Source: an uncultured delta proteobacterium
Lineage (GTDB): Bacteria > Desulfobacterota > Binatia > UBA9968
NCBI GenBank assembly: GCA_963816145.1
Contig: CAWFJP010000031.1
Span: forward strand, 32,001-96,000
Direction: 5' to 3'
DNA length: 64,000 bases
The notes beneath the pieces are model-generated. The model had not been told where the DNA came from and ran no database searches. It worked only from the letters and a program-made list of their open reading frames with translations. Of the stretch, positions 1-64,000 are shown one piece after another; positions within the stretch are counted from its first letter, which is position 1, and the number at the start of each line of letters is the position of its first letter. A program made the position numbers and the translations under genes.

Positions 1-504
1 CTGATCAATTCGTTGCCTGAAACGGTTTTTACCACCAATGTCGACCATCTGCTCAATTGGGGCCGGGCGTCTTCGCAGTGGTACATGCTGTTCGGATTGG
101 CTTGCTGTGCCATCGAACTTATGCAGACCGGCGGGCCGCGCGCCGATCTCGACCGTTTCGGCGCCGTGCCGCGGGCAACGCCAAGGCAATCGGATCTGAT
201 GATCGTTGCCGGCACGCTGACCTATAAGATGGCCAAGCGCACCAAGCTGCTCTACGACCAGATGCCCGATCCCAAATATGTCATTTCCATGGGCAGCTGC
301 TCGAATTGCGGCGGACTATTTCAGCTGGCCTATTCGGTCTGCAAAGGCGTCGATAAGATCGTCCCGGTGGATGTGTACGTGCCCGGCTGTCCGCCGCGCC
401 CGGAAGCGCTGACCGAGGGGTTGTTGCGGATTCAGGACAAGATGATGCGCGAACGTTGGCTGGTCAAGGCGCCTGAAGTCGAAGGCGATGGAGCCGGAGC
501 TTAA
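1..504 (+). CDS. nuoB: NADH-quinone oxidoreductase subunit B (5'-partial)
   Basis: Frame open from base 1; [22 protein letters not shown] and [11 protein letters not shown]2-cluster motifs. Confidence 0.95.
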
Positions 505-513
505 GATTCGACC

Positions 514-1020
514 ATGGAAGCCAAAGAAACCTACGCGTCGCTGGAAAAACTTTTTCCCGGCAAAGTCCGCGACTTCAAAGACGATGTGCTCGAGCCTTAC
601 CTAAACGTCGAAAAAGAGCATATCGTTGAAATCTGCCATTTTCTGCGAACCGCACAGAGTTTTAGATTTGAAGTGCTGTCGGATCTGACCGCCATCGATT
701 GGCCCAAGGAAGAAAAGATTCAGGCCGTTTACCACCTGTTTTCCTACGCTCACAATCATCAGATCGTCCTTAAGGTCGATTTGCCGCGCGACAATCCCAA
801 GATCGCGACGGTCGAAGACCAGTGGAAAGTCGCCAATTGGTTCGAGCGCGAAGTGTACGATCTCTTCGGTGTGATCTTCGAAGGCCACAGCGACCTGCGC
901 CGCATCATGTTGCCGGAGGATTGGGTCGGCTTCCCGCTGCGCAAGGATTATGTCGAACAGGAAGAATATGACGGCATCAGCACTCAGCGCGCGCCACTGG
1001 TCGAAAAATTGTTGCGATAA
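514..1020 (+). CDS. nuoC: NADH-quinone oxidoreductase subunit C
   Basis: ANWFEREVYDLFGVIFEGH and GFPLRKDY motifs; operon position. Confidence 0.95.
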   Translation: MEAKETYASLEKLFPGKVRDFKDDVLEPYLNVEKEHIVEICHFLRTAQSFRFEVLSDLTAIDWPKEEKIQAVYHLFSYAHNHQIVLKVDLPRDNPKIATVEDQWKVANWFEREVYDLFGVIFEGHSDLRRIMLPEDWVGFPLRKDYVEQEEYDGISTQRAPLVEKLLR

Positions 1021-1029
1021 GGTTTATTG

Positions 1030-2166
1030 ATGAGCGATAACGCCGCAGATACTGGCTTTTACGCCGAAGAGATGACCATCAATGTTGGGCCGCAGCATCC
1101 CAGCACTCATGGGGTGTTGCGCTTCGTGGTCAAGACCGACGGCGAGATGATCAATGAAGCGATTCCCGATGTTGGTTACTTGCATCGCTCCATCGAGAAG
1201 ATTGGCGAAAAAGTTACTTACCACGGCTATGTGCCGTACACCGACCGGGCCGATTATCTGGCGGCGATGTTTGCCAATCAGGCCTTCTGCATGGCGGCGG
1301 AAAAGCTCGGCAAGACTGAAGTGTCGCGCCGTGGCGAATTTTGCCGGGTGATCGCTTGCGAGCTCAATCGGATCGCCAGCCATCTTATTTCGGTGGGCAC
1401 TTTCGGCCAGGATATCGGCGCCATGACGCCGTTCGTCCACGCCCTGCGCGAGCGCGAAACCATCAACAATTTGATGGAGGAGATTTGCGGCGCCCGGCTG
1501 ACCTACAATTATATCCGCATCGGCGGCGTCGGTTACGACATTGTGCCGTCGACGATGGCTAAAATCGCCGAGTTCCTCGATCATTTCGAGCCGATTGTCG
1601 AGGAGTTCAACCGTTTGCTGTCAGGCAACAAGATTTTCATCGAGCGTTTGGCTGGTGTCGCGGTGGTGACCAAAGAGGACGCGCTGTCCTATAATCTGGT
1701 CGGACCCAATCTGCGCGGCTCTGGAATCAAGTGGGATATCCGCCGCGATATTCCTTATTCAATATATCCAGAATTGGATTTCGAAGTTCCCGTCGGCACG
1801 GCCGAGGTGGGCGCCCTGGGTGATAGTTTTGATCGCTTTTGGGTGCGTATCCGCGAGATGCAGGAGAGCGTCAAAATCTTGCGCCAGTGCATGAAAATGA
1901 TCCCCAAAGGTCCGGCGATCTCCAAGGTGCCGAAAAAATTTCGCCCGCCTGCGGGAGAATATTATGCCCGGGTTGAAGCGCCGCGCGGCGACATGGGTTT
2001 CTATGTGGTCAGCGATGGCAGCGAGTATCCCTACCGAGTGCGCATTCGCACCGGTTCGTTCACGGCGATGAGCATCATCGACAAACTTAGCAAGGGAATT
2101 ATGGTGGCGGATCTTATAGCCTTAATCGGCAGTCTCGATGTCGACGCGCCGGAGATCGACCGCTAG
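1030..2166 (+). CDS. nuoD: NADH-quinone oxidoreductase subunit D
   Basis: [24 protein letters not shown] and C-terminal EIDR. Confidence 0.96.
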
Positions 2167-2183
2167 TTTTTTCCGAGATCCAT

Positions 2184-3374
2184 ATGCAAGCTCTTCTCGA
2201 CCAAATGATCCAAGAGGGCGCTTTCGCCGGCGTCCCTAAAGAAGTCGTTTACGCCATCGCCATGGTGCTCACGGCGGTGGTGGTCTTGTCAGTGTTCGTT
2301 GCGCCGCTAGCCGGCGTGACCAGCTGGCTCGAACGGCGGGTCTGGGCGCGCATGCAGTCGCGCGTCGGTCCCAACCGGGTCGGGCCGCAAGGGATACTCC
2401 AGTGGCTCGCCGACGGCATCAAGAACATCATGAAGGAAGACATCATTCCGGCGGCGGCGGATCAGAAGCTATTTCCGCTGGCGCCCTATGTCGTTTTCAT
2501 GGGCTTTCTCTGCACCTTCGTGGTCATTCCCTTCGGTGAAAATTTGATCGTCGCCGATCTTAACATCGGCATTCTCTATATTCTCGCGGTGACTTCGCTG
2601 GTGGTGGTCGGCATTCTCATGGCCGGTTGGGCGTCGAACAACAAATGGTCGCTGCTCGGCGGCATGCGCTCGGCGGCGCAGATCGTCAGCTATGAAATTC
2701 CCGCCGGTTTGGCGCTGTTAAGCGTGGTATTTCTCTCAGGCACGCTGAGCATTCAGGGGATCATCAAAGCCCAGGGCTGGGCCCCTTGGGATTGGTTCCT
2801 TTTCCACAATCCATTTACTTTCTGTGCCTTCTTCCTCTATTTCACTGCGGCGTTGGCCGAAGGCAACCGCACCCCGTTCGATATCCCCGAAGCCGAATCG
2901 GAGCTGGTCGCCGGTTATGTGACAGAATATAGCGGCATGCGCTTTCTGTTTTTCTTCTTTGCCGAGTGGGGCAATCTTTACGTTATTGGCGCTGTGGCCA
3001 CGTCGCTGTTCATGGGCGGCTGGCAAGTGCCGGCGTTCTTTGACGGCTATCCTGCGCTCAAAGGGGTTGCCCAGTTCGTCACGTTTTTCCTAAAAGCTTA
3101 TTCCTGGGTGTTTGTGGCGATGTGGATCCGCGCGACCTTGCCGCGCGTGCGCGTCGATCAACTGATGGCGCTGTGCTGGAAGTATATGGTACCGCTGTCA
3201 TTTGTTTGTTTGATGGGCACCATCGGCTTTATGTTCATGTCCGATCAGGGACGGCGGATTTTTGGCGCGATCACGCTGGGCTTTGCCATCGCCACGATTA
3301 TCAATTTTTTCCGCCGGGTCGGCTTTCAATTCCGCGCCGCTAAACCCGAAGCTTATTGGAAGCCGCATATTTAG
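2184..3374 (+). CDS. nuoH: NADH-quinone oxidoreductase subunit H
   Basis: MQSRVGPNRVGP and NRTPFDIPEAESELVAGY motifs; multi-TM. Confidence 0.96.
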   Translation: MQALLDQMIQEGAFAGVPKEVVYAIAMVLTAVVVLSVFVAPLAGVTSWLERRVWARMQSRVGPNRVGPQGILQWLADGIKNIMKEDIIPAAADQKLFPLAPYVVFMGFLCTFVVIPFGENLIVADLNIGILYILAVTSLVVVGILMAGWASNNKWSLLGGMRSAAQIVSYEIPAGLALLSVVFLSGTLSIQGIIKAQGWAPWDWFLFHNPFTFCAFFLYFTAALAEGNRTPFDIPEAESELVAGYVTEYSGMRFLFFFFAEWGNLYVIGAVATSLFMGGWQVPAFFDGYPALKGVAQFVTFFLKAYSWVFVAMWIRATLPRVRVDQLMALCWKYMVPLSFVCLMGTIGFMFMSDQGRRIFGAITLGFAIATIINFFRRVGFQFRAAKPEAYWKPHI

Positions 3375-3387
3375 CTATTGAGGGACT

Positions 3388-3951
3388 ATGGGCATTGTTA
3401 CGAGCTACGTAAAAGATATTCAGGCCGCGATCACATCGACCTTCGAAGGGATGTCGATTACCTTCTCCCATTTGATGCGCCGGCCAATGACCATCCAGTA
3501 TCCGGACAAGATCCCGGTGCCGATCCAAGAGACCTTGCCGCTGCGTTACCGCGGCATCCTCGAAGTCGATCTCGATATTTGCACCGGCTGCCTGGCTTGC
3601 GAGCGTATTTGTCCGATCACCTGCATTACCATTGGCATCGACATGAACAAGGAGACCAAGCAGCGCCAGTTCGCTCACTTCGATATCGATGTTTGTAAGT
3701 GCATGTATTGCGGCCTGTGCTCGGAGGTCTGCCCGACCGGGGCGATCCGTCACTCGCAGGAGTTCGAAGGCGCCAGCTATAACCCGGCGGGCCTGGTCCG
3801 CCATTTCGCGCCGGAGCCGTCGAATCTCTACAAACCCAAGAAGGGTGGCGAGACCGAGCCAAAGTTGGTCGCCAAAGTCGATATCGGTCTAAAATATCTG
3901 GACGAATTTGCCACGCCGGATGGAGGAGGGGCCGCCGAGGAGGAAGCATAG
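3388..3951 (+). CDS. nuoI: NADH-quinone oxidoreductase subunit I (2x[4Fe-4S])
   Basis: CTGCLACERICP and CMYCGLCSEVCP; TIQYP motif. Confidence 0.95.
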   Translation: MGIVTSYVKDIQAAITSTFEGMSITFSHLMRRPMTIQYPDKIPVPIQETLPLRYRGILEVDLDICTGCLACERICPITCITIGIDMNKETKQRQFAHFDIDVCKCMYCGLCSEVCPTGAIRHSQEFEGASYNPAGLVRHFAPEPSNLYKPKKGGETEPKLVAKVDIGLKYLDEFATPDGGGAAEEEA

Positions 3952-4069
3952 GCGTCTGGAGCGGGGCGGTATCTCCATTTAGTTGCATGCCCCTTGATCC
4001 CTTACGGATCTTCCGATAAGTCAGCGAAAACGTCTGCAACTTTCCGCGTTCCCAAAAGCTGAGTAGGGT

Positions 4070-4570
4070 ATGAGTGTATCAACGGCGGTTTTTTATCTAA
4101 TTGCGCTGCTCACCATCGGGTCAGCCGGCATGGTGGCGTTCTCGCGCAATATCATCTACTCGGCGTTCTCCCTGCTGGGCACTTTCATGGGCGTCGCCGG
4201 GTTGTATATTTTCCTCGGCGCGGACTTCGTCGCGGCGGTGCAGGTGCTGATCTATGTCGGCGGCATCCTGGTGCTGATCTTATTTGCGGTCATGCTCACC
4301 CACCGAATCACCGATGTGACGATCACCAATCGCGCCGCCGGCCGCATCCCGGCGCTGATCGTCATCGGCGGGTTGGTTTACTTTCTGATTCAGACGGTGA
4401 AGACCACACCCTGGCTCAAGGCCAAGGATGTCGTCTTCGCGGCGACGACAGCGAAGATCGGTGATGCATTCCTATATGACTACCTACTGCCGTTTGAGCT
4501 TGCCTCGGTGATCCTGCTGGCGGCGATGATCGGTGCGGTGGTGATATCTCGTAAGGAGATCAAAGAGTAG
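4070..4570 (+). CDS. nuoJ: NADH-quinone oxidoreductase subunit J
   Basis: QVLIYVGGILVL and LPFELAS motifs. Confidence 0.95.
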   Translation: MSVSTAVFYLIALLTIGSAGMVAFSRNIIYSAFSLLGTFMGVAGLYIFLGADFVAAVQVLIYVGGILVLILFAVMLTHRITDVTITNRAAGRIPALIVIGGLVYFLIQTVKTTPWLKAKDVVFAATTAKIGDAFLYDYLLPFELASVILLAAMIGAVVISRKEIKE

Positions 4571-4572
4571 TC

Positions 4573-4884
4573 ATGTCGCCCAACGATCTCTCCTCGTACT
4601 TGACCATCGGCGCAATTCTCTTTGCCCTCGGATTATTCACGGTGTTAACGCGACGCAACGCCATCAGCGTGTTGATGGGTGTCGAACTTATTCTTAACAG
4701 CGCGAACATCAATTATGTCGCCTTTTCCCACTTCGGCAGCGGCAATAGCGCCGGGCAGATTTACGCGATCTTTGTCATCATGTTGGCGGCGGCGGAGGCG
4801 GCGGTGGGGCTGGCGATCGTCTTAGCGATCTTCAAACTGTTCCACACCATCGATGTCGAAGCCGCCGAAACGATGAAAGACTAA
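4573..4884 (+). CDS. nuoK: NADH-quinone oxidoreductase subunit K
   Basis: MGVELILNSAN and AAAEAAVGLA motifs. Confidence 0.95.
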   Translation: MSPNDLSSYLTIGAILFALGLFTVLTRRNAISVLMGVELILNSANINYVAFSHFGSGNSAGQIYAIFVIMLAAAEAAVGLAIVLAIFKLFHTIDVEAAETMKD

Positions 4885-4885
4885 C

Positions 4886-4988
4886 AATTTTGGATTTTGG
4901 ATTATCGGATGACGGCGCGACAATTCGAGGCGGGGTATAACACCAACCGTCTTCTTCAATCTAAAATCCAAAATCCCAAATCCAAAAT
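4886..4988. repeat. Inverted arrays of heptamer repeat (TTTTGGA / TCCAAAA) flanking a ~55-nt spacer
   Basis: AATTTTGGATTTTGGATT at 4886-4903 and AATCTAAAATCCAAAATCCCAAATCCAAAAT at 4958-4988 in the nuoK-nuoL spacer. Confidence 0.8.
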
Positions 4989-5019
4989 GGGGCGGGGTTT
5001 TTAGGGGTCATAAGGTTAG

Positions 5020-7062
5020 ATGGATAACCCAATACAGACGGACTTTATACGCTGGATCGTATTTCTGCCTTTGCTCGGCGCCATTGTTAATGGCTTGCTC
5101 GGCGCCAAGATTCAAAAAAGTTTGGGCAAGGGTGCCATCGGCGTGATTGCTTGCGCGCCGGTGATCGTTGCCTTTGTCTTGTCCGTCAACGCCTTTCTCA
5201 CGCTCAAGGGGCTTGAACCGGAAAAGCGCTTTATCATCGACAACCTCTATCGCTGGATCGATCTCGGCTCGCTCAAGGTCGACATGGCGTTTCTGGTCGA
5301 TCCGTTGTCGTCGGTGATGATCCTGGTCGTCACCGGCATCGGCGGTCTCATCCATATATACGCTACCGGTTACATGCACGATGACAATGGGTTCTGGCGT
5401 TTCTTCGCTTATCTCAATTTATTTACCGCGGCGATGTTGACCTTGGTGTTGGGCGACAGCCTGCTCCTGCTGTTCGTCGGTTGGGAAGGCGTTGGTCTTT
5501 GCTCTTACGCGCTGATCGGTTTTTGGTACCAAGACCATGCTAACGCGCGCGCCGGCAATAAAGCTTTCATCGTTAACCGGGTCGGCGACTTTGGCTTTGT
5601 TCTCGGCATGTTCTTACTGTTCTGGTCCCTCGACGCTCAAGGTCATGGATCATTGACTGTTCGCGAGATGGCCAAATGGGCGCCGTCGATCAAGGATTCG
5701 CTCATTTGGGGTTGGCCAGTCGTTACCGTTGCCACGCTACTCCTTTTCGTCGGCGCTACCGGTAAGTCGGCGCAGATTCCACTGTTCGTCTGGCTCCCCG
5801 ACGCCATGGCCGGGCCGACGCCAGTGAGCGCACTGATCCACGCGGCGACCATGGTCACCGCCGGTGTTTACATGACGGCGCGGATGAACGTGTTCTTTTC
5901 CATGGCACCGGCAACTTTAAATGTCATCGCGATCATTGGTGTCGCCACCGCGTTACTGGCGGCGACCATCGCGCTGACGCAAAATGATATCAAAAAAGTT
6001 CTGGCCTACTCGACCGTCAGTCAGTTGGGCTACATGTTCATCGGTGTCGGCGTCGGCGGCTACGCGGCCGCTGTGTTTCATCTGATGACCCACGCTTTTT
6101 TCAAAGCCTGTCTCTTCCTCGGCGCCGGCAGCGTGATTCACGCCATGCACCATGAGCAGGACATGCGCAAAATGGGCGGCTTGAAGCAGTGGATGCCGAT
6201 CACCTTCGCGACTTTCATCATTTCGGTGCTCGCCATCGCCGGTTTCCCGCCGTTTGCCGGTTTTTTCTCCAAGGACGAAATTCTTTGGCTCGCGTTCACC
6301 AGTGAACATGGCAACAAGTTCGTTTGGTTCTTAGCCCTATGCGGCGCCGGCATGACCGCGTTCTATATGTTCCGCCAACTATTCATGACCTTTTACGGCA
6401 AGTGCCGCGCCGATCATCACACCCAGGAACATCTGCATGAATCGCCATCGCTGATGACCATGCCGCTGGTGGTGTTGGCGATTGGCGCGGTGTTTGCCGG
6501 TCTGATCGGTTTGCCCGGCGTGTTGGGCGGCAGCCAGTTTGCCCATTGGCTGGAACCGGTCATTCATGGTCACGCGGAAGGCCATGCCTCCCATGCCTTG
6601 GAGTGGGGCTTGATGGCAGTTTCAGTTTCGGTGGCATCCTTCGGGGTCTTTATCGCTTTTCTCATGTACCGGCGCGAGTCCTTGTCACCTGATACCTTTG
6701 TCAATCTTGCCGGCGGTCTGCCGTATCGCCTATTCGATCGTAAATGGTATGTCGACGAAATCTATCAAGCGATTTTCGTCAATGGCACGTTGATGCTAGC
6801 GCGTTTCTGGTCGGCATTCGATGCCTATATCGTCGACGGCATCGTCAATGGCGTGGCCGCGGTGACGCGCTTCATATCTTGGCTCGACGGCTTGTTCGAT
6901 GCCTATATCGTCGACGGGTTGGTCAATGCGCTGGCCAATGTGACCTACTGGGCGGGCAACCGCTTCCGCCGACTGCAGACCGGCAATATCAACGGTTATC
7001 TCTACGGCATCATCATCGCGATGGCGGTCGCGGTGTATGTAAAGATCCGATACTGGACCTGA
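5020..7062 (+). CDS. nuoL: NADH-quinone oxidoreductase subunit L (with 26-aa duplication in the transverse helix)
   Basis: GKSAQIPLFVWLPDAMAGPTPVSALIHAATMV and THAFFKA motifs. Confidence 0.97.
   Translation: MDNPIQTDFIRWIVFLPLLGAIVNGLLGAKIQKSLGKGAIGVIACAPVIVAFVLSVNAFLTLKGLEPEKRFIIDNLYRWIDLGSLKVDMAFLVDPLSSVMILVVTGIGGLIHIYATGYMHDDNGFWRFFAYLNLFTAAMLTLVLGDSLLLLFVGWEGVGLCSYALIGFWYQDHANARAGNKAFIVNRVGDFGFVLGMFLLFWSLDAQGHGSLTVREMAKWAPSIKDSLIWGWPVVTVATLLLFVGATGKSAQIPLFVWLPDAMAGPTPVSALIHAATMVTAGVYMTARMNVFFSMAPATLNVIAIIGVATALLAATIALTQNDIKKVLAYSTVSQLGYMFIGVGVGGYAAAVFHLMTHAFFKACLFLGAGSVIHAMHHEQDMRKMGGLKQWMPITFATFIISVLAIAGFPPFAGFFSKDEILWLAFTSEHGNKFVWFLALCGAGMTAFYMFRQLFMTFYGKCRADHHTQEHLHESPSLMTMPLVVLAIGAVFAGLIGLPGVLGGSQFAHWLEPVIHGHAEGHASHALEWGLMAVSVSVASFGVFIAFLMYRRESLSPDTFVNLAGGLPYRLFDRKWYVDEIYQAIFVNGTLMLARFWSAFDAYIVDGIVNGVAAVTRFISWLDGLFDAYIVDGLVNALANVTYWAGNRFRRLQTGNINGYLYGIIIAMAVAVYVKIRYWT
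6817..6917 (+). repeat. 23-bp exact direct repeat at 78-bp (26-codon) period inside nuoL
   Basis: TTCGATGCCTATATCGTCGACGG at 6817 and 6895, encoding FDAYIVDG twice. Confidence 0.92.
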
Positions 7063-7084
7063 TTTTCATTGGAGCATAGAGAAG

Positions 7085-8602
7085 ATGCAAAATATTCTCA
7101 CCTACATGACGTTTATTCCGCTGGCAGGGGCGGCGGTGGTTTTGGCGTTGCCCAACAACGCCAAGCTGGTCCGCTGGTTTTCCGCCATCGTCACCGTGCC
7201 GCCATTGTTGATGGCGATCTGGCTGTTTAACAATTTCGACCGGACTACGGCTAAATTTCAGTTCGTTGAAGATTACCATTGGATCCCCGCCTACAACATC
7301 AGCTACACCATGGGCGTCGATGGTTTGAGTATTTCCATGGTGCTGCTCACCGCGCTGCTCAGTTTCATCTGCATTTTCGCTTCGTTCGGCATTGAAAAAG
7401 CGGTCAAGGGCTATTTCTCTCTGTTTCTCTTGCTCGACGCCGGCATGATGGGCGTGTTCTGCGCCCTGGATTTTTTCCTGTTTTACGTTTTCTGGGAAGT
7501 CATGCTGTTGCCGATGTATTTTCTCATCGGTATTTGGGGCGGGCCGCGGCGCGAGTATGCCGCCATCAAGTTTTTTCTCTATACCCTGTTCGGCAGCGTC
7601 TTGATGCTCTTGGCGATTCTCGCGCTCTATTTTACCGTCGAACCGCACACCTTCGACATGCGGATTTTGATGTCTCAAGCGAGCAAGTACAGCACTGCGG
7701 TGTTGCCGATGTGGCCGTTTAACGGCTGGGGTTGGAGCTTCCAGCATGCGATCTGGATGGCGCTGTTTATCGGCTTCGCGATCAAGATCCCGGCGTTTCC
7801 GTTTCATACTTGGTTGCCCGATGCGCACGTCGAAGCACCGACGGCGATTTCGGTCATCCTCGCCGGCGTGCTCTTGAAAATGGGCACCTACGGTATTTTG
7901 CGCACCAACTTTCCCATGCTGCCGGTGGCGACCGCCGATTTGGCTTACTGGTTTCTTGGCGCCCTCGGCGCTTGGAATATTATTTACGGCGCGCTCTGCG
8001 CCATGGCGCAGAAAGATCTAAAGAAATTGGTCGCCTACTCCAGCGTCAGCCACATGGGTTACGTCATGCTCGGCATGGCGAGCTTTACCACCCAGGGGTT
8101 GAACGGCGCGGTGTTGCAGATGTTCAATCACGGCACCATCACCGGCATGTTGTTCCTCTTGGTCGGTGTGGTCTACGATCGGGCGCATCATCGTGAGATT
8201 GACGGCTTCGGCGGCTTGGCGGCGATCATGCCGGTCTATACCGGCATCACCGCGCTGGCTTTCTTCGCGTCCATGGGATTACCGGGGCTTTCCGGCTTCA
8301 TTTCGGAAATCTTGGTCCTCCTCGGCACCTGGCAAAAGTATCCGGTGTTGACGATTTGCGGCGCCAGCGGTGTCATTCTCACCGCAGGATATTTGCTCTG
8401 GACGATCCAGCGGGTTTACCTTGGACCGCCCAATGAGAAGTATTTGAAAATGGCCGACATCAATGGCCGGGAGATTTTCACCCTGGTGCCTTTGGGCGTG
8501 ATCGTCATCATTGTCGGAGTTTATCCCAGCGTGGTGCTCGACATGCTGCGCACGACCTTGGACTCGATCAATGCAATCGTTATCCCGCATTTGCACGGCT
8601 AG
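7085..8602 (+). CDS. nuoM: NADH-quinone oxidoreductase subunit M
   Basis: FYVFWEVMLLPMY and PFHTWLPDAHVEAPT motifs. Confidence 0.97.
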   Translation: MQNILTYMTFIPLAGAAVVLALPNNAKLVRWFSAIVTVPPLLMAIWLFNNFDRTTAKFQFVEDYHWIPAYNISYTMGVDGLSISMVLLTALLSFICIFASFGIEKAVKGYFSLFLLLDAGMMGVFCALDFFLFYVFWEVMLLPMYFLIGIWGGPRREYAAIKFFLYTLFGSVLMLLAILALYFTVEPHTFDMRILMSQASKYSTAVLPMWPFNGWGWSFQHAIWMALFIGFAIKIPAFPFHTWLPDAHVEAPTAISVILAGVLLKMGTYGILRTNFPMLPVATADLAYWFLGALGAWNIIYGALCAMAQKDLKKLVAYSSVSHMGYVMLGMASFTTQGLNGAVLQMFNHGTITGMLFLLVGVVYDRAHHREIDGFGGLAAIMPVYTGITALAFFASMGLPGLSGFISEILVLLGTWQKYPVLTICGASGVILTAGYLLWTIQRVYLGPPNEKYLKMADINGREIFTLVPLGVIVIIVGVYPSVVLDMLRTTLDSINAIVIPHLHG

Positions 8603-8605
8603 ATC

Positions 8606-10090
8606 ATGGATCTGAAGAACGTCGCGAGTCTCACATTCTTTTGTCCGGAGATCGTTCTCTCCGCGACGATCTTGTTGATCATTGTTCTCGATTTGATCGC
8701 GCAGAGCCGGCGTTGGCCCGCGGCATTAGCGCTAATCGGCTGCCTGTGCTCGCTGATCGTTTCCTTCGATCTATATAGCGCTCAACCAGGGTTGTTGTTT
8801 CACCGCATGATCGTTCTGGACAACTTCAGTATCTTTTTCAAAGTGTTTTCCTTGGTGGCGACGATCCTGTGTATTCTCATGTCCATTGGCAGCAAGGAGA
8901 TCGACCGGGTCCATGAAGGCGAGTACTACGCTCTGCTTCTAACTTGCACGCTCGGCATGTTTTTTATGGCGTCGTCGAGCAATCTCTTAATGGCCTATCT
9001 GTCCCTCGAAATGGTCAGTCTCGGCTCCTATGTCTTGACCGGCTTTTTGCCCCATAGCCGGCGCTCCAGCGAAGCGGCGCTGAAATATTTGATTTACGGC
9101 GGTGTCGCTTCCGGCACCATGATCTATGGCATGAGCTGGATCTTCGGCATGACCGGCAGTTTGGATTATTCGGCGATTCAACTCGCCTTAAGCCAGGAAG
9201 GAATCAGCAAAGCGGCGTTGTTCATTGCGTTTATTTTCATCTTGGCAGGCTTTGGCTACAAGATCGTTTTCTTCCCATTTCACATGTGGTCGCCGGATGT
9301 CTATCAAGGCGCGCCGACGCCGTTTACGGCGTATCTCTCGGTGGCATCCAATAGCGCCGGCTTGGCGATCATGATCCGCTTCTTTTTTCCCGGTATGTCT
9401 AAGCTTATGGCCTCGGGCGACTGGGCATTTACCGCTGGGGTGGAATGGCCGCAGGTACTTCTCGCCTTGAGCATGCTGACCATGACGATCGGCAATCTCT
9501 GCGCCCTCAATCAGCGCAATGTCAAACGCATGCTCGCGTATTCCGGCATCGCCCACGCAGGTTATATGATGATGGGCCTGGCGATTCTCAACAACGAGGG
9601 CCTCGCGGCGATCCTGTTCTACGCCGTGGTTTATATGATCATGAATATTGGCGCCTTCCTGGTCGTGGGCATGATTTCCAATGTCACCGGCGATGAGGAT
9701 ATTGAAGACTACCGCGGCCTCGCCTGGCGCGGCGCCACAGTGCCGGCAGTTTGTCTGGCGATTTTTCTTTTCTCGCTGACCGGCCTGCCGCCGTTCGCCG
9801 GCTTCGTGGGCAAGTTCTTCTTGTTTTCGGCGGTGGTGAAACAGGGCGGTGCCTTCGCCGTGCTCGCCGTCGTCGCCGCCCTCAATAGCGCCGTATCGCT
9901 CTACTATTATGCCAAAGTCGTCAAGACCATGTTTCTTGACTCGCCGACTGCCGAAGATAAACAAATCACTTTGGCGGCCAACAACTTTACTTTGCTGTTG
10001 CCGCTGACTTTTCTGACCGTCCTGTTCGGCCTTTATTTCGCACCGCTGGTGCAGTACACCAACCACTCTCTGCGTTTCTTCATCAAGTAG
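8606..10090 (+). CDS. nuoN: NADH-quinone oxidoreductase subunit N
   Basis: SSEAALKY, PFHMWSPDVYQGAPTP and KRMLAYSGIAHAGY motifs. Confidence 0.96.
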   Translation: MDLKNVASLTFFCPEIVLSATILLIIVLDLIAQSRRWPAALALIGCLCSLIVSFDLYSAQPGLLFHRMIVLDNFSIFFKVFSLVATILCILMSIGSKEIDRVHEGEYYALLLTCTLGMFFMASSSNLLMAYLSLEMVSLGSYVLTGFLPHSRRSSEAALKYLIYGGVASGTMIYGMSWIFGMTGSLDYSAIQLALSQEGISKAALFIAFIFILAGFGYKIVFFPFHMWSPDVYQGAPTPFTAYLSVASNSAGLAIMIRFFFPGMSKLMASGDWAFTAGVEWPQVLLALSMLTMTIGNLCALNQRNVKRMLAYSGIAHAGYMMMGLAILNNEGLAAILFYAVVYMIMNIGAFLVVGMISNVTGDEDIEDYRGLAWRGATVPAVCLAIFLFSLTGLPPFAGFVGKFFLFSAVVKQGGAFAVLAVVAALNSAVSLYYYAKVVKTMFLDSPTAEDKQITLAANNFTLLLPLTFLTVLFGLYFAPLVQYTNHSLRFFIK

Positions 10091-10123
10091 TTATCGAGCG
10101 GAAACATTGCTTGGCTGCAATGG

Positions 10124-10139
10124 GCGCAGCATGCTGCGC
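10124..10139. repeat. Perfect 16-bp palindrome (REP-like) after nuoN
   Basis: GCGCAGCATGCTGCGC; single copy in this window. Confidence 0.5.
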
Positions 10140-10285
10140 TTCGTTATTGCGCGCCAAGTCATGTCATTCAATATCGCCCGCAAGCTCTTTCCCACGACTT
10201 GCACCTTGACAACTCTTCCTTGGCCAAATAACTAAGAGCAAGGTTTATTACTAGGCGATCGTTAGCCACTTCCGCGGGAGGATTC

Positions 10286-11266
10286 ATGTTAGACAAGGTG
10301 AAACGCAAGGCGATGCTGCGGCAGATGGTTTTGCTGCGGGCATTCGAGGAAAAACTTGAAGAGCTTTATCAGCGAAAAGCGATGTATGGCAGTACGCACT
10401 CTTACCGCGGCCAGGAAGCGATTGCCGTGGGCGTATGTTCGGCGTTGCAGCCGACCGATTTGATCGCCAGCTATCATCGCGGCACCGGCCATTTGATTGC
10501 CAAGGGCGCGGACTTATACACCCTCCTTTGCGAATGCATGGGCCGCGAGGAGGGTTATTCCAAGGGGCGCGGCGGCAAGATGCATATGGGCGATATGGCG
10601 TTCGGTTTTCTCGGCAACACCGGTACCGTCGGAGGCACCGTGCCGACGGCCACCGGCGCAGCATTATCGGCCAAAATCCGCGGCTCGAAAGAAGTCGTCG
10701 CCAGCTTCTTTGGCGACGGCGCAGCCAATCAAGGTGTCGTGCACGAGGCGATGAACCTCGCCGGCGTCTGGAAGCTACCGGTGATTTACGTCTGCGAGAA
10801 TAACCAATACGCCATGACCGTGAGCTTGGAGAAGAGCGTAGCGGTGAAACAATTGTCCGTGCGCGGCGCGGCTTACGGGTTCGAGGGCAAGACCGTCGAC
10901 GGCAACGATGTCGAAGCCGTTTACGAAGCGACAGAGCAAGCTGCGACTAAAGGACGCAGCGGCGGCGGCGCGACGTTTCTCGAATGCCTGACCTATCGTT
11001 GGGACGGTCATTTTGGCGGCGATCCCGGAACCGCCTATCGGACCAAGGAAGAAATCGAATCGTGGAAGCAAAAGTGTCCGATCAAGAGGTTGAAAGAAAA
11101 GTTAATCCAAGAAGGCCATCTTACCGAGGCGGAATTTCAAAAAATGTCCGATGACGTGTACGCCGAGCTGTCGGCCATCGCCAAGCGCGCTGAGGCGGCG
11201 CCGTTGCCGAAGAAAGAAGTCGATCTCGCTTCTATCTATGCGCCAGTTGAGGTGGCCCATGGCTGA
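10286..11266 (+). CDS. TPP-dependent 2-oxoacid/acetoin dehydrogenase E1 alpha subunit
   Basis: GQEA, GRGGKMH and FFGDGAANQG...ENNQY TPP-binding motif. Confidence 0.92.
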   Translation: MLDKVKRKAMLRQMVLLRAFEEKLEELYQRKAMYGSTHSYRGQEAIAVGVCSALQPTDLIASYHRGTGHLIAKGADLYTLLCECMGREEGYSKGRGGKMHMGDMAFGFLGNTGTVGGTVPTATGAALSAKIRGSKEVVASFFGDGAANQGVVHEAMNLAGVWKLPVIYVCENNQYAMTVSLEKSVAVKQLSVRGAAYGFEGKTVDGNDVEAVYEATEQAATKGRSGGGATFLECLTYRWDGHFGGDPGTAYRTKEEIESWKQKCPIKRLKEKLIQEGHLTEAEFQKMSDDVYAELSAIAKRAEAAPLPKKEVDLASIYAPVEVAHG

Positions 11267-12278
11267 TGCAGCGGCGAATCAAAGCGAAAGTAAACAGATG
11301 CGCATGCAGGAAGCGCTGCGCGAAGCGCTCCGTTCTGAGATGGCGCGCGACCCTCGCGTGTTTGTCATGGGCGAGGATGTGGCGTTGTTTGGCGGCGCTT
11401 ACGGTGTGACGCGCGGCTTGATCCAAGAGTTCGGCGACAAGCGCGTGCTCGACACCCCGATCTCCGAATCGGCGTTGGTTGGCCTGGCTGTCGGTGCAGC
11501 GATCAACGGCATGCGTCCAGTGGTGGAAATTCAGTTTGCCGATTTGCTGCCGCTCGCCATGGATCAGTTGGCGTCGCACGCGGCGCGTTATCATTATATG
11601 ACCGGGGGCCGAGTGAGTGTGCCGATGGTGATCCGCACCAAGTTCGCCACCCGTGCCGGCGGCGGACCGAGCCACTCGAGCTGCAACCATGGCGCGTTCA
11701 TTCATTTTCCCGGATTGAAGATCGCCATGCCGACGACGCCAGCCGACGCCAAAGGGATGCTACTATCGGCGATTCGCGATCCCAACCCGGTGCTGTTCTT
11801 CGAGAGTCATCATCTTTATGGCGTACGCGGTCCGGTGCCGGAAGGCGACTATACCGTGCCGATCGGCAAGGCGGTGGTGCGCCGCGCCGGAAAAGACCTG
11901 ACGATCGTCACCTGCGGCGGTATGGTGTTAAAAGCCGACGCTGCTGCCGATGAACTGAAGCAGAAAGGCATCGATGTCGAGATCGTCGATCTGCGCTCGC
12001 TCGCACCGTTGGACAAAGAGACGATTCTTGCCTCCGTTGCGAAAACCAAGCGCGCCATCGTCCTCGACGAAGGACCGATAATCGGCGGCATCTCCGCTGA
12101 GGTCGCGGCGATGATCCAAGAAAACTTATTTTCCGACTTGAAAGGTCCAGTCGTGCGCATCGCCGCGCAGCCGATCCCACCGCCGCACAGCCCGCCGCTG
12201 GTCGACGCGATGATCCCCGATGTCGATCAGGTTGTTGATGCTGTGATGCGCTTGGCTGAGGGCGGCAAGCTCGCCTAA
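11259..12278 (+). CDS. 2-oxoacid/acetoin dehydrogenase E1 beta subunit
   Basis: GEDV, DTPISE, DAKG and VDLRSLAPLD motifs; start overlaps alpha stop. Confidence 0.92.
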   Translation: MADAAANQSESKQMRMQEALREALRSEMARDPRVFVMGEDVALFGGAYGVTRGLIQEFGDKRVLDTPISESALVGLAVGAAINGMRPVVEIQFADLLPLAMDQLASHAARYHYMTGGRVSVPMVIRTKFATRAGGGPSHSSCNHGAFIHFPGLKIAMPTTPADAKGMLLSAIRDPNPVLFFESHHLYGVRGPVPEGDYTVPIGKAVVRRAGKDLTIVTCGGMVLKADAAADELKQKGIDVEIVDLRSLAPLDKETILASVAKTKRAIVLDEGPIIGGISAEVAAMIQENLFSDLKGPVVRIAAQPIPPPHSPPLVDAMIPDVDQVVDAVMRLAEGGKLA

Positions 12279-12397
12279 CTGCACCTTCGAATTGCCGAAA
12301 ACTTTTCTCCTTGAGCTCGCGGTGACGGTGGATTTAGCGCCGTCCGCGAGCTTTTTTCTTGGCGAGGGGAGAAAATTGATCCTGCTCAGTGGTTTTC

Positions 12398-12683
12398 CGC
12401 GAGTTGAGCAATCTGATGGAGCGCACCGTGTTGTAAAAAGCCGGTGCGACCATCGAACCGGACAACTTGGCTCTCAGGCCCGCTAGTGCTAACTAGGCTG
12501 CGTCCAAAGACAGCGGCTCGGTGCTAAGATCGATCTTTCCAAAGGCATCGTTCTCGACGATCTCGAACGAACCATCATCGAAGCGGTGCTGAGCCGCACC
12601 GGATGGAATCCTACGCCGGCGGCGCACCTGTTTGGTGGTCGCGCGAAATGCTGCGTTACCATATCGAGAGAAATACGCCTTGA
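12398..12683 (+). pseudogene. Relic of the C-terminal part of a sigma-54 (NtrC/Fis-type) activator
   Basis: RELSNLMERTVL* then, in other frames, KGIVLDDLERTIIEAVLSRTGWNPTPAAHLFG and SREMLRYHIE; broken by stops and frameshifts. Confidence 0.7.
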
Positions 12684-12784
12684 GAGCACCAGGCACCGGA
12701 ACAGATTGTTAAATTGCCCGGTGAAAGTTCAATTGCCCACCTGATTTCACCGGCATTCCGACAACAAACGATCCAGTCTGCGCA

Positions 12785-13405
12785 TCATGTCACCGGAATC
12801 ATGATGTGGGTTTGATACGGTTTATGTTGCTTGATGGCGTCGTACCAGCGCTCGATATGCGGCTGTTTGGGACGGTCGATGGGTAAATTAAACCAGCGGT
12901 AGGCCCAAACACCTAGCGGAATATCGCCCAGCGAAAACTCCTCGCCGCCGAGAAAGCGGTTCTTTGCCAGGTGATCCTCGACCATTTGCCAAGCCCTGAC
13001 AGTTTTATCGAGCGCCGCTTGAATCGCCTGGGGATCGCGTTTATCCGGCGGAGTTCGAATCGTCGCGAAAAACAACGGTACGATCACCGGATTGAATGCC
13101 GAGAGCTGCCAATCCATCCAGCGATTGGCATTGGCCATCCCCTCGGGTGATGCAGGCAACAGTTTGCCATTGCCGTATTTGGCGTTGAGGTAACGCATGA
13201 TGCTGTTCGATTCCCACAGCACGAAATCGCCGTCCTTGATGGTTGGCACCAAGCCATTGGGATTCATGGCGGCATATTCAGGATCTTTGTTGCCGCCAAA
13301 CTTGCCGCCCCAATCCAGACGCTCGAATTGCACGCCGAGCTCGCCGCAACACCAGAGCACTTTTTGCACGTTTGAAGAATCAGTTCGACCCCAGATCTTA
13401 ATCAT
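12785..13405 (-). CDS. Glutathione S-transferase family protein (GstB/YliJ-like)
   Basis: IWGRTDSSNVQKV, NPNGLVPTI and LWESNSI motifs. Confidence 0.92.
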   Translation of the reverse strand: MIKIWGRTDSSNVQKVLWCCGELGVQFERLDWGGKFGGNKDPEYAAMNPNGLVPTIKDGDFVLWESNSIMRYLNAKYGNGKLLPASPEGMANANRWMDWQLSAFNPVIVPLFFATIRTPPDKRDPQAIQAALDKTVRAWQMVEDHLAKNRFLGGEEFSLGDIPLGVWAYRWFNLPIDRPKQPHIERWYDAIKQHKPYQTHIMIPVT

Positions 13406-13543
13406 CGTCGCCTCCGTTAGTGGCAGTTTTGCCGCACTACTTATCATCGTTTCCGTCCAATGGGTAGCGCCGCTGGCCGCTGTAGTTTTACGGCAATTTC
13501 TGCTAGGAGTGACGGATCAAATCTATCGGAAAGCGAGTTGGGC

Positions 13544-13933
13544 ATGAATAACGTGGCGATCTTTACCGCGGTGATGATTGGCAGTGCCCTGTTCAGCGGG
13601 ATGACCTGTTGGGCGCAGGATCAGGCCGACGGGCGTAAGCTGTACGCCAGCTATTGCGCCAGTTGTCATGGTGAGAAAGGGAAGGGCGATGGCGTGGCGG
13701 CTAGATCGCTGCCGGCCAAACCCGCCGACCACACCAATGGCGCGGTCATGAACCAGCTCAACGATAAATTTCTCATGGAAGTCATCACCAAGGGTGGCAG
13801 TGCGGTGGGCAAGTCCAATTTCATGCCCCCCTGGGGCGGTGCTCTTAATGAAAAACAGATCCGCGACCTAGTGGTTTTCATACGGACCCTCGCAGTTCCC
13901 CCCTACAAGGGCGAGGCGCCGGTGAGTAAGTGA
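13544..13933 (+). CDS. Periplasmic monoheme cytochrome c
   Basis: Signal peptide, CASCH heme site and distal MPPW methionine. Confidence 0.9.
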   Translation: MNNVAIFTAVMIGSALFSGMTCWAQDQADGRKLYASYCASCHGEKGKGDGVAARSLPAKPADHTNGAVMNQLNDKFLMEVITKGGSAVGKSNFMPPWGGALNEKQIRDLVVFIRTLAVPPYKGEAPVSK

Positions 13934-13962
13934 AAAATCGCTAAATTTCTCGTCTGACCCCC

Positions 13963-13990
13963 TTGACGATTGGCTTTGCGAGATTAAATT
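13963..13990 (+). promoter_or_regulatory. Putative sigma70-type promoter of groES-groEL
   Basis: TTGACG-N16-TAAATT upstream of AGGAGG RBS; no CIRCE seen. Confidence 0.45.
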
Positions 13991-14045
13991 GACCGCATCC
14001 AACCGTTCTGGATATCTAAATCTTTGTTTTACTTAGGAGGGTGCT

Positions 14046-15976
<1,931 letters not shown>

Positions 15977-15996
15977 AAGTTACTGTCGATCGAATC

Positions 15997-16030
15997 AAAA
16001 AGGCGCTCGGGAAACCGAGCGCCTTTTTTT
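15997..16030 (+). terminator. Rho-independent terminator (potentially bidirectional)
   Basis: AAAAAGGCGCTCGG-GAAA-CCGAGCGCCTTTTTTT. Confidence 0.92.
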
Positions 16031-16077
16031 GTGCTTATAGCCCGTTTATTCCCATCCCAGCTGAGTGAAATTTTAGT

Positions 16078-16282
16078 TTAACAAAGACCGACGGCGCAGG
16101 CGTGCCCAATTCGGTGAAAGGCAATAACGGTGTTTATGGTTTCAACGCAGCCACCTATTATCGGTTTCAAGAGCGGCTTGGCGCCTTTGAAAAGTTGCTT
16201 TGCTCGTTTCGCCCCGAGTATGACAAGTTCGAAGCGATTAGGGACTTTTTTGCAGACAATCTTCGACTGTGATGCGTGCCAT
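16078..16282 (-). pseudogene. rpoZ: Degenerate RNA polymerase omega subunit copy
   Basis: MARITVEDCLQK, frameshift in an A6 run, VPNRFELVILGAKRAKQLFKGAKPL, second shift (ETDNR), decayed tail. Confidence 0.8.
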
Positions 16283-16303
16283 AACAACCAACACTGGGAA
16301 ACG

Positions 16304-16335
16304 GAAAAAGGGGAAGCTATTGAGCTTCCCCTTTC
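16304..16335 (-). terminator. Rho-independent terminator of hsp20 #1
   Basis: AAAGGGGAAGCT-N4-AGCTTCCCCTTT hairpin with U-run on the minus strand. Confidence 0.8.
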
Positions 16336-16357
16336 TGACCGGCGGGCCGCTGGACGG

Positions 16358-16804
16358 TTAATTTACGCTGATGGCGATCTGCTTGGGTTTGGCTTCGTCC
16401 GCTTTAGGAACATGAACCTCCAGGATGCCGTCGCGGAATGTCGCATTGATGCCATCCTGCTTGATTGTCTGTGGTAGATAAAAGCTGCGGGCAAATTTCC
16501 CCGAGGTCCGCTCCGAGCGATGATATCTAACACCGTCCGCTGGTTCCTCGAATTTCTTTTCACCGCTGAGCGTCAGAGCTCCTTCTTTGAATTCGACGCT
16601 GATCGTTTCCTTCGTCATTCCGGGTAGCTCTGCTCGAATCAGATAGGAATCCGGGCTTTCCAAAATGTCCACCGCAGGCGACCACCCGCTGGAGTAAGGC
16701 TGTAAGTGGCCATTAGCCCTGTCAAGAACACCATCGAAAAGCGCGTTAATCCGGGACTGCATCTTAGTTAGCCCGTCAAACGGCTCCCATCTTACCAAAT
16801 CCAT
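16358..16804 (-). CDS. Small heat shock protein Hsp20 (#1)
   Basis: WSPAVDI, AELPG and GILEVHVPK alpha-crystallin motifs. Confidence 0.93.
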   Translation of the reverse strand: MDLVRWEPFDGLTKMQSRINALFDGVLDRANGHLQPYSSGWSPAVDILESPDSYLIRAELPGMTKETISVEFKEGALTLSGEKKFEEPADGVRYHRSERTSGKFARSFYLPQTIKQDGINATFRDGILEVHVPKADEAKPKQIAISVN

Positions 16805-16840
16805 CGGTTACTCCTCCCTTCAAGTGAGATTTATATTAAA

Positions 16841-16889
16841 AAGCTAAGAACGCCTGAGTGAGTTGTCAAGTCGACTGCCGACCTTGACA
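16841..16889. promoter_or_regulatory. Divergent promoter region hsp20/lon
   Basis: Minus strand TTGACA-N17-TAGCTT (16869-16841), back-to-back with plus-strand TTGACA at 16884. Confidence 0.6.
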
Positions 16890-17026
16890 AATCGAATCCG
16901 CAGTCACAAGTTTTGCAAGTATTTCAACATCTTTTGCGACGCCGCTATGACAACAGCGATCCAAGGAGCAGTGGCCCACGAATCAGCTACCTGACAAATG
17001 CTTCGAGGATGATTAAATTGGTCAAC

Positions 17027-19507
17027 ATGAGTGAGCAAAACTACATCAACGATGGCATGACCACTGATACCCTGGACGATCGCCCAACCAGTCGGGGGCG
17101 AAGCAATCCTTCGCCGCTCGATGCCGCTTGGCCTGACGACGCGATGATCATACTGCCGCTGCGCAACTCGGTGTTATTTCCCTTGGTGCTTGCGCCGCTG
17201 AGCTTTCGCCGAAAGATGAGCGTTCAGGCGGTTGAGGAGGCGGTGCGCCGGGAAAAACCGGTCGGCGTTGTGTGCCAGCGCGATCCCGCGACGGCCGCGC
17301 CGCAACCGATCGATCTTTACTCGGTTGGGACCAGCGCGCAAATCTTGCGCGTCGGCAGACTCCCCAACGGTCTGCATCAAGTTTATGCGCAGGGCGGGCG
17401 TCGGTTCAAAATCGTCGACTACCTGCAAACCGAGCCCTTCCTGGTCGCGCGTGTGACGTATCTCGACGACGCGAAACCCGACTCGAAAGAGTTTGAAGCG
17501 CAGGTTCTGCATTTGCGCCAAACGATGCAGCATGCGCTCGCGCTCATGCCGGCTTCTGCGCCGGAGGTTTCCGCAGTCGTGGAGGGTCTGAAGGATGCCT
17601 CTGGATTTATCGATTTCGTGGCTTCGTGGCTCGATGTGTCGCTGGAAGAGAAACAGGAAATCCTGGAAACCATCGATCTCGATACCCGGGTGAAGAAAGT
17701 CGCGGCGAAGCTGCGCCGACAGGTGGAAATCCTCGAACTTACCAAAAAGATCGGTACCGACGCGAAGGATGCGATGGATCGGTCGCAGCGGGAGTATATG
17801 CTGCGCGAGCAGCTGAAGGCGATCCGCAAAGAACTCGGCGAGTCCGAGGGCAAGGCGACCGAGTTCGACGACCTGAAAAAGAAAATCGCCGCGGCTAAAA
17901 TGTCCGAGCAGGCCGAGCAAGAAGCGCTGAAATCGGTTGCCCGGCTCGAGCGTATGGCCGAGGGCGCGCCAGAGTACTCGATGGTCCGGTCGCACTTGGA
18001 CTGGCTGCTTGACTTGCCGTGGAATATTACAACCGAGGAGAATATCGATCTCGCCAAGGCGCGCGCCGTACTCGACGCCGACCACCACGATCTCGCCAAA
18101 GTGAAAAAGCGGCTGATCGAATTTCTTGCGGTACGCAAACTCAATCCGCAGGGCAAGAGTCCGATCTTGTGCTTTGTCGGACCTCCGGGCGTCGGTAAGA
18201 CATCCCTGGGTCAAAGTATCGCGACGGCGATGAATCGAAAATTTGTCCGGCAAAGTTTGGGCGGGGTGCATGATGAAGCCGAAATCCGCGGCCATCGGCG
18301 CACTTATATCGGCGCACTTCCAGGTCGTATTATTCAGGGCCTAAAGCGCGCCGGCAGTAAGAATCCGGTGTTCATGCTCGACGAGGTCGATAAATTGAGT
18401 GCTAGTTATCAAGGCGATCCGAGTTCAGCGCTGCTTGAGGTGCTAGATCCGGAACAAAACGATAGCTTTCAGGATCATTACATCGATGCGCCCTTCGATT
18501 TGAGCCAGGTGTTGTTTGTCGCAACGGCCAATGTGCTCGATACCGTTCCCGCACCGTTGCGCGACCGCATGGAGGTGATCGAGCTGCCAGGGTACGCGGA
18601 GGAGGACAAAGCGATCATCGCGCGCCGCTATTTGGTGCCGCGCCAACTAAAAGCCGTCGGGTTGACCAACGAGCAGATGACCATCAGCGATGACGCCCTC
18701 GGTGAAGTCGTCCGCGCCTATACGCGTGAGGCCGGGGTGCGCCAGCTCGAACGGGAGATTGGCGCCATCTGCCGCGGCGTCGCCACTCGCTTTGCTGAAG
18801 GGAACAGCGAGCCGGTCAGCGTGAATGTGCACTCGGTAAAGACCTATTTGGGAACGGCAAAATATTTCAACGAAGTGGCACTGCGCACGAGTCTGCCCGG
18901 CGTGGCCACCGGTCTCGCTTGGACGGCCGTGGGCGGCGATATCTTGTTTGTCGAAGCGACTAAGATGAGCGGTGAAGGCAAGCTTCTTCTCACCGGACAA
19001 TTGGGCGACGTCATGAAGGAGAGCGCCCAGGCCGCGCTTAGCCTAGTGAAGTCGCGCTCGGCATCGCTCGGGCTCGATGACGGTCTGTTCAAACGGCTGG
19101 ACTTGCACGTGCATCTGCCAGCAGGGGCGATTCCCAAGGACGGGCCGAGCGCAGGAGTAACATTGTTCACTGCTTTGGTCTCGTTGCTGACCGGACGCCG
19201 GGTACGCAACGACGTGGCGATGACCGGCGAAATTAGTTTGCGTGGCCTCGTCTTACCGGTGGGTGGTATCAAAGAAAAAGTTCTCGCCGCCAAGCGCGCC
19301 GGAATCCACACCGTGCTGCTCCCGGCACTCAATCATAAAGATCTAGAAGAGTTGCCGGTTGGTGTGCGTGAAACGATGCACTTTGAATTGGTTGAAACTG
19401 TCGACGATGTGCTTGAGCATGGGTTGGAAACTGCGCCGGAACATCCAGTGCTTAACCCGAAAGTCCATGCGCCGGAACAAACCGACCTGGCGGCCTGGCA
19501 GCATTGA
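17027..19507 (+). CDS. lon: ATP-dependent protease La (start uncertain, 17027 or 17057)
   Basis: GPPGVGKTS Walker A, MLDEVDK Walker B, PKDGPSAG catalytic Ser. Confidence 0.97.
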
Positions 19508-19608
19508 GCATGCGTCAATTCCGTAGCACACTCGATCGTGTTGCATAGAGACAGAAAGCGTAACTCAATTGACAAGGGCGTGCTCAAAGCGAAGGAGGTA
19601 AAACGTTT

Positions 19609-20064
19609 ATGGCTCAATGGAATCTCTTTGCGGATATGGATGCTCTGCGGGATGAGATCGACCGGACTATCGAAAACTTTGGTTTTAGCCGGTCGCCATC
19701 GCGAGGGCCGGCGTTTCTCCCCGGGCGTGAACCGAGACGCTATCCCTTGATCAACCTGCTGGAAGACAAAGACAACCTTTACATCGAAGCCTTGACTCCC
19801 GGGGTCGATCCGAAAACCATCAACGTTACTGCGTTGCAAAATCGTTTGACTCTTTCGGGCGAGAAAAGCGGCGTTAAAGATATTCGCCCGGAAGCGTTCC
19901 ACCGCAACGAGCGAGCGAGCGGCAAGTTTGTCCGGACCATCGATTTGCCGATGGAGGTCGATGAAGCAAAGATTCAAGCGGAATATAAGAACGGCTTGCT
20001 GTTGTTGACTCTGCCCAAGGCTGAAAAAGCCAAACCTAAGCAGATCACGGTTAAGGTAAACTAA
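19609..20064 (+). CDS. Small heat shock protein Hsp20 (#2)
   Basis: YPLINL, ERASGKFVRTI and NGLLLLTLPK. Confidence 0.92.
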   Translation: MAQWNLFADMDALRDEIDRTIENFGFSRSPSRGPAFLPGREPRRYPLINLLEDKDNLYIEALTPGVDPKTINVTALQNRLTLSGEKSGVKDIRPEAFHRNERASGKFVRTIDLPMEVDEAKIQAEYKNGLLLLTLPKAEKAKPKQITVKVN

Positions 20065-20090
20065 AAGATTATTTACTGGAGGAACCCATT

Positions 20091-20489
20091 ATGGCTGAAA
20101 GAACTGTGGCAGCTAACCCTCAAGAAAAATCTCCGGCTAGCCGGGAAGAGACTCGCAGCCAGGAACAATATATCACCCCGCCTGTCGATATTTATGAGAC
20201 CGCGGAGGGACTGGTGGTGACAGCCGATCTGCCGGGTGTTGCTAAGGAAGGACTTGACGTTAGAGTCGAAAATCATCTTCTGACCATACGGGGCAAGGCC
20301 GCGCACATCGGGTCCGGCGAGCCGGTCTACCGAGAATACGGCTTGGTGAATTTCTTTCGACAGTTCGAATTAAATGAGCGGGTCGACGCGAGCAAAATTT
20401 CCGCCGAACTCAAGCATGGTGTATTGACACTAAACTTGCCAAAAGCGGAAGAGGCCAAACCGAGAAAGATTGAAGTTATAACCGCGTAG
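20091..20489 (+). CDS. Small heat shock protein Hsp20 (#3)
   Basis: PPVDIYE, ADLPGV and GVLTLNLPK. Confidence 0.92.
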   Translation: MAERTVAANPQEKSPASREETRSQEQYITPPVDIYETAEGLVVTADLPGVAKEGLDVRVENHLLTIRGKAAHIGSGEPVYREYGLVNFFRQFELNERVDASKISAELKHGVLTLNLPKAEEAKPRKIEVITA

Positions 20490-20763
20490 CTCTACAGCGA
20501 TTTCCTTCAGGCCTGTGCCGCCAGGGGACGGTCGGGTTCGAATACCTAAAACTCAAGAGCCGTGGGAAAGGCGCATATGACATGAGTTCGCGCGCCTCCC
20601 GCGGCATTTCTATTCGGGAGTCGCGATCGTTGTCACCCCCTTTAACCCGGATCATTGACATATCCAGCTTTGCAACACCTAGCGATTACGAAGTCTCGAT
20701 CGGAGTGCCTAAGCTGCCTCTCGTCACGGTTCCTAGAATAGAGATTGGCTATTACGTGTCTGA

Positions 20764-20797
20764 AAATTTCAGAGGGGAAGCGCTGGCTTCCCCTCTG
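20764..20797 (-). terminator. Hairpin terminator of hsp20 #4
   Basis: CAGAGGGGAAGC-GCTG-GCTTCCCCTCTG; stem homologous to the 16304-16335 hairpin. Confidence 0.7.
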
Positions 20798-20822
20798 CTG
20801 ACTGATCCCTGCCGGTGGCAAT

Positions 20823-21269
20823 TTAGTTGAGCGTAATCGCAATTTGGCGCGGCTTGGCTTCCTCTGCTTTGGGAACATGAATTTCCAGGATACCGTCACG
20901 ATAGTTAGCCTTAATGCCGTCTTGTTGCACTGATTGCGGCAGATAGAACGACCGGGAGAACTTGCCGTTTTCCCGTTCCGCGCGATGATACGCTACGCCA
21001 TCGGTCAGCGGCTCAGACTTGCGTTCGCCGCTGAGCGTTAAAGTCCCATCATTGACTTCTAAGTTGAAGTCTTCTTTCGTCATGCCTGGAAGCTCGGCGC
21101 GGATCAGATAAGCGTCCTTGCTTTCCAAGATATCCACCGGAGGCATCCAGACTCCCGCGGTCGCCGAAGGCAGAGTCCGTGGACGGCCCAACCCCTCATC
21201 GAACAGATCGTTGATGCGGTTATGCAGCCGGCTCAATCCTTCAAAAGGTTCCCATCTTACCAGTTCCAT
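20823..21269 (-). CDS. Small heat shock protein Hsp20 (#4), close paralog of #1
   Basis: MELVRWEPFEGL vs MDLVRWEPFDGL; shared YLIRAELPGMTKE and RSFYLPQ. Confidence 0.93.
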   Translation of the reverse strand: MELVRWEPFEGLSRLHNRINDLFDEGLGRPRTLPSATAGVWMPPVDILESKDAYLIRAELPGMTKEDFNLEVNDGTLTLSGERKSEPLTDGVAYHRAERENGKFSRSFYLPQSVQQDGIKANYRDGILEIHVPKAEEAKPRQIAITLN

Positions 21270-21309
21270 AAATGCCCCTCCTTTCAAGGGTGTCGATTAA
21301 GATGGCGAA

Positions 21310-21349
21310 AACCTAAGTACGCATGGGCGACCTGTCAATCGGCTTGACA
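21310..21349. promoter_or_regulatory. Divergent promoter region hsp20/htrA
   Basis: Minus strand TTGACA-N17-TAGGTT (21338-21310), back-to-back with plus-strand TTGACA at 21344. Confidence 0.6.
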
Positions 21350-21419
21350 AACTAGCCGGGTGCCACTAGTTTTTACCGATTCGCCACGGTGAAGTGTGGG
21401 ATCGGACCAGGGAAATCCA

Positions 21420-22556
21420 ATGCATAAACAACCACTAACTATCTCGATTTCGCGTTTGGCGAAATACTTCTGGCCGGCGGTTGCATTGTCGTCGGCGGCT
21501 TTCTTGCTGGTGCAGCAATCATGGTTGGGCGGCGCCACGCTAACTAATCCGAAGGCGCCGCCGCGCTCGGTAACGCCCCGCGGCGAATTGATGCCGGAAG
21601 AAAAATCCACGATCACGATTTTTAGGCAGGCGTCGCCGTCGGTGGTCAACATCACTTCCATCGGCATCGAACGCGACATGTTCACGCTTAATCAATATCA
21701 GATACCCCAAGGCACGGGTTCCGGTTTCATCTGGGACAATACCGGCAACGTCATCACCAATTTTCATGTCATTCAAAATGCCGATGCGGCGCAGGTGACG
21801 TTGGCGGATCAGTCCACATACAAGGCGCGCGTGGTCGGCGTGTCGCCGGACAAAGATTTGGCGGTATTGCGGATCGATGCGCCAGCCGCCAAGCTGCAAG
21901 CGATTCCGTTAGGCACTTCCAAAGATTTGCAAGTGGGCCAGAGTGTCTTTGCCATCGGCAATCCCTTCGGTCTCGATCAGACGCTCACCACCGGCGTAAT
22001 CAGCGCGCTCAATCGCGAAATCGAGTCGGTGACACGCCGGCCCATCCAAGGCGTGATTCAATCGGACGCGGCGATCAATCCGGGAAACTCCGGCGGTCCC
22101 TTGCTCGACAGCGCCGGCCGTCTGATCGGCGTCAACACGGCGATCTACAGTCCATCCGGTGCATCGGCGGGAATCGGTTTCGCGATTCCCGTGGATACGG
22201 TGAACCGCATCGTCACCGAGCTGATCCGCTCTGGCAAAGTCACCAGACCGGGCTTGGGCGTGCAAGTCGCCGATGAACAAATCGCGCAGCGCTTGGGCGT
22301 GAGTGGTGTGTTGATCGTCGATGTGGCGCAGGGCAGCGCGGCGGCGAAGGCCGGAGTGCAACCGACGCGGCGCGATAACACCGGCAGAGTGAGGTTGGGC
22401 GATATCATTACCGCTATCGACGGCAAAAAAATCGAGTCGCCCAATGATTTGTTTCTTGCCCTTGAGAAGTACAAAGTCGGTGAGTCAGTGAATTTCACCC
22501 TGTTGCGAAACGACCGAACCGTCCAACTTAAGATCGCGCTCGAGGCGGTTCAGTAG
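21420..22556 (+). CDS. HtrA/DegP-family serine protease with one PDZ domain
   Basis: TNFHVI, DKDLAVL and AAINPGNSGGPL catalytic triad; N-terminal TM. Confidence 0.95.
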   Translation: MHKQPLTISISRLAKYFWPAVALSSAAFLLVQQSWLGGATLTNPKAPPRSVTPRGELMPEEKSTITIFRQASPSVVNITSIGIERDMFTLNQYQIPQGTGSGFIWDNTGNVITNFHVIQNADAAQVTLADQSTYKARVVGVSPDKDLAVLRIDAPAAKLQAIPLGTSKDLQVGQSVFAIGNPFGLDQTLTTGVISALNREIESVTRRPIQGVIQSDAAINPGNSGGPLLDSAGRLIGVNTAIYSPSGASAGIGFAIPVDTVNRIVTELIRSGKVTRPGLGVQVADEQIAQRLGVSGVLIVDVAQGSAAAKAGVQPTRRDNTGRVRLGDIITAIDGKKIESPNDLFLALEKYKVGESVNFTLLRNDRTVQLKIALEAVQ

Positions 22557-22589
22557 CAATGGGCCGGCCAAAATCGGCTATGCGTTCGG

Positions 22590-23621
22590 TCAGGTTTTTC
22601 CGACGAGATCTTGGGCAATGTTCTGATTATCATCGCGCTCATAGGCGGCGATGATTTCTTGCACCAAATGGTGCCGCGCCACATCTTTTTCGGTAAACGT
22701 CACGAAGCGGATGCCATGCACGCCGCGCAGAATGCGCGCGGCTTCCTTGAGCCCCGACGCCTTCCCCGCTGGTAGATCGATCTGAGTCGCATCGCCGGTG
22801 ATTACTGCCTTCGATCCGTAGCCCAAGCGCGTTAAAAACATTTTCATTTGCTCCGGTGTGGTGTTCTGCGCCTCGTCGAGAATCACAAACGAATCATTGA
22901 GCGTCCGGCCGCGCATGAACGCCAGCGGCGCGACTTCGATGGTCCCACGCTCGACCATTTTTCGCGCGCGGTCGAAATCAACCATGTCATGCAGCGCGTC
23001 GTACAGTGGACGCAGGTAGGGATTGACCTTTTCCGCAAGATCACCTGGGAGAAAACCCAGTTTCTCGCCGGCTTCGACCGCCGGGCGGGTGAGAATAATT
23101 CTCACATAATTGTTCTTCATCAATTCCGCTACGGCCATTGCCATAGCAAGGTAAGTCTTACCGGTGCCCGCTGGGCCGATGCCAAAGACGATATCGTAGC
23201 GGCGAATTGCGTCGATGTAGGCTTTTTGGGCGATGCTTTTGGGCGTGATGGTGCGCTTGTGCGCCGAAATATAGATGGTGTCGAGAAAGATATCTTGCAG
23301 CTTGGCACGGTTGTCGCCGCTCAAGATCCGGATCGCATAATCGACATCGCTCGCGTAAACCGGATAGCCCCTTTCTAAAAGACTGTAAAGTTGGCGCAGT
23401 ATTTGACTGGCCAGTTCGACTTGCAGCGGGTCGCCTTCGATCTCCATGGCCGAACCGCGGACGCGGATTTTGAGCTGTAACGTGTTCTGGACAATTTTGA
23501 CATGCTGGTCGTGCTGGCCCAACAGGTCGCGGAACAGGCGTGGATCGTGAAACTCGATCTGGTTGACGCCGATTTGCTCGACGCGTTCGGCGATCTGGTT
23601 TTTTTCGTCTTTCACTCGCAT
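22590..23621 (-). CDS. PhoH-family ATPase (YbeZ-like)
   Basis: GPAGTGKT, RPAVEAGEKLGFLPGDL and LDEAQN. Confidence 0.95.
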   Translation of the reverse strand: MRVKDEKNQIAERVEQIGVNQIEFHDPRLFRDLLGQHDQHVKIVQNTLQLKIRVRGSAMEIEGDPLQVELASQILRQLYSLLERGYPVYASDVDYAIRILSGDNRAKLQDIFLDTIYISAHKRTITPKSIAQKAYIDAIRRYDIVFGIGPAGTGKTYLAMAMAVAELMKNNYVRIILTRPAVEAGEKLGFLPGDLAEKVNPYLRPLYDALHDMVDFDRARKMVERGTIEVAPLAFMRGRTLNDSFVILDEAQNTTPEQMKMFLTRLGYGSKAVITGDATQIDLPAGKASGLKEAARILRGVHGIRFVTFTEKDVARHHLVQEIIAAYERDDNQNIAQDLVGKT

Positions 23622-24040
23622 TCTCCTATGAGTTGGACGATGATCTCGCGGCTGCGCGAGCGGTTGTCGAAGTCCATCAAGATAACTTGCTGCCAGGTGC
23701 CGAGACTCGGCGCACCGTCAACAATCGGGATTGCCAGAGACGGCCCGAACAGTGTGGCGCGCAGATGGGAAAAACCGTTGTCGTCGCCCCAGCGGTCGTC
23801 GTGGTGATAGCGTCGGTCGGAGGGAATATGTTTCTCGAGGAATTCCTTTAGATCTTTGATTAGACCGGGTTCATGCTCGATGGTTGTCAACGCCGCCGTG
23901 GAGCCGTTGACAAACAGAGTCGCCGCGCCACTGCGCATGTGCGCGGCGCGAATTTGTTCCTTGAATTTGGCGGTAATATCGATGATGTCGCAGAAGCCGG
24001 TGGTAGATACGGTGATCGTCTTGGTGTGAATCGTTGTCAC
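23612..24040 (-). CDS. yjbQ: YjbQ/UPF0047 family protein
   Basis: GSTAALTTIE, NGFSHLRA and LGTWQ...DFD. Confidence 0.9.
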   Translation of the reverse strand: MTTIHTKTITVSTTGFCDIIDITAKFKEQIRAAHMRSGAATLFVNGSTAALTTIEHEPGLIKDLKEFLEKHIPSDRRYHHDDRWGDDNGFSHLRATLFGPSLAIPIVDGAPSLGTWQQVILMDFDNRSRSREIIVQLIGECE

Positions 24041-24147
24041 GCTAGCAGTTGATCCTCATTTGCTGACAGGAATGCACGGTTCAACAACAGACACGCAACT
24101 ACTACTACTGCAGCGGTGGCTACGCTGGTTGCTGTGATTCAGTGATT

Positions 24148-26790
24148 TCATGACGCTTGCTTAACGATCTCCTCGGCGCGTTTGAGCGCAGCGGCGATCT
24201 TTGCCGGCTCCTTGCCGCCGGCCTGGGCGAAGTCCGGCCGGCCGCCGCCACCGCCGCCGACCATGCCGGCCAGCTCCTTGACGATGTTGCCGGCGTGGAA
24301 TTTCTTCGTCATTTCTTTGCTGACCGAGGCGACCAGGTTGACATTACCATCGCTGGCGCTGGCTAGAACTACGATCCCGGAGCCGAGTTTATCTTTGAGC
24401 TGATCGGCGATTTCACGCAACTGTTTACCGTCGACGCCGTCGAGCTGAGCAATCAGAACATTGGCGCCGCTGATGACTTGCTTTTGCGAGATCAAGTCGG
24501 GAATGCGATCTTTTTCCAGCTCGCCACGCAGCTTGGCGATCTCTTTTTCCAATTCCTTCTGGCGATCAAGCAGTCTCTTCACTCTGTCGACGGCATCGTC
24601 GGCGTTGCCGCGAAGAAGCGCGCCGATCTCTTTGACGCGTGACTCGTAGCTGTTGATCAGATCGAGCGCACCCTCGCCGGTGAAGGCTTCGATACGCCGG
24701 ACGCCGGCGGCGACGCCGCCCTCGAAATTGAGCTTGAACAAACCGATCTCCCCGGAAGCGCGGATATGCGTGCCGCCGCATAGCTCGGTGGAAAAATCGC
24801 CGATCCTGACCACCCGTACGCGGTCGCCATATTTGTCGCCGAAGAAGGCCAGAGCGCCTTGGCGAATGGCGTCGTCGTAACTCAGCTCCTTGATCGACAC
24901 GCCGGCATCCTCGCGCACGTGGAGATTAACTTGTGCTTCGATCGCCGCCAGCATGTCGTCGGCGATCGCGCCGGTGTGGCTGAAGTCAAAACGTAGCCGC
25001 TCAGGCGTCACCAGCGAGCCGGCTTGACGCACATGTTGGCCCAGTTCTTTTCGCAGCACGGCGTGGAGAATGTGGGTCGCCGAATGGTTGAGCATGGTTT
25101 TGCGGCGATGCTTGGCGTCAACTTTGAGCTCAACCTTGTCGCCGACTTGAATGCGGCCTTTTTTGACTCTGCCGCGATGGGAGGTCAGTTGCGGGGTTGG
25201 ATGATGGGTGTCGACGATTTCCACCCAGTCGCCGCGCTCGGTGCTAATCACACCCCGGTCGCCGATCTGTCCGCCGGACTCGCCGTAGAAAGGGGTCTCG
25301 GCGGTTAAAAGCTCGATATCTTCACCTTCCACTGCTTCGGTCTTGCTACCGGCAGCGCCAAAGATTCCAATCACCGTCGAGTCGCCGTCCAGCCGATCGT
25401 AGCCGGTGAAACAGACTTGGCCGTTTAGCTGGATCCTCGATTCCATACTGACGGTTTCGCGCGCTTCGCGGCCGCGGCTTCGTTGCGCTTCCATGAGCTT
25501 GGTGAAGCTCGCTTGATCGACATCGATATTGTCGGCGCGCAAAATGTCTTCGGTGAGATCGAGCGGAAAGCCGTACGTGTCGTAGAGGCGAAACGCGACT
25601 TCGCCGGGGAGCGTGCGTTTTTTCTCCGCTTTGAGTCTCGCGGTGGCGTCGTCCAGGAGAACCAGACCGCGATCGAGAGTCTCGCCGAAGCGTTCTTCCT
25701 CGATGCGAATAACCTCGCGGATGCGCTGCTCTTCTTGCTTCAGTTCTGGATAGGCATCGCCCATGACTGCCGTGACGGTCTTCGCGACTTCATGGAGAAA
25801 CGGCTCATTCAAGCCGATCAAGCGGCCATGGCGGGCGGCGCGGCGCAACAGACGGCGCAACACATAACCGCGTCCTTCATTGCTCGGCGCGACGCCATCG
25901 GCGATCAAGAAACTGACGGCGCGGGAGTGATCGTCGATGACGCGATAGGAAATATCCGCGGTCGGATCGACGCCATATTTCTTGCCGGTCAGACGTTCCG
26001 TGGTGGCGGTGAGCTCGCGCATGATGTCGATGTCGTAGTTCGACAATACTTTTTGCAGCACCGCGGTGATGCGCTCCATACCCATGCCGGTATCGACATG
26101 CTTGGCCGGCAGTTCCGACAGGCTGCGGTCCTCGGCGCGGTTGAACTGGATGAAAACCAGATTCCACAGCTCGATATACCGTGCGCAATCGCCGTTCACT
26201 TTGCATTCGTGACCGGCAACGCTGGGCATGTCGCAGGCGGCCGGGCCGCGGTCGAGATGGATTTCGCTGCAGGGGCCGCAGGGACCGGTCTCGCCCATCT
26301 CCCAGAAGTTTTCTTTATCGCCGAAGCGGCTCACCCGTTCGTGTGGCAGGCCGCTGATCTTGAACCAGAGCTGCTCCGTTTCTTCATCGTTGAGATAGAC
26401 GGTGGCGTAGAGCTTGTCCTTCGGCAGACCCCATTCTTTGGTCAAAAGCGCCCACGCCCACTCGATGGCCTCGGCTTTGTAGTAATCGCCGAAAGACCAA
26501 TTGCCGAGCATCTCGAACAGCGTGTGGTGGTAGGTGTCGCGGCCGACTACTTCCAGGTCGTTATGTTTACCGCTGATGCGCAAACACTTTTGCGCGCTGG
26601 AGGCGCGCGTATAAGGCAAACGCTGCTGGCCCAAGAAAACGTTCTTAAACTGCACCATGCCGGCGTTGGTGAACAGCAACGTCGGATCTTTGTCGGGTAC
26701 CAACGATGAACTGCGCACCACGGTGTGGCCTTGTTTAGCGAAATAATCTAAAAAAGATTTGCGGATGTCGTTACCGGTGATCATAGCCAT
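24148..26790 (-). CDS. alaS: Alanine--tRNA ligase
   Basis: DPTLLFTNAGM, GPCGPCSEI, HSATH and ELCGGTH motifs. Confidence 0.99.
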   Translation of the reverse strand: MAMITGNDIRKSFLDYFAKQGHTVVRSSSLVPDKDPTLLFTNAGMVQFKNVFLGQQRLPYTRASSAQKCLRISGKHNDLEVVGRDTYHHTLFEMLGNWSFGDYYKAEAIEWAWALLTKEWGLPKDKLYATVYLNDEETEQLWFKISGLPHERVSRFGDKENFWEMGETGPCGPCSEIHLDRGPAACDMPSVAGHECKVNGDCARYIELWNLVFIQFNRAEDRSLSELPAKHVDTGMGMERITAVLQKVLSNYDIDIMRELTATTERLTGKKYGVDPTADISYRVIDDHSRAVSFLIADGVAPSNEGRGYVLRRLLRRAARHGRLIGLNEPFLHEVAKTVTAVMGDAYPELKQEEQRIREVIRIEEERFGETLDRGLVLLDDATARLKAEKKRTLPGEVAFRLYDTYGFPLDLTEDILRADNIDVDQASFTKLMEAQRSRGREARETVSMESRIQLNGQVCFTGYDRLDGDSTVIGIFGAAGSKTEAVEGEDIELLTAETPFYGESGGQIGDRGVISTERGDWVEIVDTHHPTPQLTSHRGRVKKGRIQVGDKVELKVDAKHRRKTMLNHSATHILHAVLRKELGQHVRQAGSLVTPERLRFDFSHTGAIADDMLAAIEAQVNLHVREDAGVSIKELSYDDAIRQGALAFFGDKYGDRVRVVRIGDFSTELCGGTHIRASGEIGLFKLNFEGGVAAGVRRIEAFTGEGALDLINSYESRVKEIGALLRGNADDAVDRVKRLLDRQKELEKEIAKLRGELEKDRIPDLISQKQVISGANVLIAQLDGVDGKQLREIADQLKDKLGSGIVVLASASDGNVNLVASVSKEMTKKFHAGNIVKELAGMVGGGGGGRPDFAQAGGKEPAKIAAALKRAEEIVKQAS

Positions 26791-27234
26791 CTAGTCTTCG
26801 TCAATGCGATATTTTAGCAGTTCGAAAATCACTTTGCTGCTGAAGCCGCGCCGCTGGAGCAGGGCGACGGCACGGTGCTGCGCTTTGGCGTCCTGCAGGC
26901 TCACGGCGCCGAATCGCTTAGTCAATATTTTTCTAGCGCTTTCTTGTTCGCTCAAGTGTTGCAAACTCTGTTGCATGGTCTCACGAATCACTCTGGAATC
27001 GATGCCCTTGAGGCGTAGCTCCTGCTCGACCCGTCTGGGGCCGTAGCCGCGGCTCTCCAGTCGGGAGCGCGCCCAGATCTGGGCAAAGGATAGATCGTCG
27101 AGATAGTTCAGCGATCGGAGCTTGGCGATCACAGTGTCGCTAACTAGCGGCTCGCAGCCCTTCTGGCGCAGGTAATTTTTGACTTCCAATTCGCTACGCG
27201 GCCGGTGGCTCAAGTAGCGCAAAGCTATTTGCAA
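26791..27234 (-). CDS. recX: Regulatory protein RecX
   Basis: ALRYLSHRPRSE, YLDD and LQRRGF; directly downstream of recA. Confidence 0.9.
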   Translation of the reverse strand: MQIALRYLSHRPRSELEVKNYLRQKGCEPLVSDTVIAKLRSLNYLDDLSFAQIWARSRLESRGYGPRRVEQELRLKGIDSRVIRETMQQSLQHLSEQESARKILTKRFGAVSLQDAKAQHRAVALLQRRGFSSKVIFELLKYRIDED

Positions 27235-27306
27235 CGCCTGTTCAGGCGAGTCGACGGCGGCGGCGCTGGCTTTCGATCTTTTCAGCGTCTATCCAAATTC
27301 TCAGAG

Positions 27307-28359
27307 TTATTTGGTTTTGCTCTTTTTATCCGCCGCCGCGGGTTCGGCCAAGGCCTCCGCATCGTGCGGCTTCAAACCGTACTTATCCATGATCTTGGCC
27401 ATGATACTTTGCGCCGTCTCCGGATGATCCTTGAGAAACTGCTTGGCCTGTTCTCGGCCTTGACCGATGCGCTCACCGGCATGGGAATACCAGGCGCCGC
27501 TCTTCTCGATGACGCCCATCTCACTGCCGATATCGACGATCTCGCCGTCGCGCGAAATCCCGGTGCCGTAGAGAATGTCAAACTCAGCTTCTTTAAACGG
27601 CGGAGCCATTTTGTTTTTGACCACTTTGACCCGGGTGCGGCCGCCGATAATGTTATCGCCGTCTTTGAGCGCGCCGATGCGCCGGATATCCATGCGTACC
27701 GAGGCGTAGAACTTGAGCGCATTGCCGCCGGTGGTGGTCTCCGGGTTGCCGAACATGACGCCGATCTTCATGCGGATCTGGTTGATGAAGATGACCACGG
27801 TGTGCGAGCGGGCGATGGTGCCGGTAAGCTTCCGTAGAGCTTGCGACATGAGGCGCGCTTGCAAGCCCATGTGCGAGTCGCCCATCTCGCCTTCGATCTC
27901 GGCTTTGGGCACAAGCGCCGCAACCGAGTCGATGACCAAGACGTCAATGGCACCGCTGCGCACCAAGGTCTCGGCAATTTCCAAGGCCTGCTCGCCATGG
28001 TCCGGTTGCGAAACCAACAAGTCATCGGTTTTGACGCCGAGTTTCTGGGCGTAGCCTAGATCCAGCGCATGCTCGGCATCGATGTAGGCGCCCATGCCGC
28101 CGCTTTTTTGGGCTTCGGCAACGATTTGCAGTGCCAGGGTGGTTTTACCGGAGGATTCAGGGCCGTAAATCTCAATGACCCGGCCGCAGGGCACGCCGCC
28201 GATGCCGAGCGCGATGTCAAGTCCGAGAGAGCCGGTCGAGATGGTCTGCACGTCTTTGACAATGCCGCCCTCGCCGAGTTTCATGATCGCGCCTTTGCCG
28301 AACTGTTTCTCGATCTGACTTACCGCAAGGTCGATTGCCTTCTCACGATTCACATCCAT
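27307..28359 (-). CDS. recA: Recombinase RecA
   Basis: GPESSGKTT and [10 protein letters not shown] motifs. Confidence 0.99.
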
Positions 28360-28369
28360 TGCCTGCCTC

Positions 28370-28951
28370 CTAAACGATAGACTGGTCTTTAAGCTTGATG
28401 ACTTTCAGTTGTGAATAGACGGCCCCCGTGGGCTGAAGTACACTTTGAAACAGAATCACTCGGTCAACTTTGGTTGCACCGAATTCGTGTTCACGCCAGT
28501 TGTTCAATTCCTGTTTAAGAATTCCCGGCGACCGCTCGGCTTGGCGCCAACGGCCGATGGTTAGATGCGGTGTAAAGCCTCTGGGTTCGCCGGGAAACCC
28601 CAGAGGTAACAACACTGCATCCAGTCGCGTCGCCAACCGCGTCAGCTGATCGCCTATGAAGCCGACCCACAATACTTTCGGTTGTCTCAGCCCGGGAAAT
28701 ACCCCTAGACCTTTAGCATTTATGATGCAGCGCGGAAAGGGGGTTATGGCGAGTTCCAGGACGTCACCGATGGCTTCCAACTGGCGCGCTTCGATATCCC
28801 CGAGGAACTTGAGGGTCAGGTGAAAATTCGCCGGCGCTACCCAGCGGACAGCCGGCAACTTGGGTTTCAGGTCGGCGATGGCGGAGAGGATATGCGCGAC
28901 CGTAGTTGGCGAGATTTCAACGGCGATGAAAGCGCGGATCACGGCGGTCAA
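28370..28951 (-). CDS. thpR: RNA 2',3'-cyclic phosphodiesterase
   Basis: Two 2H motifs HLTLKFLG and PHLTIGR. Confidence 0.92.
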
Positions 28952-30195
28952 TCGTGCGAAAGCCGTAGCCGTAGCCAGTTCAACGCCGCTTGGGCGGCGC
29001 CTTGAACGATTCGTTCGCGGTCGGTCAAGACCATGAGGTTAAGGAGCTTGGCTTCGTGAAAGTTTTCCTGGCAGATGCTCACCCAGACCGTACCGATCGG
29101 CTTTTCGGGGCTACCGCCGGAAGGGCCGGCGACTCCAGTGACGCTCAATCCGATATCGGCGCCGGTGCGTTGGCGAATGCCTTGTGACATTTCCAAAGCG
29201 GTCTGTTGGCTGACCGCGCCGACGCGGGCCAATGTTTCTGGACCTACGCCCAGGGAGCGAATTTTCTCTGCGTTCGAATAAGTTATTGCAGCGCCGAGAA
29301 AGTAGGCCGAACTACCGGCTACTCTCGTGATCCGGTGGCTGATCAATCCTCCCGTGCAAGACTCGGCGAGGGCGAGGGTTAGCTGTTTCTGCAGAAGCAA
29401 CTGGCCGACCGCTTCTTCCATGGTCAGCTCACCGTTGGCATAAATGTAGTGGTCGAGGATAGTTTGGATTTGGCCGCGCAGTTCAGTGAACCTTTCCACT
29501 TGTGCCGCTCCGCCGCTTACCGTCAGGCGTAGAGTGAGATCGGGAAAATGGGCGCGGAAGGCCAGCTTTGCATTGTTGCTCAAATCTAACGGCTTCATCA
29601 GATCATCCAACTTGGACTCGGTAATGCCATGAATTTTGAACGTAGCCTCGTGAATCGTCGACTGAGTACCGTTCTGCTCGACGATCCACGGCAGCACCGA
29701 CTCGTGCATCATGGCGCTCATCTCGTGGGGCACACCGGAAAGCCAGATCAGCTTCTTGCCTTGACCGAGATCGACGCGGAAGCCGGGCGCCGTGCCTTTG
29801 GGGTTTGGTATGATTACCGCGCTTTCCGGAAAGAGCGCTTGTTTAAGATTATTTTCCGTAAACGCCACGCCACGCTTTTCGAAACGTGCCTTGAGCGCCG
29901 CCGCCACGCCGTCGTCCAGTTTGGTGTTAATGCCGAGAAACCCAGCGACCGTCTCGGTGGTCAAATCGTCCGCGGTCGGTCCCAAGCCGCCGGTGCCGAT
30001 GACGACATCGCCGAGCTCCTTCGCTTGACCAAAGGCCCAGATGAGTTTTTCCCGGTCATCGCCCACTTTGATAACGGCGCCGACGCGGATGCCTAAAGCG
30101 AACAAGCGATCGGCGATAAATGTCGAGTTGGTGTCGACCACTTTGCCCGTGGTCAGTTCATCCCCAGTGCTGAGAAGTACCGCAGTTTCGATCAT
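28948..30195 (-). CDS. cinA: CinA (MoCF-like domain + NMN deamidase PncC)
   Basis: GDELTTG, GGLGPTADD, AESCTGG and GVAGP. Confidence 0.94.
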   Translation of the reverse strand: MIETAVLLSTGDELTTGKVVDTNSTFIADRLFALGIRVGAVIKVGDDREKLIWAFGQAKELGDVVIGTGGLGPTADDLTTETVAGFLGINTKLDDGVAAALKARFEKRGVAFTENNLKQALFPESAVIIPNPKGTAPGFRVDLGQGKKLIWLSGVPHEMSAMMHESVLPWIVEQNGTQSTIHEATFKIHGITESKLDDLMKPLDLSNNAKLAFRAHFPDLTLRLTVSGGAAQVERFTELRGQIQTILDHYIYANGELTMEEAVGQLLLQKQLTLALAESCTGGLISHRITRVAGSSAYFLGAAITYSNAEKIRSLGVGPETLARVGAVSQQTALEMSQGIRQRTGADIGLSVTGVAGPSGGSPEKPIGTVWVSICQENFHEAKLLNLMVLTDRERIVQGAAQAALNWLRLRLSHD

Positions 30196-30665
30196 AACCA
30201 CCGCCAATAGAGTAACGTTTGGACGATTGCAAATGCGTAAATTCCCGCCAGCACATCGTCGAGCACGATGCCGGTGCCGCCGGGGAGATTTTCCAGTTTA
30301 GCCGCCGGATAGACTTTGGTGATATCGAATATGCGAAACAATAGGAAACTCAGCAGCAACGGCGCCCAACGAAGGGGCGTGAGAAAGTTTGCGATTAAGA
30401 AGCCGACGATTTCATCGGCAACGATGATTTGCGGATCTTTCTGCTGGACAATTTGAGCAGCGTCGGTCGAGAGTTTGATTGCGAAGAGTGTAGCACCTAC
30501 CAACATGCCGATGGCAAATAGCGGCGAGGCTTCGGCGACCCGGTTGAGCCCGAGAGAAATGGGCACAGCCAAAATAGTCCCCATAGTGCCGGGAAAATAG
30601 TGCGAGTAGCCGATCCCAGCGCCGGTGACGATGACAAGAGTCGTTTTGCGTCGTAGGTCGCTCAC
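30192..30665 (-). CDS. pgpA: Phosphatidylglycerophosphatase A
   Basis: PGTMGT, DPQIIVADE, FRIFDI and DDVLAG. Confidence 0.92.
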   Translation of the reverse strand: MSDLRRKTTLVIVTGAGIGYSHYFPGTMGTILAVPISLGLNRVAEASPLFAIGMLVGATLFAIKLSTDAAQIVQQKDPQIIVADEIVGFLIANFLTPLRWAPLLLSFLLFRIFDITKVYPAAKLENLPGGTGIVLDDVLAGIYAFAIVQTLLYWRWL

Positions 30666-30752
30666 AGTGAGCGCGATACTATTCAGGAAAATGAGAAAAC
30701 GCCAGGTTTGGCGTGCGGCAAAAATTTGTCTGAAACTACAAACGTCTTACGG

Positions 30753-32168
30753 CTAGGACTGTGGCGTGGACTTCAGCTCGGTCATGTATGTGCGCATCTG
30801 GTTTTCAAACAACCGATGCAAGGCGGGTTCAAGCTGGTCTTCCGCCGGGAAGTCGATGCTTAAGGGATTGATATACTGATGGTCTTTATAGAGTTCGAAG
30901 TGGAGATGTGGACCGGTGGATCTGCCGGTGGAACCGACAAAGCCGATGATTTGTCCTTTGGTAACGCTCACGCCAGGCTGGATGCCTTCGGCAAAGCTGT
31001 CCAGATGGGCGTAACGGCTCGAGTAGGTTGAGTCATGTTTGATGTCGACCGCTTTGCCATAGCCGCCATTCCAACCTGCTTCGGCGATGATACCATCGCC
31101 GACGGATCGCACTGGTGTTCCTCTCTGCGCAGCAAAGTCGACGCCGGTATGGGGAAGGTTAGTGCGGAGAATGGGATGAAATCTCGACTCGGTAAAATGC
31201 GACGTGATGGCGCTAAATTCCAACGGGAAGCGGAGAAACGAGCGTGCCAAGCTTCGGCCCTCTTGATTATAATAACCGCCCACGCCTTGTTGCCGCTCAA
31301 AGTAGACCGCGGTGTATTTTTGTCCTGCGCTATTTAGTTCTGCCGCTAGGATGCGCAGTCCAGTTTTAGCTTCTTGGCCCTTGCGGCTGCGTTGCTCGTA
31401 AAGGATCTTGAAGTTATCGCCCTTACGGACCTCCTTTTCGAGATCGATGTCCCAGGTGAACAGATCGGCAAGCTGGGAGAGCAATGCCGGGTGGACGCCG
31501 GCTTTGCGGCCATCGTCGAAAAGTGAATTTTCGATGGATGCGCTAACCGTCTTTAATTCAACATCGAAGGGCTTTTCGCGGCGCTGGACGAAAATGCCGC
31601 GGATGCCTTTTTCCAAGGTTAGAGTGACGGAGTCATTTTGATCGATCTCTACGGCTGTCAGCTGGCCGCGCGTTAGCGACCCACGGCCGCGAATGAGCGA
31701 TTTGCTGAAGAAAAGTTGAGCCTCTTTCCCGGCTGGTAAGGTTTCGCTGCCGATATTGCGTGTCATGGTGCGCGCCCAGAGCAGACTTTCGGCCCTCGAC
31801 ACGTTATTCCGGGTCAAGACATCCGACAGCGTTTCTCCCGGCCGGACGCGGTAGCTCACTAGTTCACGTTTCTCCGAAAAATCGATGGCTGGTGGGCTTG
31901 GCTGCCGCAGTAGGGCGCCATGGGCCTGGCCCTTCGTCAGGCGCCTTACCGGTGCGCTAGCTTGAACGGAAGCCGGGGCTGGAGCCTGCTTACCGCGAAC
32001 AACCTGCTTCGGTCCCGGACGCTGCTTGGCTGCCTCGCTGTTTAGTGGAGCTACTGCGAGTGCGGCAACGATCAGCGAAGAGCCTAAAATTTTCGGTAAA
32101 ATCGAAGTTCCTGGCTGCTCAGGGCGACCATCGCCGAGCTGCCCAGCTGGTGTGATTTGGCAAGCCAT
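30753..32168 (-). CDS. M23 peptidoglycan endopeptidase (MepM-like, LysM)
   Basis: HTGVD, YAHL and STGPHLHFE zinc motifs. Confidence 0.92.
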   Translation of the reverse strand: MACQITPAGQLGDGRPEQPGTSILPKILGSSLIVAALAVAPLNSEAAKQRPGPKQVVRGKQAPAPASVQASAPVRRLTKGQAHGALLRQPSPPAIDFSEKRELVSYRVRPGETLSDVLTRNNVSRAESLLWARTMTRNIGSETLPAGKEAQLFFSKSLIRGRGSLTRGQLTAVEIDQNDSVTLTLEKGIRGIFVQRREKPFDVELKTVSASIENSLFDDGRKAGVHPALLSQLADLFTWDIDLEKEVRKGDNFKILYEQRSRKGQEAKTGLRILAAELNSAGQKYTAVYFERQQGVGGYYNQEGRSLARSFLRFPLEFSAITSHFTESRFHPILRTNLPHTGVDFAAQRGTPVRSVGDGIIAEAGWNGGYGKAVDIKHDSTYSSRYAHLDSFAEGIQPGVSVTKGQIIGFVGSTGRSTGPHLHFELYKDHQYINPLSIDFPAEDQLEPALHRLFENQMRTYMTELKSTPQS

Positions 32169-32186
32169 TGTAAACAAAGATTCCAC

Positions 32187-32215
32187 CTTATAGTCTGTCA
32201 GAACTGGGCTGTCAA
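32187..32215 (-). promoter_or_regulatory. sigma70 promoter of the M23 peptidase gene
   Basis: TTGACA-N17-TATAAG on the minus strand. Confidence 0.65.
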
Positions 32216-32283
32216 CCCCAAAATTTGGTATTGATAAAACTCCAATACCTCGGACAATTCGCGGTGTTAGCCGTGAAGTTAGC

Positions 32284-34827
32284 TTAATCGGACTCGCCAA
32301 AAACGAAGCGCCGCAAGGCGATCTCAATGAGGAAAAGTGCGAAGGCCAGGATCAGCAGCGGCTGGCGCACCGGACGGTAGTTTTTCGAAAGGCTTTCACG
32401 CCTAAGGGTGTTGGTCGACCGGGGATTGATCTCGCCACCGCTGCCTTCAGCCAATCGCGCCAGCAGCCGGTAGTTGAATTCCGGGCGCGGTACTTCGGCG
32501 CTGCGATCGTAGGCCAGCGTGTAGGCGACCGGGGGGAACGGGATGCGTTGACTGGCCCGCTCTTCGGTAACATCAATGCGGTAATCGCCGCTGGAGATCG
32601 CCGGCAGGACGGCTTGGAAATGGCCGGGCGCGAGTTTGGTAAGCGCCCCGTCGGTTTTGCCGCCCTTGCTGCTGAGGCTGAAACGGAACTGACTGTTGGC
32701 GCTGCTATCCTCGTACACCGACAAATCGAGGATCGATTGCCCGCCGGTAAAGCTGACGCGGGCTTCGTATAACGGGATCAAGTTCTGCTCGCCCGGGCTG
32801 AGCCAGTCCAAGATTTGGCCCCAAAAACCTTGTAGTCCACCCCATTGGACCCAGCTGCGTGTCCAGCGTCCCTCCATATCGCTCGTGAAGGCGACCGATT
32901 TGCCTTTGCCGTAACGCCATGAGGCCAGCAGCGGAGCGCGTTGGTCGTCGCGCGGGATGATCAGATCAGCCTGGGCGCCCCGTTTAACCTCAGTGTCCAT
33001 ATAGCCCAGCACGGCCGGATAGTTTCTTACGCCGAAACCGGCCAACAATGCTGAGCTGCCGGACTGTACTGGAATGAGCGGACGATTGTCCCGCGGCTCG
33101 TCGCGAGGTTTGTCTTGCAATTGTTCAAGGACGATTTGCGGTAACGTCGACGGATCGATCGTGTGGTGGAACAGGCCACCGCCGTATTGGCTCACCCGCT
33201 TCATGATTCTGACATCCGCGTCATTGCTAATTGCTACGGCCGAGACGGTGATCTTGCTGTCGTTTTTCATGCTGGCGATTAGGTCTACCAGCTCGCCCTG
33301 ACTGCCGCGGGTCACGCCATCGCTGAGTAGGATGACATGCTTGCGCGACGCGTTGACGCGTTCGAGCTGGCGCCTAGCCTCCTGCAGTGCCGGTAGAAAG
33401 TAAGTTTGTCCGCCAGGCCTGAGCCGGTCGATCTGGTTGTCGATGACGCCGCGTAGTCGCGCCATCGATTCCAGGTAGACGACGACAAAAGGAGTGTCGT
33501 CGAAACCAACGACGCCTAATAGGTCGATATCTTTGAGCTGGCGTGCCACCGCCTTGGCGGCTTCCTTGGCGTAGAGAATCCGGTTGTCGTCGCGCATACT
33601 GCCCGACTTGTCTATAACCAAGACGACGGCGCGGTTTTTTTCCGGCTGTTTGGGCGGTTCTTTCGGTACCACCGGCAGGATTCTTTCGATTGGCGTCTGG
33701 CGATAACTATTCTGGGAGAAACTGGCGTCAGCGCCGAGCATGACGAACGAACCCCCGTCGGCGATATGGCGCTCGATGCTGGCGAGGTAGCCGGCCGAAA
33801 AACGCTCCTGCGGCACATTATTGAAAATGACCACTTTGTGACCTGCCGGCGCCGGCGCGCCGTCGGCGCCGTGTGAAACCACGTCGAAGCCTTGGCGGCG
33901 GACGATTTCGTCCAAGTAGCGGCCCGAGCCGCCAGAGCCATTGACGATCAGGACTTTCGCTTTTGTGCGCACGTTAACCCAGGCGAGGGCGTGATTATCC
34001 GCGGAGAACGTATCGGTGGCGGCATCGGCGGCGGCGAAGCTCGCTTGAAAGGCGGTGAGCGCTCCGTCGGTAAGGTTGGCTTGGTAGCTGAAACTCTGGC
34101 TTCCCGGACGTAACTTGATTTGCTCGGTTTTGAACGGCTGGCCGTTGCGAGTCAGGGTGAGCACGCCGTCGACCGCGCGGTCATTTTGATTATCCAGGCT
34201 TACCTTTAGGTTGAGCAGTTCGCCGCTCATGCCCTGGCTGGGTGCGATCACTTTGGTCACCGCGACGTTGGCGATCACCGGTCGCTCAGCCGGCAGCATG
34301 GGGTAAATTTTAATCCCAGCCGCGGCAGCGGCGGGCAGGAGCCGATCAACATTGCCATCGGTTTCCCAACCGTCGGTAAACAGAAAAAGCGCGCGCGGCG
34401 CTGCCGGCAGGGCGAGCAGTGAGGTGAGAAGATTTTCCAGATTGGTTTTCTCCGGCTGGCTGGCGCTGGCATCGCCGGTGAGAGCTTGGTTCAGATTGGA
34501 GCTTTCCTTAGCCGTGGCGCCGAAAGTATAGATGCGGTCGCTGTTGCCCGGCGCCAATTGCTTGGTGGCGTTTTCCATCCAGGCGCGCATGCTCGCCGGC
34601 ACGCTGCGCGAGACATCGTAGGCAAAGATCCGTTCTTCCTGGCGCGACTGTTGGCTCGTGGTCTGCGGGTCGGCAAGGGTGAGTATCACCAGTGCCAAGA
34701 TCGCCGTGCGCCCCAGCAATACCCACAAACGCCGGTCGGCGAAGCGCAGCCAAAGCACCGGCAGGAGGAGGAAGAGCCAGAGAAAATAGGGCCGGGCAAA
34801 TTCGAGATTGGCAAACCAGTTTTTCAT
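32284..34827 (-). CDS. Membrane-anchored VWA-domain / GATase-like protein
   Basis: DVSRS and IDKSGSM MIDAS motifs, LFTDG and LLSDG; ATGA overlap with upstream gene. Confidence 0.85.
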   Translation of the reverse strand: MKNWFANLEFARPYFLWLFLLLPVLWLRFADRRLWVLLGRTAILALVILTLADPQTTSQQSRQEERIFAYDVSRSVPASMRAWMENATKQLAPGNSDRIYTFGATAKESSNLNQALTGDASASQPEKTNLENLLTSLLALPAAPRALFLFTDGWETDGNVDRLLPAAAAAGIKIYPMLPAERPVIANVAVTKVIAPSQGMSGELLNLKVSLDNQNDRAVDGVLTLTRNGQPFKTEQIKLRPGSQSFSYQANLTDGALTAFQASFAAADAATDTFSADNHALAWVNVRTKAKVLIVNGSGGSGRYLDEIVRRQGFDVVSHGADGAPAPAGHKVVIFNNVPQERFSAGYLASIERHIADGGSFVMLGADASFSQNSYRQTPIERILPVVPKEPPKQPEKNRAVVLVIDKSGSMRDDNRILYAKEAAKAVARQLKDIDLLGVVGFDDTPFVVVYLESMARLRGVIDNQIDRLRPGGQTYFLPALQEARRQLERVNASRKHVILLSDGVTRGSQGELVDLIASMKNDSKITVSAVAISNDADVRIMKRVSQYGGGLFHHTIDPSTLPQIVLEQLQDKPRDEPRDNRPLIPVQSGSSALLAGFGVRNYPAVLGYMDTEVKRGAQADLIIPRDDQRAPLLASWRYGKGKSVAFTSDMEGRWTRSWVQWGGLQGFWGQILDWLSPGEQNLIPLYEARVSFTGGQSILDLSVYEDSSANSQFRFSLSSKGGKTDGALTKLAPGHFQAVLPAISSGDYRIDVTEERASQRIPFPPVAYTLAYDRSAEVPRPEFNYRLLARLAEGSGGEINPRSTNTLRRESLSKNYRPVRQPLLILAFALFLIEIALRRFVFGESD

Positions 34828-36644
34828 AACCGTTGTGCCGCCCGGGAAAGACCGCGCCAGAATTTTACCGAAACCATGCGCGGGCTCAAGAACCATTCGA
34901 GAAAGAGCAGCGCTAGTGACGCGACCATTAGATAAGGCCAAAAAGAAAACATCACCGACGCGCTGGCACCGCTTGGATTTCCGCCGCCAAAGGCGATGGC
35001 CGAGGCTGCGCGCAGGTCGGATTCACCGCGGTCGAGCAAATTGCGGGCGAAAAGTTCCGTCGCGCCGCCCCGGGTCAAGCGATAAATGCCTTGGAAAAAT
35101 GCCCCGCCAAAAAACGCCGCCCCGGGGGTTATCGCCAGGCTTTTGCCGTCCGGCAGAATCATTCGATCGCCGCTTTGAACCTTGCCGAGAAAAATCGCTT
35201 CGCCGGTGGCTTGGCTATTGGCGCCGCGGCTGTCGAAAAACCAGTCGAGTAGATTCAAGGTAAATACCGACATGGGCAGGTTTTCGCGCCCCAAGTATGG
35301 CAACGGATCAAATCCCAAGACGAGATAGCGCGCGCCTTGCCGCTCGGTGGCAAATGCCAAGGGACCGGCAGCGCTGTCGATGATAATATCGCCGGCGGTT
35401 TGCGGTTTGAGCGGCCGGGTGTAAGTCGGCCGGAACAAGTTGAAGTTGATGTAGCGGGTCAAGACATGCGGGTCGCGCCAGTTGGAGACCGTCATATTGC
35501 TAATGGGCGCGCCAAGTTCGGCCAAGGAATCGTTTTGCGGCGGTAAAATGAACAGCGCCGCGGTCGCCGGCAGCGTCGTCGGGCTGGCGAAATGAAAGAT
35601 TTCCAATCCGTAACCGGAGCGTTCGGCTTTGTCATAGTCGCTCGGCGCGATGGTATCGATTTGCACGCCGGGGATCGCTTTCAGACTCTCCAGCTCGCGC
35701 GGGCGCGGCGTAATGCCCAGTATGCGCAGATTGCGCGACGCCGGTGCCACGGCGAAGCGCCGGTTGTCGAGGGGTAAAGCATCGCGGTTGGCGATCTCGG
35801 CTTCGTAGGTGGAATGATCGGCAAAACCCTCGAAAGAAACCGACGCGCTCTGGCCGCTGCCGACGACGATCTCGCGGTTCGCCACTGCGGCGCCGCTGCC
35901 TTTCAAAACGATCTGTAATTTCTCATCGCGCTCAGAGTAGTTGGCGACCTCGACCTGGGCTTCCAAGCGCGCGTTAGCGAGTGAAGAACGTTGGACTTCA
36001 AAGGACGTGAGCGCGTAATTGCCGCGCGGCTGTCCCACCGTGATCACGCGCGCAATGTCGCTTTGGCCGCGGGCCGGGTGATCGGTGAGCAGATAAATTC
36101 GTTCGTATTTCTGCTGGAGCGCCAGCTGTGAAAGCAGATTGTCGTAATCGGCAGGCGGTTCGGCCAAATCGTAAGGCACCTGTGCGGCGAGGATTCCTGT
36201 CGCTTCGGCAGGTGAGAGCGGCGCGGCATGAAGTTTTTCCAACCTTGGCGTGGTCAGATACAGATCGACTTTACCGCCGGCGCCGAGTTCGTCGACGAGC
36301 GTGCCGGCGCGCTCTTTCGCCAGCGCAAAGCGGCTCTTACCGTCTTCCAGCGCCTGCATGCTCGCGGAATTATCCAAAATCATGGCGATGTTGGTGGGGC
36401 GAATCGAATATACCGGTTCGCTCAAGGCGAAGATCAACAGGGCCAACAATAACAGTTGGAGAAAAAAAATTGGCGGTAAATTGACGCGCCCCCAAGGTTT
36501 TGCGCTGGCTACTTCGCCCGCTTCCAAAAACAGCAGCAAGCTGGAAAACGGTAAACGTTGGGGTTTGCGACGGATGAGATATGGGATTAGAAGCAGCGGC
36601 AGTATCAGCAGACCGAACAAGGCGGTGGGATTGAGAAACTGCAT
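34824..36644 (-). CDS. BatA N-terminal + VWA domain protein
   Basis: MQFLNP...PFSSLLLF BatA-type start; ILDNSASM MIDAS. Confidence 0.85.
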   Translation of the reverse strand: MQFLNPTALFGLLILPLLLIPYLIRRKPQRLPFSSLLLFLEAGEVASAKPWGRVNLPPIFFLQLLLLALLIFALSEPVYSIRPTNIAMILDNSASMQALEDGKSRFALAKERAGTLVDELGAGGKVDLYLTTPRLEKLHAAPLSPAEATGILAAQVPYDLAEPPADYDNLLSQLALQQKYERIYLLTDHPARGQSDIARVITVGQPRGNYALTSFEVQRSSLANARLEAQVEVANYSERDEKLQIVLKGSGAAVANREIVVGSGQSASVSFEGFADHSTYEAEIANRDALPLDNRRFAVAPASRNLRILGITPRPRELESLKAIPGVQIDTIAPSDYDKAERSGYGLEIFHFASPTTLPATAALFILPPQNDSLAELGAPISNMTVSNWRDPHVLTRYINFNLFRPTYTRPLKPQTAGDIIIDSAAGPLAFATERQGARYLVLGFDPLPYLGRENLPMSVFTLNLLDWFFDSRGANSQATGEAIFLGKVQSGDRMILPDGKSLAITPGAAFFGGAFFQGIYRLTRGGATELFARNLLDRGESDLRAASAIAFGGGNPSGASASVMFSFWPYLMVASLALLFLEWFLSPRMVSVKFWRGLSRAAQRL

Positions 36645-36648
36645 TGGC

Positions 36649-37542
36649 TTACTTGAACAGGCCGATGGCCGGCAGTGTCGCGAAGACAAAATCGCTTAAA
36701 TCGCGATCGGTGACATAGATAGAATAATGAACACCGCTTTGATGGCAGAAACTGCGCAGTTCGGCGTTGTGGTGTGCCAGCTTTGATTGATAGTCGCGAC
36801 GGGCCTCGGCATTCCACTGATATTTGATTTCTTGCTCGGTCTCGCTGTCGACCAATGCCAAGCTCCCGCTGGGAAAGCGCGGATCGACTTCGTGGCGCGA
36901 CAGGATTTGGATCGCGGCGATGTCGAGATTGAACGCCCGCAATAAATTCAAGCCGGGCTGATAGGATGCCGCGGGCATCATAAAGTCCGAGATCAAGATG
37001 GCTTTGCCGGGCCGGCGCATTTTCTTCAAATGGTCGCCCAGGGCGGGCGCTAGTTGCAGCGGCCCGCCTGGGGTGGCGGTGGTAGCGAAGTCGACGCAAT
37101 CGATCATGCGCCGCCGGCCGCGGTAAAACGGCGAGGCCTTCATGCCGCTTTTCTCCTGGAGTAAGTGCAGCTTAACGTGGTCGTGATTGGCTAGGATTAC
37201 ATAGCTCAGCGCCAGACCGACATGAGTCGCCGGGAGATATTTCAGTTCGCGCGACGGATAGCCCATCGACGCGCTGGCGTCGATGAAGACATAGGCGAAC
37301 AGGTCGACTTCCTCGCGAAAAAGCTTGACGTACAGCTTATCCGTGCGCGCGTAGATGCCCCAGTCGAGATAGCGCAAGTCGTCGCCCGGCGTATAGCGGC
37401 GATAGTCGGCGAACTCCAAACTGGTGCCGCGCCGCGGCGACGAGTAGCTGCCCGTATGGCTGCCGAGAAACTCCTTGTGCGTGCGCAGGCGCAGGGCTTC
37501 CAGCTGGGATAGAAACTGCGGTGTAAAGGGGTTGGGCAGCAT
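36649..37542 (-). CDS. DUF58 family protein
   Basis: EFADYRRYTPGDDLRYLDW, DASASM and ISDF. Confidence 0.92.
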   Translation of the reverse strand: MLPNPFTPQFLSQLEALRLRTHKEFLGSHTGSYSSPRRGTSLEFADYRRYTPGDDLRYLDWGIYARTDKLYVKLFREEVDLFAYVFIDASASMGYPSRELKYLPATHVGLALSYVILANHDHVKLHLLQEKSGMKASPFYRGRRRMIDCVDFATTATPGGPLQLAPALGDHLKKMRRPGKAILISDFMMPAASYQPGLNLLRAFNLDIAAIQILSRHEVDPRFPSGSLALVDSETEQEIKYQWNAEARRDYQSKLAHHNAELRSFCHQSGVHYSIYVTDRDLSDFVFATLPAIGLFK

Positions 37543-37556
37543 CGGTGGAAACTAGT

Positions 37557-38249
37557 CTAATCGACGTAGGCGATGGGGTCGACGGCGCCGGCTTCTTGAA
37601 AGCCTTTGACGCGCAGCTGGCAGCTGTCGCATAAACCGCAAGCGCGGCCGTCTCTGCCAGGATCATAGCAGCTCCAGGTCAGACCATAGTCGACGCCGAG
37701 TTCGATGCCTTTGGCGATGATGGCGGCTTTGCTCATGTGCAGGAGCGGCGCGTGGATTCTCAAGAGGGTTTTGCCTTCGACGCCCGCCTTGGTGGCGAGA
37801 TTGGCCATATTCTCGAACGCACGGATATATTCCTCCCGGCAATCGGGATAACCGCTGTAGTCGAGCTGATTGGCGCCAAAAAAAATGTCGTCGGCGCCAA
37901 TCCGTTCGGCCAAGGCGAGACCGAAGGACAAAAAGATGGTGTTGCGCGCCGGCACGTAGGTTACGGGAATGCCATGGGAGATTGCCGTGGCGCTGCGGCT
38001 TTTGGGAACCTCGATTTGATCGGTGAGGGCCGAACCGCCGATGGCGCGCAGATCGAAGTCTATCACCAAGTGGCTGCTCGCGTTCAAGAAGTTAGCCACG
38101 CGCTTTGCCGCTTCGATCTCACAAGCATGACGCTGGCCGTAGCGGAAACTGAGCGCATGAAGTGTAAAGCCGGCCTGTTTGGCGATGGCCGCGGCGGTCG
38201 CCGAGTCGACGCCGCCGCTCAGCAATACGACGGCAGGTTTGTCAGACAT
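37557..38249 (-). CDS. queC: 7-cyano-7-deazaguanine synthase
   Basis: SGGVDS, YVPARN, GYPDCR and TWSCY..CGLCDSC. Confidence 0.96.
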
Positions 38250-38252
38250 AAA

Positions 38253-38726
38253 TCATGAGCGCGGAACTTTGCTGCCTTCCATCGGGTAGCGTTTTTCATA
38301 CCAGCCGACGATGCCTTCGTTCAGCACTTTCATATTGCGAAAACCGTTTTCGTAAAGAATGCCATAGGCCAGACTGGCCAGGTGATGGGGGCATGCTCAA
38401 TAGAGTACCACCGGTCGGTCGCGCGGAATGCTCTTTAGATACTCTTTGAACTCCCCAAGCGGCGCCGACTGGGCGCCCAAAATATGCACCTCGTCGAACT
38501 CCTCTTTGGTTCGGACATCAATCAACATCGGCTTGGCGCCGGTTTTGAGTTCGTCGACGAGTTGATCGATGCCGATAAACTCGGGTGTGACATCCGGCGG
38601 TAGAGTTTGTTGGGCAAATTCCGGATACTTCGAGGGATCGGCATGGGCGCCGGGCACGGTGATGAGGCTTAGACCGAGCGCAAGTCCAGCGGCAGTCAGA
38701 TACAGGTTCGATCGGATTCGCTTCAT
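38253..38726 (-). CDS. Exported rhodanese-domain selenoprotein (Sec at UGA 38397-38399, Y-U-A-C-P)
   Basis: ORF track stops at VVLY*, but the frame continues ACPHHLASLAYGILYENGFRNMKVLNEGIVGWYEKRYP, completing the rhodanese fold; UGA is at the catalytic Cys position; signal peptide present. Confidence 0.85.
38359..38394 (-). promoter_or_regulatory. Putative bacterial SECIS element
   Basis: Immediately 3' of the UGA: lower stem AUGCC/GGCAU and apical GGCCA-GUC-UGGCC, with a loop G about 23 nt from the UGA. Confidence 0.65.
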
Positions 38727-39595
38727 GGGTTTGCCCCCGGAGCGGTATATTTAGTCAGCTGTGCCAGCGTATCCAAGGATTGGACCCCGGTGGTGCGCTG
38801 TCCGTTAATAATCCAGGTCGGATAACTTTGGATATCCTTATCCTTGCAGACCGCCGCTTGTGGCGCTTGCGGGCCGCCGGGGCTGCATTCGACATAAGGG
38901 AGCCGTTTCACCGAACTGCCGAATAGTTTCTTTTGTTCCTGGCAATGCGGACACCATGACGCGCCGTAAAACTTCGCGTCGGACTTTGCCAGATGTTCGG
39001 CTAGCCCTTTGACCCATGGATCTTCCGGGCCGGGCGCGTCGCCCCAGTAGCCGGCGAAATAGAGATGGAGCGCGACGACGATCGCGGCACCGACCCCGGC
39101 GCTCTTGCCCAACCAGGGGCCCCAGGAAAAGTTCGGCAAGTTCGCCGGCTTTTGGAAGGTGGTCATGATAAAGATGACCGCCATGATGCCGAGGGAAGTG
39201 AGGCAGTAGGGACAGGTGGCCTTCAGATCGAAAATTGCCATAGAAGTCAGATATAGACTAAACAGCAAACCGAAGAGCGAGATCACCCAAGCCCAGCGCC
39301 ATTGATTGTCAGCGTAGCGGTTCCACGACACCGCAGCGAGCACCCCGTAGGTTAAAAATCCCCAGAAAGAAGTCGGCATGCCGAACAATGTCGACCATTT
39401 GCTGTTCAACACGACATCACAGCCGCTGCCCGCGACACAAAAGGCGACCAGTTTTTCCGCCCAGGCGGTGTAGGTGAGATAAGCCGACAAGATCATGCCC
39501 AGCGTTGACAGGGCAAAGAGCGGCCAGTTGGGTCCATCGCGCAAGAGCGCTTTTGCCGGTTGCTTACCTTTGGGGTTTTTCTTGTCGCTAGCCAT
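38723..39595 (-). CDS. VKOR-thioredoxin fusion (disulfide formation)
   Basis: C..GSGCDVVL, TCPYC and C-terminal FYGASWCPHC Trx domain. Confidence 0.92.
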   Translation of the reverse strand: MASDKKNPKGKQPAKALLRDGPNWPLFALSTLGMILSAYLTYTAWAEKLVAFCVAGSGCDVVLNSKWSTLFGMPTSFWGFLTYGVLAAVSWNRYADNQWRWAWVISLFGLLFSLYLTSMAIFDLKATCPYCLTSLGIMAVIFIMTTFQKPANLPNFSWGPWLGKSAGVGAAIVVALHLYFAGYWGDAPGPEDPWVKGLAEHLAKSDAKFYGASWCPHCQEQKKLFGSSVKRLPYVECSPGGPQAPQAAVCKDKDIQSYPTWIINGQRTTGVQSLDTLAQLTKYTAPGANP

Positions 39596-39598
39596 CGA

Positions 39599-40243
39599 TC
39601 ATCCTTTCAACAAGGTTTCTACGTCGTTTCTGAGCCGCGCCAGACTATCCATCGCGCGGCTATCGTAGTAACCGCGGATTTGCGCCTGCGGATCGATCAA
39701 GACAAAGCGCGGGCTGTGCGGAATCATGCCGTTACCTTCGAGGCTGTCGGGAAGCGTTGCGACGCTCAAGTGAAAGCCGTCGCGGACAAGCTTAATCACC
39801 TGATCTCGCTGTCCGGTGAGAAAGTACCAGCGTTGTCGATCGGCTTCATGTTTGTCGGCGTAGGCGCTTAGCACCTGCGGCGTGTCCCGCTCCGGATCGA
39901 CGCTGATGGAGACGAATTGGACGTTTGCTTTTGACGCGAACTCTTTTTGCAGCTTGGCCATGGTTGCTGTCTGCAACGGACAAGTGTCGGTGCAAGTGGT
40001 GTAAATAAAGTCAGCGATCCAAATCTTGCCGCGCAGTTCCGTCATGGCGACGTCTTTGCCGCTGCGTTCGGTGAGTGTGAAGTCCGGCACCGTGCCATAT
40101 TGCTTCAACCCGTCGTCGTCGGCGCGATCCGCCAAAACGACGCGCGGCGGCGGCCCGAGTTTCAGCCACAACACCGTGCCGAGGATCACGCCCAAGCCGA
40201 TTACGGCAGCACCTAGCAAGAAGAACCGTTTTGCGTCGTTCAT
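39599..40243 (-). CDS. SCO/SenC family protein (#1)
   Basis: FIYTTCTDTCP, SVDPERD and PHSPRF. Confidence 0.92.
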   Translation of the reverse strand: MNDAKRFFLLGAAVIGLGVILGTVLWLKLGPPPRVVLADRADDDGLKQYGTVPDFTLTERSGKDVAMTELRGKIWIADFIYTTCTDTCPLQTATMAKLQKEFASKANVQFVSISVDPERDTPQVLSAYADKHEADRQRWYFLTGQRDQVIKLVRDGFHLSVATLPDSLEGNGMIPHSPRFVLIDPQAQIRGYYDSRAMDSLARLRNDVETLLKG

Positions 40244-40402
40244 ATGGGAAAAAAGGTATCGACAATCGATTTTATCGGTTAAATGGCCATTTGTGTAGAG
40301 CGGTGTGGGAAAACGTGACTAACTTCGGTTGCCAATAATGATTCTTCGCCAGTCCGAGAGTGGATCAGCCTTATTCTATCCGCACGTCAGAATTCACCTC
40401 GC

Positions 40403-40963
40403 CTATCCCGGCGGAATCTTCTCGATCAGTTTTCCTTTCATGAAAAGCTCGTAGCCTCTTAGCGACAGCTCATAAGCGCGCGGCGAGTGGTCGGACATGT
40501 CGGAGACGACCAGGTCTAAAATTAGCAGCGTTTCGCTATTAGGCTGGATGTCGTAGTTTAGTTTGAACCGGCCGATGGTGTTTTTTACCGGGGTCTTGCG
40601 TTGGGCTTTCTTCAATATAGCGGTGATGCTTTTAATTTTTAAATGAAATGCGTCGAAGGCGCCGGCATCGATGGGCGCACGGAACACTTGGGCGGAGTTT
40701 TTGCCGAGATACTTGGTCAGATCGATCGGCTCCGAAGTGACAGCGAGATCTTTCCAGCCGGTCTGCCAGAACTTCAGGCCCGGTTTGGGGCTGACTGATA
40801 TTTTATCGATGGCGACGATGACTTTGTCAAAATCGCCGATGGCATCGCGGTGGTCTTTGATCCGGATTTCCAGGATGCCTTGTCCACGCTCGGCAGCTTG
40901 CGCGTGAATCGATGCGCCGAAGATCAACAGCGCTATGATTAGGATTTTTCGGATTCGAGCCAT
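40403..40963 (-). CDS. Exported protein, DUF4382-like
   Basis: Signal peptide; IRIKDH..IGDFDKVIVAI, IDLT and LILDL pattern; family call tentative. Confidence 0.55.
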   Translation of the reverse strand: MARIRKILIIALLIFGASIHAQAAERGQGILEIRIKDHRDAIGDFDKVIVAIDKISVSPKPGLKFWQTGWKDLAVTSEPIDLTKYLGKNSAQVFRAPIDAGAFDAFHLKIKSITAILKKAQRKTPVKNTIGRFKLNYDIQPNSETLLILDLVVSDMSDHSPRAYELSLRGYELFMKGKLIEKIPPG

Positions 40964-41559
40964 TTAATGTCTTTCAAAACTTCTTTGACGAGCCACTTGT
41001 CGCCGTAATAGTCGACGCGCCGCATGCCCTTGGCGTCGATCAGGGTTGTCAGGTTGGTGTGCTGGATCTGACCGTTGCCGTGGTCTTTGACGTTGACGCC
41101 AAAATTTTTCCAAACTTCGGCGATATCCTTTTGCGCACCGGTGAGGAAATGCCAGTGTTTCACGTCCGCTTTGAACGCCTCGGCGTAGGCTTTCAGCTTG
41201 GCCGGCGTGTCGCGTTTGGGGTCGGTGCTTATGCTGAGTAGTAAGTAATCCTCGCGCATTTCATCTTGGAGGGCGCGCTGAATCGCCGCGAAGTGGGCGC
41301 TGAAGAGCGGGCAGACATCCGGGCAGGTCGTGTAGACGAAAGTGACCAGAACGACTTTGCCGCTCGCCGCTTTGAAGTTAAACTTTTTGCCCGCTTGATC
41401 GGTCAGCGTGAAGCCCGGCGCGGCGACGTTGGTCTCGCGCCGGCCGATCTCGCCTTTCTTGGGCGGGATCGGAATATGCGCGCGCAGCTCAGTGGTCAAT
41501 AGACTCAGCGCAATGAGTACTGCGCCAAGGCCGATGCTACTTTTCGATTTGGAAGTCAT
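40939..41559 (-). CDS. SCO/SenC family protein (#2)
   Basis: FVYTTCPDVCP, STDPKRD and IQHT. Confidence 0.92.
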   Translation of the reverse strand: MTSKSKSSIGLGAVLIALSLLTTELRAHIPIPPKKGEIGRRETNVAAPGFTLTDQAGKKFNFKAASGKVVLVTFVYTTCPDVCPLFSAHFAAIQRALQDEMREDYLLLSISTDPKRDTPAKLKAYAEAFKADVKHWHFLTGAQKDIAEVWKNFGVNVKDHGNGQIQHTNLTTLIDAKGMRRVDYYGDKWLVKEVLKDIKWLESEKS

Positions 41560-42424
41560 AGGTGACTTTTAGCTGCTTGGACTCGTCGGGCAGGTCGCCG
41601 CGAACCAAGTAGGTCGACGAAAACTCTCGGTCTTCGCCCGGTTTCAATTGGACCGGTAGGAGCAATGCGCACTCGACCAGATCGAGATGTTGGCGTAGAT
41701 CTTGGGGTTCGACGCGGTGGACGATGCGGGTTGCGACGGCCTCTTTGGATAAATTGCGGACGCGGTAGGCGATGGTGAACAACTCGTTGGCACGCACGCT
41801 GGTTTCGCGGGTCAGCGGCGTAGCTTCGATAACTTTGTTACTTGGCACGGTGGCATCGTATTGCACTCGTAGGCCGGCGGCCCAGTCGAACAAGACGCGC
41901 CACAGGCCGTTTTCCTTGACCAGTGTGAGTTCTTCTTCGCCTTCGATGAACTTCAATTTGTCAGCGCGGCGCAGATCGTCGAGGGTGGTAAGAATCTCCT
42001 TTTGCTTCTGCGGCGGCAAAGCGTTGAGTTTGTCGGGGTCCCACTCGAGCAAGAGTGTCGACAAGTTATTGGCGTCGGGCAGCTTGACTTGGAATTTAAC
42101 CTTGGTTGCGGCGTTGTTTTCCACCGTGCCGACCTGACGCACCTCGATCATCTCGGCGAGTTTGGCGGCGACGGTCAAGGTGAAGCCGCTAAATGGCCCC
42201 TTTTCCTGGATATAGAGTTCCTCCGACTTGATCAGCCGGTCGCGGTTGGAGATCAGGCGATAAGCTTTCTTATGATCGTGGGCGTAGGCGCTCTTGAGAT
42301 AGGCGTTGATCGTCCGCACCGGCCCAGACTCGGCGCCGTTGCTGGATGCAGAGAGAAAGTAACAGGGCGGCAGCGCCAGCGCGATGGCGGCGGCCGCGGA
42401 CCAAAGTAGATTGGCGATGTTCAT
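41537..42424 (-). CDS. Exported two-domain protein, C-terminal CtaG/Cox11-like domain (paralog A)
   Basis: HRVEP...LVECALLLPVQLKPGEDREF...LKVTYDF resembles Cox11 but has a single Cys. Confidence 0.6.
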   Translation of the reverse strand: MNIANLLWSAAAAIALALPPCYFLSASSNGAESGPVRTINAYLKSAYAHDHKKAYRLISNRDRLIKSEELYIQEKGPFSGFTLTVAAKLAEMIEVRQVGTVENNAATKVKFQVKLPDANNLSTLLLEWDPDKLNALPPQKQKEILTTLDDLRRADKLKFIEGEEELTLVKENGLWRVLFDWAAGLRVQYDATVPSNKVIEATPLTRETSVRANELFTIAYRVRNLSKEAVATRIVHRVEPQDLRQHLDLVECALLLPVQLKPGEDREFSSTYLVRGDLPDESKQLKVTYDFQIEK

Positions 42425-43338
42425 GGTTTAACCGATTCCAGCGGCGACGAGGTAACTGCGTAAGTGACGCTTAACTGGCGCACCGTTTCGGGCAGGGTGC
42501 CGCGTAACAAGTAGGTTGTGACAAACTCTTCTTCTTTCCCCGGTTGCAAGCGTACCGGCAAGATGAAACCGCAGTCGACCAGATCGAGATAGTCGCGCAG
42601 CTCTTGCGGTTCGACCAAGTGGCCGATGCGCGTCGATAGGGTTTGTTTGCCGGTGTTTTTGATTTTCATGCCGACGCGAAAGACTTGCCCGGGACGCGAC
42701 GCGACTTGGGCTTGTTCGATCTTGATTTCCACAGGTGATGACGTCGGGATCGCCGGCTGGAAGGTCAACTTGACGCCGGCTGCCCAGTTTAAAAATACTT
42801 TCCAACCGCCGGCTTCTCTGACCAGGTTGAATGTCTCCTCGCCAGCCACCAAGGCGATGGTCTTGTCGCGTCGTTGCCGGTCGATGGAGTTGAGCAGCGT
42901 CTTGCGCTCGGTAGTGGATAGCGATTCCAGTCGTTCGCTGTCCCAATCGAGCATCAATGGGTTCAGTTTCGTCGCATCCGGCACGTTGGCTTTTACTTTC
43001 ACCACGGCGTGCTCCTGATCGATGACCAGTTCCAGAAGGCTAACGCTAACGCTCTGCGCCACGGCTCGCGCCGCTTCGAGGATAAAATCGCGAAACTCGC
43101 CGCGAGCGCGGCTGTAACTATGCACATCCCTTAGACGTTGGTCGGCGCTGGAAATTTGCTCGTAAGCGGTGCGAAAATCGCGGGCGTAAAGCGCCTTCAC
43201 ATATTTACCCAGGGCCGTAGATATTTCTTCGCGGTCATCAGCCCTGGCCGGTTGTGCCAAGAGCGCGACGAGAGCAATAACGGCGGCATATAACGGCAGA
43301 GACAGAGATCGGCGCGCCGAGAGGGGTTGTAATTCCAT
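42421..43338 (-). CDS. Exported two-domain protein, C-terminal CtaG/Cox11-like domain (paralog B)
   Basis: HLVEP...LVDCGFILPVRLQPGKEEEF...LSVTY; shared WAAG linker. Confidence 0.6.
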   Translation of the reverse strand: MELQPLSARRSLSLPLYAAVIALVALLAQPARADDREEISTALGKYVKALYARDFRTAYEQISSADQRLRDVHSYSRARGEFRDFILEAARAVAQSVSVSLLELVIDQEHAVVKVKANVPDATKLNPLMLDWDSERLESLSTTERKTLLNSIDRQRRDKTIALVAGEETFNLVREAGGWKVFLNWAAGVKLTFQPAIPTSSPVEIKIEQAQVASRPGQVFRVGMKIKNTGKQTLSTRIGHLVEPQELRDYLDLVDCGFILPVRLQPGKEEEFVTTYLLRGTLPETVRQLSVTYAVTSSPLESVKP

Positions 43339-43382
43339 CGAACTTCCAGGGGAGCCGCAGTTTAAGCCATCATGCCGGTGTG

Positions 43383-43970
43383 TCAGCGACCCTGAGCCGG
43401 GATCGTCCAGAGATACAGGGTGCGGCCTTCGACGCGCTCGATGCGGTCGGGTTTCCAGTCGCCCATGTCGAAGGCGTGGGAAACCACGCGGGAGCCGGGT
43501 TTGAGCTGACTTAGAATATTCGGTTTTAACTTTAAATTCACATCCGGCAGTAAATACATGGTGACTACCGATGCCGCAGAAAGATCGACCGTGAGAATGT
43601 CTTGCTGGCGAATTTCGGCCTGCTCCTGAACGCCGGCCTTGCGAATGTTGTCGCGCGACTGTTTCACCAGATCGCCGTCGATTTCAAAGCCCACGGCTTT
43701 GGCGCCTTTTTTCGCAGCGGTGATGACGATGCGGCCGTCGCCGGAGCCGAGATCGTAGACGACATCGCCCTTCTTGACGCCGGCGAGTTCGACCATCTTG
43801 TCGACGACCTCCTGTGGCGTCGGTACGAACGGCACGATCTTTTTGTTTTCAAAGATGCTGTCTTGGGCGAACGCAGCGCGGTCGAGCGGGTTAGGTGCAA
43901 TGACGGCAAAAGTCGATAGGACGCTCAATCCTAAGCTAGTAATTACTTTCGCGACAATTCGTTGCTTCAT
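43383..43970 (-). CDS. Class I SAM-dependent methyltransferase with signal peptide
   Basis: VPFVPTP, VYDLGSGDGR and VVTMYLLP; AAGGAGG RBS; N-terminal hydrophobic segment ending AFA-Q. Confidence 0.88.
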   Translation of the reverse strand: MKQRIVAKVITSLGLSVLSTFAVIAPNPLDRAAFAQDSIFENKKIVPFVPTPQEVVDKMVELAGVKKGDVVYDLGSGDGRIVITAAKKGAKAVGFEIDGDLVKQSRDNIRKAGVQEQAEIRQQDILTVDLSAASVVTMYLLPDVNLKLKPNILSQLKPGSRVVSHAFDMGDWKPDRIERVEGRTLYLWTIPAQGR

Positions 43971-44051
43971 GGAATGACCGGCCTCCTTAGGTACTCGTTG
44001 CAAGGCAATTAACCATAAAATTTCTACCGTAGCCAGATGGACCTAATGGGG

Positions 44052-44933
44052 TTATTTGACTTTGAATTCATAGGTTAATTTAATCTCGCGATGGCTTAGG
44101 CCCGCCGCGCTGTTGAGCTGGTAAGCCATGGCAAATTCCTTTTCTTGCTTCGCATCGAGCGTCGTCGGCGTCAGCAAGCCGCACTCGACGAGCTGCAGGT
44201 CCTCGGCTACTTCCGGCGGTTCAAACAAATGGCCGACGGTGAATATCACGGCGTGCGCGCCGGGATTTCTAATCTTAAGATTGACCAGAAACAGCTCATC
44301 GTTTTTGGCTATCACTTCGGTTGTGGTGAAGCGGATATCTAGCTTGTTTCCGTCGGCGAGTTTGCTCTGCAGAAGCACGCGCGTGCCGGCGGCCCAATCG
44401 AGAAAAACCTTCCATGCATCGGCTTCTTTGATGAGCTCGATCGTCTCTTGTCCCTCGATGTTGAGCAGCTTGCCGCTCTGATTGCGGCTGTCGAGTTCGG
44501 CCAAAAGTTCTTTTTGTTTCTCCGTCGGAAGGGCATTCAATCGATCCTCGTCCCAATGTAACAACAAATCATTCAGTTCGGCCGGCGCGGGGACGCGGTA
44601 ACCGACCTTAATAACGAGACTGTCACCGCTTTCTTGCCGGTCGATCAGCCAAACTTTCATGAAGCCGGCGAGTTTTCTCGAAACTTCAAGGGTGAAGCCG
44701 GTGTAAGCGCCCTGGCTATTCACAAAGTTCTGACGCGTTCGCTCCTGCCGGTCGGCAGATGAAAGATGGTCGTACGCCTGAGCGAAGTCGCGTGCGAAAG
44801 TCGCCCGCAGATAGCCGTCTACGGTCGCGAGCGGGCGATTCGATTCGCGACTCCTTGGTGGAATCAGTAGATAAACGCCAAGCGCCGATAAGACCGTCAG
44901 CAAGGCTGCGAGGATAAGTTTGCCACGATACAT
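44052..44933 (-). CDS. Membrane-anchored two-domain protein, C-terminal CtaG/Cox11-like domain (paralog C)
   Basis: HLFEP...LVECGLLTPTTL...IKLTYEF; shared WKVFLDWAAG. Confidence 0.6.
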   Translation of the reverse strand: MYRGKLILAALLTVLSALGVYLLIPPRSRESNRPLATVDGYLRATFARDFAQAYDHLSSADRQERTRQNFVNSQGAYTGFTLEVSRKLAGFMKVWLIDRQESGDSLVIKVGYRVPAPAELNDLLLHWDEDRLNALPTEKQKELLAELDSRNQSGKLLNIEGQETIELIKEADAWKVFLDWAAGTRVLLQSKLADGNKLDIRFTTTEVIAKNDELFLVNLKIRNPGAHAVIFTVGHLFEPPEVAEDLQLVECGLLTPTTLDAKQEKEFAMAYQLNSAAGLSHREIKLTYEFKVK

Positions 44934-44994
44934 AAGATGTTGATCGACGCCGCGAATCGCCAACGGGTGCGCCGCATTGTTGATCAAACCGCAT

Positions 44995-45564
44995 TCAACG
45001 CTGAATGCCAACCTTCTTGATCGCTTCTTTGACGCGTTCCGGCGAAATCGGTCCTAGGACGACGTCCCGGATAATGCCTTGTCCATCGACGAAAAAAGTC
45101 GCCGGTGGACCGAAGATGCGGTAAGACCGCTTCACGGTGCTGTTCAGATCGAGCGCGATCGGGAACACCAGCTTGGCCTCCTTCGCGTATTCAATGACTG
45201 CGGCGCGGGTGTCCTCGACGGCGATGCCAAGCACCTGATAACTGCCGCCGGCCTTTGCCGCGAAATCGTTGATCAGCGGCATCTCTTCGCGGCAGGGATC
45301 GCACCAGCTGGCGAAGAAATTAATTAACAGCGGCTTGCCGCGAAATGTCTCGAGTCCGACAGATTTGCCTTCCAAGGTTTTCAAGTCGAAGGGAATGGCA
45401 TTGCCGCCGATGGCGGGCGCCGTGTTTTGCGGTGCCGGGTGCACATGTTGCGCCCAGGTAGGATTGGCCATCAAAGCCATGCCGATTGCGCAGCTGGCAA
45501 AAAGCCGTGCCGGCCCGGTCCACCGCGGGTTCCTTGAGGTACTTTTTTGCGTGGGCATAATCAT
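44995..45564 (-). CDS. TlpA/ResA-type thiol-disulfide oxidoreductase
   Basis: NFFASWCDPCREEMP; signal peptide followed by QHVH. Confidence 0.9.
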   Translation of the reverse strand: MIMPTQKSTSRNPRWTGPARLFASCAIGMALMANPTWAQHVHPAPQNTAPAIGGNAIPFDLKTLEGKSVGLETFRGKPLLINFFASWCDPCREEMPLINDFAAKAGGSYQVLGIAVEDTRAAVIEYAKEAKLVFPIALDLNSTVKRSYRIFGPPATFFVDGQGIIRDVVLGPISPERVKEAIKKVGIQR

Positions 45565-46886
45565 TGTCGCACCGCCGCGCTTCTGAGCACGACACGCGAG
45601 TCTTCATCGTCGGTTTCAGTCCAGGCGACATGAATTAGATTTTTCTTGAGCGCCAACACGGGTCGGCTGGCGTTCCCTTTGGCACTGCTGAGCTGTTGAA
45701 TCGGACTCCAGGTTCGGCCATCGGCGGCGAGAACCCTCAGGTAGATTTGGGCTCGATTGTTGGCGTCGAGGTTGCTCCAGGCGAAGTAGACCTGATCGTC
45801 GTCGCCGACGATCAGGTTATTATAGAGTGTTTCCGGCGCCGTGTTGGCGTGGATCATTGTCCTCGGCGCGAATGTCTTGCCGCCGTCCTTCGAAACGCTG
45901 TAGTAAATCCCCGCCTCTTGTTCCCTCCGGCCTTGGGTGAACCAGCTGACGTGCAGTTGGCCGCGACTGTCGCGGCCAATGCTTGGGCCGGAGTGGGGAC
46001 AGGAGGGGACTTGCCAGCCGTCGTTGCTGATTTCTATCGGGGCGCCGAAGCTGGCGCCGCCGTCGGTCGATTTGCGCAACACATGGTTGCGAATTTTGTT
46101 AGCATCGACTTCGCGGTCGACCATATAAACGGTTTTGCCGCCATCGGCGAAGTCGATGCCCAGCTTGCAACATTCGCACAGACCGTCGCCGACTTGATAA
46201 TTCTTTGTCAGTGCCTGACCGCGAGAATCGATCTTCATCAAATACAACTGGCGTGGCTTGGGATTATCGATCCGGCGGTCGATCCAGGCGACAAGCAAGT
46301 TGCCATCTGGCATGGTTTCAATGATCGGAAAACGGCCGGCGTCTTGAACTTCGTTCAACGTGCGTGGCGGCGTGAAGCCGCCGTTGCCGTCTTCAATTGC
46401 AAAGCGAATATTGGCTCGGGTCTTGTCGCCTTTCGCACCGGGGATGGACCAGACGGCAAAGATTCTTCCACTGCGGTCGAAGGCTAGTTTCGGCCCATTT
46501 TCTTCGCCTTGGACGGCTTCGACGCTACCGTTGACCCTTATCGCCGCGGTCCAAGTCTTCCCGCCGTCGCTGGATGACGCGATTAATGCATTGCGCATCG
46601 GCGATGGTGCGCGATCGCCGCCCATCGCTCCGTGGCCAGAGTGTGGTTTTCCGCCTGGCCAAGGCGTGTCGTGGTCTTCGGTCCAGACGGCAAACAATCT
46701 CCCGTCGAGGCTATAGCGCAAAAATGGCGTCGAAGGATTTGCTTCAGACCTGCCAATCGCGACCTCAGGCCCAAACCTGAGCTGCACCGATTGTGTTGTC
46801 ACCGGCGGTTGTGCGGGTTGAGCGCCGCAACCAATACAGACGATGAGAAAACTGAACAATGACCATCTACCGACAGCCCTTTTCAT
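45561..46886 (-). CDS. BNR/Asp-box beta-propeller lipoprotein
   Basis: Lipobox IGC; Asp-boxes SSDGGKTW, STDGGASF and SKDGGKTF; CECC and CPHSGP motifs. Confidence 0.85.
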   Translation of the reverse strand: MKRAVGRWSLFSFLIVCIGCGAQPAQPPVTTQSVQLRFGPEVAIGRSEANPSTPFLRYSLDGRLFAVWTEDHDTPWPGGKPHSGHGAMGGDRAPSPMRNALIASSSDGGKTWTAAIRVNGSVEAVQGEENGPKLAFDRSGRIFAVWSIPGAKGDKTRANIRFAIEDGNGGFTPPRTLNEVQDAGRFPIIETMPDGNLLVAWIDRRIDNPKPRQLYLMKIDSRGQALTKNYQVGDGLCECCKLGIDFADGGKTVYMVDREVDANKIRNHVLRKSTDGGASFGAPIEISNDGWQVPSCPHSGPSIGRDSRGQLHVSWFTQGRREQEAGIYYSVSKDGGKTFAPRTMIHANTAPETLYNNLIVGDDDQVYFAWSNLDANNRAQIYLRVLAADGRTWSPIQQLSSAKGNASRPVLALKKNLIHVAWTETDDEDSRVVLRSAAVRQ

Positions 46887-46925
46887 GCGGGACTCCTGCC
46901 CAATTTAATGAATGAGTACAATAAT

Positions 46926-46968
46926 TCAGGGCGTTTACCACAAATGCATTTGTCGTAAACGAGCCTGA
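46926..46968 (-). promoter_or_regulatory. Long imperfect stem-loop between the RAPP leader gene and the BNR operon
   Basis: Minus strand TCAGG-CT-CGTTTAC-G-ACAAA-TGCA-TTTGT-G-GTAAACG-C-CCTGA. Confidence 0.65.
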
Positions 46969-47003
46969 CGAGTTGGCGAAAATAATTCGGAGTGACGAGA
47001 ACT

Positions 47004-47399
47004 TTAAATTAGTGGTGGTGCGCGTTGAGAAAAAGGCGAGGGGTTGAACGACGAGGCTTCGGTTATTGCTTGGTCAACTTGGTGTGTGACAGCATGTTCG
47101 ACGGCGACGAAGGCAAATGTCTGCACGAGTGAGGCGTGGGCATTTTGCGCAACCGAAAGGACAAAGCAATCGGCCGGCTTTGATGTTGGGCGCTTGTGAT
47201 GGTCGCTGTGACTGTGCTCGGTAGTATCGGTATGATCATGAGTTTGTTCGGCAGCGACAGACTGCTCAGCTGCGGGAAATTGCTCGAAAAAGTGGTGCAC
47301 CCGATGCGGTGCCGACGCCGCCAGAAAAAATCCGAAAGCGGCGACTATGCTCAAATACAAGCCGCGTACGCTTGCGGAAACTGGTTTTGGGGCGTTCAT
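47004..47399 (-). CDS. His-rich DUF2946/CruR-like leader protein with C-terminal RAPP arrest motif
   Basis: N-terminal TM, 12 His, one Cys, ends PSPFSQRAPPLI*. Confidence 0.75.
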   Translation of the reverse strand: MNAPKPVSASVRGLYLSIVAAFGFFLAASAPHRVHHFFEQFPAAEQSVAAEQTHDHTDTTEHSHSDHHKRPTSKPADCFVLSVAQNAHASLVQTFAFVAVEHAVTHQVDQAITEASSFNPSPFSQRAPPLI

Positions 47400-47459
47400 G
47401 GTCTGTGTGACTAATAGTAATCCGACCGCGGTGGCAACTCAAGCCATTCTTGGGTCCGA

Positions 47460-47870
47460 TTATTTGACTGTGAACTCCACCGTGTCGCGGGCAGCCAATT
47501 CGGTTTGGTGATCGCTGGCGACCACCCGCAGTTCCAAAATGTGTTTTCCTGGTTTGATGCCGTTCAGTGTGCCTTTGGCGCTTTCGAACATGCCCATCAA
47601 CTCGCCATCAACGTAGGCGTGGGCGTGATGGCCGCGTTTGCCTTTGGTGAGCTTGAACTCGACCGGGACTTTGTCGCCCTTGACGACCTCGCCTTTGGTG
47701 GGTGCGAGGATCTTGATGCTCGCGCCCTCGGCGGGCTGAAGCGGTGCGGCGGATGATTTCACCGGCGCGCTTTTGACTGCCGGTTGCTCTTGGCCATGTT
47801 GATGCTGGGCCTGGGCCATGACCGGTAAGGGGGTCAAAAATAGAATCAATATACCGTTCCGTATCACCAT
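47460..47870 (-). CDS. Small exported His-rich putative metal-binding protein
   Basis: Signal peptide, QHQHG, GHHAHAYVDG, PGKHILEL and SDH. Confidence 0.7.
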   Translation of the reverse strand: MVIRNGILILFLTPLPVMAQAQHQHGQEQPAVKSAPVKSSAAPLQPAEGASIKILAPTKGEVVKGDKVPVEFKLTKGKRGHHAHAYVDGELMGMFESAKGTLNGIKPGKHILELRVVASDHQTELAARDTVEFTVK

Positions 47871-48001
47871 TCGATTATTCTCCCTTGATGCAATTTCACC
47901 ATATTGGGCCCATTGACGAAAGCCGCGCGTGTATTTCATTTCTCTTAGACGTGTTAAAGAGCGTAGCGCTTTTGGCTCCCTTCAAGAAATTCTGCCGTTT
48001 G

Positions 48002-48821
48002 TCAGCGCCGTAAGCGGAACCGATAAACGAATGTAAACTCGGCTGGAACATTCTGTCCGTCTGCTTGCGCCGGTTCGAAGCGCGATTGCTTGACCGCTTT
48101 GAGCGCTTCTTCATCAAAACCGCCGCCGCCGCTTTTGACAATTTCCGCCTTGGTCACTTTGCCTTCCGGGTCGACTTCAATTCTCAATGTTACATCGCTT
48201 TCGAGTCCGGCGCGCAGCGCCATCGCCGGATAGGTGGCGCGCACGGTTTGAATCGGCTTGGCTTCGCGGTTGGTTCGCAACACGGTCTGCGCGGGTAACC
48301 CAGGGCGTACCGGAGCCGCGGCCCAAACCCGAAGCCGCCGTGCCGCCGCCACCGCCGGCGGTGCCAGTACCCGGAACAACCCCGACCTCGCCTTTGCCAA
48401 AGAGGTTTCCGGCACCGGCTTCACTGCCGCCGCCTTCGGTTCTTGCTGTGGACGGAGTTGGCGAACTTTCCGTTCGCGCAACCGGGGTCGATTTTGCCTC
48501 AGCAGCTTTCATGCTTTCATCTTTCGGTAAAGCAGCGGGTGCTGGAACCGGCTTTTCAATTTTGACGATTTCGGGTTTGGCGGCAGCTTTGGTTTCTTTG
48601 ATTTTCTCCGGCTTAGCGGGCAGCGGTTTTTTTACTTCGGGGTCCGGCTCGACCTTTTTCACCGACACCGGTGGAGCCGAAGGCGGTAAATCGACCAGTC
48701 CGATGGGCTGAAATTCCTGGCGGCGAAGACCGTTTTGAACTAACGCGGAAGCGAGCGCCAACACCAGCAGGTGAACGACCAGTGACGAGGCAAATGGCAA
48801 CTTGAGCGAATCATCTCTCAT
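48002..48821 (-). pseudogene. tonB: Energy transducer TonB, split by a +1 frameshift near 48303
   Basis: N-terminal TM with SLVVH and Pro/Lys linker in one frame; TonB C-domain (YPAMA...GFDEEALKAVKQSRFEPA) in another; junction ACG CCC TGG GTT. Confidence 0.8.
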
Positions 48822-49231
48822 GGCCGACTGTCTTTGGGTTTGATCGCGATGGCCATCTTGGCGACTCCGGCTTGGCGCGCCGCGTCCATGATCTCGACGA
48901 CGACGCCATGCTCGACTTTTTCATCAGCGTTGATCAGCACCAGCAAGTCCGGATTCTTCGCCAGCCGGGATTTCAAGATTTCGCCAACTTGGGCGCGCGG
49001 CACATCCTGCTTATCGATTGCGATCGTACCGTCTGGCTTGATCGTTACTGCGGCGCTTTCGTTGGGCGTTTGCTGGCCGGTGGCGGCTTTCGGCAGATTT
49101 ACCGGCAGGCCGCCATAGCGGGCCATGGATAACGTCGAGATCATGAAGAAGACCAAGAGAAAAAAGATCGTATCGATCATCGGGATGATCTCGATCCGAG
49201 CTTTTTTGATTTCACGCCGGCGCAAGCGCAT
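48818..49231 (-). CDS. exbD: Biopolymer transport protein ExbD
   Basis: IIPMIDTIFFLLVFFM, VNLPKA and INAD. Confidence 0.92.
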   Translation of the reverse strand: MRLRRREIKKARIEIIPMIDTIFFLLVFFMISTLSMARYGGLPVNLPKAATGQQTPNESAAVTIKPDGTIAIDKQDVPRAQVGEILKSRLAKNPDLLVLINADEKVEHGVVVEIMDAARQAGVAKMAIAIKPKDSRP

Positions 49232-49833
49232 TACTTGTTCTCACTGTCAGCCAGAATCAGTTCCAGGCGCGAAGCATAGTATTCGATCTCTTCCATTTCT
49301 TTCTCGGCGCGGTTGGAAAAATAGTTGTACGGAACCAGCGTGAGAATCGCTATCAGCAAGCCGGTTGCGGTGGCGATCAGCGCTTCGGCAACGCCGCCGG
49401 TGACGGCGTGGGGTTGGCCGATGCCAACCTGAGACATGATGCCGAAAGAACCGATCATGCCAGTGACAGTGCCGAGCAGGCCAAGCAATGGCGCCAGAGT
49501 GATGATCGTGTCCAGTATCGTCAACCGCTGCTTGAGCACCGGCACTTCCTTTTGCGCGGCAACTTCAAGGGCTTTGGTGACGGCATTGCGGTGCATCAAA
49601 CCGGACGCCATCACGCGCACCAATGGCGCATCGGCTTGTCGCGTCGATTCGACGGCTTTGCTCAATTCCCCGCGTTCGACCAACTCGAGCAGGGTTTCTG
49701 CTAACTGCCGGTCGCCGATCCTGCGCCAATAGAGCCAACGTTCGATGACGACGGTCAATGCAATTATGGAGCAGGCGAGCAGCGGCACCATGACAGGCCC
49801 GCCTTTGATGACGATATCGATGAAGTCAAACAT
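49231..49833 (-). CDS. exbB: MotA/TolQ/ExbB proton channel
   Basis: APLLGLLGTVTGMI and GVAEALIATATGL. Confidence 0.92.
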   Translation of the reverse strand: MFDFIDIVIKGGPVMVPLLACSIIALTVVIERWLYWRRIGDRQLAETLLELVERGELSKAVESTRQADAPLVRVMASGLMHRNAVTKALEVAAQKEVPVLKQRLTILDTIITLAPLLGLLGTVTGMIGSFGIMSQVGIGQPHAVTGGVAEALIATATGLLIAILTLVPYNYFSNRAEKEMEEIEYYASRLELILADSENK

Positions 49834-49865
49834 TGAGTGATTGATTCTCCCGTAAAAAATTCAAA

Positions 49866-51134
49866 CTATGAATGCGCCGGTTCCGCTCTCAGCGGCCGAA
49901 GCGTCCTCACCGGTTCGCGGAAGAACAGGAGCAACGTCATGCCAAGAAAATAGGAACAAGAGACTACGCCAAAGGTGGTTTGAAATCCCGAAGTGCTCAT
50001 CAGCCAGCCGGCCAGCAGTGTCCAAAACGGCGACATGATGAAACCGATGCAATAGTACAGACTGAAGGCGGCATCGAGGATTTCTTCATCGGTCACGTCG
50101 GTGAGCAGAGCTTGGGTCAAGGTTTGGCGCGAAGTGACGACCGCACCGTAGAGAATCAGATTGGCGAACAAGCTGATGGACACATGGTCTTGCAGGCTGA
50201 GCCAGACTGTCGATAGCCCCGACAGCAACAGGGACATTTGCAGCGTGCGCGTGCGGTGAAACCGATCGGAAACCCAACCCCATGCCATGGGTCCGAGCAG
50301 GCCGCCGACTTGAATCAGCGTGAACAAGAACGCCGCATAGGCCATATCGACTTTCAGATCATTGACGAAGTGAGGCACGATGTAGGTTTCATTGATTCCC
50401 TGGCCGAGCCCTGCGCCGCCGACCATCAGGACCAGTGAGATCAGCAGAATGTTTTTGTTCTTGAGACAGCGCTTGTAGGCGTCCAGACCGACAGGAGCCA
50501 ATTTCGATTTTTGGATTTGCGCCGGATTCAATCGAATGGTGTCGCGCAAGGCGAGACAGGCGAAGCCCATGAGAACACTGGGAATACCGACGATCCAAAA
50601 AATCGCTCGCCAGCCGATGCGAGCAACCAGCACCGCGGCGAAGATTGGCGCGACCAGGCTACCGAGATTGGCCGCGGTCGAGTGAAACGCCAACGCCCGA
50701 CCGCGCGCTTTGCCAAAATAGGACGCCAAGGCGGTCGAGCCGACCGGATGCTGCGGGCTGGTGCCGATGCCGCCGAGGACGCGGGTCACCATGATATATG
50801 GGTAGCTGTTGGCAAAGCCGGTGGCGACGACGGAAATTCCCAGCAGAATATTACCGACCCCCAAGATGATGCCGCGCCGCACGTATGGGACGATGAATCC
50901 AAAAAAGGCCTGAAGAAAATTACCGACAAAACCGTAGACCGCGGTGATCGCGCCGATGGCGACAAAGCCGATGCCAAGATCGCGCATCATCAGTGGATAA
51001 AGCACGCCGAGCATGGACGACTGGAAATGATTCAAGAAGTGGGCGCCGCAGACAATTGAAAAAATTGCCGTCTTGCCTGACGGATCGGTCGCCGGCATAT
51101 TGCCGGCGGTGTTGTTGATGATTTTAGTTGTCAC
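49866..51134 (-). CDS. MFS transporter
   Basis: ~12 TM; HFLNH, QHP and GWVSDRF MFS motif. Confidence 0.85.
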   Translation of the reverse strand: MTTKIINNTAGNMPATDPSGKTAIFSIVCGAHFLNHFQSSMLGVLYPLMMRDLGIGFVAIGAITAVYGFVGNFLQAFFGFIVPYVRRGIILGVGNILLGISVVATGFANSYPYIMVTRVLGGIGTSPQHPVGSTALASYFGKARGRALAFHSTAANLGSLVAPIFAAVLVARIGWRAIFWIVGIPSVLMGFACLALRDTIRLNPAQIQKSKLAPVGLDAYKRCLKNKNILLISLVLMVGGAGLGQGINETYIVPHFVNDLKVDMAYAAFLFTLIQVGGLLGPMAWGWVSDRFHRTRTLQMSLLLSGLSTVWLSLQDHVSISLFANLILYGAVVTSRQTLTQALLTDVTDEEILDAAFSLYYCIGFIMSPFWTLLAGWLMSTSGFQTTFGVVSCSYFLGMTLLLFFREPVRTLRPLRAEPAHS

Positions 51135-51232
51135 CTCTAATTATCTCCAATAGCAGAATCGCCAAGCGCGCGGATCCAGCACCGCTGACGATAGTTTGCC
51201 GTTAGCTAGACTTCGCTGCATTATTCGATCGC

Positions 51233-64000: not shown

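Follow-up and report, generated by a model that had tools for sequence, protein, structure and literature searches.

A rhodanese selenoprotein gene with a U-x-C-P active-site motif, predicted export signal and adjoining VKOR-thioredoxin gene

Results

A reading frame that continues through an in-frame TGA

In the window (the whole 64,000-nucleotide stretch of DNA that was analysed; coordinates are positions in it), a minus-strand reading frame opens with an ATG at 38726, runs for 109 codons, and reaches a TGA at 38399-38397 (...PVVLY-TGA-ACPHH...), beyond which it stays open for 47 further codons (ACPHHLASLAYGILYENGFRNMKVLNEGIVGWYEKRYPMEGSKVPRS), ending at a second TGA at 38255-38253, 3 nt before the ATG of queC (38249). 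The start of this gene, hereafter the Sec-rhodanese gene, overlaps the stop of a VKOR-thioredoxin gene as ATGA, and the VKOR-thioredoxin gene follows a SCO1/SenC gene after a 3-nt gap. The features of the locus, with the evidence for each, are as follows.

38253-38726, minus strand: Sec-rhodanese gene, 157 sense codons, with selenocysteine (Sec) as codon 110 and the terminal TGA at 38255-38253; in-frame conservation of orthologs across the TGA
38640-38726, minus strand: signal peptide, codons 1-29, MKRIRSNLYLTAAGLALGLSLITVPGAHA, predicted cut after AHA; read from the sequence
38397-38399, minus strand: UGA codon for selenocysteine (U110), where the rhodanese fold has its catalytic Cys; alignment to solved rhodaneses and TGA conservation
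38391-38393, minus strand: Cys112 codon TGC, the second residue of U-x-C-P; column C86 of alignment A3
38367-38379, minus strand: SECIS core hairpin GGCCA-GUC-UGGCC, in the codons for L-A-S-L-A; synonymous constraint and pair conservation
38355-38398, minus strand: lower stem, GAG.CAUGCC with GGCAU.CUU, around the core hairpin; kept in G000-type (YG) sequences, G000 being the source genome
38723-39595, minus strand: VKOR with a C-terminal thioredoxin-like domain (WCPHC); PF07884, 90.3 bits
39599-40243, minus strand: SCO1/SenC thioredoxin-fold protein of the copper-chaperone type, whose gene opens the SCO-VKOR-Sec-rhodanese string; PF02630, 106.2 bits
37557-38249, minus strand: queC, 3 nt downstream of the Sec-rhodanese gene; a conserved neighbour within the genus, not beyond

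The VKOR neighbour matches PF07884 over residues 24-146, and its translation contains both TCPYC and WCPHC, identifying it as a VKOR-thioredoxin fusion. Read by eye, the N-terminus of the Sec-rhodanese resembles a Sec-type signal peptide, with MKRIRSN ahead of a hydrophobic core and AHA|DPSKYP, and the mature N-terminus (A)DPSKYP is kept across orthologs. These observations agree with a sequence-only reading of the locus, which had proposed an exported protein whose frame continues for 47 codons to 3 nt before queC, and whose gene overlaps a VKOR-thioredoxin gene that itself follows a SCO gene: the frame reads to 38253, the neighbours lie at 39595-38723 and 40243-39599, and the export signal was judged by reading the sequence.

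The TGA is conserved and the codons beyond it are constrained

The genome encodes the machinery for Sec insertion: selA (616 bits), selB (417 bits), tRNA-Sec (74 bits), and selD (380 bits, itself with an in-frame TGA) all score over curated cut-offs, and selA occurs in 110 of the 123 genomes of the order and in all of its 27 genera. Among 41 relatives, the 29 best matches, ranging from 99 to 42% identity, all have an in-frame TGA, at the identical motif position in each (29/29). Across the order a match occurs in 83 of 123 genomes, and the TGA is present in 83 of 86 match rows from 21 genera; in metagenome loci the motif is U-x-C in 78 of 80 and C-x-C in 2 of 80. A Cys aligns with the UGA column in the database proteins P0061, P0122, P0123, P0153, P0275, and P0284, and also in metagenome loci L218 and L232. 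Two of the checks that the sequence-only reading had named gave the outcomes expected of a selenoprotein gene: the components of the Sec machinery are all there, and aligned homologs keep the TGA down to about 40% identity, with rare Cys forms of the type YCxCP.

Substitution rates bear on the part of the gene after the TGA. For the 32 codons +13 to +44 after the TGA dN/dS is 0.105, vs. 0.171 for the 60 codons upstream. This pattern indicates that the codons beyond the hairpin described below are under purifying selection, and that translation continues past the TGA. The gene is also covered by long contigs from three additional runs, which belong to different studies, with zero differences across 38253-38726; the same sequence in three further independent metagenome assemblies rules out an assembly error at the TGA. 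Among RNA runs, which contain small shares only, contigs of X15 cover parts of queC and VKOR, and just 33 nt of the Sec-rhodanese gene, at lower likeness.

Gene callers end the gene at the first TGA, and the second stop is also a TGA, as would be expected if the first were a true stop, whether through nonsense mutation, misassembly, or truncation of the gene, with a mere relic of the frame beyond it. This explanation conflicts with the presence of Sec machinery in the genome and is rejected, both as pseudogene and as assembly error, by the conservation of the TGA across genera and metagenome loci, by the downstream dN/dS, and by the three further assemblies; we give it almost no credence. We conclude that 38253-38726 is a genuine selenoprotein gene in which U110 is inserted at the UGA at 38399-38397 (probability about 0.97).

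A small hairpin downstream of the UGA

Bacterial SECIS elements have, as consensus, a G in the first two loop positions and a distance of 16-37 nt from the UGA to the loop. The Sec-rhodanese gene has a 5-bp core hairpin, GGCCA GUC UGGCC (38379-38367; family form GGCCA-GUY-UGGCY), at a short fixed distance, 17 nt, after the UGA, with a G in its apical loop GUY. The sequence-only reading had described a hairpin with a G-containing loop starting right after the UGA; the hairpin, which is conserved and covaries, and its loop G stand, but the position does not, as the core begins 17 nt downstream and what starts at the GA of the UGA is just a weaker lower stem. The lower stem is lost in more distant orthologs (families f2 and f3).

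Synonymous sites in the core are frozen (GCC in 39/39 and AGT in 38/38 sequences), and pS is 0.285 in codons +4 to +12 vs. 0.64-0.69 elsewhere. The five core pairs form in 99, 90, 99, 99, and 99 of 99 sequences, the one exception being a pair that is mismatched in 9 of 99. Compensatory changes occur in the core, including in the second subfamily (AU in 69, CG in 29, and GU in 1 sequence at one pair; CG in 97 and UA in 2 at another). The covariation score is 0.182, a value that none of 500 shuffles reached (0.073 in shuffles). Because much of this signal is one split between two subfamilies, it represents few independent events. Core-hairpin stability is not unusual relative to shuffles (z = -0.23), and since the single-sequence fold is no better than shuffles, stability alone is no evidence; as judged by comparing sequences, the weight of the hairpin rests on conservation and covariation.

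Three comparisons extend these results. In the related family NF041203 the UGA lies two codons later, and the hairpin shifts with it: in all 9 loci read, the spacing from the UGA is 16 nt. In selD of the source genome, a 5-bp hairpin with a triloop follows the UGA at 15 nt. The Cys-form loci L218 and L232 have no hairpin at the corresponding place. An Rfam scan of 38240-38460 at E up to 10 returned no SECIS family, only a chance snoRNA match. In the mechanism that we propose, SelB and tRNA-Sec would be guided to the UGA by this small hairpin.

A rhodanese fold with Sec at the nucleophile position and a nearly invariant second Cys

The Pfam Rhodanese model (PF00581) spans the TGA, matching residues 56-144 with 56.4 bits against a cut-off of 22.2. 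In HMMER alignments, residue 110 falls on the catalytic Cys of 6mxv (YCGSGFRS), 3tp9 (YCRTGGRS), and 6pfz, as the sequence-only reading had placed it, and U110 thus occupies the nucleophile site of a rhodanese domain, where the active-site loop begins after the central beta-strand. An AF2 model has pLDDT 90.0, and its best Foldseek matches in the PDB are single-domain rhodaneses (TM ~0.7, E ~1e-8). The product would be an exported single-domain rhodanese of 157 residues with U110 as nucleophile.

The active site departs from the canonical one. The motif is LY-U-A-C-P-H-H, within a loop U-A-C-P-H-H-L-A-S that is one residue longer than canonical CRxGxR[ST] and without its Arg or Gly, and HMMER opens a one-residue gap in the solved rhodanese chains at this loop. 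Cys112 is nearly invariant (column C86), encoded by TGC in 37 of 40 and TGT in 3 of 40 sequences. The two His residues after C-P are variable in the wider family (H/R/N, then H/E/A/S). One variant, in genome G510, has neither Sec nor Cys (YGNRPRH) and still adjoins VKOR.

The closest curated family, and the best NCBIfam match, is NF041203 (rhodanese_LYCAU), which occurs in the same phylum and is likewise an exported single-domain rhodanese selenoprotein with a Y-x-A-x-P frame and a small hairpin that follows the UGA by 16-17 nt. In NF041203, however, Sec and Cys are swapped, L-Y-C-A-U-P vs. L-Y-U-A-C-P here, and the Sec-rhodanese scores 55.2 bits against a cut-off of 115, outside the family; NF041203 itself was not found in the source genome or in 14 sampled genomes (13 of the same class, 1 of the same family). 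Exported C-x-C-P rhodaneses with Cys for Sec and no UGA (P0122, P0153, P0061, P0201, P0173, P0199, P0231, P0243, P0259, and others) share the architecture and motif at 35-55% identity.

Rhodanese-type selenoproteins are already known; the U-x-C-P variant is without a curated model, no NCBIfam model reaching its cut-off for this form. The motif is absent from the five rhodanese forms in a table of prokaryotic selenoproteins (over 110 families) published in a 2026 review. In forms 1, 2, and 4 of that list (UxxS, UxxG), for which the accessions WP_010941598.1, MBM9537886.1, and MCY3690685.1 are given, and in the U-x-U form from Olavius symbionts, Sec likewise replaces the catalytic Cys, but the listed motifs are without a Cys at +2, which would set forms 1, 2, and 4 apart from the Sec-rhodanese. 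Form 5, TsoB (NF045694), as described there, is similar in that a Sec rhodanese domain is tied to a membrane thiol-disulfide electron carrier, and different in that the domain is fused to a DsbD-like reductant carrier and has a UxxxxU motif, whereas here a separate gene lies beside VKOR, an oxidant; the Sec-rhodanese scores 15.4 bits against the NF045694 cut-off of 805.

These comparisons bear on whether the Sec-rhodanese is a periplasmic sulfurtransferase, in which a U110 persulfide (Se-S-) formed from thiosulfate or polysulfide would be passed on in the manner of PspE, Cys112 would be acceptor or protector, and adjacency to VKOR would be operon convenience only. The canonical fold and the placement of Sec at the catalytic position are as this reading predicts, other rhodanese selenoproteins are named sulfurtransferases in the reviews as consulted, and loci without VKOR exist, among them one with a two-domain rhodanese and cytochrome c (see below). 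The longer loop without Arg or Gly, the near-invariant second Cys, and the use of Sec at one or the other position by sister families, suggestive of a two-residue redox centre, point the other way, as do the scores against the PspE models (26.2 vs. 102 and 24.4 vs. 126.3 bits) and the GlpE model (17.7 vs. 102 bits), which place the Sec-rhodanese in none of these families. We consider sulfur transfer, as the main function, unlikely.

PspE of E. coli is similar to the Sec-rhodanese in being a periplasmic single-domain rhodanese, and differs in having a single Cys, no Sec, and a canonical loop. Overexpressed PspE is reported, in a title cited in PMC5403849, to restore the formation of disulfide bonds to a dsbA mutant, so that periplasmic thiol oxidation is, on that report, within the scope of a rhodanese.

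Linkage to VKOR-thioredoxin and SCO genes

In 76 of 82 loci the Sec-rhodanese gene and a VKOR-thioredoxin gene are no more than 300 nt apart, usually with a SCO gene ahead of them, in agreement with the linkage that the sequence-only reading had seen at one locus, and the SCO-VKOR-Sec-rhodanese order recurs in metagenome loci L167 and L179. The VKOR-thioredoxin gene is single-copy and is present in 109 of 123 genomes, 31 of which are without the Sec-rhodanese; it is apparently a housekeeping gene.

Other contexts occur. A second subfamily has no VKOR neighbour and sits between TldD/PmbA genes, beside MoeA. Neighbourhoods of NF041203 searched for VKOR or SCO contained neither, the neighbours being unrelated. 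At L044 and L045 VKOR is absent and SCO directly adjoins the Sec-rhodanese gene; at L161 SCO and cytochrome c adjoin it; at L177 a two-domain rhodanese and cytochrome c adjoin it, without VKOR. Between 38.2 and 54.9 kb of the window lie genes for three SCO1/SenC proteins, two Cox11-like proteins, and one TlpA-like redoxin, as well as for a TonB-dependent receptor, together with ExbBD, and a regulator of the NikR family.

This setting raises the alternative of a soft-metal role for the U-x-C pair: it would bind or reduce the metal, copper being the likeliest, and assist the neighbouring SCO and Cox11-like chaperones in supplying enzymes of the periplasm or membrane. The genes just listed, and the loci where SCO, or SCO and cytochrome c, adjoin the Sec-rhodanese gene, are consistent with such a role, and metal-binding selenoproteins, including a U-x-C Cu/Zn transporter, are among those listed in PMC13188914. 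Yet the His-His pair after C-P is not kept in the wider family, none of the searches of this analysis turned up a copper protein with a rhodanese fold, and neither the second subfamily nor the LYCAU family has a copper context; we regard a role in copper handling as quite improbable.

Discussion

According to the mechanism that we favour, the Sec-rhodanese would serve as a redox module of the periplasm and not simply as a sulfurtransferase. U110, in its U-A-C-P loop, and the Cys two residues on would form a selenol/thiol pair that most likely cycles via an intramolecular selenenylsulfide. The existence of a U-C redox pair is probable, and is supported by the finding that Sec can take the first or the second variable place of Y-[C/U]-A-[C/U]-P (U-x-C here, C-x-U in NF041203); a U-x-U variant of the rhodanese motif has also been reported (PMC1976440).

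Coupling of the Sec-rhodanese to VKOR is supported by gene adjacency, and we propose it tentatively. Counting against it are the 31 genomes that have VKOR-thioredoxin without the Sec-rhodanese, the lack of a VKOR neighbour in the second subfamily and the LYCAU family, and the G510 variant, which keeps its place beside VKOR with neither Sec nor Cys. A literature search for a connection of rhodanese with VKOR in periplasmic disulfide chemistry gave no such paper. The gene overlap suggests that in this lineage the two proteins are probably co-expressed, the VKOR-thioredoxin fusion being presumably quinone-linked, and redox equivalents would be exchanged between the Sec-rhodanese and the thioredoxin domain of the fusion, within a cluster that encodes many thiol proteins of the copper-chaperone type (SCO, Cox11-like, TlpA-like). 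A relay from a U110-C112 selenenylsulfide to VKOR is, on the available sequences, plausible, and we hold it at slightly less than even odds. VKOR is an oxidant, so that a cycle requiring reduction would need another partner.

For the physiological substrate we infer two candidates, in an extension of this proposal that we think doubtful as a whole. The Sec-rhodanese and VKOR-thioredoxin would constitute a flavin-free, quinone-linked periplasmic relay, in which VKOR keeps a strained U-x-C selenenylsulfide oxidised, and in which the rhodanese cradle oxidises either small sulfur species (sulfide, to a bound persulfide) or the thiol pairs of SCO and similar copper chaperones. If this were true, aerobic soil bacteria would have a selenium-based counterpart of DsbA/Mia40, or a miniature sulfide:quinone oxidoreductase.

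The near-obligate place of the gene beside the sole VKOR-thioredoxin gene would make it a link from selenium to periplasmic thiol oxidation or copper-protein assembly, and the U-x-C, C-x-U, and U-x-U relatives offer a natural series for analysis of a two-residue redox centre in a rhodanese cradle.

The two subfamilies have 528 and 721 protein matches in soil and wetland metagenomes. The sequence-only reading had suspected that standard annotation misses the gene, and it does: databases hold the Sec-rhodanese mostly as 109-aa fragments, gene callers cutting it at the TGA. Since a common gene is stored as fragments, a whole family is misannotated and soil selenoproteomes are undercounted. Among the best 120 database relatives, 118 are only 89-111 aa long, and the second subfamily shows the same pattern, with 116 of the best 120 at 84-91 aa.

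An in-frame TGA at the catalytic position of a rhodanese

The Sec-rhodanese gene and its immediate neighbours are as follows:

38726..38253, minus strand: Sec-rhodanese reading frame, read from the sequence; ATG at 38726, 109 codons to the TGA at 38399-38397, then 47 codons to the TGA at 38255-38253
39595..38723, minus strand: VKOR-Trx; VKOR domain (Pfam PF07884) over residues 24-146 of 290, then a WCPHC thioredoxin-like tail
40243..39599, minus strand: SCO1/SenC (Pfam)
start 38249, minus strand: QueC (Pfam)

With the first TGA read as selenocysteine (U), the product is MKRIRSN...PVVLY-U-ACPHHLASLAYGILYENGFRNMKVLNEGIVGWYEKRYPMEGSKVPRS. The Pfam Rhodanese model matches this read-through protein across the TGA (residues 56-144), with 56.4 bits against a cut-off of 22.2, and HMMER alignments with solved rhodaneses place residue 110 at their catalytic Cys, in an active-site loop that exceeds the canonical CRxGxR[ST] by one residue. 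The frame, the match across the TGA and the alignments bear out the sequence-only reading, which had placed the TGA at the rhodanese catalytic Cys. The N-terminus has features of a Sec-type signal peptide (basic n-region, hydrophobic core, AHA/D), and export is predicted. An AlphaFold2 model (42-row alignment) has a mean pLDDT of 90.0 and a pTM of 0.84, and its best PDB matches are the single-domain rhodaneses BH2092 (3nhv), 6mxv, Alr3790 and 3gk5 (TM about 0.7). The invariant or nearly invariant alignment columns are the D-V-R and H-I-x-G-A rhodanese motifs together with Y83, U/C84, C86 and P87; the pair of His following C-P varies in the wider family. We conclude that, by sequence, Sec occupies the place of the nucleophile in a rhodanese cradle, with an almost invariant Cys at +2.

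Conservation of the TGA and translation beyond it

Among 41 genomes (the source genome and 40 relatives), all 29 best matches, at 99% to 42% identity in three families of one order, carry an in-frame TGA, and its position within the motif LY-U-[AQE]-C-P-[HR]-H is identical in all 29. The sequence-only reading had expected homologues to show either YCxCP or a conserved TGA, and both are found. Order-wide (match threshold E <= 1e-18), 83 of 123 genomes have a match and 83 of 86 match rows have TGA, the position being read directly in 42 loci and the other rows being a count of in-frame stops only; Cys forms are rare. The TGA-less rows are a variant in genome G510 with YGNRPRH, neither Sec nor Cys, and two pieces in genome G493, of which the one read is a more distant CAC paralogue. 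Across 401 sampled genomes of the phylum, matches are confined to the source genome and one further genome, the latter again with the Sec form; the named records that carry the gene are MAGs under the labels Candidatus Binatia, delta proteobacterium or Thermodesulfobacteriota. A metagenome scan seeded with an alignment of Cys forms yielded 80 loci, with TGA at the Sec codon in 78 and TGC in 2. Cys forms in the protein database include P0061, P0122, P0123 and P0153 (motif LYCACP[HR]H) and P0275 and P0284, which belong to a second subfamily (Sec motif FY-U-T-C-P-H-A-L-[AS]-R-G-A-S; metagenome loci L183, L186 and L189-L231, e.g. L197:2920-3339). Two database proteins read otherwise at the Sec position: P0017 has W, presumably a TGA called Trp by the gene caller, and P0274 has R, perhaps a genuine CGA variant, perhaps an error.

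DNA nearly identical to that of the gene region occurs in contigs from many soil and wetland runs. Long contigs from three DNA runs, of three further studies, cover 38253-38726 with zero differences listed, and this identity rules out an assembly artefact at the TGA.

For 40 distinct orthologous coding sequences, dN/dS is 0.105 over codons +13..+44 after the TGA and 0.171 over the 60 codons before it. This set derives from 62 loci, with 55 Sec sequences kept, 40 of them distinct; L152 and L153 were dropped as not Sec forms, and several others, including L070, L084 and L085, were dropped because the motif pattern registered on an upstream match. The substitution pattern indicates that the part downstream of the TGA is translated.

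Selenocysteine machinery

The source genome measures 7.8 Mb in 31 contigs, with the window at C31:32001-96000. The sequence-only reading had proposed a check for Sec machinery, and selA, selB, selD and tRNA-Sec are all present in the source genome, on contig C30, outside the window, with scores above curated cut-offs (616.5, 417.4, 380.1 and 74.2 bits, respectively):

C30:562492-566803: selA, selB and selD, one cluster
C30:576761-576851: tRNA-Sec, about 10 kb from the cluster

Across the order, selA occurs in 110 of 123 genomes and 27 of 27 genera; a selA match is absent in eight rhodanese-bearing genomes, whose assemblies comprise 30 to 850 contigs and have an estimated completeness of 60-96%. 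The selD gene of the source genome itself contains an in-frame TGA (KAAG-U-AAK), and 15 nt 3' of this UGA lies a 5-bp hairpin with a triloop.

A conserved hairpin downstream of the UGA

38379-38367, minus strand: SECIS core GGCCA-GUC-UGGCC, 17 nt after the UGA, encoding Leu-Ala-Ser-Leu-Ala

The proposed hairpin beside the UGA is upheld as a conserved, covarying element, and is corrected in position: the conserved core starts 17 nt 3' of the UGA, not directly after it. Codon choice in the hairpin is nearly fixed among 40 sequences (His +5 CAC, 38/39; Leu +6 CTG, 36/39; Ala +7 GCC, 39/39; Ser +8 AGT, 38/38), whereas pairwise synonymous diversity at other four- and six-fold codons is 0.5-0.75; pS is 0.285 at codons +4..+12 vs. 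0.64-0.69 elsewhere. Tolerated variation in the hairpin is confined to loop C/U and closing-pair GCC/GCU (G-C or G-U). The second subfamily has its own 7-bp GGG-loop hairpin, CUGGCCC-GGG-GGGCCAG, of other sequence and in exactly the same register. Across 99 distinct Sec sequences, pairing at the five core positions is kept in 99, 90, 99, 99 and 99, with compensatory states at the innermost pair (AU 69, CG 29, GU 1) and the next (CG 97, UA 2), and with GC 86, GU 12 and UG 1 at the outer pair. The covariation score is 0.182 vs. 0.073 +/- 0.008 for shuffles (0 of 500 as high) and exceeds that of all slid registers, figures of a kind that kinship among sequences inflates; the AU-to-CG change is essentially one split between the subfamilies.

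Both Cys-form metagenome loci lack the hairpin at the equivalent place. The curated sister family NF041203 offers an independent check: its UGA is shifted two codons downstream (LYCAU), and in 9 of 9 loci read a GUGCC-NGNNU-GGCAC hairpin stands 16 nt after it; the hairpin thus travels with the UGA. The Sec-rhodanese hairpin is small, its single-sequence fold stability does not exceed that of shuffles (z -0.23), and Rfam has zero matches for it. We take its AGUCU loop to resemble the SelB-bound GGUCU loop of Moorella.

On the combined evidence of machinery, TGA conservation, downstream translation, SECIS and independent assemblies, we conclude that the Sec-rhodanese gene is a real selenoprotein gene (probability about 0.97). 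The alternative that the TGA is a true stop, ending the product after 109 codons, is excluded for practical purposes.

Several short records of other organisms match the window solely in the 40-47-nt stretch from the UGA through the hairpin (38359-38405). One metagenome run's assembly breaks there, as expected of an ultra-conserved segment common to strains.

Relation to known rhodanese selenoproteins

Sec-rhodaneses are already a known kind, and the nearest family, NF041203 ('rhodanese_LYCAU'), is curated. It is the best NCBIfam match, with 55.2 bits, under its cut-off of 115; scores for the PspE, GlpE and TsoB models are much lower still, and no NF041203 member was found in the source genome. 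The available text of a 2026 review (PMC13188914) gives five rhodanese-type selenoprotein forms, UxxS, UxxG, CxU (NF041203), UxxG and UxxxxU (TsoB), and that of PMC9312934 gives the same first three; a U-x-U variant is reported in PMC1976440, and a rhodanese-related sulfurtransferase is among the Sargasso Sea selenoproteins of PMC1088965. The Sec-rhodanese is set apart from forms 1, 2 and 4 of the review by their listed motifs alone. A U-x-C rhodanese appears nowhere in the available text of these four papers, and the U-x-C-P form was not found in the literature searched or in NCBIfam. What is new in this form is a catalytic-position Sec with a partner Cys; also new are its two subfamilies, with a distinct SECIS in each, and its linkage to VKOR-Trx and SCO. 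Exported C-x-C-P rhodaneses of the Cys form make up a broad set.

In databases the Sec-rhodanese is stored almost exclusively in fragments. Of 528 matches, 118 of the best 120 have lengths of 89-111 aa; for the second subfamily, with 721 matches, 116 of the best 120 have lengths of 84-91 aa (mostly 89 aa). Standard annotation cuts the gene short, which bears out the claim, made from the sequence alone, that it is missed.

Linkage to VKOR-Trx and SCO

The start of the Sec-rhodanese gene overlaps the stop of the upstream VKOR-Trx gene (ATGA), and its end lies 3 nt from the start of queC (38249). This overlap and the SCO gene upstream, both claimed earlier, hold, and within the genus the genes keep the order SCO - VKOR-Trx - Sec-rhodanese - queC - DUF58. 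Family f3 has SCO - VKOR-Trx - Sec-rhodanese, and the full string recurs at metagenome loci L167 and L179; in genus g5, which is without VKOR, SCO directly adjoins the Sec-rhodanese, and at metagenome locus L161 SCO, cytochrome c and methyltransferase genes lie beside it. VKOR-Trx is present in 109 of 123 genomes, nearly always singly. Because 76 of 82 Sec-rhodanese loci (81 genomes) lie <=300 nt from VKOR-Trx (73 of 79 without the unpublished genomes G005, G476 and G479), and 31 genomes, including 12 of 12 of genus g276, have VKOR-Trx without the Sec-rhodanese, we conclude that the Sec-rhodanese is an accessory gene that, in cells possessing it, nearly always adjoins their single VKOR-Trx. 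None of the claims depends on G005, G476, G479 or G493 alone.

Four contexts argue against a strict functional tie. The second subfamily lies between two TldD/PmbA genes with MoeA adjacent (among seven loci examined, TldD/PmbA-type genes adjoin, on both sides in L183, L197 and L227, and MoeA is upstream of the string in six); another subgroup lies by an O-methyltransferase and a two-domain rhodanese; the neighbours of LYCAU genes are unrelated; and the redox-dead G510 variant is still beside VKOR.

In that variant, an orthologue adjoining VKOR-Trx (G510:C39:15224-15661, L152), YGNRPRH replaces YUACPHH, with both redox residues lost and the rest of the domain kept. LYCAU-type genes of the NF041203 family adjoin DUF547 proteins at L238 and L240, two others adjoin an amidase and an FMN reductase, and no common context is evident among LYCAU-type loci.

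Possible function

Among rhodanese families, Sec occurs at either or both positions of the Y-[C/U]-A-[C/U]-P motif, so the two residues probably act as a pair. A U-C redox pair, in which U110 and C112 would form a selenenylsulfide, is the reading we moderately favour. Disulfides within C-x-C motifs are strained and oxidising, Mia40 works through a CPC motif, and a periplasmic rhodanese can reportedly act in disulfide formation. The alternative that the protein, with its rhodanese cradle, is a persulfide-carrying sulfurtransferase is unlikely.

Coupling of the U-C pair to VKOR is plausible at slightly under even odds, with the linkage on one side and the contexts against a strict tie on the other: the VKOR thioredoxin domain would oxidise the U-C pair, which would then oxidise a substrate. 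Bacterial VKOR is described in the available text of PMC5403849 as a functional DsbB equivalent that passes electrons from a thioredoxin-like partner to quinone.

Upstream of the Sec-rhodanese, the window holds:

40403-54887: metal-handling island, which also holds a BNR-repeat protein
39599-40243, 40939-41559 and 54195-54887: three SCO1/SenC paralogues

Beyond the VKOR-adjoining SCO lie DUF4382, the second SCO, two Cox11-like proteins, a methyltransferase and a TlpA-like redoxin, and further upstream ExbBD, an MFS transporter, a TonB-dependent receptor, a NikR-family regulator and the third SCO. Copper handling within this SCO/Cox11 cluster is a role we consider improbable, somewhat more so than sulfur transfer.

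Other one-TGA rhodanese-domain matches occur in the source genome outside the window (C5:214033-214341 and C31:513177-513419) and in relatives (G014:C14:7560, G006:C290:4114, G024:C226:2648, G011:C514:11473, G016:C92:2498, G018:C10:50873 and G017:C17:6312), several of which lie within open frames about 335-386 aa long; these are probably further rhodanese-type selenoproteins of these bacteria.

Follow-up and report, generated by a model that had tools for sequence, protein, structure and literature searches.

The window analysed here, a stretch of 64,000 nucleotides from an uncultured member of the Binatia, carries on its minus strand a gene island that opens with NikR, a TonB-dependent receptor, an MFS protein, ExbB, ExbD, TonB and p159, a 159-aa Ig-like protein. 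Sixty nucleotides after p159 begins a small open reading frame of 131 aa (47004..47399, minus strand, from the ORF list), hereafter called the leader. It is followed by genes for a BNR protein, a TlpA/ResA-like thioredoxin, a Cox11-like protein, a methyltransferase and two more Cox11-like proteins, and the island ends with Sco, DUF4382, a second Sco, a VKOR-thioredoxin and a rhodanese. Most of these genes overlap or lie less than 65 nt apart, and against this spacing the 117-nt gap between the leader and the BNR gene (46887..47003) stands out. The BNR gene (45561..46886, minus strand) encodes a 441-aa, lipoprotein-like protein of the BNR/sialidase fold, with Pfam BNR_2 and BNR_4 matches and the motifs CECC and SCPH; its Atlas cluster is mostly Binatota. 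In sequence searches against solved structures the BNR protein found no match, and hits for the TonB receptor were confined to the plug domains of BtuB, Cir and FepA; neither result gives a clue to the metal. The same gene order recurs in related MAGs, and in composition neither the contig (587 kb) nor the island departs from the rest of the genome. The leader directly precedes the BNR gene in 71 loci; the spacer measures 91-237 nt (median 135) in 70 of these, and in the remaining one a p159 gene intervenes.

From its N to its C terminus the leader consists of a signal anchor, the motif PHRVHH, a His-rich linker, a single Cys (C78) and the tetrapeptide RAPP, after which come two residues and the stop codon; this layout was read from the ORF list, the homologs and an alignment of 48 sequences (A1). 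The N terminus is basic, with K5 and R12 preceding a hydrophobic signal-anchor helix (residues 9-28, 47316..47375, minus strand) that AlphaFold2 models with a block pLDDT of 85-92 and whose maximum Kyte-Doolittle 17-residue mean is 2.01. By these two predictions the leader has the export signal or N-in/C-out transmembrane segment that is characteristic of DUF2946/CruR proteins. Directly after the helix the sequence continues as ASA-PHRVHHFFE, and a Pro at +1 should block signal peptidase. PHRVHH itself (residues 31-36, 47292..47309, minus strand) is predicted to lie at the periplasmic face of the membrane and is identical in 48 of 48 sequences of A1. It supplies H32, H35 and H36, which are followed by H54, H56, H62, H64, H67 and H68 in a variable linker (H54 to H68, 47196..47240, minus strand) that is predicted to be disordered (AlphaFold2 pLDDT below 50 for residues 45-69). 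The sole Cys, C78 (47166..47168, minus strand), stands in the context CFVL, 48 positions before R126, and the stretch DC78FVLSVAQNAH opens a long helix (residues 75-117) that AlphaFold2 predicts with low confidence. The overall structure model is poor (pLDDT 61.9).

RAPP occupies residues 126-129 (47013..47024, minus strand) and is encoded by CGC GCA CCA CCA, followed by CTA ATT TAA; it is the predicted arrest site. The open reading frame thus ends in ...FNPSPFSQRAPPLI*, with the C-terminal residues SSFNPSPFSQRAPPLI before the stop codon. The initial annotation had described a 131-aa ORF with an N-terminal transmembrane segment or signal, a His cluster, and a 117-nt spacer holding a pyrimidine-rich stretch, a 43-nt stem-loop and the ribosome-binding site of the BNR gene, and all of these elements were found in the sequence and by folding. 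Its wording needs correction in two places, the strand, which is minus, and the word "terminal": RAPP lies two codons short of the stop. Between C78 and R126 there are 47 residues, so that C78 stands 48 positions before R126.

A single-sequence search returned 165 homologs at E<=0.01, all of them lacking a precomputed Pfam domain, and a profile search recovered no fewer than 668 clusters at E<=1; soil and sediment metagenomes are their main source, as judged from the best 120 of the 668. When every protein of a library clustered at 50% was read, 99 representatives passed E<=1e-3, and these carry HRVHH in 94 cases and RAPP in 85. The 14 sequences without RAPP comprise two motif variants (RSPP and RAPS), one sequence cut inside the motif and 11 that end or diverge before the C terminus. 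Among the 85 RAPP-bearing representatives, the conserved Cys lies 48 positions (75 sequences) or 49 positions (nine sequences) before the Arg of RAPP in 84, and exactly two residues follow RAPP in 71. Unlike this constant spacing, the separation of HRVHH and RAPP varies between 63 and 172, and the linker holds from 0 to 21 His residues, with a median of 6. The invariant positions of A1 are P31, H32, R33, V34, H35, H36, C78, R126, A127, P128 and P129. Conservation of RAPP and of the His and Cys residues in orthologs, which the initial annotation had named as a check of its reading, is thereby established. So is its remark that CxxC is degenerate (CFVL) and that His dominates, which holds throughout the family: CxxC is found at the conserved Cys in 0 of 84 representatives and 0 of the 48 members of A1, while a second Cys lies nine residues past the conserved one in 16 of 84.

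Across 94 distinct ORFs, RAPP is written with all six Arg, four Ala and four Pro codons, and HRVHH likewise uses all of its synonymous codons; selection therefore acts on the peptide. A further 114 loci were retrieved by peptide patterns containing PHRVHH and QRAP, so that motif counts among them are circular, and the figures from the library representatives are free of this bias. The family occurs mainly in Binatia-like soil MAGs, and the genome under study has one copy. A survey of the phylum found it in this genome only (1 of 401), but it scored just 10 first-look candidates per genome, and five of five known carriers were found when all candidates were scored; the figure is not evidence of absence. 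The leader family is real, large and conserved, and the observation from which the analysis started is confirmed.

The tetrapeptide that ends these proteins is one that bacteria avoid. RAPP and RGPP rank among the most avoided tetrapeptides in bacterial proteomes, and they concentrate towards the C-terminal ends of small exported proteins that are encoded upstream of genes for TonB receptors, YcnI, PCuAC, PepSY and thioredoxin/DsbA proteins (PMC12992588). In ORFs of at least 200 residues in the genome under study there are 11 copies of RAPP where 49.1 are expected (ratio 0.22), and the corresponding ratios are 0.10 for RGPP and 0.86 for AAPP. Because RAPP is depleted in its own genome and the whole arrangement is kept in relatives, the RAPP of the leader is more than a chance occurrence. 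For CruR, arrest at RAPP has been demonstrated in vitro, the two Pro codons occupying the P and A sites (PMC12992588). From the conservation of the motif and its genome-wide avoidance, we infer that ribosomes translating the leader would likewise arrest there.

This pattern weighs against a structural role for the peptide. The conserved PHRVHH and DC..AQNAH resemble a metal site, a long helix is predicted for residues 75-117, and thiol-disulfide proteins are encoded later in the operon; the leader could accordingly be imagined as a stable membrane-anchored metallochaperone, or a redox partner of TlpA, Sco or VKOR, in which RAPP has no regulatory part. Such a role is improbable. A tetrapeptide that is strongly avoided both generally (PMC12992588) and in this genome is nevertheless fixed two codons before the stop, the distance between Cys and RAPP stays constant while other lengths vary, the structure model is of low confidence, and a spacer of 91-237 nt is retained in an otherwise tight operon.

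The family of the leader is related to DUF2946, that of the copper-responsive arrest protein CruR, by matches below the cut-off. The window ORF itself has no match to PF11162 (DUF2946) even at E<=10, whereas 22 of the 48 members of A1 match at E<=1 (best 0.0014), with alignments spanning profile positions 4-117 of 117 at 10.9-18.2 bits. No family member reaches the Pfam gathering cut-off of PF11162 (23.7 bits), and the genome under study has no DUF2946 match above that cut-off. DUF2946 clusters make up six of the 30 nearest ESM-Atlas clusters (score 0.96). The family is therefore treated here as a sister family of DUF2946 that lies outside the Pfam model and would be CruR-like in its working, and not as a member.

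CruR (Bp2923 of Bordetella pertussis) carries its C90/C93 motif at positions 90-93 and RAPP at 139-142, three residues from its end; the spacing between Cys and RAPP is conserved and functionally required, and a long spacer follows the gene (PMC9426467). The leader shares with it the format of a small exported protein with RAPP placed two to three residues from its C-terminal end, a Cys motif 46-49 residues ahead of RAPP, a long spacer before the regulated genes and a poor structure prediction (PMC9426467). The surroundings are similar as well: published neighbours of DUF2946 genes are copper-linked and include TonB receptors, Sco, PCuAC, YcnI, CopC and AhpC_TSA, and TonB receptor, Sco, CopC and AhpC_TSA genes also mark the neighbourhood of the present family (PMC9426467). 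The two differ in that CruR has CxxC, whereas the leader has a single Cys, an invariant PHRVHH and a score below the Pfam cut-off; in that the immediate target here is a BNR-propeller lipoprotein in the middle of a NikR-headed island and not a receptor; and in that CruR belongs to Proteobacteria, whereas the present family is found mainly in Binatia-like soil MAGs (PMC9426467). The proposal of the initial annotation that the leader is a CruR analogue is backed by this comparison, namely by the fixed spacing between Cys and RAPP, the invariant His residues in place of CxxC, and the long structured spacer before the BNR gene.

Other arrest leaders are similar in part. CutF of Rhodobacter capsulatus, a DUF2946 protein, is also a co-translationally exported sensor with a C-terminal proline stalling motif and an RNA structure near the downstream start, but it combines CxxxC with PPP, requires EF-P and turns on a detoxifying oxidase, whereas the leader has RAPP, and the masking of a start site is weakly supported in the window (10.1101/2025.02.05.636593). 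The ApdA/ApdP/SecM class (RAPP or RAGP) likewise consists of small proteins with an N-terminal localisation signal and an arrest motif near the C terminus, encoded upstream of the regulated gene; these proteins monitor Sec/YidC activity and precede sec or yidC genes, whereas the leader has conserved His and Cys ligands and is followed by genes for proteins that handle metals and thiols (PMC10951233, PMC7897499). The genes downstream of the leader encode BNR, TlpA-like, Cox11-like, methyltransferase and Sco proteins and include no Sec/YidC component. The small exported or membrane proteins with a C-terminal RxPP described in PMC12992588 (RAPP/RGPP uORFs such as SLIV_16130 and SLIV_18480 of Streptomyces lividans) have conserved Cys and His residues, lie upstream of metal-related or thioredoxin genes and have been proposed as metal sensors, but belong to other families and other phyla. 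The main text of that paper contains no occurrence of BNR, sialidase, nickel or zinc, and the present family may be among its supplementary tables. The word nickel is absent from the arrest-peptide papers found by literature search.

Taken with the anatomy, this likeness suggests that the leader is probably a metal-sensing, CruR-like ribosome-arrest leader that gates the downstream BNR/TlpA-like/Cox11-like/Sco operon; a CruR-like arrest leader is also the likely mechanism class. The leader would act as a signal-anchored, largely unstructured nascent-chain sensor that is exported co-translationally. The ribosome would stall at RAPP, its P site occupied by Pro128 and its A site by Pro129. C78 would then be 48-50 residues from the peptidyl-transferase centre and would just have emerged towards the periplasm, the His triad (H32, H35 and H36) being by then already at the membrane surface. 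A transition metal bound by the three His and the Cys could alter the pulling force on the chain and hence how long the arrest lasts. An 83-nt C-rich, G-poor tract would have the arrested ribosome at its middle, as proposed for CruR, with the structured 117-nt spacer alongside, and the presence or absence of this ribosome would set the expression of the BNR, TlpA-like, Cox11-like and Sco genes, through either the access of Rho or the masking of the start region. The logic of CruR is favoured for the direction of the response: in metal-replete cells the arrest would be relieved and the downstream genes would be off.

The RNA around the predicted stall site has features that suit such a switch. 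The first 35 nt of the spacer contain 66% pyrimidines and 17% G, and 54 of 62 loci have a post-stop tract rich in pyrimidines. The 83-nt C-rich, G-poor tract (46969..47051, minus strand; C 36% and G 10.8% in the window) extends from 45 nt upstream to 35 nt downstream of the stop codon; it has the stall site at its centre and is a candidate loading site for Rho. Across loci this tract averages 36.9% C and 17.5% G, and its C/G ratio exceeds 1.5 in 60 of 62 unique loci, as against 1 of 62 in the BNR coding sequence. Conserved Ser, Pro, Phe and Gln codons account in part for the C-richness. The tract looks like a Rho loading site, and Rho is encoded in the same genome (711 bits); a reading of the leader as acting by stalling and termination fits both.

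Three further elements follow in the spacer. A small hairpin, CGAA-UUAUU-UUCG (46977..46989, minus strand), was found by RNAalifold in an alignment of spacers (A2, columns 27-39) with 87.5% of cells paired. Next to it lies the 43-nt stem-loop (46926..46968, minus strand), with a folding energy of -19.8 kcal/mol and a z-score of -5.13; none of 200 dinucleotide shuffles was as stable. Within the clade of the window (eight spacers) 91% of its cells are paired, compared with 35-50% in slid controls, and 8 of 17 pairs change on both sides, G-U pairs included, in what is a small sample with four sequences forming one subclade. This hairpin begins 35 nt beyond the stop codon, too far away for an arrested ribosome to open it, and may act as a pause signal or as a stabiliser. 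The third element is AGGAG (46893..46897, minus strand), the ribosome-binding site of the BNR gene, 6 nt before its ATG and within the conserved GGGCAGGAG, which is kept in A2. The fold of the whole 161-nt region is not significant (z -0.57), and RNAalifold, which found no structure in 13 mixed spacers, did find one in a cleaner set of 10. For the minus strand of the spacer the scan lists no canonical intrinsic terminator; U-rich runs follow hairpins in some clades only, in a hairpin survey that had no shuffle control. A DNA operator was considered for the same hairpin (CGTTTAC-N16-GTAAACG) and rejected: the arms vary between close relatives and G-U pairs break the palindrome yet keep the RNA helix, while NikR is 75-93% conserved.

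The pyrimidine-rich post-stop tract could also serve in another way, by pairing with the start region of the BNR gene. Under this logic of CutF and SecM, the arrested ribosome would open a long-range helix that masks the BNR start, a metal that induces or prolongs the arrest would turn translation on, as in the translational model for CutF (10.1101/2025.02.05.636593), and Rho would have no primary part. In clades B, D and E, RNAalifold does predict closing helices that join the Shine-Dalgarno region to the last codons and the post-stop tract; some 90% of their cells are paired, compared with 18-77% in slid controls. Over all loci, native pairing of the two regions is hardly stronger than cross-locus pairing (-15.1 vs -14.1 kcal/mol, stronger in 36 of 62 loci, Wilcoxon p 0.056, the loci not being independent), and in the window it is weak, at -9.1 kcal/mol, and does not extend to AGGAG. 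On these figures, and with a mean z of -0.18 against mononucleotide shuffles (2 of 62 loci below -2), the pairing was rejected as a general, co-evolving helix. Induction by metal would moreover be less natural for an island of the uptake type. Start-site masking on the CutF/SecM pattern is thus a rather doubtful alternative, and the Rho-type reading of the spacer appears slightly better supported than the masking one.

Upstream of the leader, a promoter-like element, TTGAGT-17 nt-TACTAT (47414..47442, minus strand), was read by hand 15 nt before the ATG; TTG...TAC.AT recurs in 11 of 12 aligned relatives (A5), as does the surrounding GGTCCGATTAC. The consensus promoter scan did not list this element, listing instead two other weak sites at 47488-47446, and it found no promoter-like site within the spacer between the leader and the BNR gene. 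Because the conserved element lies directly upstream, the leader may head its own transcription unit, as CruR does. The initial annotation had placed the leader in mid-island ahead of genes other than a receptor; that position is correct, with the qualification that the leader may also be the first gene of a unit. Logan contigs from four RNA libraries (four studies) fall on 47079-47391, 47303-47589, 47479-47636 and 45860-46037, and thus on both sides of the 60-nt gap between p159 and the leader, although such contigs cannot show transcription, transcript ends or levels; none from these four libraries covers the spacer or the last 75 nt of the leader ORF.

Which metal the leader would sense can be argued from its residues and its neighbours. 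The invariant set of three His and one Cys is the ligand set of the high-affinity nickel site of NikR, which counts for nickel. The NikR that heads the island is an NF003381 equivalog (175 bits against a cut-off of 105) and, when aligned to solved NikRs, keeps H-x-H-x5-C and the upstream His, that is, all four ligands of the nickel site; homologs of 75-93% identity head 10 related loci, those with flanks long enough to include this position. All family members lack CxxC, the Cu(I) motif. Relatives often have a second leader, of a two-Cys type, before DUF4198-CopC-CopD, and DUF4198 is presumably related to the NikK/CbiK nickel and cobalt components, which again would count for nickel. A periplasmic nickel (or cobalt) sensor of this kind would add a post-transcriptional tier to the cytoplasmic control by NikR of the same island. 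On the other side stand the kinship with DUF2946 and the Sco, Cox11-like, TlpA-like and CopC/CopD neighbours, which favour copper; both Sco proteins keep CxxxC and the His. A His3Cys site also binds Cu(II) and Zn(II), and the island has neither a nickel enzyme nor a nickel permease. The Ni/Co sensor put forward in the initial annotation has in its favour the four-ligand NikR at the head of the island, while the Sco and CopC/CopD genes and the DUF2946 kinship point to copper. Copper has roughly an even chance of being the ligand, nickel is clearly the less probable of the two, and some other ligand is less probable again. One related locus has a third leader before a TonB receptor, the classical position of CruR.

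The same neighbourhood could be read without a metal. With a single invariant Cys in the leader, TlpA/ResA-like and VKOR-thioredoxin genes downstream, and RAPP uORFs reported upstream of DsbA/thioredoxin genes (PMC12992588), the leader might monitor the thiol-redox state of the periplasm or its export capacity, a mixed disulfide at C78 pulling on the nascent chain. This is very improbable: it leaves no role for the invariant His triad and the His-rich linker, and the gene right after the leader encodes BNR and not a thioredoxin.

A metal-sensing leader of the CruR type thus remains the preferred reading, and the family is of interest to the design of such sensors. It keeps the arrest motif and the ruler of about 48 residues and has its ligand set swapped to a His triad and one Cys. 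To our knowledge, CruR and CutF, both with Cys pairs and both responding to copper, are the only studied cases of metal sensing by a nascent exported peptide. The family is thereby a natural test case for what determines metal specificity in nascent-peptide sensors and for whether the ruler is a physical constant of the path from ribosome to translocon. It also draws attention to an unstudied and widely conserved island of NikR, TonB receptor, BNR propeller, TlpA, Cox11-like and Sco genes. On the bolder view, which we consider unlikely, the leader would be the first case of a nascent chain sensing a metal other than copper, reading periplasmic nickel (or cobalt) through a NikR-like His3Cys site across the translocon and providing a second, extracytoplasmic tier of control for a NikR-headed uptake island. 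If that were true, this leader and the three RGPP leaders of the same genome would mean that arrest leaders with a fixed ruler of 45-48 residues are a sensor design of general use that metals can tune. The leader family was also compared with the three RGPP ORFs (contig C4) and homology was rejected, the hhalign probability being 3% and a word-based search with one RGPP ORF finding only itself. The three RGPP leaders adjoin ZnuA/ZrgA genes elsewhere in the genome.

The islands related to that of the window carry two or three paralogues of the leader, at positions 5046-5414, 7983-8396 and 10945-11550 of locus L013 and at 5043-5441 and 8001-8396 of locus L005. In these islands the type with two cysteines (C-x8-C) lies upstream of DUF4198-CopC-CopD and the single-cysteine type upstream of BNR, while a longer leader in L013 precedes a TonB-dependent receptor. 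The window's own genome encodes the BNR type only, and a search of it for CopD gave nothing above the cut-off. The gene preceding the leader (47460-47939) encodes a 159-aa protein with an HHAHAYVDG motif and a weak BiPBP_C match; its homologue in the related islands is the C-terminal domain of a CopD fusion, such as the CopD plus BiPBP_C protein at 8722-9936 of locus L033.

In a profile search covering 400 further genomes of this phylum, with only 10 candidates scored in each and false negatives therefore possible, no member of the leader family came up. Most named carriers are Binatia-like metagenome-assembled genomes similar in size to the window's genome, to which both the contig and the island are compositionally native.

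The spacers 5' of the leader and 5' of the MFS gene share AGAATGGCT[T/C]GA (13 of 14 nt; approximately 47440-47456 and 51290-51310) and continue with similar sequence, which may represent a shared promoter or operator. GTGTTAC and GTAACAC motifs, presumably resembling a published NikR box, occur upstream of both nikR and the receptor gene. NikR itself (53339-54025; flanks 53281-53345 and 53756-53960) keeps all four ligands of the nickel site; its longest ORF extends about 90 residues beyond the product of a start at 53755, which is probably the true one.

The minus-strand TonB gene (48002-48821) does not read as one frame but as two that overlap (48177-48821 and 48002-48481), and comparison with the TonB of a relative places the change of frame near 48301-48309. 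In metagenome contig L035, which is 97.5% identical, the gene is intact and forms a single 272-aa ORF (positions 327-1145). The split reflects either a frameshift in the genome or an assembly error.

The three Cox11-like proteins (41537-45011; 295-319 aa) all have an extra N-terminal domain. Each contains a single cysteine (VDCGF, VECGL or VECAL) where Cox11 has CFCF, and they are therefore probably not ordinary Cox11 copper chaperones.

Elsewhere in the genome, three paralogous small ORFs (1585-1881, 2419-2715 and 10781-11179 of a region spanning 72500-88000 of contig G000:C4) combine a hydrophobic N terminus, FFLPxHxH and a C(S/T)C motif with RGPP located 2-6 residues from the stop. With hhalign no homology to the RAPP family could be detected (probability 3%). 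A word-based search with one ORF as query found no relatives. The spacing from CxC to RGPP is 45/47 residues in all three. The genes that follow encode MerC-like, DUF3299, ZrgA and MacB-type ABC proteins and a ZnuA/ZnuC pair. The ORFs may serve as arrest leaders in an island of the zinc type.
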